From NCBI GenBank assembly GCA_031835245.2, contig JAVKOQ020000083.1, forward strand, positions 124,001 to 188,000: DNA of 64,000 bases, written 5' to 3'. Made by a program: the position numbers and the translations under genes. Below the pieces are notes generated by a model, which saw only the letters and a program-made list of their open reading frames with translations, was not told where the DNA came from and made no database searches. Positions 1 to 64,000 of the stretch are shown here, piece by piece (the stretch's first letter is position 1; every line of letters starts with the position of its first letter). The stretch comes from Balamuthia mandrillaris (taxonomy: Eukaryota).

Positions 1-3000
1 GGACAAATAATAAATAAACGAGACGAGACAGTTTCAAGGAGCTTACCCTATAGTTATAGGAAGAACGGCCCTCAGAAGAATCCACATCAGAGCGTATTTC
101 AATGGTATCAATGTCCTGGCCTTTGTAGGTTTGTTGCCAAAGCTCTTTGATTATCTTGTTTATTTCTGCCATTTTAACTGAGTGGTACTTCATCAAAGCT
201 CTGTTTCACAATTATTGTTGAAAAAATGATAAGAAAAGAGTATTGCAAAGAAAAGGGAAAATAATAACTTATCCAACGCAACATGGTATTTCTCCAAATC
301 ACTGTTTGCCATTTCCATCGTCTACAAGTGAGCAAGGTTAGAAGAAAGCAAGCAAGCAAGGAAAGCAGGAAAGGAAGAGAATGGGGTCACCTTGACTTTG
401 ATGAGCATCTGTCTGAATTGTTCATCAATGTCTTTGTACATAGGTTTTTTGAGGTCATGAATGTGCTCTCTTATCTGTTGCTTGAAGATATCTCGCTGGC
501 CAATCAGCCTATTAGCTTCCTGGTGCTTCTTCCTTATGTTCTGAGATAAGTTCTCAATGTCAAAGTCAATTGCTTCGCTAGAGCTGAGGTCGAGGGCAGC
601 TTCTTTGGCCTTTATCTCTGCTGCTTTCTCTGCAATGCATTGCTTTTGCTTTCTGTAGCAAATGTTCTCCTCAATGTTGCGTTTGTGTATGTCACTGGTA
701 GCTAACATTTCACGTATTTCATCAAGTTGGGCGCTTAATTCTTCACTTTGGGTGGCAATATCTTGGAGGCAAGACCCTAACTCCACCTTTTGGTCATTCA
801 GTTGTTGGATCTTAATTTGTAAAGTCTCCACACTTGTTCTGGTTTATATTGAGAATTTGTGAGAAAGAAATAATAAAGGCAAGATGTTACAAGTAAGAAA
901 TAAAGAACGAGAGACATATCGTTTTGGCAACAAAGACAAGCAAAGTTTGAGAGATGACACGAAAGAAATGACAAAAAAAAAAAGTACCCTCCAATTTGCT
1001 TTTGTAAATTTTCAATGCAGGCTATGTACTCTTGGTATTGGTCCTTCTCTCGCTGGATCTCATCAAGTTGTTCCTCATATTCTTTTTGCTGCTGAGTTCT
1101 TTTTGAGACCAGTGCTTCCTTCTCGCCTATTTTTTTGTCCAAATCAGCTTTTAGTTTCTATAGAAGTAAGTTGTTAGAGATAGCGAATAGGAAGTTGCAA
1201 AAAAAAAAAAAAACCTCAATTTCTTCTTCAAGAAGTTGGTTGGCCTCGATAAGTTCTTTGCAATTGAGTTCCAACCTTACTATAGCATCTGAAGCAGCTT
1301 TGCTTTGCAGCAATCGCTCTTTGAGCTGATGCATCTCTGACTCTGCTTTATGTCGTGCAGTTTGTTTCTGTTGAAACTGAATCCTTAATTGCTCTAAATT
1401 TGCCATTATGGATTGACTGTCGGAGAATTAGGCATGTGTTGATAGCGGGAGGGGAAACAGGAGGAAAGCTAGGAACGCTGAGGAACCTTTTCTCTTGGAG
1501 CGAAGTCTGTTCAAAATCAAGATCTTCCATGGATCGGTGATCTCCTGAGTCTGTCATGTTGCGTTCTTCTCGCTCTATTTCGGTTTGCAGCCGCTTTACC
1601 TCCATGTAGTCCCTTGAAATGGAGTCTGCGTCGTTGATAAGAGAACAGAGCTTCCTTTCCTCCAAATCTAAAACTTTTAATGATTCAGAGAGCTGGGACA
1701 AAACGAGATAAGTGAAATGGATTTGACCAGCCAAAGAAATGGATCAACAGACCTCGTCTGCTTCCTTGGATAAGTTTGCTTTCTGTTGCTCCAGGGCTTG
1801 CAAACATGACTTCATGCCAGGAATATCTTGGTCTTCTAGTCTAGATATCTCCCTCCACACAGGAGACAGGCCGCTCAACATTTTATGCATTTTCTCGGTA
1901 TCGGTCAAAATGGCCTGTTGTTCGTTGAGGGATGTTGGAACTCTTGCAAGAAGTTGTTCCAGCTTTATGAGATTGTTTGTAAGATAAAAGTGATGACGGA
2001 AATCGCAAATTAAATACAATTTGTAATAAATAAATAAATAAATAAATACGAATACCTTTGAGATGAAGCTGCATAGCATGTCGGGTTCCATGCCTCGGTC
2101 ACAGAGAGGACAGCCTGCCTCCTTATGCGCCATTTCCATGAATTTTTTGTACATTATCTCGCCAGCTTGAGTCATGGCCACCTCCCTTTAAGACATTTAT
2201 GGGAATGATTATGTTACAAAAAAAAACTTGCAGAAAGGGCAAGAGAGAGAAAACAAACTTTCGAATGGCGTCAAGCTTTTGTTCTGTTTCTGTGATAAGG
2301 TCGGGAAGAGGACGGTTGATGTAACCTATTGCCTCCATTTTGGTGCGATTCTCTGTGTTCCAAAAATAACTATATTAGAATTCTTCTGATCCAATAGGCT
2401 ATTAATTTTGCAAGAGTACCGTTCAACTGGCGTTGCAGGCGCTGCAGCTGGGAGGTAGTACTATTCTCTTCACCAGTGAGAGAGGACAGTTTTATCTTGG
2501 TATCTTGTAAACGATTACGGTGTGAGGTCTGGCTTTTCCTTTTTTTGCTGTATTCAATAATGAAGGTAAGCAAATGCTTGAAATGAACAGCACGCTCCCA
2601 CAACAACAAAAAAATAAAAAAATACAATAAAATAAATAAAAAATAAAATTAAAAAATACCTCAACAGCTTATTCAGCTCAACTTTGAGGCGATCGGGAGT
2701 GGGCATGTCTGGAAATAATTCCTCAAAAGCTTGTCGTTTACTTTCCAGCTTGGATTGGTACGACTCTTCTTTGCTTTTGCATTGGCTCCGTTTGATGCTC
2801 AGGCTCGCCCTAGCGGCTGCTTCTAAATTCAGTCCCTTTATCCTATTGCCAATGTCTTTAATCTTCGCATCAAGGTCAGATTTTTCAGCATGCAGCTCAC
2901 TGATTTGTTGATTAATGGCATCGGGGTCAAATCCTTCAATCAACACATTGAGTTCGTTTTCCTGTTGGCGATAAATAGTAGTATTAAGTTGATGAACGCC

Positions 3001-4634
3001 TTTGTCAAATAAAACTCACCTTCGTTTGCAACTGTGCTTCTATTTGAGCTAGATGGCCGTGCGCTCTTCTGTTTTGTTCTATTTCTCGATTGGTAGCGTT
3101 GATGCGATCCTTGTTTGCGTTCTAAGGAAAGCCAATTACAATTTTATGTGAGAAAAATAAAAAGCAAGAAAGGGAAAAATAGGAAGAGAGTATTTACTAA
3201 AGATATGTCCTTCTGCTTTATTTGCTCTCTGATCGTACTGATCTGTTCTTGGACTTGTTCCAGGGCAGACACTATCTCTTGATTTTGTACATTGAAGTTA
3301 TTCTGCAAGTAAGCGTTAGCGTGTTAATGGGTGCGCAAGATAGCAAAGAAAGATAGAGAGAAGAAAGAGAGAGAAGAGCAGAGAGAGAAGAGAGAAGAGA
3401 GAGAGGAAGCGTCAATAAGCTTTTGTTATCATAACATATTTTACCTTAGTATTCGTGATAGCTTTGTTCAAACCAATCGACAAGCTCTTTGTGGTGCTAA
3501 GGAAGTTGGTGATTGTTGCTTGATTGAAAGGGGGCGAATCAAATCCAGGTAAGGAGTAGCGTTGTGCAAATGCCACAATCTGCTTATCACGCTCTAATGA
3601 AAGGGAATGTTGTCGCTGTTTTACAGGTAAAGTTTAGAACACAACAACAGAAAGATTTTAAAAAAAAAAGGGGGGGAGCGCGGAGGGGAAGCAACGTACT
3701 TCAAGGGAGGATTTATGGTTTCCCAATTGCTCGCTGATGTTGTGTAGTGTCTCTTCATGAGATGCCTTTTCGGAGTTAAGCTTTTGAACTCTTGTTTGAA
3801 TGTCTTTTTCAGCTGCAAAGCGGCGCTGCAGTTCTTGGTTGAAGGTCTCCGCCAACGCAAACAGTTCCTCGTCGGTTTCTTTATAACAACAAAGAAAAAA
3901 AATGAATGAAATGCAGTAAGGCTTGTTTAAAAACTATTCCAAACCTTCAAACTCTTGATTCAATTGATCGTAAGTTGCTTGATTTGCTTTTGTCATCTGA
4001 ACGAGTACTGCTTTCAGTTGCTTGACTTCATTTAGGGCTTCAGTGATGGAAGAAGCTTTTTGTCTCAGTTCCATGGAGGCTTTTTCCATGGCCTCGAGTT
4101 CAGCTTGCAGTTTTTTGATCTCCTCTTCGGCGGAGGCTTGAAATTTTTGCTTATTCTTTAGCTCTTTGCGAATCTGCAAACAACAAAAACAAAAATAAAT
4201 TTAAATAAATATAAAGAAAAATAATAATATGAACACAGGATAGTTTCGAGACAATGAACCTGATGAGCGTGATCTTTTTGGTTTTGGAGATTGTCCAGCT
4301 TTAGCTTATATTCGCGGATTTGTTGAGCCTGCTCCTTTCGTTGTTTCTTTATAGTATCCAACGCTTTTGTATATCTGAAACGTGGGGAATAAGCCCAAAC
4401 CCAAGAAGCATAAAGAAGACTAACAAACCTTGTTGCTGCAAATATGTCGTCAAACTTCTTTTTCAAAGAGGAACCTTCAGAGAGGGGCCAGTTTGATTCT
4501 TCTTGATGGCAAAAGATCACGTTCTCCAAAATGGGCTTGGAAACTCCAATCAATTCCGGTATCTCTTTGTCCAAATCCGCACAACGAAAGCTTTGACTTA
4601 CTTTCTGTGGAGTTTGAAGACAGATTTTAGAAAA

Positions 4635-4686
<52 letters not shown>

Positions 4687-5190
4687 TGAAGAAAAAGAGG
4701 AGACGCGGTGTTACCTCCCCGTTGGAGTTATAAGTCTGAAGGGCACTCTCTAGCGTCTTACACACCTTTTTGCTGGCCGTCTGTGTGAGCTGCAACGAGC
4801 GCGTGCAGACGATGGGCTTGCCGTGTACGTTGCGGAAGCGAAGTTTTATCTGAGCCTTCACCTCTCGTTCGCCCGCCACCTTCGTGTCGTGGATGAAAGC
4901 CTGCCCACTGCGGGACCCTGGCGGCAGGTTCCCCGTTGTAGCGTACTTCAAACATTCGATTACGGTCTACATAGGAAATGGAAAAAGAAGAGTCGAAAGG
5001 AGACATGAGGAAGGAGAACAAGAAGAAGTACGCAGAAGTGAATACTATTAGAGAAGAGAGAGAATACCGTTTTCCCAGCACCATTCGCACCAACGATGAT
5101 GGTCAACGGCTGATAGAATTCGATTATGTTTCTGTTCTGGGGGCTAAAGCTTCGTATCCCTTGAATAAGAAGCTTGTCGATGGTGGTCAT
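1..5190 (-). CDS. RAD50: DNA repair protein RAD50 (multi-exon; 3' end runs off the window)
   Basis: ATG at 5190: [15 protein letters not shown]...[10 protein letters not shown] (Walker A); [17 protein letters not shown] (Q-loop); long coiled coil; zinc hook CPLC near 2100-2112; [27 protein letters not shown] near the window start. Confidence 0.97.
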
Positions 5191-5409
5191 CCTCGCAAGC
5201 ACACACACATAAACCAAATACCAGAAATACAAGAAAAAAAAATGATCAACCCTCTGCCTTTTGCTCTTTGATTTCTCTCTCCTCCTCTTTTCTTCAGATC
5301 TCTCTCTGCTACCTTTTTTTTTCTCTGGCTCAATTTTTTCGAGGCAAAATTTCTGAGGGTTTAAATTTATTCCCAGAAAAATTTTATAAACAAAAACAAA
5401 AAAAAGAAA

Positions 5410-8400
5410 ATGTTCGCTGCAACGGATGCGGCGGAGGAACACCGACAAGAAGAAGAAGGCGGAATGCAAGAACAAGGAGAAGATTGTGCAGACCCAGGAC
5501 CGTACGTTTTTTAACATGACTCTTGCTTTTTTTTTTTTTTTTTTTTTTTTGGCTTTGAGAGTATCGAATCGATTGAATTTTCTCTCCGCTACGTTTTTTT
5601 TTCCCCCCCCTCTCTCTCTTTTGATCTCTTCTCTATTATTTTTGTAGTGCTTCAGCGGACACGCTGCGTTTCCTCGTTGCCACGGATAACCATTTGGGCT
5701 ATGCAGAGAAAGATCCAATCAGAGGGGACGACTCTTTCAACACTTTTGAAGAGATACTGCAACTCGCCCAATTTCACAAGGTTATTGCTACTTTTTGATT
5801 CATTTATTTTTACGTCTTGTTTGTGAGCTTTTTGTTGTCTTATGTTGTCTTATGTTGTTGTTGTTCTTCTTTTTCTTCTTTCTTTCTTCGTTCTTCGTGC
5901 TTTGTTCTTCTTATTCTTCTTCTTGTTGGTTTGTAGTGGGTGTCTTTCCTTTGTGTTGTTTTCCTGAATTGTTGCTGTTGTCCTTCTTTTGTGGTTGTGG
6001 TTGTGGTTGATTGTTCATTGGTGCTGCACACAGGTGGACGCCGTTCTGTTGGGAGGAGACCTTTTTCACGACAACAAGCCCTCTCGACGGACCTTGTTTA
6101 GGACAATGCATTTGCTGCGGAAGTATTGCCTTGGCGACAATCCCATCAGCATTCAGATTGTCAGCGACCAATCTATGAACTTTCATTCAGGGTTGGGAGG
6201 ACCTTTCTCTCTCTTTCGCTTTTCTCGTTCTGTTTCTCCTTTTTTTTTTTTTGGCTTTGTCTTGCTCGTGCTTCTCATAATCTTTGTTTCTCCTCTTATG
6301 CTGTGCTAAGAAGACTGTATTCTTATTGATGGTTCTATTTATGATAGCAATGGAGTCAATTACGAGGATCCCAATTTTAATGTCGCCATCCCCGTATTTT
6401 CTATCCATGGCAACCACGATGACCCTACTGGAGTACGTACTCAGCAGTACAGCCACTATTACTTTCCTTATGTGCCACGAAAAACTGACGGACTTTCTCT
6501 CTTTGGTTTGATGTAGGATGGTGGATTAGCTGCATTAGATTTGCTAAGCGTAGCCAATCTCGTGAACTACTTTGGAAAGAGCGAAAATGTAGATGACGTA
6601 ACTGTATATCCGATCTTGCTGACTAAGGGTAAAACCAAAGTGGCCATCTATGGTCTAGGCAATATCCGGGATGAAAGGCTTTATAGGACGTTTCAACAGA
6701 AAAAAGTAAAGCTTATGCGGCCTGTAGAAAGTCGGGAAGAATGGTTTAATATGTTTGTTCTCCACCAGAACCGGTTCGTCCTCTTTCCGCTTATCTCCTC
6801 ATGTTCTTCATCTTCTTCCTCATTCATACTATTGTAGGGTTGCCCACTCTCAAAAGAATTACATTCATGAGTGCATGCTGGACAATTTTTTGGACTTTGT
6901 GATTTGGGGACATGAACATGAATGCTTAATCACTCCTCAATCCAGCACCGTCGGTGACTTTTATATCACACAGCCTGGATCCTCTGTGGCTACTTCTCTT
7001 AGCGAAGGAGAATCCAAGAAAAAGTGACGCCTTTCTCTCGCTTGCTCTCTCTCTCGCTTCTCTTTTTAACTCCGTACTCATTGAAAACAGACATGTTGGT
7101 CTGTTGGAAATTTGTGAGGACCAATTCAGATTAAACGCTATTCCACTCAAGACGGTCCGCCCGTTTTTGATGGAGGAAGTCATCCTTAGAGAACACGATT
7201 TGGATGCGAACGACCCAGAGCAGGTGGTAGAGTTTTTGGGTGACAAAGTACGAGAAATGATTGCTCGCGTTAGCACTGAGTTTCCTAGAGACAATCGGGC
7301 GCCCAAGTTGCCTCTTATTCGTTTGAGGGTACTTGACATCATTCCTTCTCTTGTTTTCTGGTTAGTCAGTGCGCATTTTAATCTTTCCAACGTTAATATC
7401 GGCAGGTAGAGTATGGTGGCTTTTCCACGTGCAATCCGCAACGTTTTGGACAGCAGTTTGTAGGCAAAGTGGCTAATCCAAATGATATTTTACTCTTTTA
7501 CAAAAGAAGAACTGCAACACGTTCGTATTTTCTTTTTTTCTTTTTCTCTTTCCTTTTCTTATCCTTCCCTCCCCTTCCCTCCCCTTCCTCTTCCAATCGC
7601 CAAAGCAAAACAAAAGGAAGAAGGTGAAGCACAAACATTGCTTAAAGCCCACAGGCCTGAACCATTGGATGACACTCGTATCGAGGATTTGATCACGTCT
7701 TACCTTGGCATCAGCCAAAAGTTGGAAATACTACCTGAACATGAGTTTAACATTGCTCTTCACAATTTTGTAGAAAAAGACGAAAGCAAAGCAATAGCGG
7801 AGTATATCTTTCTCTCCTCCCCTCTCTGCTTCTCCCCTCATTTGTACTTGTACTTGTTATGGTATTAATACTATTCTTCAAAGATTTGTGAATAAGAGAC
7901 TTAATGACATGCAACAGTTCTTAGTAGCTGATGATCCTAAGAAAACACTGGAAACGAGCTATTTGCAAACTTTGGTCACTGAGCAAACTGACCAACTCAG
8001 GGTTCAGGTGTCTATCTCTCCTTCTCTCTCTCTCTCTCTCTCTCTCTCTTTGTAATGTATTGGCTGATATGTATTTGTTATCATTAGCATGGCTCTTTGG
8101 AGTCTAGTGAGTTAGGTATGACTATACTTTTGTTGCTTGTTCGTCATGATATTTTTCAACTCAGGTCATATAATTTGAAATCCAGATGAAGAGATTCGAA
8201 AGGAAGAAGCATTGAAAGGAGAATTTCCAGCAAAGCCGAAGTACAGTAGCGATGACGAAGAAAACGAGGATGACTTGTTGGTCGCCAGCAAGCAAAAGCA
8301 TAAGTCAAAAGCCGGGTCTTCAGTGATGCCAACGGCTCCCAACAAGCGACCTCAACAGGTTACAAAGAAATCCAAAGCCGGTTCTTCCAGTGAAACCACC

Positions 8401-9053
8401 GCTACTACTTCCTCCTCTTCCAAAGGATCAAAGAGAGCACCAGCCAAGAAAACAAGGCAAAAGCCTGGCTATGCCCTCGATGTATGCCTCTCGCTTCTTT
8501 CCTTCTGCTTCTTGCCTCTTCATTCCTCCTCTGTTTGCTTCTGCTCTATTGCTCTCTGCTTTTTGCTAACATTTTTCTAAATCGCTTTTTTATGCAGATT
8601 ACAGCAAAGGAAGAACTGCACTCAGACGATGACTTTGCGGATGTTACTATTAACAAGGGAACAAACGAAGCCAATGACAGCACAAGCAACAACAAAGGAA
8701 AGAGAAAGCGGGCAGTCATGAAGCAGGAGAAACAGGATTCTGGAATTCTGGCGATAGCCACGAGTGGCAGTGACGCAGCAGCATCTGAGCAGCCTGCCAC
8801 TACCTCCCGACCGAGACAAAAGAGAAAAACCACAACAATAGCTCCAGCAACATCCCTTTTTTCCACATCAACCAACAACGTAAGTATTCTCTCTCTTTCT
8901 CTGTTACTTCTTTCTTTAGAACTCATTCCCATTCATACACGTTCTTAGCGCAATGAAGAAGCGGATGAAGAAGAGAGCAGTAGCGCAACTACCAGCGGAG
9001 GTGGAGGAGAGGTAGCTACCGTTATCAGCCGGTGGGGGAGACGAAGAAACTAG
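5410..9053 (+). CDS. MRE11: Double-strand break repair nuclease MRE11 (multi-exon)
   Basis: Spliced phosphoesterase motifs [56 protein letters not shown]; capping domain LPLIRLRV...[16 protein letters not shown]; stop TAG 9051-9053. The first exon (ATG 5410) is inferred from splice phase. Confidence 0.96.
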
Positions 9054-9209
9054 AGATTTCTGGGTTCGTGCTTTGTTGTTATTGGAATTCTTTTAGGTGA
9101 ATTAACGCGTGCATATTTTTTAACTAGTTTAATTGCCAATCAATTATAATTGTCGTTTGCAAAATAAATAAACAAAAAAAAAAAGAAGAAAAGGTTGAAA
9201 GCGTGTGTT

Positions 9210-9231
9210 ATGGCGTCTGGTACGCGTTGTT

Positions 9232-9283
<52 letters not shown>

Positions 9284-9978
9284 TCTCTTTCTCTTTCTCT
9301 CTGCTTTGTGCTTTTTTTTTTTTGCTCGTTGCTCTAGGTGATGATCACTCAGGTTTTTTGTTTCATGTACATTACTTCGTTAGCAACGTTGAGCTTAAAG
9401 GTGAAAGGTATCTCTCTCCCTCTCTTCTCTCCCTTCCTCTCCCCACGTATTGAGTCTTTGCTGCCATGAAATAGTCATTGAAGGTAAAGATCTCTTGGCA
9501 AAGGACAAGAATGGCCTTTCTGATCCGTACGTTAAGGTATATTTTGTTTTTTGTTTTTATTTTTGACGAGAGATCATTACTCTAACGGTTGTAAAGTTGA
9601 GCGTGCCGCCACAGAAACACAGAACTACTGTCAAATCTGCCACTCTGAGGCCTCAATGGAACGAAGAGTTTACCTTGTGCGTTACTCGTAGTCTCTGCCT
9701 CTTCTCCGCGTGTTGAATAGCTGACGATGTGCACGCCATTATACAGCGTAAACATGCAAACAGACTCAGAGCTTCGGTTAAGGATTTTTGACCACGACAA
9801 GTTTAGGTTTGTTGATCAACCTGGTATTTTTCTTGATGAAAGAGCAGATTGTCACTTTCATTTACGAACCAACACCATAGCAAAGATGACTTTATGGGCG
9901 CCTATCATTTCCCAGCCAGTGAGTTGCTCAAGATCAAAGCCAGTGGACAGGCAGCTGATCTTTGGCTCCAGTGCGCCA

Positions 9979-10023
<45 letters not shown>

Positions 10024-10260
10024 CTTTCCCCTCTCTCCTCTCGCTCTCAATGAGAAGTTTGAACGCTCATACTCTCTGTTCTCTCTCTCTCTCTGTTGTG
10101 TAGACTGAAGAACAAGAAAGGAGAGCACGACCAAGAAAGAGGAACTGTACGTCTTTGTTTTTAACTTTTCATCAGTCTGTTTGTTACACAGTTATCTTCT
10201 GTGCTCTAATCTTCTGTGCTCTATAAACAGTTACATGTAAAACTGGAATGGAGTGCTTAA
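9210..10260 (+). CDS. Small single C2-domain protein (Ca2+-binding type)
   Basis: Spliced: VELKVIEGKDLLAKDKNGLSDPYVK...TLRPQWNEEF...LRIFDHDKFSKDDFMG...RGTLHVKLEWSA*. The Ca2+-ligand Asp residues are present. The N-terminal exon is tentative. Confidence 0.85.
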
Positions 10261-10369
10261 CTTCAACTGTGAATAACAACCACAAACGGGCCTTCTTCTT
10301 TTGGTTGTGCGTTCAGAAGCGAAGAAGTAGGCCAAAAATGATGGAGAGCGAGTTTGCAATCTTCTTCTT

Positions 10370-13341
10370 CTAAGAATGTCTTCGATGCTTCTTGCTTCGC
10401 TTGTGAGATTTCTCCTTGTCATGGCGTCGACTGTGCTTGTCTTTTCTCTTTTTGTCCTTTTTGTCCTTTTTTTCCTTTTTGTCTTTTTTATGCTTTTCTT
10501 TTTTCTCTCTGCTCCTCTTTTTCCGATATGCCTTCTCTGCCTCCTCTTCTTCTGTTCTGGAAGGAGGTGGTGCCGCTTCCACCCATAACGACATGTCTTC
10601 TTCCTCTTCTTTCTCTTTTTCTTTCACTCCATCATTGCTTTGCTTCATTCTACCGTCAGCACTGATTAGAGAAGTTGGTGGAACCCATGATGAGGAAGAG
10701 GAAGAAGAGAATGAAGGTGAAGAGGCTGGAGGTTCTTCTCTGGAGGATGCGAAGAGACTGGAGAATAGCGCGTCCTCTGGGTTAGCAACCGTTGTTAGAA
10801 CCGTTGTTTCGTTCTTCGTTTTCTGGATTTCATCATCGTCGTTTGTTGTTGGTGTAGTTGACGCTGCGACTAAAGAATTGGTAGAAGAATACTCTTCCAT
10901 TTTGAGGTCACCATCCTCAAAGATGGCCTTGAAAAGATCGATGGGTGGCCGCTTTGTAGCTTCCTCCTCTTCTTCCTCTTCCTCTTCCTCTTCCTCCTCT
11001 TGTAGCTCTTCTCTCTTCTTGACTTCTTGTCTTTGTCGTTCATCATTTTCAGAAGAGGAAGCAAACGCGACAAACCGTTGTGCAGCAGCTGCCGCCGTAG
11101 GAGAGAAGGAAGCAGCCGCCAACGAAGAGGATTCGGCCAAGATGGCTGTCAATGGAGCTAACGGCTTCGGACCACCTCCTTTCTTTTGGCTGTCCGCAGC
11201 AGCAACACTTCGTTCGGGAGGTTTGATGTTAAAACGTTTACACAAGAGGTTCACAGGCAGCCAGTCTTCTTCGGTGCGAACAGGAGTAACCTGTTTTGCA
11301 GCTGCAGCTCTTTGTTGTGGTTGTCCTTCTTCAATGATCTGTTGTTCATCTGATGATTGGGCTGTAGTGAAGCGAGAGGACATCATCGAAGCTGGGAGTA
11401 CAGCCATCCAACTTGGTTTTTGCGGTGGTGTTGCTGTTGTTGCTGTAGGTGTTGGTGTTGCGGTTGGTGTTGGTGTTGTTGGTGGTTGTGGTTGTTCGGT
11501 TTGTGTTTGTGCTCGTATGGCTTCAAATCGCTTTCTATCTGCTGCAGACATCAAATCAAACACAGAGTTCACTTCTTGATTTGTTGGTAATCAGAAATGC
11601 ATGAAGAAGGAAGTAAGAAACAAATAACAAGAGAAGGAGAAGGATATGTTTGTTGCATTTAACGACGTACTGTGAGGGGTAGAGGATAGCTTGGATGACG
11701 GAAGCTGCTGTTCTCCTAATAGTTCGCCTCTGCGCCTTGCGCTCATGTACCTATCTGCCGATGGAGTTTCTGTTGTCCCTTTAGTTTAACATATACAAAG
11801 AAAGCAAGAAAGAAAAAGCACAAGAAGCACGAGGGAAGAAGACAGAAAAGACAGGAGAAAAACGTTACCACTTGGAGGCAACTCTGCATCATCCCACCGA
11901 TGGATAGGCCGAAAATCCTTTGGCAGTTCTGGAGCAGGATACCACTTTGACACCACAACTGGTCGCGAAGCAGCCACAAAGTTTCCAAACACCCTGTGCT
12001 TGGAGCTGTGTTCATCCTCTTCTTCGCCTTCTTCACGCCGTTTTCCTTTCTTTCTTTTCTCACCCCGCCTTCTTCGTTGCTCATAATCCTCGTCGGCCTG
12101 CGTCAACGCAATGTCGTAAGAATGCACTTTTAAAAAATGGATGTTAGGTACCGAATAAATAAAAGGGAACAAAGTTAAAAAAGTCAAAAAAGAGAACATA
12201 GAAAGAGAAACAAAGGAAAAAGAGACGTACTATCAGGTTGTGAATAGACATCGTCGTAGGGAGTGGACACTTCAAAAGCGCCCAGGCCAAGCCCACTGGA
12301 ACCCTGCTTTGCGGAAAAGCCTTGCATCGGTATCACCGCTGCTTTTCCCGCTGTTTTGCCATATGCTCCTATGCTTCCTGTTTATGTTATTAGAGAAAGA
12401 ATAGCGAAGAAAAACACAATACTCGTAGACAAACAGATAGGGTATCGATAGCCAGACGTACCAGCAGCAGAGCCATCGGCGAGAGTGGGTCTACCGCCGC
12501 CTTTGTATGGATCATAGCCAAGGCCTTGTACGTTATTCTTCACATTAAACTCAACCACCTGAGTTTGCTGCGTGATGGCAAACCGCGACATCATGAACGA
12601 GTCAACATCTTCATTTTCTTCTTCTTCTTCGCCCTTCTTTGTCTCTTGTGCTTCTATCTTGTCTTGCTTCAGCTCTTCCAACGATACCTGCAATCCGTAC
12701 ACCCGTCTCTTCTGCTCTGGTTTCTGTTCCTCTTCCTCGTCTTCCTTTTCCTTCTGTTTGTCTTTAGCTTGCCCCTCTTTTCCGTCTTCTGTGATTGCCG
12801 TTGTCCTTTGTTGCAGCGGGCGAATGATGCGACCGTTGCGCCAACCCATTTTTCTCAGCAGCTTCCAACCGATCGGATCTTGTGCTGGCACCAACAGGTC
12901 GGCTGGTACCAGTGAAGCGGCGGCAGTAGAAGAAGAAGGTGAAGAAAAGGTTTGAGACTGTCTTTTGCCGCTGCTGGTGGTTTCTGTGCCGAAGGAGTCA
13001 AAGTCTGAGCGAGTGACAAGCGCCTTCCCTCCCATCGTCACGTCCTTCAAAGACCCAAATGAAATGAAAGAGTGTGAGAAGAAGAAGAAGAACAAGAAGA
13101 AGCAGAAGAAGAAGAAGAAGAAGAAGAAGAAGAAGAAGAAGAAGAAAAAGAAGAAGAAGAAGAAGAAAAGAAGAAGAAGAAGAAGAAGAAGAAGAAGAAG
13201 AAGAAGAAGAAGAAGAAGAACAAGAAGAAGAAGAAGAAGAAGAAGAAGAAGAAGAAGAAGAAGAAGAGCAAGAAGAAGAAGAAGAAGAGGAAGAAGAAGA
13301 AGAACAAGAAGAACAAGAAGAAGAAGAAGATGAACAAGAAG

Positions 13342-13373
<32 letters not shown>

Positions 13374-13685
13374 CGAATGAGAAGAAGAGTTGACAGAGTG
13401 GAGAAAGGACAAACAAACCATATAATCTTCCTCATCCATAAAGTCCTCTTTGTTCTGCACAAACTTGCCCCGCTGAGAGGCGGAGGAGACAAAGGATTTG
13501 GGCGTCCATCCCTCCTTGGAGCCGACCGTGTTGTAGTAACCGGCGGAGAAGCCGCCGGTGAAGGCGCCATGAAAGCGTTTCCGCCCCTCAGAGTCCCTGA
13601 CCTCCTGCTTCCACACCGGCAGGAACTTGTTCTTGTCCTCGGCCTCCTCTTCCTCCCCGTAAGCAGGCAGCGCTGTTCCTATCAT
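10370..13685 (-). CDS. GPATCH1: G-patch domain-containing protein 1 (GPATCH1/TOUGH-like)
   Basis: N-terminal [36 protein letters not shown]...EDFMDEED; G-patch [43 protein letters not shown]; Lys-rich tail. Confidence 0.93.
13075..13375. repeat. (GAA)n and (GA)n microsatellite in a GPATCH1 intron
   Basis: Directly visible. Confidence 0.95.
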
Positions 13686-13929
13686 CTCTTCTCCTTCTTT
13701 TCTTTTCTGTGCTTATTTCTTGTCGACATCAGATGCGAAGAACATTTTTTGCCCAAATGCTGTACAATTACTGCACAGCCTTAATGTCGACAAAATATCA
13801 AAATAATACTTCGAGATTGCAACCTAATAGGTCATATACATCTATTTTCCTAATTGGTACGAGAAGGAGGACAAAGACTGCACAATTTGTGCAACAAAAA
13901 GTAGCGAGCATCGAAGCAGAAGAAAAGGG

Positions 13930-14669
13930 ATGAACGAAGAAGCGAGGGAGCAGACCACAGCAGCAGCTGTGACCGCCGCGACCAGGCTGCCCGGCTTTCT
14001 GGTGCAATGCGACTGGGACCAGGCCTGCAAGGAAGAAAAGTCTTTGTTCTGGATATCTTACCATCCGCCCACAGGTACTCCCATTTTTTGCTTTTCAAAA
14101 TGAAAGAGGGATGGAATCGATATTGCCCCCTCACCCCTCACTCTCTGGCTAACGCCTTTTTTCCATATGAAAAACACCCATCGCAACGCTGCAATGACGT
14201 GTCGTGGTGTGTTTTTTGTTGTCGTCGTTGTTTTTTTTTGGGGGGATGCAGTGGACGCGCCAACATTGCATGGCACTGTCCTCAACGCCAAGAAAGGAAA
14301 GGAGCTCTCTTGCGAGCAAGGATTCGCTGTCTCTCTTCAAAAACAGGTTTTTTGTTGTTCCTTCTCCTTCTTCTGCTTCTTCTTCTCTCGTTGTGGAGCT
14401 CACGTCGAAACACAAAACAAACCAACTCGCTGATAACCCAACAGAAGAAGCAGCTGAGCTTAACGGATCCGCAGAGCCACCACCGAGCCGTCATGCAAGC
14501 GCCCACCCACGCCTTTGCCCATTTTCACTCCAAAAGAGCGGTCTACAGCCTTGACCTCTCGCCCACAGGCGACCTGGGCGTCTCGGGAGACTCGAATGGG
14601 AGCATTCGCGTTTGGCAAGCCAATGATGGCATTCTTAGGGTTCTCCTCTCTTCAGTCCTTTCCTCTCTC

Positions 14670-14703
<34 letters not shown>

Positions 14704-15859
14704 ATCCGCGTTTTCGGAAAACTACATAGAGAGACTTGCAAGGTCACGTTGGAGACGTAAACACGTTGAAATGGTTCCCCAGCGGCAAAGTGGTACTCTC
14801 CGGCTCCTCCGACTATCAATTAAAGATATGGGACGTGCTGCGAGGAGAATGTGGTGCCACCCTTAAGGGCCATGCTGGTGGCATACTTGGGTGTGGAATA
14901 GTGGATAGAGGACGCAATGTTGTTTGTTCGTTGTCGTTCTCTTTTTCCATCTCTTCTTGCTTTTTCTTTTTTTTCTTCTTGTTCTTCTTCTTCTCTTAAG
15001 TTTTCGTATCTGATAACGTTCAACAATGATTGAACAGCATGCTCCAGAGACAGCACAGCAAGACTTTGGGATGTTTCAACACAATCAACTATCGCGATAT
15101 TTGGTAAAGAAGCTACCTCTAAAGCAGGTCCCGCCAACGACTGCTGTCTTCAACAACATCCTGTGGCCAGTGGTTCACCATCCGCTGATGAAGTACCTGC
15201 CATGGCTGGTTTGTACCATTAACACCTTCTTCTTTCACTTCGTTACCTAAACCTTCTTTCCTCGTTACTCTCTTTCTTTCTAACAATCAATAAAAGCCAA
15301 TGAAGTAGGAACAGAAGGAAAGTTGTTGATTGTCGCTCATGAGAAAGCGATAGTGAATGGCTTTGACCTTCGTAACAGAACCTGTCTTTTCTCTCTGCCA
15401 GGGAGCTCAGCTTTCAACTGCTGTTCTATGCTGGGCAATACCATCATCGCGGGCGCTCACAACGGAGAGATCTATTGTTGGGACGTTAGACGGCTCGACC
15501 ACCCCCGACTTTGTGTGCAGAGAAGCCTGTCTCCCATTAATGATGTTTGCTTTGTGTTGGACAACATTGCTGACCCCTCCACCACTTCTACGTACTCCTC
15601 CACTTCGGCTCTCGGCGGTGAAGAAAGGATTTGGGCAGCTTCAAACGAGGGCCTCTTCTTCTCCGTTGACCTTTCTCAACATGGAGAGAACGCCATGCGA
15701 CAGCAACAGGAACAGGAATTGCCGAGCACAACCAGCGAACCACAGAGAACATTTACGGGACCAGACTTCGAACCGATCACTTGCATTGCTGTTCGAGCTG
15801 ACTTTGCGTTTAGCGCTTGTCGTGATGGAACTGTTCGGCGCTATAAGGTTTCATTCTAA
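13930..15859 (+). CDS. PAAF1: Proteasomal ATPase-associated factor 1 (Rpn14-like WD40 assembly chaperone)
   Basis: VQCDWDQA N-terminus; WD40 repeats GHVGDVNTLKWFPSGKVVLSGSSDYQLKIWD and GHAGGILGCGIVDRGRNVV; EVGTEGKLL; C-terminal CRDGTVRRY. All match recalled PAAF1 motifs. Confidence 0.9.
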
Positions 15860-16044
15860 AATGACAAAATAAGGTTTGCTCTCTCTGTCTCTGTCTCTCT
15901 GTCTCTCTGTCTCTCTCTGAAAAGAGTTAACTTCTGTTGCACAAACCAAATACAGGCACTGTTTGTAAAGTTTCAGGGATAAAAATTGTTCATAGACAAG
16001 ACGTTGCGTTTTTATTTGTAAGACAACTGACTTTTTGTTGTTGT

Positions 16045-17012
16045 TTAGAATAGAACAGAGCGAATGGAGCTAGCAGCGGAACCATCCTCACCATCCGCAC
16101 TACCGTCCTCCTCACCGTCCTCCTCACCGTCCTCAGCCTGCGATTGGAAGAGCACTCCATCAATGACGTGGACCACTCCGTTCTGGGTAATGACGTTGGG
16201 CACAACCACCTGCGCTCCATTCACGAAGACGCCGTCGTCGTTGATGGTGACGGTGATGGAGTCCCCGTTGAGCGTGGCGATCTCCTGGCCGTCGGAGAGG
16301 TCGGTGGAGAAGGCAACGCCTGACACTACGTGGCCTTGGAGAGTGTACAAGACTTCCTCGATATCGGCAATGGCAAAGGCATCGTTGGTGGGGGCGAAGA
16401 TGGTGATGGAGGGGGTGGTGTCCACGGTGGTGGCCAGGTCGTTGTCCACGACGGCCTCGAGGAGGGAGCTCAGGCCGGCCTCCTGGGCGGTGGTGCTGGT
16501 GGCCTCGGGGAAGGTGAGCACGGCATCGATGATGTGGATGACGCCATTGTCGCACTCGATGTCAGCCTGGGTGACCGTGGCCTCGGTGTTGAGGCCAAAG
16601 CGGAGGTTGACTTGGGAGCCGTTGAGCTCGATGCCGAGGTTCTGCCCCTTGCCATCGGCCAGCGTCACAAAGGTCTCGTTGGTGAGCAACGTCTCCACGA
16701 ACTGCAGCGGCTCGAGGTCGGTGGACATCACCGCGCCGGAAAGGACGTGGTAGGTCAAGAGGGCCACGACGGTGCTCTCAGGGATGTCGCCCAAGGAGAG
16801 CTCGTTGGCCTCGAGGAAGGCCGCAAAGGCGTCATTGGTGGGTGCGAAGACGGTGAAGTTCCCCTCCCCGTCGAGCACCTCCTCCAGGCCGGCGACCTGG
16901 ATGGCGGCGGCCAAGCTGGTCAGGCCCTCATCGTTCTGGATGTTGTCGAGGATGCTCTGACCTCTCGTGAGGGCAAGCAGAGAGAGAACCACCAACCATT
17001 GGAAGAGCTTCA

Positions 17013-17013
<1 letters not shown>
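16045..17013 (-). CDS. Secreted fasciclin (two FAS1 domains), intronless
   Basis: Signal peptide MKLFQWLVVLSLLALTRG; two copies of FTVFAPTNDAF / ITIFAPTNDAF and NGVIHIIDAVL / NGVVHVIDGVL; acidic DGEE tail. Confidence 0.93.
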
Positions 17014-17059
<46 letters not shown>

Positions 17060-18675
17060 GGTTTTGTGTGCGTTGTGGAGGAGGAAGAGGAAGAAGGAGG
17101 AGGAAGTGTTTGATTCGTGTTGAAAGAGAGAGATGGAAGAGATGAGGGCGGCTCGAGAGGCCTTTTTATGGCTGGATGGACTAGTGGATGGAGAGAGGGC
17201 AAAATGAATTCATTAAGAGGCTTGTCCATCCAATTCTTCCGATTGGCTTGCGGCCGCTCTTGATCGAAGCGTTACGTCAAGCTGCGGTGGAGCATTACAC
17301 GCCCTCCTGTCATGCTGATGCCATCGTGAGGTACTTCCCCACGGGGCCAATAATCGGAGGGCGTCATCCGAAGGTCAGCGTTACGGGATGGGGGTGGGTT
17401 GGAGATGACGCTGCGAGTTGGCGTGGCGGTGTGACGTGAAGGTTGATCGCTCCGCCGGAAAGTTGCGGCAAGGAAAGGGCCGAGCCCGGCCTTGAACGGT
17501 AAAGTTGGTAACGAGAGGAGGCAAGACGAAGAAGAGGAAGAAACAGAAGAAAAAGAAGAAGAAGAAGAAGAAGAAGAAGAAGAAGAAGAAGCAGAACAAG
17601 AGTTTCGTTGTGCGTTCCCGACCGTAGAGTAGATGAAGAAGAAGCCGCGGGCAAAAGCAAGAGCACAAGAATGATGAATGTCATTTCGGTGGACGCCCTA
17701 GGCATCAGTTCCATGAAAAGAATGGAGAAAGACTACTCATCTATTCCCCCACCCACTCACAACAACGGTTATTGGTGGCACAACTTTGTCTGCCAGCAAC
17801 TACAACAGCGTTCAAACGAGTAATAAGTAATATTTGGCTCTCTTTCTCTTTGTTCCTTTCGCACAGCCTCTCCTCCTCGTTTTCTTCCACTTTATATTTT
17901 GCCAAGACTACAAGACTCCACAGGAGCGGTGGAGTTACAAAAGTAGGCTAAACGTACAAAGACGCAACGCTTCTGCTTCAACTACCTCCATTCGAGTGTT
18001 GCGATGGTCGACCGCGGAGGAACTCTAAAAGAGGCCGCCGTTTCCAAAAGGCATGAAAAAAGTGTCAAGAAGAAGAACAAGAACAAGAAGGACTAAAGAC
18101 GAAAGAAAGCAGAAGAAGAAGCAAGAACCAAGAACCAAGAACCAAGAAGAAGCAAGACGCAAGAAGCAAAAGAGGAGCACCTGAAAAATTCGGGACGACA
18201 CGGGTTCACTACCGGGTCGACGTGAAAAATCGAGGGTCCCTCCCAATTAATTCATTAGCGAGCTCTCTTAGCGGTGGTTCATTACAGCGGTCGGTCGTCG
18301 GACCGAAAGTCCAGCTTTGTTGGTTTTATTTAATTGTTGTTGTTGTGGCCCGAGAGAAAAAAAACCGAAAGGAAAGCAAGCGAGCTGTTGTGCGGGGGTC
18401 GCTGTTCCAAAGCCTCTCTGGTAATGCCCCCATTCCCTCTCTCTCTCTCTCTCTATCTTTCTCTTCTCTGCCTTCATAATATTTTTTTTTGTTTTTCCTC
18501 ATCTCTTCTTCTTCGTTTCTCTTTTTTTTGTTGTTGGTTGAATATAACTTTAAAAATATAACAGTTTCTTTTTTTTTTATTTTTTTTATTTTATTAAAGA
18601 GGAAACCAAACCAAACGAGAGAGGAGAAAAAGAGAGAGAAGTCTCGAACGAAAAAAAAAAGCCGCGATCATAAAA

Positions 18676-21292
18676 ATGGCAGACCTGTTGATGATGTTGC
18701 AGTCCAAGTCCGAGCAGCTGGACGAGGAGGCGGAGAAGAAGGCGGCAGAGCAGGAGCGCCTCGCACAGAAGAAGCAGGAGGACGAGGAGCGGCTGCTCAA
18801 GGAGAAGCGGGAGAAGAAGAAGAAGAAGAAGGCCGAGGAGCTCAAAAAGACCCTGGAGAACGACAAAAAGCTGGAGCGGGCGGGAATGAAAAAGGTGGAG
18901 GCCGCTAAGGAACTCTATGAGACCGAAGTTACCTACGTGCGAAGCATGATGATTCTCATCAACGTACGTTCTATTTTTTTTTTTGCCTTTTGTTTTGGTT
19001 TTTTTTTGTTTTTACTTTAATCTTATTTGATTTTTTATTTATTTATTTATTTTATTTATTTTTATTTTATTTATTTTATATATTATTATATTTTTATTTA
19101 TTGTTTCATATTTTTTGGTTTTTGAATCAAAAAATATTAACATTAAAAAAACAAAGGGCTTTAAAAAACCATTGGAAGCAGAAAAGATCGTTTCGGAGCA
19201 GGAGGTCACAAGTTTGTTTTCCAACGTGGAGACGCTGCTCGGGTTTCATAAAGAGTTTTTGAAGAAGATCAAAGAGAGGGTTGCAGAGTTTACCGTGGAG
19301 ACCTCCCTCGGCGACCTCATCCTCGAGCTGGTTCGTTTTTTTAAAAAAAAATATCCTCCTTCCTTCCTTTGGTGTTCTTCTATCCTCTTCTCGTTATCTA
19401 TTTTGCTATTGTTCTCCTTGTTCTTCTTCTTGTTCTTCTGCTTGTTCTTGTTCTTCCTCCTCCTTCTCCTCCTCTTCTTCTTCTTGTGCTTCTTCTGCTT
19501 CTTGTTCTTGTTCTTGCTCTTCTTCTTCTTCTTCGTCTTCTTCCTCTCTTGTTATGTTTAGTCTAAACAACCAAAACCACATAACAGATTCCTTATTTGA
19601 AGACATACACTCAATATACATCCAACTATGACAACTGCATCCAAACGCTTCAAAACCTTACAGATAAAAACGCCAAGTTTTCTGCTTATCTCGATGTAAC
19701 TCTCTCTCCCTCTACCTCTGATTCTCCTCCTCTTTCTTTTTTTCATGTGTAACCGATCGATGATAACTTAATAGAGATGCATGAAAGCACCGACATTTGG
19801 CGGACTTACTATTGCTGGATATCTTATCATGCCCATTCAACGTATTCCTCGATACAAGGTATCTATTCTGCTGCTTCTTCCTCTGCTTCTTGTTCTTGTT
19901 CCTGTTCTTGTTCTTCTTGTTGTTGTTGTTCTTTTTCTTCTTCTTCTTTTTCTTCTTTTTCTTCTTTCTTACTCAACTCTTGCTTCATTGTCTGCGTTGT
20001 TAACATAAACCAAATACACCAAAGATGTTGTTGGAAGTAATGGTACAAAACACACCAGAGTCTCATGCGGACTATGCCGACCTGACAGCAGGCTTGGAGC
20101 AAGTAATGGGCGTGGCGGAGTATATCAACGGCTCCATGGCCCAAGAGGCCAACATGAAGCAGCTGCTCAACATCCAAAGTCAGGTCAACGTGCAGATTGT
20201 GAAACCCTCCAGACAGTTCATCATGGAGGGCACCATGCACACCACTTGCTTCAAGAAGAAGAAGGACAAGAAGAGCAGGAGGAAAGGAGGAGAGGTGGTG
20301 GTCTTGCCTGGAATGGAAGGAAACCTCGGTGGTTCTGCTGCCACAACTCCGAGCTCCCCTTTGGCCACCTCCTCCACAAATGCCAGTGGAGTCACCATCA
20401 CGACAACCAACTGCTCCTCCACCCCTCCTCCCTTGACGAGAAGCGTTAGCACAAAGATCACTCCCCCGACTCAACACCAAATCCCTTCTTTGGATCGCGT
20501 TTCTGGTGGTGCGGTTGCTGGTAACAGAAAGAGGACCGGTTCGGGAAGCGTCATCATTCCTTCTACGGTGGGAGCTCCTGCTCGTTCCTCCTCGGTTTCG
20601 GACTTGAACACTCTGCGTTACAGCAAGAAGATGCCCAACCCCAATTCTTTACCCAGCTGCAAAGTGTATTTGTTCGATGATATGTTGGTCATTGCGCATC
20701 CAAAGGACAAGTCAAAGACTGCTTCGCCCTCGCTCATTACCAGTTGGGTCAAAACTGACGAACGTATTGTTTCCTTGCTTTTTTTTTTCCTTCTTTTATT
20801 TGTGACTCACTCTTCTCTCTTTCTCTCTGCTCGAAATAGTGTATCCTCGTACTTTTGAGATAGTAACGCTAGGCACTTCCTTTATCATGTTTGCTGCCAC
20901 CGAGCAAGAAAAGACCAAATGGGTGGAGGCCATAGAGGCCGCAATCGAAAAGCTGTTAGAGAAGGAACATTTGCGAAGTATGTTTATCTTCTTTTTCTTC
21001 TTTTTTTGCTGGTTCTTATCATCTTTTTTTAATAATAATTACTATAGACAAACGTTCCCAATATGCATTACGTCAACGCAACGACAGCTGGAGTGTTATC
21101 TCGCTGTCTTCGCCGGATTCTCCAGTGCTGGACTCCGAACCAAATCCTCTCTGGGCTGGTTCTGGCAGCTTGTTAATGTCTCCACGAGCTGCAAGGATAA
21201 GAGGTAAGCACGCTCTTCTCTCTCTTTCTTTCTCTCTCCATCCCATTTTTAAACTCTTTTTTCGTGTTTGTGTTTCTGTAGAAGAGGATTAA
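18676..21292 (+). CDS. Dbl-family RhoGEF (DH-PH)
   Basis: KELYETEVTYVRSM, LFSNVETLLGFH, LIMPIQRIPRYKMLL (DH); split PH with a Ser/Thr-rich insert (VYLFDDMLVI...FAATEQEKTKWVEAIEAAI); last exon EED* ends at 21292. Confidence 0.9.
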
Positions 21293-21679
21293 TGACCATG
21301 CGAGAGAGTTCCAACCTGCACATGGCCCTTTTTTTGTTATTGTTGTTCTTGTTTCTCTTTCATTCTCTCTTTGTTTCTTCACAAGTGTAGTGTAACATAC
21401 AATACAATTCCTTGTTCATGGAGGAATCGTTTGGCCGAATCACCTCTCTCACTCTCTCTCTCTCTCTCTCTCCCTCTCCCTCTCTCTTCTCTTCTCTCGT
21501 AGATTCTTATCCTCTTTACCATTCTCTTTTGCTCTCCTTCAAAAACATCGCGTTGAAGAAAAAAATATTTTTTCTTAGTTTAAATGATAAGGGCAGAAGA
21601 ACAGATAACTAAAACATAAAAAAGAACGAACGGAAAAGGGTTATAAAGGAGAAGGAGAAAACAGGCGGTTTAAAAGAGT

Positions 21680-22685
21680 TTAGTAGCCGACAACGATATC
21701 AGCGGCGGGGGCAGCAGCTGCTTGTTGGGGTTGTTCTTGTTGGGGTTGTTCCTGTTGGGCTTGTTGGGCTTGTTGGGCCTGTTGTTGCTGCTCCTGTATC
21801 ATCATTTCCACAACGTTAGTAGCACAAGTGGTGTAGAAGGCGGAGAGCTCGGGCTGCTGCTGTTGTTGGTCTTGGGCTTGGGCTCCCTGCTGCTGTGCCT
21901 GTTGTCCCTGGCCTTGTTGCTGCTGGCCGCCAGTCTGTTGTTCCTGACCAGTCGGTTGCTGACCTTGCTGCTCCTGGCCTTGTTGCTGCTGGCCGCCAGT
22001 CTGTTGCTCCTGACCAGTCGGTTGCTGACCTTGCTGCTCCTGACCAGTCGGTTGCTGCTGTGCTTGCTGTTGTTGTTGCTGCTGAGCAAGTTCAGGGGGT
22101 TGGCCGATCAAGAACGTGGTCAACAGATCTCCCGTGAATTGAGAGAGTTGCTGTGGAGCGTCCCCAGGAATCTCAAAGAGGACTTGGCCTTCTTGCTGCT
22201 GTCGTCGTTGTTGCTGGCCGCCCATCTGTTGCTGGCCGCCGGTCTGCTGTCCTTGCTGCTCCTGGCCGGTCTGTTGCTGACCTTGCTGCTCCTGGCCTTG
22301 CTGTTGTCCGAGGACAACGATGGACTGCACTTGATCGGGAGAGAGAGGCGTCCAGTCCATCCTCTGGTAGGGGAACAACACGAATTCCTCAAGCACCTGT
22401 TCTTGTTGCCGCTTGGTCTGAGCTCCTTGCTGCTCCTGGCCGCCGGTCTGCTGTCCAGTCTGTCCTTGCTGCTCCTGGCCGGTCTGCTGCTGCTGGCCTT
22501 CTTGTTGTTGCTGAGAGCCCGTTACTCGGACGGTGAGGGGGAAGGGAGCGTTGGCGGCGGTGTGCCAGAACGCCAGGCCCACTTGGTTATCCTCGATATC
22601 TATGCCATTAACCTTGTCGTAGATGAGGGCCAGAGGGATTTCCTGTCCTTCGAACTGGATCGGGAACGAGCCTACCACCGTTACT

Positions 22686-22735
<50 letters not shown>

Positions 22736-23503
22736 GTTTTGGGCTTGGGCTCCCTGCTGCTGAGCTTGTTGTCCTTGCTGTTCCTGGCCGGTCTGTTGCT
22801 GAGCGCCAGCCTGCTGTCCAGTCTGTCCTTGCTGCTGCTGGCCTCCTTGTTGTTGCATTTGTTGTTCCATCTGTTGTTGCACCTCAGGAGAGACCTGGAT
22901 GCGGTGGGAGATGACGAGGTAGTGCACCGGCAACTCCTGTTGCTGCTGTTGGCGAGTTTGCATCTGCTGGCCGGTTCCCTGTTGCTCCTGGCCTCCTTCT
23001 TGCTGCTGACCTTCTGGTTGCTGCTGGCCTTCTTGCTGGGCGCCTTGCTGTTGTTGCATCTGCATGGCCTCCGCCGATGTGTCGAAGTTGACAAGGGCGA
23101 TGTAGTCTGCACAGCCCTCCGGCTGTTGTTGCTGCTGTTGTTGGTCTTGAGCCTGGCCTTCCTGCTGCTGGCCCTCTTGACCCTCTTGTTGCTGGGCCTC
23201 TTGTCCCTCTTGTTGCTGGGCCTGTTGTCCTTGTTGTGGCTGCTGCGCCTCCTCCTGTTGAGAGAAGATACGAACGGGGACCTCAGCCTGCATTTCGCCT
23301 TGCATGCCGCAGGGGACGTTCATCAGGGTCTCGCACTGCTCCGGCATCAGCCCGTTGACCATCTGGTCGCCGACCTCCACCGTGAGCGGCACGTCGATGC
23401 CCAGCGCGTTCACCACGACCACGTTGCACATCTGTTGCTCCTCCTGTTGAGCGAGGCAACAGGAGGCGGCCATCAGCGCCAGAAGAAGCAAGTATGTCTT
23501 CAT
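21680..23503 (-). CDS. Secreted glutamine-rich repetitive protein with an interrupted DUF4397-like beta scaffold, intronless
   Basis: Signal peptide MKTYLLLLALMAASCCLA; ordered hydrophobic segments separated by Q/G/E repeats; strong C/G-ending codon bias on the minus strand. The domain identity is inferred. Confidence 0.8.
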
Positions 23504-24260
23504 GTGTTTGTTTTTTGTTCGGTGTTGTGTTGTTTTGTTGTTGTTGTTGTTGTTTCTCAGTGGAGAAGAGGAATGAGAGACGAGAGGAGCACCCTTGGCG
23601 CTTTCGTTTAAATATGAGAAGGGCCGGCGGGTCATTGGCGGCACTCTCGGATCCATCCATTGGCGGCCCTACACGCGGCCAGAAAATCGACGGGTTAGCG
23701 AGCAGTGAATTGAGAGGTGAATTGAGGACTTCATACAAGCACGCCACTCCCGCCGTCCCACCCATCCCGCCCCTCCCTCCCCATATACCCCTTGCCAGTT
23801 CTTCCAACGGTTGCGTGTCGTCTTTCCCTCTCTTTTCCGTTCTCTCTACGCTAATCTTTTCATTTATTTCTCTTTTTTATAAATATTTATTTTGCTTCAT
23901 GTCGACATTGATATTTGGTGATATCTCGTGTCCAGGCAGGGTTATCTCGTGTCTTGGCTCGTGTCTGCGCAAATTAATGACCCCTCGGTGGAAGCGGAGC
24001 ACGAATCCTGCAAAAGTTGACGTCTTTTTGAGGTCGCGGAGGATATCCTCCTTTTTTATTTTTGTCGACCGAAAAAGAAAAGCAGCAGAGAAGAACCACC
24101 TGAAAAACAGAACACCAGCAGCGGCCACAACGTTGCAGAAAACAGGGTACTACCACTCTTCTCTCTCTCTCTCTCTCTCTCTCTACTCTTTTCTCTTTGC
24201 TTTTTTGTTTCGATCGTTGAATGATTTTTTGAAAAAATTTAACAAAAACAAAAGATAAAG

Positions 24261-26205
24261 ATGAGTCTTGCTTCCAGAAGCAAGAGCTGTTACGCGCTTG
24301 TTGGGAGGGGTGGTGGACTGGCAGCACAACAACAAAAGCCACGATTGTGGGGGCATTGGTCTACACAAGGCCTGTTCCCAAGCGCGGCCACTCGAACAAA
24401 GCGCTTCTCGACTATCCATCGGCATTATTCTGCTACTGTCTCTTGGGTGAGTAGCCCTCCCATCTGATCTCTTTTTTGCTTTCGTTTCCTTTCCTTTTCT
24501 TTCTCTTTTTCTTTTTCTGCTGCTGCTGCTTCTTCTTCTTCTTCTTGTTCTTCTTCTTCTTCTTCTTCTTCTTCTTCTTCTTCTTCTTCTTCTTTTTCTT
24601 CTTCTTCTTCTTCTTCTTATGGTGTTTCTTCTTCTTCTTCTTCTTTTCATTTCATTTTTCTGCTCCTTCTTCGTTCTTCTTTTTTCTTTTTTGCTTTCTT
24701 CTTTCTTCTTTCTGCCATCCTTTGCTACTTCCACTCCTTCTTTCTTTTCTTCTTTCTTTTCGTTCTTTTTTGCTTTTTCTTCTTAACGTTTAAATTAAAC
24801 ACAGTTGACGCCTCTGCCCAAACAAGTGACCATCTATGAGGTGGGTCCCAGGGACGGCTTGCAGAATGAGAGGCAGCCGCTGCCTGCCTCCCTCAAGATA
24901 GAGCTGGTGGAGCGCCTGGCTGCCTCCGGCCTCAAGTTCGTGGAGGCCACCAGCTTTGTCTCCAAGAAATGGGTTCCTCAGGTTTCTATTTTGTTCGTTT
25001 GTTTTCTGTTTTGTTTTCGTTGTTTTTGTTTTTGTCTCATTTTGGTTCAACATTGGACAAACAAAACAGATGGGGGATGCAGCAGAGGTTATGAAAGGAG
25101 TGAAAAGGCAGGCCGGCGTGGTCTATCCTGTGCTCACACCCAACATAAGAGGCTACAGCGAAGCCATCGAGGCTGGAGCATCTCACGTGGCTGTGTTCAC
25201 GTCCGCCTCTGAGGCCTTTGTCAAGAAGAACACAAACTGTACGTTAGAGGAGAGCCTTCAACGAGCCAGAGAAATCCTGAAACAGGCAAACAAGGACAAC
25301 ATCAAAGTTAGAGGGTATTGTTTCAAACAATTATGCTCTCTCTTCTCCTTTTTCTCTTTTTCAATTATCCTCTCCGTCTCTTCTTCTCTTTTTCTTTTTC
25401 AATATTCTCCTTTCTTTTCTCCGATTCTCTTGTTCTCTATCTCACTCCCTCCTTTCTTCCTACTGTTACCGTTAGATATGTGTCATGTGTGGTTGCGTGT
25501 CCTTATGAAGGACCTATCTCTCCTGAGAGGGTAGCTGCTGTATCCAAGGAGCTCTATGAAATGGGCTGCTATGAGATCTCTTTGGGTGACACCATAGGTG
25601 TTGCCACTCCAGGTAGTGTATTGTGTCTGTCTTGTGTTTCTTCTCCTTTTTCTTTGCATTTCTTCTGCTGAGCATAAATGCACATAGGATCAACCTATGC
25701 AATGCTATCGAGCGTGTTGAGGGCAGTACCAAAAGAAAACCTCGCCGTACATTTCCACGATACCTACGGCCAAGCTCTTAGCAACATTCTCACGTCTCTT
25801 CAGGTCCTCTCTTCTCTATCCTCACTCTTTTGTCTCTTCTCGCTCGTTCCGCTCTTCTTGCTCTTCTCTTCTTGCTCCTCACATTTTGAAAACAAAAAAA
25901 AACAGATGGGAATAACAGTGGTGGACTCTTCGGTGGCAGGCTTGGGGGGATGCCCCTACGCGGAGGGAGCGACCGGCAACGTGGCCACGGAGGACGTGGT
26001 GTACATGTTGCAAGGCATGGGCATCGACGTGGGGCAGGTCGACCTGCACGCCCTCGTGCGGGTGGGCAACTTCGTGTCGGAGCGGTTGGGCCGCGCCACC
26101 CGCTCCAAGACGGCCTTGGCCATCACCACCAAGCTCTCCAAGCAGCAACAGAAGAAGAAGGAAGAGGGAGGAAGCGACGCCTCTGCATCATCGGGTTGCG
26201 TTTGA
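24261..26205 (+). CDS. HMGCL: Hydroxymethylglutaryl-CoA lyase, mitochondrial
   Basis: Arg/Ser-rich presequence; [48 protein letters not shown]. Confidence 0.96.
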
Positions 26206-26206
26206 T

Positions 26207-26441
26207 GTCGACAAAAATGAATGTGTGCACAAGCCTTGTAATTTTTGTGCAATAGTTGGTCACTACTTGAGCAATTCAAGTCGACAAAAATGGACGTGTG
26301 CACGACTCCTGAACATGCGTTGTAATTTTTGTGCAATTGTTGAGCAACTTTTGTCGACAAAAAGGAATGCGTGCACGACTGCTGAACAAGCGTTGTAATT
26401 TTGTGCAATGGTTGGTCACTATTTGAGCAACTCTCGTCGAC
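26207..26441. repeat. Three degenerate tandem units of 73-83 bp delimited by GTCGAC
   Basis: GTCGAC at 26207, 26280, 26353 and 26436; shared GTCGACAAAAA..GTGCAC..TTGTAATTTT(T)GTGCAAT..TTGAGCAA. Confidence 0.85.
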
Positions 26442-26494
26442 AAATAACATATATCTACAAAACAGAAACAAAGAGAAGAAGAAGAAGAAGAGAG

Positions 26495-29400
26495 ATGTTA
26501 CCAACAGCAGTAGGTGGGATCGGTGGGGCGCCGGCTGTGCCACCACAACAGCAGGCCATAACACTGCAGCAATACCCACAGCAACACCAACAGGTGGGTC
26601 ATGGAGGCGTGGTGCTTGAATTGGGAGGAGGTGCAGGCCCAGATGCATTCCCTGGCAGCACTCCTTCTGCCTTCTCTGCTGCTGCCTCTGCCAGTTCCCA
26701 CGCGCCACAGGCATCCAACAACAACAGCAGCAACAACGCGTCGCTGCAATCGACGGGTGCTGCGTCGGAGGACATGGAGGGAGGGACCAACATAGTGCGC
26801 TCCAGCTCCACCAAAGTGCTTCGCTCACGCGCCGCCTGGAAGTCCTCTGGAGGCCTCCCCTCTGGCTTTCTCCTCTCTCCTCTTATCCCTGTCCCCTCTT
26901 CATCTGCTTCTTCCTCTTCTCCCACCAGCAACAGCAGCAGCTGGCTTCGTCGTGCGGCCGTGCGGTGCACCCGCTGCCAGGCCTACGTCAACAAGTACTG
27001 CGACGTCTCGGGCCTCAAGGACGGGCGCTGGCGCTGCGTCTTCTGCTCTCACCTCAACAGCCACCCGGAGGAGTACAGCGAGCCCTCCTGCGCCCTCTTC
27101 CCCGAGTTCACCCGCAAGGTGGTGGACTACCTGGACCCCACCCTGCAGCCGCCGCAAAAGCATGCGTCGCCCCTGCTGGGCCCGCTCTTTGTGCTGGTGG
27201 TGGATGCCAACCTGGTCCAGGATGACCTGGAGGTCATCGGTGACTCCATCAAAACCGCCTTGAGCAGTGTGGCAGGGATGAAGACGGCTCGGCCGGGAGA
27301 GAACGGTGATGGTAGTGGGGACGAGAGCCAGCCTGGGGGGAGGGCAAGCGCTGCTGTGGAGGGTCCGCCGCCGCGCGTTAGCATAGTGGCGTTCTCCACC
27401 ACCGTGTCGATCTATGAGCTGAATCCTGTGATGGAAGGGATGGCGGTGGGTTCGGCGGTGGTGGCCTCAGCGGAGGTATTCTCGGGGGTGGCTGGCTTGC
27501 TGGCGGAGGATAGGGCTTACATTGCGGGTAAAGCTCATGCCTTTACCGCCGAGATAAACGAAGGCAGCATGGAATGCGTGGATCGAGTGTTGGAGGCTCT
27601 CATCTTCTCTGCCCCCAAAGAGAAACAACCCATTCAGCAGCGATGCTTGGGAACTGCTCTGGAGGCTGCCTTGACTCTCATCAATGCTTCTGCATCGTCG
27701 TTCCCTTCCCCTGCTTCGTTTGCTGCTTCGCTCGACGAGTTTGATGATGGAAGCTCTTCTACTTCTTCTCATCAACATAACGGCGGACGAGTGGTGGTAT
27801 TCATGAATGGCGGCTGCAATCTGGGACCCGGAAGACTGGAGGCTGAGGGAGAACAAGCGGACGCCCAAAAGAAGCAGTTTTACAGGGAGGAGGCAGCTGC
27901 CTACTTCAAGAAACTGGACATGCAAGCCCTCACTGCCAACGCCAGCATCGACCTGTTCTGTTGTGGACTAAAGCGATTCAACGTGCCTGTCTTACAAAAC
28001 TTGGTGCTGGGTAACGGTGGAGCAGTTATCATGCAAAAGGAGTTTGGAGCTGAATTTGCCATCACCCTTGAGCTCACCTTGCATCGAGGTGTGCTATCAT
28101 CGCTTTCTCTTTTTTGCTCTGTTCCTTTCTGTTTTACCTCTCACATTCTTCCGTTTATTTGCAAAAAGGTTGTGGCAGAGATGGTCATCTTTCAATTCAA
28201 TGCTCATCCCCAATTGTGTTTACACATATTATCGGACCTGCGGTTGCCTCCAACAGTGACAGTGACTCATGTATGCTCAATTGTTGTTGCGATGATATTG
28301 TTATGACTTATGTTAATTGTTTACAGCGGAAACAGCTCGTCATGAGTTCCGAATGGGATGCGTTACCCCGTCTCTCTGTTATTCATTGTTTTACTCTGTT
28401 GGGGACGATACTATGGCCTCAAATGTGTACTTCCAATTCGTTGTTCGTTACACCAACTATGCAAATCAATGGTTCTCTCTCTCTCTCTCCCCTCTTTCAG
28501 TCATCATGCTAAAGTCTTTGTTTCATTCTTTTTCAACTGTAGTATTTTGCGGATCATAACACAACGCTTAGAAACTACTGCCAATTTCTCCAAGTTTTGC
28601 GCGTCGGTAGATGCTCACCTAACTGCAATCTTGCTTGCCAAGAAAATCATCCTCCTCTCTCGCAAAGTAGACAATCCGACTGAAGCCATAACTCATCTGT
28701 ACATTCTTTTCTTCTTTTCTTCTTTTCTTCTTCCTCCTTCTTTATCATCTTTCTCACGTTTTGCAATCAGCGATAAAACATTGGTCAACATATCTAAAGG
28801 TTGTGGTCAAAAAGACAAGTTTGGTTTGCTTCGCCTTCCCGCTGAGCTTGCCGTTATTCCTCGTTTGTTCGTATTTCTTTGCTCCTCTCCTCTCCCTTCT
28901 CGCTTTTCCTTCTGTTAATTACAACAAACAAAGGATGTACTTGCTTCGACGCGGCCCCATGCTCTCTCCCATCCTACAACACCCCGATGATATTGACTTT
29001 CTACGTTGTCTCTTTCTCAACGCCAATTTTGAGGACAGCCTGCGGCTCATCGACCCTCCCCTACTGCTGGCCGATACGAGCGTCTTCCAAAGGATCCCCC
29101 TCCAAGACCTTGCCTTGCAGTCCAACTTTGTGCTGCTGCTTGACCATCACACTGACATCTTCATTTGGATAGGGAATGAGGCCACCCATCGCACAGACTT
29201 GGTGGAGCTTTGCAGGCGATACGCCTCCCAGGTGGCTAAAGACCGTTGGCCCCAACCACAACTCATGATTTTCAAGGTTTGTTATTATTATCCTCTTCAA
29301 CTAAGCCAAAAAGAAGGGAAGACAAGGAGAACGATGAAGAGAAGAGAACGAGAGAAGAGCAACGGTAAAGAAAGTGCTAACATTCTCTCTAACAATTGTA

Positions 29401-29596
29401 GGAGGGGTCATCGATGGCTCGATGTTTGCAGTGTCGTTTGATCCCATCGCACCAGGACTCGCTGGAGGAGCAGAGGCATTCCTTCCCGCAGATCATGGAG
29501 CTCAGCCAGCAGCAGTACGCCAAGCTCATGTCCAAGTTCCATCGCACCGACGAGATCAGCTACTCCCACTACTATCGGAAGCTGCTCTCCGCCTAA
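26495..29596 (+). CDS. Divergent Sec23-family COPII coat protein
   Basis: Zn finger VRCTRCQAYVN...WRCVFC; trunk FVLVVD, RCLGTALEAA, GGCNLGPG; gelsolin-like LLLDHHTDIFIWIG; C-terminal RLIPSHQD..EQ..FPQI. Confidence 0.85.
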
Positions 29597-29732
29597 CTCT
29601 CACGTTTTCATTTCCATTTTATTCTACTTCACTAAATGATTAACTGAAGCGAAATGAAATACTTTAGTGCAGCCTCTTACAAACTTTGTTCGACAACCAC
29701 CAAAAAAGAAGCAACAACAACCCACCAAGAGA

Positions 29733-30461
29733 ATGACCTCCACAACAAACATCAAAACGATAAAGTGTAGGGTGGTCGGTAATGATGGCACTGGAAGAAC
29801 TGCCATGGCGGTCACCTTCACCTCGAACTCCTTTCCCGGCGATCACTTCCCTCAGGCCTTTGACTGCTTCTCTGCCAACCTCTCTGCCGGCGAACAAACG
29901 GTCAAGCTGGAGCTTTACCCGGTTGCTGCCAGCGACGAGTACGCTCGTCTACGTCCGCTCTCTTACCCTGACACCGACGTCTTCTTGCTTTGTTACTCGG
30001 TGGCCTCTCCGCCCTCTTTCCTCAGCGTCGAGGCCAAGTGGAACTATGAAGTCCAGCACCATTGTCCCGACGTTCCCAAGCTGTTGGTAGGAACCAAGGT
30101 GGACCTCCGCAGGAGGCAAGAAGATGCCAGGCAACAGCAGGCCGCACCTCCTCCTCGCCAAAAGAATACTCGTGAGAGCGATCATAGCCATAGAGAAGGA
30201 GAGAGAGAAGAGAGTGATCGAGTAGAACAAGAAGAACAGGTGGAGTGCGTGAGCAAAGAGGAGGGAGAGCGCATGGCGAAACGGATAGGCGCTGTGCAGC
30301 ATCTGGAGTGCAGCGCGCTCACACAGGAGGGCCTCAGAGAGCTGAGGGACCAGGTCGTGAAAACAGCTCTCTCTTCCGCTTCCTCACAGTCTTCTTCTGG
30401 AGGAGGGAAGAAAGAAAAGAAGCGATTCGGTCTGTTTGGTAAGAAGAATAAAGGCAAGTAA
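29733..30461 (+). CDS. Rho/Rac-like small GTPase with degenerate G1-G3 motifs (putative pseudo-GTPase), intronless
   Basis: Rho hallmarks EYARLRPLSYPDTDVFL, KW..EVQHHCPDVPKLLVGTKVDLR and ECSALTQEGL; P-loop reads GNDGTGRT. Confidence 0.85.
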   Translation: MTSTTNIKTIKCRVVGNDGTGRTAMAVTFTSNSFPGDHFPQAFDCFSANLSAGEQTVKLELYPVAASDEYARLRPLSYPDTDVFLLCYSVASPPSFLSVEAKWNYEVQHHCPDVPKLLVGTKVDLRRRQEDARQQQAAPPPRQKNTRESDHSHREGEREESDRVEQEEQVECVSKEEGERMAKRIGAVQHLECSALTQEGLRELRDQVVKTALSSASSQSSSGGGKKEKKRFGLFGKKNKGK

Positions 30462-30512
30462 AGACTGAGAGAGTTACGACTTTGTTAACAAAAATAAAGT
30501 ATACTGTTTCTC

Positions 30513-33500
30513 TTAGTTGATGTTGGTGAGAGAAGAGGCAGCGGAGGACATCGCCCATGACAACAGGTTGGCGCAACGAACGTGAAACGCAACTTCCTCC
30601 CAATGAATGATCTGCTTCTCGCTTGTGGAGGCGCACAGCGCACATCTCGCGCCTTCTTCCTCAACTCGCTCTTTCTCTTTCTCTTTTGCCTCTTCGTTCA
30701 TTTCTTCTGTTGCAGAGATGGGGAGACGAGAGAGCAGTTCGTTGAACTTACGCCATTGGTCGTGAAGCTGGGCTGTTACTTCATCATCCTCTGCGCCTTT
30801 CGAGTATCTCTCTGCAACACTCTTTGCCGTTGTTCCAATTGCAAACAAAGCTTTAAACGAAAGCATTAGCCATCAAAATGAAAAGACGGAAGAGAAGCAG
30901 AGAAGAGCGAACGGAGAAGAGAAGAGAGAAAGAGGAAAGTGAAGAGAATGGGATTTTAGAATATGAGAAATGTACCTCGGGCTTGCCCGTCAAATGACGC
31001 TTCGAGCGAGAGTTGTTCAGCAACATCTTCAGCGCTGTGTCGCTGCAGTAGTTGCTCCAATGGCCGATTGAAAGCGGACAATAGAGCGGCGCTCTGTTGC
31101 AGCACAACAACGGCGTGTCGCTTTGTCAATGCGTTGTTGTTGCTTGTCTTCTGTTCCTCCGCTTCTTTGGTTATAGTTGAGTTGGCAGAAGCCAATGTCG
31201 AAGACGAAGATGAATCGAAAGGGAGGAGTGAGGCAGATGATTCTGGAGAAGGTTGTGTTGGAGCGGGAGGACGAACAGCAGAAAATGACTGCTGTGGCGA
31301 TAACGCAGCAAAGCTAGTCCAATCATCTGAAGGAGGTGATGACAATGATGACGCTGCTTTATCTTCTTGTGGCTCACTTTGTTGATTGTTGTTCGTTGGC
31401 TGCCAACCAGAGAAAAGGTCATCAAGTAGAGCCGTTGTAGTTGTTGTCGTCTGCACAACGCTGCTCTCTTCTTGCACTTGTTCAACCGAATTCAGCGGAG
31501 GCGATTGGGGTTGTTGAGGGTGTGCTACAAAGTCTCCTATGTCACCCCAGTCGTCTTCTTCGGTTTTAACATCTGCCACTTTTTCTTTCCCTTTATCTTC
31601 CTTTGGCTGTATCGTAGTTGATGGAGAAGATGAAGATGCAATAGTGAAATCAGAGAGGAAGGCATTTGCTGAAGAGGAAGAATACGGAGGCGAAGAAGAA
31701 GCGAGAGACGGAGAAAGCGAAGAAGATAATGGCGATGAAGGAGGAGAAGAAGCAGAAAAGGCTAAAATGGAGTCAAGTCTCGTGTCGGGAGTGATGCCAT
31801 CAAAAGTGGATGCTGATGCCGCTAAGAAAGATGATGGTGATGAGGAAGACGTAGGCAAGTTCGTCGCTTCTGCTCCAACAAAAGACCAGTCATCAAAAAA
31901 GGCAGCAGCTTCGTTCTTGGTGGTAGTGTTGTTCACTTCATTTGCTTTCTCGTCTTCGTTCTCTTCTTTGACATCTTCTTCAGTACTTATGCCCTCGTAG
32001 TTGTTAGCATTGATGATAGCTGAAGGAACATCCTCTTTGATCTCCGCTATTTCTTCCTTTCTTTCAGTGGCCTTATCTTCGTTTTCTGGTTGAAGTTGTT
32101 GTGAAGAGGAATCATTGAGGAAAGATTGTTGCGAACCGAACATTGTTGTTGTATGGGACACATCGCAGAACGGTGGTGATGATGCCTCAACGGCGGAGGA
32201 AGATGGAGATAATGTGGAAGCAGAAGAAAATCCAGAAAAAGAAGAAAATTCAGAAAAAGAAAATGATGATGGCGGTGATGCCGTCGTTGTTGATGGTAAT
32301 GACGAGTCCCACAATAATGATGAAGAAGACACTGACGATGATGAAGAAGCAGAAGGGGATGAAGTTATTGCATCATTCTGTTCATCGCCGACTGATGCCT
32401 CGAAGGAAAAGAAAGATGGAGCTAATATGGAGGAGGAGGAGGAAGAAGAAAGCGAAGAAGAAGAAAAGGCAGTAGAAGAATACGAAGAAGGAGAGAATAA
32501 AGATGTAGAAGAAGGAGGAGGAGAAGCAGTAAATGCTAAAATGGAGTCAAGTATAGTAGTTGGTGTATTGCTATCTGAAGTGGATGATGCTGATAGCGAC
32601 GAAGATGACAATGAGGAAGACGTAGGCGAGCTCGTTGCTCCAACAAACGACCATTCATCAAAAAATGCAGAAGCTTCGTTCTTGAGGGAAGCGTCCAGCT
32701 CGTCTTTGGGATTTTCGTCTGCTTCTTCGTTGCTATCCTCGCTTTGATTAGTAGTATGGATGATGGTTGCTCCTGAAGAAGCACCCTCCTCTTTGCTCTC
32801 CTCTTTTCTTTCACCGTCGGCTTCTTGTTTTGTTTCTTCAACTATTACTTCTTTTTCTGGTTGAAGATGTTGTACAGAGGAATCATGGAAGAAAGAAGAC
32901 GTAAGCGGCGGTTGTTGTTGTTGTTGGATATGCTGTGAAGCAAACATTGTAGAAGTGTTGGTGGTGGCGTAGATGTCGTTGATAGTTCCAGAGGGAGTGG
33001 CTGAAGCAAAACCACCCCAGTCGTCGTCAACATCTTCGTTGTTGCCTTCGCCGATAGCAGCACCATTACCATTTGCGTCGGTACCACTTTGAGCAAAATC
33101 TCCCCAAGAAGCAGATATAGGAGAGGATGGCTGTAATGTTGTTGGTGCTGATGATAATGCAGAGTCCCACCACAACGAAGAGGAAGATGAAGGAGAAGAC
33201 AAAGAGGACGCTGATGGAGCATCAGTAGTAGAAGCCTCCATTGCATCATTTTGTGCATCATCGAATGGCGCCTCGAAGGAAAAGGAAGATGGAGCTAATG
33301 TAGAAGAAGAAGCTGGAGATAGTGTGGAAGAAGAGGAAGAAGAGGAAGAAGATGCAGCGGAAGAAACAGTAAAGGTTTGAAATACGCTGCCATACGCAGA
33401 GCGATTGCCCCACGAAAATGCTTTGCTGCTTTGTTTGTATGTTGGAACATTGGATGTGTTCTTCTGGTTTGCCGCTTTGTTGCGCGAATGAGGAAAGAAG

Positions 33501-34085
33501 AAGTCGCCAGAGAGAATGTCTTGGTTGTTCGCTCTTTCCGCTGACTCTTCTTTTTTCTCTTTGTGCTTCTGCTCATCCTTTTCTTTGTCTTCTTCTACGT
33601 CCTCCTTCTCTTTTTCTTCTGCTTCTCTTTCTTCTTCATGCTGCTCCTCATTTTTGTGTTCGTCTTTTGTCTCTGTTTCGGTTTCATCAAAATACATGAA
33701 CGAAGCAGAAGACGAAGCAGAAGCTAAAGGGAGCGATGGTGGTGATGCAGATGGTAACGACGGAACCTCCTTCATCTGACCACTCACAGCACTGCTGCCA
33801 GCTGTTCCACCTTCGCTTGCAAGAAAATCGCCAAAGCCAAAACTGTCTTGCTCCTCCGCTGCCTCCTCCTTTTGCTTTCCGCCTTCCTCTCTCTTCACCA
33901 CGCTCTCACTTGCACTTGGGTTGTCATCGCCTAGCAAGTCGGGAAAGCTGTTGCTGTTGTTATGGTTGTTATGGTGGTTGTGGTTGTTGGAGGTGAAAAA
34001 GTCGCCAAACTCTTCTTCTTCTTCCTTTGCCTTTTGCTGCTGGTGTTGCTGTTGCGGTCCTACTTGTTGTGAGAGGGAGGAAGTT

Positions 34086-34130
<45 letters not shown>

Positions 34131-34714
34131 GGTTGCGGTTGCAGTTGTTTGAGTTTTGAGGGTTGATAGCGAGCAGCTAAAGAAAGAGGAGAAGAAGACG
34201 AGGCAGACGAAGAAGATGAGGAAAGAGAGGGAGAAGAGGCAAGAGCAGCAGAAAAGGAAGAAGAAGAAGAAGAAGAAGAAGAAGAAGAAGAAAGAGAAGG
34301 AGAAGAAGAAGCAAAAGAAGAAAGAGAAGGAGAGGAAGGAGCAGCATAAGAGGGAGCGGGAAAAGCGGAGAAGGGGAGTGAAGCCCCAGCAGGAGAAGGA
34401 GAAGGAGAAAGAGAGGAGGGAGGGAGGTGCCCCCAAGAGGGAAGCTGCTGCGGCTGTTGCCACATCATCGTGTTGTTGTGCCCGGGGCTCCCGGTGGCGT
34501 AGGCGTAAGGAGAGGTTGGCGGTTGAGCTTGAAGGTAAGGTTGCGGTGGTGGAGAGGTCATCAGCTGCATCATCATCATAGTAGAAGAAGAAGAGGAGGC
34601 AGAAAGAGGAGGCGCGCCCCCTGGAAAAGAAGAAGGAGCAGGTGATGGCTGAGAGGGTCCGCCACCATAACCATAACCTCCACTATAGTGGTGCGGTTGT
34701 TGAGAGCCAAACAT
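30513..34714 (-). CDS. Gamma-synergin-like AP-1/clathrin accessory protein (large, low complexity, 2 exons)
   Basis: Repeated FGDF/WGDF/WGGF/WGDIGDF acidic motifs; C-terminal CALC...WEEVAFHVRCANLL resembles the gamma-synergin C-terminus (CxxC...YHxxCANxW); one intron at about 30851-30975. Confidence 0.65.
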
Positions 34715-35382
34715 ATTTTGTTGTTGGTTGTTGAAGGAGTATTTTTTTTTTTAGGAAGATGCCAAACCAAAAGGTGAGGGCCACTCCCTCCTTCCCCGCC
34801 TTTTCCTTCCTTCCTTTTCTTTTTTGTCACTTTTCTTTTTTTTTTGTTGGGTGTCGACACGAGTGGAGAATTTGTGTAACATTTGTGCTCCATTGCTGCA
34901 CCTTTGGGTGTCGACACGAATACAACAAATTGTGCTGAAGAGTGGAAGCACAATAGGTGCAGTGAAGATGCTGTATTGCTGCACAGTCACGGTACACGTA
35001 CTGATCAGGTTGAAAACAAACGCTGGAGTTTTAAAGCACAACATGTGCAATCTTCACCATCGAGTCGACACGAAAAATGTCGACTAAAATAAATAGAGAA
35101 AAAGAAAGAAGAGAGAGAAAGAGGAAAAGGGAGAAAGAAGAGGTGACCACGTCCTCACTTTTTTTTTTTGGTTTTCGTCACACTCCCTCTCCCTCTCTTT
35201 TTCCACAAACTTGTTGTTTTTCCCCCATTGTGTGTTTTTTTTTTTTTTGAAAAAAACAACTCCAACGAAACAAAAACAACAAAAAAAAAAAAACCCTGGA
35301 AGTGAATCTCAACACGGCAGCGCTGTTGCTGCTCAGCTTCCTCCTCTCCGCACTCTTTGGGGCCACGCTCTGCCTCGCCAGG

Positions 35383-38300
35383 ATGAAGGTGCATAAAGGG
35401 GGGCTCAAGTCCGGCTGCCTGCTCTTCCTCGCCATGTCCGCCGTCATGGTGGCCGTGGAGGGCAACAGCTTCTTCCGCTTCTTTGACGAGGTGGGGGCCA
35501 ACCACAACGGACCCAGCTTCTCCGAGTCGCGGCTCTACTCCCTGGAGGCTGGCTTGAAGGAGGTGGAAGGCCACGTCGCCTGCTTTGGCGACATGGACAG
35601 TGACAAATAGTTTGTTCTTGTTCTTGTTCTTCTTGTTCTTCTTGTTCTTGTTCTTCTTCTTCTTCTTGTTCTTCTTCTTCTTCTTCTTGTTCTTCTTCTT
35701 CTTCCTCTTCTTCTTGTATGTCTTTTCATCCTCGTTGTTTCCCATTCGTGACGCTCTTCATTTTCGCAGTAATGACTTATTCATAGTGAGTGGAGAGGAC
35801 CAGACCAGAATCGATGTTTATGTCTGGAATCACGGTACCGTTTTCTCTTCTCTTCTCTTCATCGTTCTCTTCATCAGTCTCTTCTCTTCTGCCACATTTC
35901 TCTATTTTCTCTCTTCTCAATCACTGCAGCGAAAACCTACTACAACCACTTACAAACAACTCTATGAACAAACGTTAAAGATAAGTTCCGTTTTGTCAAG
36001 AAGCCAGAGGCAACGATCCAGGAGAGCATGCCCATCACAAATGTGGTCGGCGCCGACTTTAACTATGACGGCAAGCTGGACTTGCTTGTCTCTGGTCCTA
36101 GCGTCAACAAAGACAGGAACATTGACCCCGCGAAGAGAGGTGATACCGGCAGCTATTATCTCCATATATACCTTGGAAACTACAGATCATTTGGTAGCCT
36201 GACAAACTCGCACTTCTTATCTTTATTTTTTATTGTGCTTATTCTCTTCTTCTCTCTCTATGTGTCTCCTTTCTCTTTCTTCTATTTTCTTTGTCTCTTT
36301 ACTCTTTGTATTGTTGTTTGTGTTACTAGATACACAACCGCCATTAGTATTGGAGGAGTCACTGGACCAAGTGCTGGTCTTGGATTCCAATGGGGACCTC
36401 CTTCCTGACCTGTTTGGCACTAGCGCAGTCACTGGAAAGCGTTCCTATTGGATCAATACCAGCAAAGCTCGCTCTCTCTCCATTCAAGTGTACTTGCTTG
36501 TTCTTTACTTCTGCTTCTTTTTGATTTTCTCTTTCTCCATTATCTCATGTTAAAACACCATACACATTACATTAGAACGGAACAATCAACAGAAGAATCA
36601 AAGTTGCAGCCCTTAGCGGCTCCTCGTTTCAACGCATTTGTGGATTTGGATGGAGACTGTGCGTCTGATCTTTATGTCACCGCAACGGGAGAGACATCGA
36701 ATGAGGAGGAGCAAGCACAAAGCGGTAACTCTCTCATTGAGATTTGGGAGAACAAAAAGGGCTCATTCGTGCGGCGGCAGGGTAAAGGCTTTGAACTGCC
36801 TGATGGCGCTGGTCAGCCATTGTTTGCCGATATGAGTATGACAAAATTTTTCTGTTTTCTTTCTTTTCTTTTCTTTTCTTGTTCTTCTGACATCACTTTT
36901 TCTTCTAATCGAAAAAAAAAAAGATGGAGATGGCACTATAGACATAGTCTATCCAATTTGCATACCGACAAATACATGCACGACGGAGAATAGTTTGATA
37001 ATAGTGTACAACGAACAAAAACCAGTTTGTAGAGGATGGTGGGACTCCGATTGTAGGCCCTCCACAGAGCTTTGTTCCGCCGATAGCAATTATTTGAAGG
37101 ATACCAAACTCCTTGCTCCTCATTTTTCTGAGGTACTCTTTTTCTTTTCTTTGCTATTTTGTCTTAGTATTTGTTTAAAATAGTTCCTCACAAACATAAA
37201 TAATGGTTTTTCCTAGAATGTGGTTCATGTTCCACAAGCTGCATTCAAAGGAGCGCGCTTCTACAAGCATCCACACTTGGAAATGCCAATCACTTTACGT
37301 GCAGGTTTCTCTCTCCTTCTTCTCTCTCTCTCTGTCTCTCTCTCTTGTACAAAATCTTAACAGCCACTTGTTTCTTTATATAGGTGACTATAACTTGGAT
37401 GGTTATACAGATTTATTGATTCCTGTGATCGACCCACATGGCCGCGTGTTTGTGCAGCTGTGGAAAAACAAAGCGTGCGAAGATGCCAAGTATGGATGTA
37501 AGCGGGAAGGCTCTCACGTCGGCTCCGTCGCGGATCGAACTTTGGTTCCTATCGACGACGACGATGAAATAAAAGCTCTAACAAGCATCGACAACGCCTA
37601 TGCCGCTGCATTTTTTGACCTTAACGAAGACGTACCACTTTCTCTTTTCGTGTTTCGCTGTTTTTCCACTGTTTTTGTTTTTATTTCTCTGCTCTGCTTT
37701 CTTCTTGCAATGAATCAAACTGTCAAGGCATTAAGATGGGAACATTTTACTATCAATAGGGTTCTCCCGACATTCTGGTGATGGTCGATGACTCGATTTC
37801 AGGAGGCAACGGCCGTCGCGTAGAGGCGATATTCAATAACTTTCAGAACGATGTGTTCTTCCTCAAAACATTAGGTACTATCGAACTCTCGTCTTCTTTT
37901 CTTGTTTTAATTTTATTGTTGAAGCTAACTTGTTGAATCGGAAAATAAGGTCTGAACGGGGTGTGCACGGAATGGTGTAATAGTGGTCCGAAGTTTCCCG
38001 ATCCGAAACCTTATGGCGTTAACTATGCAGGAGGAGTCTTGTTCGTGCAGCTTCTTCTCTACTCTCTTTGCTCTCTTGCTCTCTTCCTTTCTCTTTTCTA
38101 ACTTTAGGAATGGTTACTTTACAGCAAGTTTACAGTAACTGATTTGTCGGGAAAGAAACGAATGCGACAAGGAGGTCAATTATATCAGTCCTCTTATCTC
38201 CCTCTACAGACGCCTTACAACGTTTTTGGACTGGGTCGTACGTCCAATTACATTGAAGATTTTGCATACGGTATCTCTTCTAATCATGTAAGTCTCTCTC

Positions 38301-38726
38301 TCTCTCTCTGTGTTTCCATAAAATGTCACTTTCTTTGTCTAACAACCATTGAAATAGGATCCTAATTGGAATAGTTGGATTTGCATCATACCAAACTCAC
38401 AGTTGGTGGCAATTCCCTACAAGCCTGATGACCCACAAAGGTACAGCCTTCCTCTTTCTTTTTTCTTTCTCTCCTTCTCTTTCTCCTCCCGTTCACTCTC
38501 TGCCTGGCTTCTCTTTCCGTTTCTCTATTCTCATTCTTTATTTAATAGCTGGAAGCTGGAACTGTACATAAAGCCATCCGGTTTGGCTCTGTGGGTTGCT
38601 TTAGCCATTCTCTCTGCACTGTTCGCTTTGGCAGTGATCATTTTCCTTTTCCATTGGCGCGAGAAGCGACAGGACGAGAAAGAAAAGCAAGAGAACGCTC
38701 ATCTCTTTTCTTTCTCTGCCCTGTAA
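35383..38726 (+). CDS. ITFG1: T-cell immunomodulatory protein / LINKIN (FG-GAP repeats, single C-terminal TM)
   Basis: Signal peptide; FG-GAP-like FGDMDSDK, ADFNYDGKLDLLV, DSNGDLLPDL, GDYNLDGYTDL; LQTPYNVFGLGRTSNYIE; IIPNSQL; TM followed by EKQENAHLFSFSAL*. Confidence 0.93.
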
Positions 38727-38909
38727 ATCGCATCGTAAACTATCTGTTCGTTCCTCCTTTTCCGCTCTGTTTTTTTTTTCTCGTTGCTTTTTTTGAACAA
38801 AATAGACAACTTATTTATTTACAGAGTTAAACTGTCCTAACGTATTTACAGTTTTAACACAAAACAAAGTGCTCTCACTTCAAACATAGAAAACTATTCA
38901 CTTCTCTCT

Positions 38910-39548
38910 TTAGACTTGCATAACCAACGTTCTAATCTCAGAGCTTGAACGAAGGCTATCTTCTCTTGTTCTCTTTGCATTCTCGCTGCACTCTTCACAA
39001 AGCTTTTTCACGGTTTGTTTTTTTTGCTCCCTCCAACTTGCTTCTTCCTCTTCCTCTTCACTTTGTTGAAGACTCTCTTTACTGAGTTCTGCTTCTGCAA
39101 ATTGCAGTAAATCTTCTCGAGAAAGTTGAGCGATTTGCATGGAAATCTCCTTCGATGATTTGGATATGCTCTCGCTCGTTGCTCTACAGCTTTCCACAGT
39201 CGCTTCTGCCACTCTTTTGTTGTTGGTGTTGTTAGTGTTGTTGTTCGTTTTTTCTTCTTGGTCACCAACACAGGAAGAAGAAGGAATGGAAACGAGGAGA
39301 TGCAGAGTCGAAGAGAAAGAAGACTCGACGCTCTGTCGAAACGCTTCTCTCAGCTCGTCATCCGAAGTGATGCCAACGACGTCTCCTTCATCGTCGATGT
39401 AGTGGAGCCTTACTTCCCCGTTCACAGGAGAAAGAGCGTAAAGAGAGGTGATGGAGGAGCGAAGCTCTCGGAAGCAACCCCCTGTTGGCCACAGGAACCA
39501 TCGTTGCTCCTCTCCACAAATCGCTTTCACCGTGAACGGCCCTTCCAT
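38910..39548 (-). CDS. PB1-domain protein, intronless
   Basis: N-terminal TVKA (conserved Lys) and OPCA motif LHYIDDEGDVVGITSDDELREA; helical C-terminus. Confidence 0.8.
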   Translation of the reverse strand: MEGPFTVKAICGEEQRWFLWPTGGCFRELRSSITSLYALSPVNGEVRLHYIDDEGDVVGITSDDELREAFRQSVESSFSSTLHLLVSIPSSSCVGDQEEKTNNNTNNTNNKRVAEATVESCRATSESISKSSKEISMQIAQLSREDLLQFAEAELSKESLQQSEEEEEEASWREQKKQTVKKLCEECSENAKRTREDSLRSSSEIRTLVMQV

Positions 39549-51595: not shown

Positions 51596-52211
51596 ATGAA
51601 CCGCAACAAAGTTTATCTGTTGTGGATTGTGTGCGCTGTTGTTTGTGCCGTCGTGCCAGGCGGCAGGGCTGCAAACCAATGCAGCAGCTCAGCGGTGGCA
51701 AGAACCACGGCCACCACCGTCGTTGAGGGTGGTTGCAAGGGAGCTTTCACTTTCGGATATGGTTTGTTGCTGCTTTTGTTGGAATTGTATTTCTAGAGTT
51801 CTTGGTTTGTTTTTAATGCTAACAGCTACATTAAAGCGGAGGATGTACAAAGCAGGCTTGAAGCAAGCGGCTTCGGATCCAGCGCCAGTGGATATGGTTT
51901 GTTATCTGTTCATGTTGTGTTTCCTGTCTTGTGTTATTTATTCATTCTTTGCACCTCGTTGGCCCTGTACTTAATTATCGTTTGTAGTTGGTGTTGGAAC
52001 AATTGTAGCGTCCGGAACAGGGTCTCACGCCTCTGGTTATGGTACGTTCTGGGGTGCAGCAGCTCGCCATCTTCGATTGTTTAAACGGATTGTTGTTTCG
52101 TATCAAAGTGGACATTGACGGTGAGATTACGGCTTCATTTGATGGGAGCGTAGCCATGGGTTACGGTAAAACCTTCTCTTTTTGTTCTCTTTGCTCTCCT
52201 CCCAATCTCCC

Positions 52212-52246
<35 letters not shown>

Positions 52247-53302
52247 CTCTTTCCCTCTCGCAAGCTGCACCTTGCTTTTATCATTTTGGATTACTGTTTG
52301 TTCTCCATCTCTCGTTTGCAAACAACAATCGGAAAGGGGTGGCTGATGCAGCAGCCAATTTATCTGTTTGTTTTCTTTCTTGCAGGTGATGAAGATGGCG
52401 AAATCATATCCACGGGACAAGGCAGTTTTGCATTGGGCTTTGGTACGTATGGTGTCCATTGGTGGAACCCCAACGCATTATTGTTGATTGTTCTTCCTTT
52501 CCTGAAGCTGATGACGACAGCGAAATCGAATCCACGGGACAAGGCAGTTTTGCATTGGGGTATGGTACGTATGGTGTCCATTGGTTTCACCCCAAAGACA
52601 AGTTCTTATTTACTGTTATTTCTTCTCTGTCCCTGAAGTGGATGACGGCAGCGAGATAGCATCCACGGGAGAAGGCACTTTTGCGTTCGGCTCTGGTATG
52701 TATGGTGTCCATTGGCTTCATCCCAAGGTAAAGTTTTGCATTATTGTTGATCCTTCTCTCTTTCCTGAAGCTGATGAAGACAGCGAGATAGCATCCACGG
52801 GAGAAGGCACTTTTGCGTTGGGCTTTTGTGCGTATTCCCTCTTCAAACCCAACGCAGCATCACAAGGCAAAAGAGCGAAAAAGAACATACTAACCGATTC
52901 ACGTTGTGTGCAGCACTCAATGGCAGCTCCATCACTTCTACTGGCCATGGATCGTTTGCCGTGGGTGATGGTATGCTACCTAGCCTGCCTCCCGTCTCCC
53001 TCCTCTTGTGGACCCTAACTCTCCTCCGCTTTCTCTCTATCTCTCTCCTTCTCTTCCTTTGCACATGCAGCTGACTTTAATAGTAACATCACTTCTACTG
53101 GCTGGGGTTCTTTTGCCATGGGTGACAGTACGGCAGTCCTTGATCTTTTTTTCTCCTTGGCGACAAGCGCATAACTTTGATGTTCTCCACAGCATTTGAT
53201 GATGGTACGCTTGCTGCAACCGACGATGGAGCCTTCGTCTTGGGATATGGTTAGTTTCTCTTCTAATCCTTTCTAGTTCTGCATGTATTGTGTTGTAGTC
53301 TA

Positions 53303-53371
<69 letters not shown>

Positions 53372-53848
53372 ACGTCATTGTTAAATAAATCACATTGAAC
53401 AGCTGAAGAAAGTTCCTCGCTGAGGTCGAACGGCGAGGGGTCCATTGCTATGGGAAAAGGTTTTATCCTCACATGGTTCGACTGACATCCGTGAGTCTTT
53501 CTTTCTCACCACACACTCGCTTCATAGCCTCAGACAACGGACTCATTGAATCACAATCTGATGGGTCTGTAGCACATGGGTTTGGTACTGTGACATGACT
53601 GTCTCTTAGTTACCTATTGTTGTGATTGATGTCCTCTCCAACCACCGTCCCTTCTCTCTCTCTCTCTCTCTCCCTCTCCCTCTCTCCTCTCTCGTCTGCG
53701 ATCACAGCGGTAAATTCCAGTTCAATTGTTGCAGTCGAAGCAGGGTCATTTGCTGCTGGCATTGGTACATAGGCGTTGTTTCTTCTTTGCTCCTTTTCAT
53801 TCAGTGCTCCTTCTTATTACTTCTCTTGCTCTCTCCCTCCCTCTCTCC

Positions 53849-53896
<48 letters not shown>

Positions 53897-54945
53897 GTGT
53901 TCGACTCAGCGGACGCAAATTCTGGTATTACTGCTGAATCCATCGGGTCTATTGCCATGGGTGCAGGTACCTCACTCTTACTCTTTCTTCTTTTTTCTAT
54001 CTAGCACCAAAGGTTTTGTGCCAAACTAACTCCAATTACCCAACAGCACAGGAGAACGGAGTTATCGTTGCCAAGGCTCCAGGGGCATTTGCCACCGGGT
54101 TTGGTTTGTCAATTCTGTTTTCTGTTTGGTGATAGTCACAGCAATGGAGTTCTCCTTCACCTAATCCCCGTTCTTTTTGTCCTGTATGTTGTGGATTCTT
54201 CTGCTTGCTCATCATCATCATCTTCTTCTTCTGGCTTAATGTTCTCCTTCTTGTTCTTCTACGTTGATTATTTTGTGTTGTACTCGATTTCTTTATAGCT
54301 GTATGGAATGGAACAATCAGAGCAACCGATGTAGGTGCTCATGCCTCTGGAGTGGGTAAACCTTTTCATCCCTTTGTTTTGATACCTGAACAACTGGAGC
54401 TCCTTGCTGATGCTAGAACATGACACCACACAAACCAAAATGAATAAAAAGCCTTTGGTGGCAACAGCGTTGCCGCAACAGCGCCTGGATCCTTTGCCCA
54501 CGGAATCAACATCCGGACCTCTACCATCGGCGGCATGGTGGCAGGCAGGTGCAACAACCCTACTGACGAGGCGAGCCTTGGCACCGGAGAGGCAGTTTTC
54601 GCGGTAGGAGTTGGGGACCCCAACCCGTTAACAGGGTTATGTGACTCGTCCTTTACAGGGATGATGCTGGACTCGAATGGCGATCTCTTCCTGAAGGGCG
54701 ACATCTTCTTGCAAGGCACCGTTTCTGACAGCCAGACCCTCAACCTGAGAAGCAGTGATGGAAGCCAACAATCACCAGTGTCTTTGTCCCTATCTTTGAT
54801 CTCCTCCAGAGAGAAAATGGCTGCTTTGGAAGCCGAACTGAAGGACGCTCGTCAACAACTGGCAACCACTCGTGCGGAAGTAGAAGAGCTGAAGCTGTTG
54901 GTTAAGTCTCTGTTGCAGAAAGAGGCGCCTCAGAGTCAGGAGTAG
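51596..54945 (+). CDS. Secreted beta-roll repeat protein (YadA-head or phage tail-fibre-like) with C-terminal coiled coil; 18 exons, one repeat per exon
   Basis: Signal peptide MNRNKVYLLWIVCAVVCAVVPGGRA; 16 internal phase-1 exons each encoding AxxxxxIx[AS]xGxG[SA][FIVH]AxG[YF]; last exon VFAVGVG...MLDSNGDLFLKGDIF plus heptad repeats; stop at 54943-54945. Confidence 0.85.
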
Positions 54946-55078
54946 AAGTAAAGGACCGTTCTTCAAACCGGCATGAATCCTTTCCATCCTTGTTGCTTTT
55001 CTACATTAAAACTAAAGTACTAAAAGCAGCAAAAGGCCTGACCACAAAAAAATGGAGTCGGTGCATTCTTCCCACTTA

Positions 55079-55433
55079 TTAACATACTTCAAAGGCAGGC
55101 ATGCAAGCCAACTTCAAGCTGGACAACATGTCGGACCAAAGCACAGCAGCACTTGCATAACTTCCAACAAAAAACATGAAAGGAGAGGGTTCCGGTTTCC
55201 TCATCACCTCCGGATCCGACATTATCGCATGAGAGAGGGCGTACTCTTGAAAGCGGATTGCTTGATAGAGGTACTTGGGATCCTTGGTCATGCGGTACAT
55301 GTAAAGAAACATATAGGTGTTGCCGCTTACTCCATGTCCCAACATTAGTCCTTTGGTTAGCAATCCTCTTTTCCAAACTGCCTCAGCTGCTCTCTTTGCT
55401 AACAGAAAACATGAGAAGGGAAAAGAGACAGAA

Positions 55434-55499
<66 letters not shown>

Positions 55500-56987
55500 A
55501 CCAGCATTTAAATAACGGTGGTCGTTGTAAAGAATCCATGCTTTTGTAAAGAGAGGTATATAGCCAGGAGCGCCATGACACCACTGCAGAAGCACATCTG
55601 GTTCTTCTGGAAGAGGAGGAACAGTCGGAGTAGGAAAGTTGCCATTGGGCAACTGTAATGTTAGCAAAAAGTCGAGTGTGCTGCGAATGAGGTTTGATAC
55701 AGTGGCATTGGCCATGAACTTAGAAAGATGCATCATTTGGAACAAGACACCAGATGTGCCATGGCCTTGGTCATATAGCACGACATCTTTTGGAAAAGAA
55801 CACCATAATACATAAGGAAGCAGCATAGAAAGTAAGAACGAACAAGTGAACATATGAAAGAATGTAAGAATAAAAGAAAAGACCGAATGGATACGCGCTT
55901 ACCTGGATAAGCAACATTACGCCACTTCAACACGGTCCCGTTTCCTGTCCGAACTCCAGCACTCAACATAGAGTGTGCCAACTCGTTCAACCACTCTGCT
56001 GGGATGACATAAGGAGCTCCATCTCTTTTACCTCCAAAGTGATCATTCAAGAAGTAAGCAGCAAAGAGGAGCCCGGCTTTGCCTTCATCAAAGGGGTCAG
56101 GAAAGGCTCGTTTCCCTTTCAGCACTTCCTTAAAGGTGGCTAACACTCTGGAGATGTATGTTTGGCTCTTTGGAGCGTCTCCAAGTAGGTCGTATATCAC
56201 AGCAGCCACGGAGTAAGGGCCTACAGCAGAGTACATGAAACCAACCATTTGATTTTTTTCAGCAGAGTTATCCTTCTCAACAGCCTTTTGTAGACTAGTC
56301 AGTAACAAAGAAATAAAGAGAAGAATAAAGAGAAAGTTGAACCTGAAGAGAAGAGTTGACGTAACGAGCAGCAATGGCAAGAAAAGACTTAGCTTGTTGT
56401 TCATCCCGTTCAACACTATTTTTGTACAAGTGAAGAAATAAAAGAGCTCTGCCTATACTTCAACCGTTGTGTCAGTGGTAACAAGAATTCATCTGAAGAA
56501 TAAGCCGAAGAAGAAGAAGAAAGACGAAGAAGAAAGAAAGAAAGAAAGAAAGAAACGACAAGAAAGAAACGACAAGAAAGAAACAACAAAAAACGACAAG
56601 AGAAATGGACTTACCGGCGCTTCCAGACATTACATCCCACCCATCCGCAAAGTCACTCTCAGGAGGAGCGCCTTGCAGGATGAGCTCCAGGTATTGGCTG
56701 CCTCGAACGCTCATGTTGCGACGCAACTCCTCAGAGATGAACACGGGGTCACCCGGACGATAGTCCGGCATGTCGTTGACGTAGAACCGAGGACAAGGAG
56801 GGCCGACATGTTGCGGGCACGAAGTGTTGTCGCTCCTACCTTTATGGCTATAACGGTCGCGCTCGCTCTCTCCAAGTTGGGAGAAATGCTCCAAAGCTCT
56901 GCTGTGTTGCAGCACAAACGCCAAGAGAAGCTGAAAAGCAAAGACAACGAGCAGACCCCAGTAAAAGCACCCAGGAGTGGGTTTCAT
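55079..56987 (-). CDS. LanC-like protein (lanthionine synthetase C-like) with N-terminal signal or anchor
   Basis: GSAGRALLFLHLY, GHGTSGVL, GNFP, LQWCHGAPG, VWKRGLLTKG.LGHGVSGNTYMFL. Confidence 0.88.
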
Positions 56988-57241
56988 GACTTCTCTCTCT
57001 CTCTTTCTGTATTGTATGCATTACGCCTCCAATCGCAACATTTTCCTTTTTTCCATTTCCAGGACGACACGGAAAATTATTATTTTTCCCTTCCGTGTCG
57101 ACGCAAAGTGGGCCGTCACGTCTGTATCGGGACGACATGGAAGTATTCGGGACGACATGAAGTCGAAAATTCAAACGAAAAAGGGGAAAAAGAAGGAAAC
57201 ACTCACTGTTGTTGCGGTGAGCGAGTGAACAGGCCTCCGCA

Positions 57242-60070
57242 ATGGCATCGCGCAGGCTGAGCGGCTGGACGCTGAGCATACCCTCTGCCACCACCAACCC
57301 TGATTATACGGTTCGTTTTTTTTTTTGGTTGTTTGGATATTATCATATATTTTATTTATTTATTTTGTTTTGGGACCATCCTCTCCCTCTTCCATTTTAT
57401 TGATACAATCCGCCACCTTGAACGTAACTTTTGGGTTGCTCATCAACAAAAAAAGGTCTACAACATATTCATCAGTGATGGCGTCTCCTCATGGGCAGTT
57501 CCCAAACGTTTCAGCGCTCTGCATGACTTTAAATCGATGGTGTGCTGGTTTTTCTTTCACCCCTATTTTTTTTTGTCTTTCGTTCTTTCTCATCATTTCT
57601 TTCTTCACGTCTTCTCGACCCCATCGTCCATCAGATGGAAGAAAAGTATCCTCGTAAACGGTTCCCACCGTTTCCGCCAAAGAAGCTCTTCGGCTCGAAC
57701 GACCCTGACACCGTGGAGGAGCGCAGGAGAGAGCTGGAGGGCTTTCTGAAGGGCCTGTTGGCCGACTCTGGCTTTCACTGCAAGTACATGCTTCGTTTCC
57801 TGGATCCGCACCACCAAGTACGTTTCTTGCTTCTTGCGTTGTTCTTTCCTCTCTTCTCTCTTCCGTCCACCTCTGCTTCGCTCTCTTCTCCCTTTGTCCT
57901 TGCTGCTTGCTTCTTGCTTCTTGCTTCTTGCTTCTTGCTTCTTGCTTTTTTCTAGCCTCTAATTGCTCCATTGTGACTACAGTCAAACCAAGAGTCAAGT
58001 ATGGACAGAGCCACGTATAGCCACCTACTAGCCATGCAACAAGCAGAGGAAGAGGAAAGAGCAAAGCAAGAGTCGTATGAACAATACAGACAGGACAAAT
58101 ACAAAGAGGGAGAGGCACAACAAGAGTCGGACTATGAGGAAGCGGACTCTTATAACTTTTTGCTGCCACCGTTAGTCTTGAACCCACGCGAAGAAGGCTT
58201 ACCAGACGCTATAACGTTGGCCAACGGAGAAACCTGCTATTTGGCAGCATTGTTGGATGACATGCGCACCAATGTGCTCTATTTGCATCATCTTCGACAG
58301 CGATTGGATCGTTGCAGTGGCGACTCTGCTCGCTTAGGCATTCTTGCAGAGCAACGACAGAAGCTTTCGAGCACTTGCGCGGCTGTACGACGAGAAATAG
58401 ACCTCATTCTTCCTTCTTCTTCCATTTCGTCCACTCCGTCATCATTACTAGGAAAAGTAGAGCAGTTGCGATGGGAAAAGGAGCAGTTACAACAACGAAC
58501 GCATCGAAGAAGGCCTAACCCTGAGATTCGTTCATTGAGAGGAGCGGCGACGGCGATGAAGAAGTTGCACACGTGGTTGCTGAGAGCAAGAGAGCAGATG
58601 AGCATAGCTCTTCAATGGGCAGAGAGCGCGGAGGAGTCCATCCTGTTGTCTGTTAGCGGTGAAGAAGAAGGAGGTTCCTCCGGGAAGGAAGAGGAGCATC
58701 ATGAACAAGAATTAAATGTAGCGGATCACAACACTTGCCTCGTGGACTTGGACTATAACAGCAACAATGTTAACACCAGCGCATTTCTTCCTCCTCCTGC
58801 TTACTATCACTACATGCCACCACCGATGTATACATCACCATACCCTCCTCCCGCTTATGTTCCATCTCCTCCTCCTTCTTCCTTCTCTTCAACTTCGTCG
58901 TCGTCTGATGTTCCACCATCAACTTCACAACTGCAGCAACAACCTACGTTTGTTCATGCGCCTTTCTATCCAGCACAACATCCGATGATGTTGATGGTGC
59001 CTTCACAAACTGCTTATCCACCTACCGCCACCAATGTTGAGTTGCCTCTTTCCTCCTCCTCTGCTTCATCTTCTTCTTTCACTTTGTCGTCTCCTGCAAT
59101 CTTGCCAGCTTCCCTCCTGCCTCCTCCTTATACTAATGTTACTCCTACCTCTTCTTCTCCTACTCTCCCTGATCCATCACTTCAGCCAAATACCGATTCC
59201 GCTATCATTACTCTTCCTCAAGACATAAACCACTCTTCACCGCAACAACCACAACAACAGGTTTCCGCTTCTTCCTCTTCCTTCTCCGAGCCTCTGTTCC
59301 CTCAACCAAAACATCAACAAGATGACTTAGGCCAAGCTCTCCGGTCTCTGGAAGCGGAAGCCGAGCAGTTGGTTCTTGAAGCTATCCGACAACAACAAGA
59401 AGAAGCTGACTCCTCTTCCTCCTCTGCTGCCTCTTCATCCTCTGCATCTCTTCAGGTAGAAGGACAAGTCAGACTGTTCAAAGAGAAAGTGAGACAACTG
59501 CAACTCTCTGTACGAGCTCGTTTTTCCTCCACAGAGGAAGCTCGTCTCGTCCATCAGCGCATCGATGAGATAGCCAGTTATCTCAATGACAACCTCAACT
59601 TTCTTCAAAGCCTTCGCAACGGCCAAACTGCATCGCTCTCTCCACAAGACCAACTTTGTGTGTTTGAGGATCAGGTCTTTCGTCTTCTTCATGATGCAAA
59701 TCTTCTGGAGGAGCGAAGCAAAGCCCAAAACAGCAACGAGGAGAGAAATCATGAGGCTGAAGTGGCGCAGCTGCACCGAAGAATTGTCGCGTTGATGAAG
59801 CAGATGGTGGCTTATTGCTCCATGTTGCAAAAGCAAACTCAACAACAGCAACAACAGAGGCGGGGTGATGATGACGGCGGAAGAGGTTGGCTGATGGACC
59901 GCTTGGAGGACCTGCAGGAAAACTTGGTGGACTTTGAACATAACTTTTGCACCAAGTTCCACGTACAGAAGAGCCTCGGGGATAAGGCGAGAGCTATTTT
60001 CACCGAGCGGAAGTTGAAGGAGGCCATTCTCCTTCATGAAGCTGCTGCTTCTGATATGTTTGAACTGTAA
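57242..60070 (+). CDS. PX-domain protein with Pro/Ser-rich middle and helical C-terminus
   Basis: YTVYNIFI...KRFSALHDF...FPPFPPKKLFG...VEERRRELEGFLKGLL (PX); long final exon. The start is inferred. Confidence 0.82.
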
Positions 60071-60224
60071 AAAAAAAGAATGAAAAATAACGTTTATCTT
60101 CTTCGTCTGCTCTTAGCAATCAAAAAACATAAAGTCCGAAGCTTTGTTGTTGTTGTACAGTACCCATCTTTGTGGAAGGACATCAAACCATAGGTAGAAG
60201 GAGGTAACTTCGAGGGAGGGAAGG

Positions 60225-60809
60225 TTAGGGAGAAGAAGAAGGAGAAGAAGAAGAAGAAGAAGAAGAACAAGAAGAAGAAGAAGAAGAAGAAGAAGAAGGA
60301 GGAGAAGAAGGAGAAGAGGATGATGAAGACGGACAAGCCTCGCTCATTGAAGATGACGAAGGCCTAGGAGAAACTATCTCATCCCCAGCCGTCGGCTCCT
60401 CCATTGCGAACGAGTATGTCCAGACCTGGAGGGCCGCCCGTCTCTGGCCGAGGAACAGGGTAACATTGCCGGCGAGCAGACTAAAAGTGCAAGGGCGGGT
60501 CGTGTAAGCCTGTAGGTGATCCTCCATGGGGAAGCACAGGCGCGAACTCATGCTCTCATCCACGAAGAACGTCATGACAACCTTGGTGCCGCCTCGTAAA
60601 CGAGGCAGGTGGGGGTGCAACTCACCAGGCCATTCCGAGTTTTGCCAGTCCTCCCCCTGCATGGTTAAGGTTGCGCTGGATTGCAGCGGGATTGCTGGGC
60701 ACATGGGGTTGGGAGTATCTGGGAGTTCCACCACAAGAAAAACGCTCCGGACTCTGCTCAACCAAGAAAGATCTGGGGTAGTGGTCGCGAGGCACAACTT
60801 TCTTTCCAT
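60225..60809 (-). CDS. Hypothetical protein, paralogue A of an unknown family
   Basis: Aligns with 61591-62070 (LRGGTKVVMTFFVDESM vs LRGQTKVIMTFFEDENM; EPTAGDEI vs EPTSGDEI); Ser-rich tail. The start is uncertain. Confidence 0.65.
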   Translation of the reverse strand: MERKLCLATTTPDLSWLSRVRSVFLVVELPDTPNPMCPAIPLQSSATLTMQGEDWQNSEWPGELHPHLPRLRGGTKVVMTFFVDESMSSRLCFPMEDHLQAYTTRPCTFSLLAGNVTLFLGQRRAALQVWTYSFAMEEPTAGDEIVSPRPSSSSMSEACPSSSSSSPSSPPSSSSSSSSSCSSSSSSSSPSSSP

Positions 60810-61590
60810 TCGGTTCACCAACTGTTCTGCTTGGCTTCTGTGAGGCTTGTGTTTGTTCCTCCCTCCTTTGCTCTTTGGGCGTTGCTTTTTTTTTTTGTGG
60901 TTTGTGCGAAGCCTGAGAGATATGGACGTTTGTTTGGTTAACACACCTGTGGCGGCCGCAGTTTGTTGTGCAGCTGTCGGAGCTGTTCGTTTGGCCGGCA
61001 GGAGGGCGCTTCGGCAGCAGCATTTCCTACATGACCGAAAAGAAATGGTGGCGGGGAAAATTAGTGTCGACGAGGACCGCACAGCCAAACCAAACACATA
61101 ACGCTACGTTTTTTTTTTTTTTTTGATTGCTAAGAGCAGACGAAGAAGATAAACGTTATTTTTCATTCTTTTTTTTTTTTTTTTTTGATTGTTTAGAGGT
61201 GGAAATTTCTTTTAGAAAATCCGCAAAGTTTCCGCTCAACTTACCCACGTCGACAAAAATTTGCTTTTGTGTTTTGTTTGAAAAAAAAAAGGCAATAACT
61301 TGGACAGAACAACAACAGGTAGGCTATGGAGATGACGGGGTAGATTTCCTACGCAAAGGAGACAAAGGAGGCGTGGGAGGTGAAGAAGACGATGTTGATG
61401 ACGGAGACGGCGTTGACGAAGCAGACGAAGTGGACGAAGTGGTGGTATACGGAGGAGAAGAAGGGGAGGAAGGAGACGAAGAAGACGAAGTCGATGACGG
61501 AGAGGACGTTGACGAAGTGGACGAAGTGGTGGTATACGGAGTAGACAAAGGCGAAGAAGGGGAGGAAGGAGACGAAGAAGACGAAGTTGC

Positions 61591-62070
61591 CTAAGGGGAC
61601 GGAGTACGCGAGGCAGACGAAGTAGACGGAGATATCTCATCCCCGCTTGTTGGTTCCTTGTCAAACTCCATGGTAGTCGGCTCATGTACGGATATGTCCA
61701 CGAGGTTTTGATGAAGCTTTACGGTTAAACCATCAAACCTGCAGCTGAAAGTAGCGCTGTTTAGTAAGGGCTTTAGATGTATCTGAATGGGGTAGCAGTT
61801 TCGTGTCCTCATATTCTCGTCCTCGAAGAAGGTCATGATGACCTTGGTTTGGCCACGAAGTTGCGGCGGTTGTTGATACAGCGTGCCACGCCACCTCAGG
61901 CCAACCTTGGTTAAGACCGCACTTATTTGCAATGAGTCGGGAGAGTAGATTGTATCGTGTATCTCTGGGAACTCCATACACAAACAAAAAAGTCGAGGCG
62001 TTGGCCAGCCAAGACGTATCATAGGCATAAGCAGCGCTGGTTGAAGTCGTCGAGCTTTCCATGCTCTCAT
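61591..62070 (-). CDS. Hypothetical protein, paralogue B of an unknown family; the frame continues past TAG to 61324
   Basis: Paralogy with 60225-60809; in-frame Ser/Thr/Pro repeats continue beyond the stop. Confidence 0.65.
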   Translation of the reverse strand: MRAWKARRLQPALLMPMIRLGWPTPRLFCLCMEFPEIHDTIYSPDSLQISAVLTKVGLRWRGTLYQQPPQLRGQTKVIMTFFEDENMRTRNCYPIQIHLKPLLNSATFSCRFDGLTVKLHQNLVDISVHEPTTMEFDKEPTSGDEISPSTSSASRTPSP

Positions 62071-62249
62071 CGTGTTGGTTGCGTTGAAGTGGGAGGGGTG
62101 GGGTGGTAGTGTGCGTGGCGGTGCTTGTTGTGCGTTTGCTGCAGGGAGGGAGGACAGAAAGACCAAAAAAAAAAAAAAGGTGCTACGTTTTTTTGCTACG
62201 TTTTTTTTTTTCAAAAAAAAAAACAAAGTTCGCACACATCGTCGGTTGG

Positions 62250-63945
62250 TCAGGCCACAGGGTCAGCGGCGTAGTGCGCAATGGAAGGAGAGCGATAGCC
62301 ATCCTCTCTCCACGTGATCGGGAAGAAGGTCTCCTCCATTTCGGTCTTCCCGTGCATCTTATATCTGCCATAAATGTACTGTACCCAGTTTTGTTTAAAA
62401 GTTAAAACGAGTGTTGAAGAGGAGAGAGAGACGTGGTTAGTTAGAGAGAAAAGGGTGAGATAGAGAGAGAGAATCGTACGCCAACATTGTCTGGCTTGAA
62501 TCGACAGTCGTGACGGATGGCATGAACTGCCAAGCTCCTGCGTATTCTGTCCTTGCTCACGTTTTTACCGGAACCATGCCACAACCTTCCATCCTTGTTG
62601 TTTGTTGTCGAAGGTCAATGATAAGTTACAATAGATAGGAAAGAAGAACGAACATGAAAAGCACATCCACCAATGGGTACTTCCACAGAGACAATGTCTG
62701 GTTGTGCGCCAGAGGCAGCAGCCGCTTTCCTAAGTGCTCTTTGATAGTCCACACTGGTGAAAAAGTCTTTCATGATGCCGCTTTCATCGTCGGCATTGTT
62801 GTTATTTGTTGTTGTCGGCTTCCAAAGATGAGAGCCTCGGGCGTATTGCAGAGTGCCTGCCTCTTCTGTGGTGTCGTCTAATGCTATCCAACATGTCACC
62901 ACTTCATTGGCCTTTAAGAAGCAGAGATGATGGTGAGAGAAGATATCAAGAAAGCAGAAGCTGAAGAAGAAGAAGAAGAACAAGAACAAGAACAAGAACA
63001 AGAAGAACAAGAACAAGACGAAGAAGAAGCAGCAAGAAGCAAAAGTAGAAGCAGAAGAAGCATAAAGACTAACTGGTTCAAGAAAGTCGAAGTAAGGAGA
63101 ATCTTGGTGGAAAGCGACAGCAGCGGTGCCTGGTGGCTTCCACCTGCATATCATTCCGCATAAGCAAGAAGTACTAAAACAGAAAGAAAAGAATAAAGAA
63201 AGAAGAGCAAAAGCCAAAAAGGAAGAGAAGAGAAGAGAGAAGGAGGAGAGGGAGAAAAGGGATGGCAACCAGACGTCATCTTGGGCGATGCGCGTGCCCT
63301 GCCAGCCCATCAGTTGGGAGATGATGCGGCCAAGCCTCTCCGACAGGACAACGCTGGCTATCGTCGTATCGCTTTTCCACTGTCACCCCATCGCAAAAAT
63401 AAATAAATATATAAATAAATAAAATAAAATAAAATAAAATAAAATAAAATAAAATAAAATAAAAATAAATAAATAGATAAAATAACATTAAATAACATTA
63501 AATAAAATAAAACTAAACAAAAATACAAAAAATAATAAATAAATAAACAAAACGTACATACAGCGTTAACGATCTCGCGCGTAACGTCGTCCCTGCTCAT
63601 GCCCTTACGCCAGTGCCACTCGTCGGGGTAAACGCCGGTGTCAAACTCGCCGGCAAACAGCGGCTCCACCTTGGCCTGAAGCCGCAAGGCCAGCCGCCGG
63701 TCCAGCAGCTCGGGCAGCACCAAGAAGCCCTCCCTGCGGAACCGCTCCCTCTGCTCGTTGCTCAGCATTCCATTATGCTTTTGGCTGCTGCTGCTGGTGG
63801 TGGAATAGAAATGGCTGCAAAGTGAGGAAGAAGAGGAGGATGAAGATGGGTTGGAAAAGAAGGAAGGAAGGTAAGGTTTTTTAGTCCAGGTGGGTCTGAA
63901 GGCCTTCAGCAGCCCTCCTCTTCCCATCTGCGCAGTGCTGTGCAT
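62250..63945 (-). CDS. Phytanoyl-CoA dioxygenase (PhyH) family Fe(II)/2OG dioxygenase, probable mitochondrial presequence
   Basis: QRERFRREGFLVL; WKPPG...FHQD (HxD); VTCWIALDD..E.GTL.Y.RGSH; LWHGSG.N...RRSL. Confidence 0.9.
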
Positions 63946-64000
63946 CTCTTTTCACTTTGTATTAAATGCAATTCTTTCATGACGACATGAATATTTGTTC

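What the first reader, a model, noticed from the sequence alone, without database searches (positions are those of the whole stretch)
5100..5500. RAD50 and MRE11 head-to-head on a 219-bp shared promoter
Seen: the RAD50 ATG is at 5190 (-) and the inferred MRE11 ATG at 5410 (+). Known: the two form the stoichiometric core of the MRN complex; their homologues are operonic in bacteria, archaea and T4 (sbcCD, mre11-rad50, gp46/47) but unlinked in human and budding yeast. Inference: a eukaryotic operon-like pair co-regulated by a bidirectional promoter, either retained from an ancestor or re-assembled. Caveat: divergent pairs are common in this window (about 8), so the notable point is partner identity rather than orientation.
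Basis: partly seen in the sequence, partly recalled or inferred. Interest (0 to 1): 0.8.

Follow-up and report, generated by a model that had tools for sequence, protein, structure and literature searches.

The report
Balamuthia RAD50–MRE11 head-to-head gene pair
In the amoeba Balamuthia mandrillaris the genes for the two core subunits of the main DNA-break sensor (RAD50 and MRE11) sit back to back 219 bases apart and likely share one small promoter, but no relative checked keeps them adjacent, so this is probably a local arrangement, not a conserved eukaryotic operon.

Summary
Confirmed. Intact, spliced RAD50 (ATG 5190, minus strand) and MRE11 (ATG 5410, plus strand) are 219 bp apart in Balamuthia mandrillaris. 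A contig from a different strain bridges the junction. Transcript contigs leave about 89 bp uncovered, so a shared promoter is likely but untested. Such spacing is ordinary here: 3 of 7 divergent pairs measured are under 260 bp. Adjacency is not conserved: 1 of 12 amoebozoan genomes or contigs where it could be judged, and 0 of 83 other MRE11 loci. Unexpectedly the genes stay near each other in some relatives: Acanthamoeba 25 genes, Polysphondylium pallidum 46 accessions, Tieghemostelium 336 (same contig), Dictyostelium discoideum 465. Best reading: old residence on one amoebozoan chromosome, then juxtaposition by local rearrangement within Centramoebida. It is not a relic of the prokaryotic operon. 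It belongs to a known class (RAD7-RAD16, H2A-H2B, Hsp10-Hsp60).

The parts
47..5190 (-). RAD50 gene, exons 1-20 (1183 of 1306 codons; the C-terminal part lies beyond the window's left edge)
   Evidence: splicing
5410..9053 (+). MRE11 gene, 14 exons, 764 aa (the NCBI model has 752 aa and differs after residue 730)
   Evidence: splicing
5191..5409 (.). 219-bp spacer between the two start codons, 33% GC, with many differences between strains
   Evidence: run X8 differences at 5208-5252
5191..5309 (-). RAD50 5' leader, at least 119 nt by a spliced contig (contigs do not define starts)
   Evidence: run X4 record 5 begins at 5309
5310..5398 (.). About 89-bp core outside both transcript contigs, 27% GC: the candidate bidirectional core promoter. 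The right bound is inferred from a 17-letter offset over a skipped A-rich repeat
5337..5348 (.). TTTCGAGGCAAA, holding the only CpG of the core and unique in the window. Candidate shared element; it resembles an E2F-type dyad (recalled) but does not match the consensus exactly. Untested
5383..5390 (.). Palindromic TATA-like TTTATAAA, readable on both strands; role untested

Best explanation
Balamuthia's intact RAD50 and MRE11 genes are transcribed and spliced in opposite directions from a 219-bp spacer that likely acts as one compact bidirectional promoter, and they were probably brought head-to-head within the Balamuthia-Acanthamoeba group by local rearrangement of a chromosome on which both had likely lain for a long time. 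Shown: identity, intact frames, splicing, divergence, spacer size, junction in a second strain, and no adjacency in the relatives examined. Inferred: one open, A+T-rich core of about 89 bp would load RNA polymerase II in both directions and couple the two subunits' transcription, which would help keep the 2:2 core balanced. The coupling is not required, because the separated Acanthamoeba genes are both induced by DNA damage. Also inferred: ancestral same-chromosome residence and an origin by inversion.
For: Gene models and splicing. Transcript contigs end at about 5309 and 5399. Acanthamoeba: RAD50 ACA1_063900 and MRE11 ACA1_064360 on one 2.04-Mb scaffold with 24 annotated genes between. P. 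pallidum 46 accessions apart and D. discoideum 465 apart (PMC3175470). T. lacteum 336 apart on one contig. Contig L031, sister to Luapelamoeba hula (a centramoebid, recalled) at SH-aLRT 91, has no RAD50 in 2.3 kb upstream of MRE11. Background same-scaffold synteny exists: the Acanthamoeba PAAF1-like gene, whose apparent Balamuthia counterpart is 3 genes from MRE11, lies on the same scaffold 95-120 genes away (matched by annotation, not by sequence). Both genes look vertically inherited: RAD50 sister to Acanthamoeba at support 99; MRE11 placement unresolved, 55% identical to Acanthamoeba.
Against: No start site was mapped and no co-expression was measured: only 73 RNA reads were laid from 3 runs, and contig depths cannot rank genes. 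The spacer differs strongly between strains, which does not suggest tight constraint. Acanthamoeba's 25-gene distance is closer than all 3 control neighbours found (1 on the same scaffold, 2 on others), which fits a decayed ancestral adjacency equally well. Same-chromosome residence is not seen in C. fasciculata, P. violaceum or Planoprotostelium (different scaffolds, which could still be one chromosome). Distances rest on accession order, verified against locus tags only for Acanthamoeba and against DNA only for Balamuthia.
Confidence: 0.58

Rival explanations
1. The head-to-head pair was already present in the amoebozoan ancestor and has been kept only in Balamuthia. Inversions moved the genes apart elsewhere, a little in Acanthamoeba and P. 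pallidum and more in other dictyostelids.
For: Graded distances of 1, 25, 46, 336 and 465. Under free shuffling the chance is about 0.3% for Acanthamoeba and 0.7% for P. pallidum (gene totals recalled). A specific adjacency is more easily lost than gained (inference).
Against: Given only a shared chromosome, the chances rise to about 7-11% and 5% (chromosome sizes assumed), and 46 is the smallest of 6 dictyostelid cases. Adjacency in 0 of 11 other amoebozoan cases. It needs losses in both Acanthamoebidae and Evosea.
Confidence: 0.2
2. A coincidence in a genome full of tight divergent pairs: two independent core promoters lie back to back with no shared control.
For: GPATCH1/PAAF1-like (244 bp) and LanC-like/PX (254 bp) are equally tight pairs of apparently unrelated function. 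The spacer varies between strains. Separated Acanthamoeba genes are both induced by damage. A large scan makes such coincidences likely somewhere.
Against: About 89 bp leaves little room for two independent promoters (inference). The spacer lacks the TGTCGAC motif found in 5 of the 6 other divergent spacers measured, so it has a different architecture.
Confidence: 0.17
3. A relic of the prokaryotic sbcCD or mre11-rad50 operon, either inherited without a break or acquired by horizontal transfer.
For: The homologues are operonic in bacteria, archaea and T4 (PMC3175470, passage).
Against: Divergent orientation cannot give one transcript. There are 13 and at least 20 spliceosomal introns. RAD50 nests in Amoebozoa, sister to Acanthamoeba (no prokaryotic rows were in that tree). 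No adjacency in 83 other loci, nor in the algal and diatom accession pairs listed.
Confidence: 0.02
4. Misassembly at the junction.
For: The spacer holds low-complexity A and T runs, and no laid contig spans the whole 2.5 kb.
Against: A contig from a different strain and study bridges 5281 to 5428. Both genes have complete 5' ends facing the spacer, and RNA covers both leaders.
Confidence: 0.02

Closest known systems
Eukaryotic head-to-head pairs of complex subunits (RAD16/RAD7 in fungi, histone H2A/H2B, Hsp10/Hsp60; PMC2871058, passages)
   Same: Two subunits of one complex, divergently transcribed, less than 1 kb apart, and in DNA repair, a function the paper says is often associated with bidirectional promoters.
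   Different: Those pairs are conserved over many species (RAD16/RAD7 in 14, H2A/H2B in 24). This one was found in one species, and 'rad50' does not occur in that paper's main text.
Prokaryotic and phage sbcCD, mre11-rad50 and T4 gp46/gp47 operons (PMC3175470, passage)
   Same: The same two protein families are physically linked.
   Different: Divergent rather than co-directional, so two separate spliced mRNAs. Eukaryotic-type proteins, with no continuity through other eukaryotes.
Mre11/Rad50 fusion proteins (Mimivirus R555, and copies in Dictyostelium, Polysphondylium, moss and algae; PMC3175470, passages and section 5)
   Same: Another way of coupling the nuclease and the ATPase in amoeba-associated genomes.
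   Different: Those are single polypeptides outside the canonical clades. Here there are two canonical genes; no MRE11 match was found inside any RAD50-set protein fetched.
Acanthamoeba castellanii RAD50 (ACA1_063900) and MRE11 (ACA1_064360)
   Same: Closest named relatives (49% and 55% identity), on one scaffold.
   Different: 24 annotated genes lie between them.

Membership tests
Eukaryotic RAD50 | Split ABC ATPase with Walker A, long coiled coil, central CXXC zinc hook, C-terminal signature and Walker B | tested here: met
   Walker A and CPLC in the model; Pfam; C-terminal motifs in the identical NCBI protein
Eukaryotic MRE11 | Metallophosphoesterase motifs plus the Mre11 DNA-binding domain PF04152 | tested here: met
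Bidirectional (head-to-head) gene pair | Divergent genes less than 1 kb apart | tested here: met
   219 bp; about 89 bp between transcript contigs
Bidirectional (head-to-head) gene pair | Both genes transcribed | tested here: met
   Spliced reads or contigs for both genes in runs X17, X18, X10 and X4
Bidirectional (head-to-head) gene pair | Mapped start sites and shared cis-elements driving both directions | not testable with these tools
   No pile-up of read starts; candidate motifs only
Bidirectional (head-to-head) gene pair | Correlated expression | tested here: inconclusive
   30, 38 and 5 reads in three runs are too few
Evolutionarily conserved eukaryotic gene pair | The same adjacency in other species | tested here: not met
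   0 of 11 other amoebozoan cases; 0 of 83 loci
Operon (sbcCD or mre11-rad50 type) | Co-directional genes on one polycistronic transcript | tested here: not met
   Opposite strands; introns read CT..AC in RAD50 and GT..AG in MRE11 on the plus strand
Mre11/Rad50 fusion family | A single polypeptide with both domains | tested here: not met
   Two separate divergent frames

The most novel reading that the evidence does not exclude
MRE11 and RAD50 formed a head-to-head, co-regulated pair in the amoebozoan ancestor. Balamuthia alone still keeps it on a promoter core of about 90 bp with one shared cell-cycle or damage element, and the 25-, 46-, 336- and 465-gene distances in Acanthamoeba and dictyostelids are its decaying trace on an ancient amoebozoan linkage group.
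Probability: 0.2. Interest if true: 0.65.

Novelty: new member of a known kind. Interest (0 to 1): 0.36.

Why it matters
It is an apparently unreported eukaryotic case of the two MRN core genes facing each other across a minimal spacer, a natural test of whether subunit balance favours shared promoters. The side result may matter more: the two genes lie on the same scaffold or close in accession order in Acanthamoeba and three dictyostelids, hinting at chromosome-level gene linkage conserved across Amoebozoa; a search for that topic returned no paper. It also settles a doubt in a 2026 review (PMC13315211, passage), which calls the presence of RAD50 in these amoebae unclear: Balamuthia has an intact, expressed RAD50 and Acanthamoeba a full-length one. 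As it stands it is a single-species arrangement of a familiar class.

Tried and rejected
No whole genome is held for this window, so genome-wide baselines were impossible and only the window's own divergent pairs were used. No listed holder run was on record as RNA; raw-read runs of the same species label were laid instead. Run X12 gave only short poor matches and X16 one 218-bp piece, both uninformative. Read numbers and contig depths were not used to rank expression. Viral and prokaryotic collections gave 1 and 2 MRE11-like loci, none with RAD50. A C2-domain gene flanks MRE11 in both Balamuthia and Acanthamoeba, but the Balamuthia gene looks like one short domain by eye and the Acanthamoeba one is 3393 nt, so it was not counted as shared gene order. 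In the Acanthamoeba control, 3 of 6 search terms gave a likely counterpart; ITFG1 and trehalose synthase were not found in the cut file, and the GH15 hit was judged a different gene. The 11 loose letters at 5207 in X17 reads were read as a strain difference, not an intron, because X8 DNA differs there too. An out-of-frame upstream ATG at 5210, whose stop overlaps the RAD50 ATG, is changed in the X8 strain and was dismissed. The exact E2F consensus (recalled) is not in the spacer. The first L031 tree held two out-of-frame pieces and was redone. The RAD50 tree is the quick version because the careful search did not finish. Supplements of PMC11165085 were unreadable, those of PMC9283445 gave nothing, and bioRxiv supplements are closed. 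Look-ups of earlier findings returned one unrelated bacterial note and nothing else.

Full report
Observation. The sequence shows an ATG at 5190 on the minus strand and one at 5410 on the plus strand, with 219 bp between them. Hand-built models give RAD50 as 20 GT-AG exons and 1183 stop-free codons up to the window edge, and MRE11 as 14 GT-AG exons and 764 aa. Pfam supports both. Single exons hit Balamuthia mandrillaris proteins at 100%. The models match the NCBI proteins over 1183/1183 and 730/730 residues, and those proteins are KAL6065852.1 and KAL6065853.1 on one 190,401-bp contig, possibly the window's own assembly.

Expression and assembly. RNA reads from three runs (30, 38 and 5 laid) and the contigs of run X10 show 9 modelled introns removed, on the expected strands. 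Run X4, guessed to be DNA but plainly spliced, has a RAD50 contig reaching 5309 and an MRE11 contig that would begin near 5399. About 89 bp (5310-5398, 27% GC) is therefore outside both. Contigs cannot define start sites, so this is a bound only. Run X8 is unspliced DNA of another strain and study; one of its contigs joins 5281 to 5428 with 45 letters on the shorter side, and it differs at many positions in the RAD50 leader. The junction is real and the spacer is not tightly conserved.

How unusual is the spacing? With hand-called start codons, the 7 divergent pairs measured in the window are 219, 244, 254, 514, 668, 757 and 1662 bp apart (some starts are uncertain, and an eighth pair near 51,000 was not measured). 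The geometry is ordinary; only the partner identity is notable. A named pair is adjacent by chance about 7e-5 of the time among 29,500 genes (gene count from PMC10471605, passage). That gives 0.002-0.03 head-to-head coincidences per genome over an assumed 100-2000 complex pairs.

Is it conserved? Adjacent in 1 of 12 amoebozoan cases, Balamuthia itself. Acanthamoeba: ACA1_063900 and ACA1_064360 on one 2,036,344-bp scaffold with 24 annotated genes between, and accession order follows locus tags there (PMC7468528, supplement rows only). L031, a metagenome contig sister to Luapelamoeba hula: other genes on both sides. P. pallidum EFA85561/EFA85515 and D. discoideum XP_629462/XP_628997 (PMC3175470, section 5; same scaffold not verified). 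T. lacteum KYQ93419/KYQ93083 on one contig; Planoprotostelium on different scaffolds. C. fasciculata and P. violaceum on different scaffolds; Synstelium gene 7728 against 12198. E. histolytica EHI_125910 (paralogue EHI_077650) against EHI_079960, and E. invadens tags far apart (PMC6263441 supplement). Of 83 MRE11 loci from metagenome, viral and genome collections (57 clusters at 90% identity, 25 with 2 kb or more upstream), none carries RAD50, while all 14 RAD50 queries hit the window as a positive control. The Phaeodactylum and two Micromonas accession pairs are far apart.

A residual signal. Distances of 25, 46, 336 and 465 are small for genomes of 10,000-15,000 genes (totals recalled): about 0.3%, 0.7%, 7% and 7% under free shuffling. 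Given a shared chromosome of assumed size they are unremarkable: 7-11%, 5%, 73% and 55%. The dictyostelid values are not independent, and 46 is the smallest of 6. As a control, 3 window neighbours could be placed in Acanthamoeba by annotation: PAAF1-like on the same scaffold 95-120 genes away, GPATCH1 and HMG-CoA lyase on other scaffolds. Some background synteny thus exists. The data favour old same-chromosome residence but cannot separate an ancestral adjacency from a later one.

Origin of the genes. RAD50 is sister to Acanthamoeba RAD50 (SH-aLRT 99) inside an amoebozoan clade (94) in a quick tree; MRE11's place among amoebozoans and oomycetes is unresolved (no prokaryotic rows). With the many introns and the divergent orientation, this excludes a transferred or surviving prokaryotic operon.

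Mechanism. I commit, at 0.58, to a compact bidirectional promoter created by rearrangement within Centramoebida. The core of about 89 bp holds a palindromic TATA-like octamer (5383) and a single CpG-centred element (5337-5348) unique in the window, and it lacks the TGTCGAC motif common in other spacers. Their roles are untested. Shared control would be convenient for a 2:2 complex (established knowledge, recalled) but is not needed. In Acanthamoeba both separated genes rise after DNA-damaging drugs (bioRxiv 10.1101/2024.09.29.615638 and PMC11165085, passages). In D. discoideum both rise in a telomerase-homologue knockout, RAD50 about 100-fold (PMC6759168, passages). In one Acanthamoeba infection data set they diverge at 24 h (MRE11 log2 -0.71, padj 2e-6; RAD50 +0.14, not significant) and agree at 16 h (+0.26 and +0.29).

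Comparison and novelty. It looks like known head-to-head subunit pairs (RAD16/RAD7, H2A/H2B, Hsp10/Hsp60; PMC2871058, passages) but fails their conservation criterion, and it is neither an operon nor a fusion. Three searches aimed at this arrangement (listings and abstract openings read, one paper followed up) showed no report of adjacent MRE11 and RAD50 in a eukaryote, and PMC10471605 does not mention either gene. The library lacks most subscription papers. Other papers opened (PMC5594099, PMC2488364, PMC9928731: passages; PMC11762632, PMC9283445: supplement searches) added nothing decisive.

Verdict. A real, probably species-level head-to-head pair of a known class, with a modest hint of ancient amoebozoan linkage. 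Interest 0.36.

Noticed in passing
window 13721, 13785, 23900, 24063, 26206-26442, 34852-35084, 57096, 61065, 61249 and others: TGTCGAC occurs 31 times (both strands counted, so the palindrome TGTCGACA counts twice) against 5.4 expected. GTCGAC lies in 5 of 7 divergent spacers measured: a candidate general Balamuthia promoter motif. It is absent from the RAD50-MRE11 and GH15/TreS spacers.
   Followed up: partly
window 41839-47770: A GH15 trehalase-like gene (minus, ATG 44803) and a trehalose-synthase-like alpha-amylase-family gene (plus, ATG 45318; the synthase label is my reading) are head-to-head 514 bp apart: a second divergent pair of related function. Bacterial origin possible, untested.
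   Followed up: partly
window 13685-13930 and 56987-57242: GPATCH1 with a PAAF1-like WD40 gene (244 bp) and a LanC-like gene with a PX-domain gene (254 bp) are equally tight divergent pairs; the Acanthamoeba counterparts of the first pair are on different scaffolds.
   Followed up: partly
window 9200-10260: A short C2-domain gene follows MRE11 in tandem. Acanthamoeba also has a much longer C2 gene beside MRE11; orthology untested.
   Followed up: partly
window 39896-41083 (minus): A long single frame matches Pfam Beta-lactamase, the serine hydrolase family. Function unknown; horizontal origin possible.
   Followed up: no
window 48500-51000 (minus): A protein with PBZ (poly-ADP-ribose-binding zinc finger) matches, possibly another DNA-repair gene about 40 kb from MRE11.
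   Followed up: no
L031:1-8954: Metagenome contig of a Luapelamoeba-like amoeba: MRE11 lies between an unidentified minus-strand gene (dynamin-like by eye, no Pfam match) and an SGT1/ecdysoneless gene.
   Followed up: partly
window 5188-5210 (minus): A 7-codon out-of-frame upstream frame whose stop overlaps the RAD50 start codon; its ATG is changed in the X8 strain.
   Followed up: partly

What the first reader, a model, noticed from the sequence alone, without database searches (positions are those of the whole stretch)
51596..54945. Adhesin or tail-fibre-like beta-roll protein built one repeat per exon (14 consecutive 57-nt phase-1 exons)
Seen: the ORF track misses this gene, but GT-AG splicing gives a signal-peptide exon and then 16 symmetric phase-1 exons. 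Two are 51837-51896 (60 nt) and 51988-52041 (54 nt). Fourteen are exactly 57 nt, starting at 52109, 52386, 52508, 52639, 52771, 52914, 53071, 53193, 53403, 53528, 53708, 53910, 54047 and 54299. Each encodes one repeat, e.g. ADDDSEIESTGQGSFALGY, AEESSSLRSNGEGSIAMGK, ADANSGITAESIGSIAMGA. The last exon adds one more repeat, FAVGVG...LDSNGDLFLKGDIF and a heptad coiled coil, with no TM segment or beta-barrel. Known: S-x-A-x-G repeats form the left-handed beta-roll heads of trimeric autotransporter adhesins (YadA/Hep_Hag) and some phage tail fibres. Inference: this is a secreted trimeric fibre of possible bacterial or phage ancestry. Because every exon can be skipped or duplicated in frame, rung number and surface could vary by splicing or exon gain, making a candidate modular surface-variation or adhesion system.
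Basis: partly seen in the sequence, partly recalled or inferred. Interest (0 to 1): 0.88.

Follow-up and report, generated by a model that had tools for sequence, protein, structure and literature searches.

The report
Exon-per-rung phage-type fibre in Balamuthia
The brain-infecting amoeba Balamuthia carries a spliced gene made of 18 short repeats, nearly all one per exon, whose closest relatives are intron-free genes on phage and environmental DNA; it likely encodes a secreted three-chain binding fibre borrowed from a phage and lengthened by exon copying, and nothing found shows that splicing varies it.

Summary
The 18-exon model holds: 17 of 17 introns are GT-AG and phase 1, 14 exons are 57 nt, and the frame is open for 523 aa. 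An RNA contig joins exons 14-15-16, and an NCBI Balamuthia mandrillaris model joins 15-18. Each 19-aa repeat fits the 14-residue YadA-type beta-roll rung plus a 5-residue acidic insert. The same 19-mer occurs in intronless genes on viral and metagenome contigs (best E 9e-58; reversed and shuffled controls 0); no family name or solved structure was found for it. The last exon carries a post-head module like that of phage/Bacteroidota YadA-S74 fibres and a coiled coil, but no barrel and no S74 motif. Exons 5-8 were copied together with their introns. Likely a phage-derived secreted trimeric fibre; the trimer, location and ligand are untested. No exon skipping was seen, at very low depth. The scan noted other spliced protist fibres before (e1-7308811, e1-7449325). 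One-repeat-per-exon genes are known in brown algae.

The parts
51596..51761 (+). Exon 1: ATG, hydrophobic signal-like peptide, two further Cys, degenerate repeat 1
   Evidence: signal peptide inferred from hydropathy only
51837..51896 (+). Exon 2 (60 nt), repeat 2
51988..52041 (+). Exon 3 (54 nt), repeat 3
52109..52165 (+). Exon 4 (57 nt), repeat 4
52386..52827 (+). Exons 5-8 (52386-52442, 52508-52564, 52639-52695, 52771-52827) with homologous introns 5-7: recent tandem copies of an exon+intron unit
   Evidence: exons 74-88% identical; introns 5, 6, 7 align with z 13.5-17.3; family D4
52914..53127 (+). Exons 9 and 10 (52914-52970, 53071-53127), an older duplicate pair, 67% identical
53193..53584 (+). 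Exons 11-13 (53193-53249, 53403-53459, 53528-53584), one repeat each
   Evidence: about two X2 reads' worth of depth over the exon 12 and 13 bins
53708..54103 (+). Exons 14-16 (53708-53764, 53910-53966, 54047-54103), joined in order in an RNA contig
   Evidence: X1 record 1, 0 mismatches
54299..54355 (+). Exon 17 (57 nt), repeat 17
   Evidence: joined 16-17-18 in NCBI model P0001
54452..54945 (+). Exon 18: repeat 18, post-head beta module with two Cys, linker without the S74 catalytic motif, heptad coiled coil, stop
   Evidence: X1 contig over 54502-54659

Best explanation
This spliced Balamuthia gene of 18 repeats likely encodes a secreted, three-chain beta-roll fibre that likely came from a phage tail-fibre gene, was lengthened by copying exon-plus-intron units, and likely serves as an extracellular binding or adhesion protein. 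Shown: the gene model, splicing at two junctions, duplication of exons 5-8 with their introns, and sequence kinship of the 19-aa repeat to intronless viral and metagenome genes. Inferred: the protein enters the ER through its N-terminal peptide; the C-terminal coiled coil sets the register of three chains in place of the missing S74 chaperone or barrel; each repeat forms one rung of a left-handed parallel beta-roll, about 8 nm for 18 rungs by the BpaC rise; the 5-residue acidic inserts and all four N-glycosylation sequons face outward and form the binding surface; Cys pairs staple the N-terminal cap and the post-head module. With no TM or GPI-like tail it would be released or held on the surface or cyst coat by a partner. 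One intron at the rung boundary would let rung number change over evolutionary time without breaking the frame.
For: Gene model. Register: the last 14 residues of the 18 repeats score a mean of 3.7 bits on a profile of 520 14-mers from 63 phage/bacterial ORFs, against -13.1 +/- 1.6 (max -6.8) in 5000 within-repeat shuffles; the best place for a 5-residue insert is positions 1-5. Intronless kin: 36 of 2866 ORFs from 151 loci hit at E<1e-3 (19 of 32 viral loci, 17 of 119 metagenome loci; 28 distinct sequences), best 9e-58; the reversed query and 5 shuffles gave 0. Their 94 19-mers share A1, G/S5, I7, A/S9, G11 and Y19, positions not in the search pattern. L296 passes without a break from 14-aa to 19-aa rungs. 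Two of 15 proteins tested from these loci carry tail-fibre PHROG segments, and the 527-kb record G406 has a phage terminase. Post-head module: hhalign probability 90.7; score 26.5 against a maximum of 15.5 in 150 shuffles. That family's profile hits BpaC, CbpF, UspA1 and YadA. Atlas best clusters are S74-fragment/YadA_head (0.95) and a Bacteroidota cluster (0.94). The top 2 of 48,161 chains by VIA are the YadA head (Z 5.4, rmsd 4.6, 95 aligned) and UspA1 head+neck (Z 5.3, rmsd 9.2, 146 aligned). The flanking genes are eukaryotic and intron-rich (PBZ, LanC-like).
Against: The fold model was built on an alignment of the family I proposed, so searches are partly circular; Z under 8 is common, and Foldseek against PDB gave nothing at E<=0.001. 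Residues 1-48 of the model (the 19-aa repeats) stayed under pLDDT 50. An HMM of 32 phage modules ranked the last exon first of 564 window ORFs, but only at P about 0.002, level with the best of 1000 shuffles; the module without the repeat scored 17.4 against a shuffle maximum of 16.8. The 19-mer family profile matched neither the 14-mer family (probability 9.6) nor any solved structure. No Pfam YadA_head hit for P0001. The 19-mer kin lack the post-head module, so no single donor architecture was found and the direction of transfer was not tested with a tree. The loci were chosen by a pattern taken from this gene's own repeats. Expression was barely detectable in X2-X4. No data bear on location or ligand.
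Confidence: 0.6

Rival explanations
1. Same fibre fold, but a structural coat or cyst-wall protein rather than an adhesin: the acidic rung loops would bind cations or wall polymers, and the gene would be switched on at encystment.
For: The repeat region has a net charge of -38 over 18 rungs, against about -0.3 per rung in the phage kin. There is no membrane anchor. Few reads in three RNA runs would fit a stage-specific gene. Acanthamoeba uses a bacteria-derived beta-helical protein, Jonah, in its cyst wall (PMC11423589, passages).
Against: The solved relatives of the fold are adhesin heads. The repeats differ more from the other B. mandrillaris record than the last exon does (7 of 53 against 5 of 164 residues, Fisher P 0.01), though most of the changes are conservative. 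The stage of runs X1-X4 is not known.
Confidence: 0.22
2. A splicing-based variation system: symmetric exons are skipped or included to give fibres of different length and surface, as reported for brown-algal LRR exons.
For: 16 symmetric phase-1 exons can each be dropped in frame. Four exons have in-frame inner AGs. One X1 contig reads on into intron 16. Precedent in PMC11378527 (abstract).
Against: All joins seen are between neighbours and no skip joint was listed. Only one related protein turned up in three homolog searches. Exon symmetry follows from tandem duplication of one unit. pN is below pS in 6 of 7 close exon pairs.
Confidence: 0.1
3. A weakly expressed relic of a transferred viral gene with no present function.
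For: 6, 4 and 0 reads at 95% identity or better among 12.9 million records each in X2, X3 and X4. The S74 motif is absent.
Against: An intact frame over 18 exons, invariant G13 and G18 in 18 of 18 repeats, correct splicing, pN below pS, and 97% identity of the last exon in a second record.
Confidence: 0.05
4. The repeat arose in the amoebal lineage, or is an old eukaryotic gene, and resembles the viral genes by convergence or by transfer from eukaryote to virus.
For: Short G/A/S-rich repeats score high easily (large bias terms). The top Atlas cluster is 91% eukaryotic. No tree was built.
Against: Reversed and shuffled controls gave 0 hits. Unsearched positions agree. A second, independent module also matches phage/bacterial fibres. 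The kin include a terminase-bearing 527-kb record.
Confidence: 0.08

Closest known systems
Left-handed parallel beta-roll heads of trimeric autotransporter adhesins (YadA 1p9h, UspA1 3ntn, BpaC 7o23; Pfam PF05658)
   Same: 14-residue rung core with invariant G@8 and A@6 in register (definition from PMC9543794, passages); head, then beta module, then coiled coil; acidic surface as in BpaC.
   Different: A 5-residue insert per rung (19-aa period); no beta-barrel anchor; eukaryotic secretion; one rung per exon; no PF05658 hit for P0001.
Intronless 19-aa-repeat proteins on IMG/VR and metagenome contigs (L271, L297, L287, L296, L376 and others; no family name found for the repeat)
   Same: Nearly the same 19-mer profile; an alignment over about 340 residues with L271; some carry tail-fibre or collagen segments.
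   Different: No introns; different C-terminal modules; near-neutral rungs; often 600-1200 aa.
Phage and Bacteroidota YadA_head + post-head module + Peptidase_S74 fibres (e.g. L147, L179), and Bdellovibrio MAT fibres (PMC10769870, passages)
   Same: Repeats followed by a collinear post-head module and a terminal coiled coil; signal-bearing trimeric fibres, used for prey binding in Bdellovibrio.
   Different: Their rung is 14 aa in the loci fetched; S74 and its SDxxxK motif are absent here; the MAT passages read describe beta-helical tips and do not mention YadA.
[quoted passage not shown]
   Same: Each repeat sits on its own exon; the array is remodelled by exon gain.
   Different: Those are multi-gene intracellular LRR/TPR receptors with reported shuffling, diversifying selection and alternative splicing; none of these was shown here.
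TLP-12 glycofibril candidates of alveolates (10.1101/2025.09.30.679562, passages) and Acanthamoeba Jonah lectins (PMC11423589, passages)
   Same: Protist extracellular proteins built on phage- or bacteria-type beta folds.
   Different: TLP-12 is an intertwined 12-residue triple beta-helix of about 20,000 aa with an ICA domain; Jonah is a three-sided beta-helix.

Membership tests
Trimeric autotransporter adhesin | C-terminal beta-barrel anchor | tested here: not met
   The last exon ends in a heptad coiled coil; no anchor family in Pfam, NCBIfam or PHROGs
Trimeric autotransporter adhesin head (LPBR) | 14-residue rung with G@8 and A@6 in register | tested here: met
   (with a 5-residue insert); G18 in 18 of 18 and A16 in 16 of 18 repeats
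Trimeric autotransporter adhesin head (LPBR) | Pfam YadA_head (PF05658) match | tested here: inconclusive
   No hit for the four-repeat P0001; the full spliced protein was not scanned
Trimeric autotransporter adhesin head (LPBR) | Left-handed parallel beta-roll fold | tested here: inconclusive
   VIA best hits YadA Z 5.4 and UspA1 Z 5.3 on a family-guided model; 19-aa repeats unresolved; Foldseek PDB nothing at E<=0.001
Trimeric autotransporter adhesin head (LPBR) | Homotrimer | not tested
S74/ICA self-cleaving fibres | S74 domain with SDxxxK catalytic motif | tested here: not met
   Two SD sites, neither followed by K at +5; no PF13884 hit
S74/ICA self-cleaving fibres | Post-head beta module as in YadA_head-S74 proteins | tested here: met
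   hhalign probability 90.7; 0 of 150 shuffles reach the score; weak by HMM
Intronless 19-aa-repeat viral/metagenome fibre proteins | 19-residue repeat profile | tested here: met
   (probability 96.7)
Intronless 19-aa-repeat viral/metagenome fibre proteins | Their C-terminal module | tested here: not met
   The last exon finds 0 of 2866 ORFs at E<1e-3
Exon-shuffled repeat receptors (brown-algal ROCO type) | One repeat per symmetric exon | tested here: met
Exon-shuffled repeat receptors (brown-algal ROCO type) | Alternative splicing of repeat exons | tested here: inconclusive
   No skip joint listed, at depth of about 4 or less over the exons
Exon-shuffled repeat receptors (brown-algal ROCO type) | Multi-gene family with diversifying selection | tested here: inconclusive
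   One hit in three protein searches; genome not held; pN below pS in 6 of 7 pairs; repeats more variable than the last exon between two records

The most novel reading that the evidence does not exclude
A human-pathogenic amoeba has turned a phage tail-fibre head of an undescribed 19-residue rung type into a tunable adhesin: rung number and surface change by exon skipping within a strain and by exon gain between strains, giving a phage-like host-range device for binding prey or host tissue.
Probability: 0.12. Interest if true: 0.85.

Novelty: new variant of a known kind. Interest (0 to 1): 0.55.

Why it matters
The one B. mandrillaris annotation paper checked does not mention adhesins, autotransporters or this locus (PMC10471605; term search of the main text and one supplement). 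The one NCBI record found covers only the last 219 residues as a hypothetical protein. The full model offers a concrete secreted candidate for studying attachment, the cyst coat or diagnostics. It also shows how a likely phage-derived repeat gene can be rebuilt in a eukaryote as an exon-per-rung array, with the duplication caught in exons 5-8. It further points to a 19-residue beta-roll rung family in viral contigs for which no Pfam family, PHROG repeat family or solved structure was found.

Tried and rejected
No genome was held for the window, so paralogues and exon counts in other strains could not be examined. No RNA holder on record was listed; the best holder X1 proved to contain spliced contigs when laid. 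A second read layout with neighbouring genes as an expression control was not obtained. Longer-protein homolog searches found none of 1679 and none of 7992 candidates. Nothing in PDB sequences, PHROGs or NCBIfam, GenBank phages and plasmids, viral, genome or metagenome contigs by direct peptide patterns (41, 42, 103), or 401 genomes of one Bacteroidota-centred phylum sample (64). Single-sequence AlphaFold of the last exon gave pLDDT 46 with only the coil resolved (28). 14-aa-rung family ORFs are weak matches to the spliced model: one at E 6e-4, none, none in the pooled 5520 ORFs (137). Rows dropped: L008 and L060, and also L155, L171 and L201, as chance motif matches; seven of the 28 distinct hits (six acidic repeat ORFs and L275) were left out of the profile. 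A giant-virus donor was suggested by Pithovirus rows; NCLDV capsid and A32 markers were absent from 4 and 5 records (126, 128; the capsid control rang nowhere, so that blank shows nothing) and no paper was found (104). Paper searches listed nothing describing this gene; a term search of the nitroxoline preprint found no relevant words (106), and its supplements, which could hold expression data for this gene, are closed. Intron pairs among 4, 9, 11, 13 and 14 with high z were set aside as CT-microsatellite matches.

Full report
Observation. Joined with exon 1 (51596-51761) and exon 18 (54452-54945) they give 1572 nt, 523 aa and a single terminal stop; all 17 introns are phase 1. Exon 1 also ends in a degenerate repeat, so the protein has 18 repeats. 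A loose scan of both strands of the 64 kb found 20 such exon-like units, 19 in this gene and 1 elsewhere, so the array is not chance.

Organism and transcript. The last exon matched one protein of 145 candidates, KAL6064523.1, a partial hypothetical protein of Balamuthia mandrillaris, at 97% identity. That record joins repeats 15, 16, 17 and the last exon exactly as modelled. A 266-nt contig in run X1 joins exons 14-15-16 with no mismatch and then reads 120 nt into intron 16; intron 16 has an in-frame stop at its tenth codon, so this is most simply an incompletely spliced RNA. Runs X2, X3 and X4 gave 6, 4 and 0 reads at 95% identity or better among 12.9 million records each (3-5% of each run), and no joint was listed for them. 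Introns 1-13 are therefore unconfirmed and skipping is untested. The neighbours are a PBZ-domain gene upstream and a LanC-like gene downstream, both on the minus strand, in an intron-rich eukaryotic contig.

How the array grew. Exons 5-8 are 74-88% identical, exons 9 and 10 are 67% identical, and the other pairs are 26-58% identical. Introns 5, 6 and 7 align with each other (z 13.5-17.3, the top three of 136 pairs) (repeat families D3 and D4). Whole exon+intron units were therefore copied in tandem, which by itself explains the uniform length and phase. pN is below pS in 6 of 7 close pairs; the exception is exons 7-8 (pS 0, pN 0.10). Against the NCBI record the repeats differ at 7 of 53 residues and the last exon at 5 of 164 (Fisher P 0.01); most changes are conservative, and the record may be another allele or a paralogue.

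What the repeat is. G13 and G18 are invariant in 18 of 18 repeats, A16 is in 16, and position 7 is I/L/V in all. YadA-type rungs are defined as 14 residues with conserved G@8 and A@6 (PMC9543794, passages). Positions 6-19 fit a profile of 520 such 14-mers far above within-repeat shuffles (3.7 against -13.1 +/- 1.6 bits, the two selecting positions excluded), and the extra five residues fit best at positions 1-5, straight after the intron. These inserts are acidic (net -38 over the repeats), and all four N-glycosylation sequons fall at repeat positions 3-6, as expected for an outward loop; that placement is inference.

Closest relatives. Standard searches failed (see Tried and rejected). A pattern for two core motifs 57 nt apart returned 32 viral loci (all matches) and 119 metagenome loci (of about 570 estimated). 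Of their 2866 ORFs, 36 matched the spliced model at E<1e-3, best 9e-58, with one alignment covering about 340 residues; a reversed query and five shuffles gave none. Motif spacing in these proteins peaks at 19. The profile of 94 of their 19-mers, from 21 selected ORFs, agrees with the amoebal repeats at positions 1, 5, 7, 9, 11 and 19, which the pattern did not specify. L295, L296 and L313 carry 14-aa and 19-aa rungs in one chain, and L296 switches between them without a break, which ties the 19-mer to the YadA-type roll; a direct profile comparison of the two families was not significant (probability 9.6). The genes are intronless. Two of 15 proteins tested carry tail-fibre PHROG segments, two of 15 carry collagen, and one of five records searched has a phage terminase. 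No Pfam family covers the repeat and no solved structure matches by sequence.

The last exon. After repeat 18 comes a module that I recognised from memory as typical of Bacteroidota and phage fibres. I fetched such proteins with a recalled motif (120 and 119 loci, both samples of larger sets). Six of 9 scanned pass the YadA_head cut-off and 5 of 9 carry Peptidase_S74, and their profile hits BpaC, CbpF, UspA1 and YadA in PDB. The last exon aligns with them collinearly (probability 90.7; alignment). It scores 26.5 against a maximum of 15.5 in 150 shuffles; without the repeat it scores 17.4 against 16.8, and an HMM test was marginal. The Atlas, queried before I picked any family, returned S74-fragment/YadA_head and Bacteroidota clusters first (0.95 and 0.94; similar). 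The S74 catalytic motif SDxxxK (PMC10769870, passages) is absent; 11 of 53 module-bearing ORFs have such a motif downstream within the DNA held. The chain ends in a heptad coiled coil with no barrel, TM or hydrophobic tail. AlphaFold of P0001 on the family alignment gave mean pLDDT 72, high for the module and coil and under 50 for residues 1-48. Its best structural matches were the YadA and UspA1 heads at Z 5.4 and 5.3 and YadA-like or S74 viral proteins (3 rows at E<=0.001); PDB Foldseek found nothing significant. These matches are modest and partly circular.

Reading. The protein is a mosaic of the kind usual in phage fibres: a 19-aa-rung head shared with one viral family, a post-head module shared with another, and a coiled coil. 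The likeliest history is transfer from a phage or its bacterial host, gain of a signal peptide and of one intron at the rung boundary, then tandem copying of exon+intron units. The likeliest role is an extracellular trimeric binding fibre (0.6). A structural coat or cyst-wall role (0.22), splicing-driven variation (0.1), convergence or reverse transfer (0.08) and a relic (0.05) are the rivals. It works like a YadA head or tail fibre, but it is neither a trimeric autotransporter nor an S74 fibre.

Novelty. One-repeat-per-exon arrays are known from brown-algal ROCO and TPR genes (PMC3341825, PMC11378527; abstracts). Phage- or bacteria-type beta fibres are known in protists (TLP-12 candidates; Jonah), and YadA-like and S74 genes occur in algal viruses (PMC12906663, passages). 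This scan has unchecked notes on other spliced protist fibres. Paper searches listed nothing on this gene or on an exon-per-rung beta-roll. It is a new variant of a known kind, of moderate interest, raised by the host being a poorly studied pathogen and by the apparently unnamed 19-mer family.

Noticed in passing
L271:30-2756, L297:1778-4072, L287:3-3401, L296:3-3077, L376:765-2645: An intronless family of 600-1200-aa proteins with 18-21-aa beta-roll-type repeats on viral and metagenome contigs, with no Pfam or PDB match for the repeat; several end in a shared short beta module. L295 and L296 lie 6 kb apart on one 481-kb contig and mix 14-aa and 19-aa rungs.
   Followed up: partly
window 52696-52770: Intron 7 is 75 nt, in frame and free of stops, so retention would insert 25 residues; the other five in-frame introns (1, 11, 13, 16, 17) carry stops.
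   Followed up: no
window 52395, 52780, 53409, 53534: In-frame AG dinucleotides 6-9 nt inside exons 5, 8, 12 and 13 could act as alternative acceptors that trim only the acidic insert.
   Followed up: no
window 54104-54223: The X1 contig with spliced introns 14 and 15 continues unspliced into intron 16.
   Followed up: partly
window 41600-47800: A GH15/trehalase-like gene (minus strand) lies head to head with an alpha-amylase-family gene that looks like trehalose synthase TreS (name from recall); both are spliced and look bacterial in type.
   Followed up: no
window 300-9000: RAD50-like (minus) and MRE11-like (plus) genes are arranged head to head with under 1 kb between them (AAA_23 hit; names from recall).
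   Followed up: no
window 21680-23500, minus strand: A long unbroken ORF with a signal-like start and extreme Gln/Gly-rich repeats between short ordered segments; no Pfam hit.
   Followed up: no
window 16045-17100, minus strand: A secreted-looking protein with two fasciclin domains on one open frame, another adhesion candidate.
   Followed up: no
window 60225-62262, minus strand: Two similar ORFs (60225-61103, 61591-62262) look like tandem paralogues without a Pfam family.
   Followed up: no
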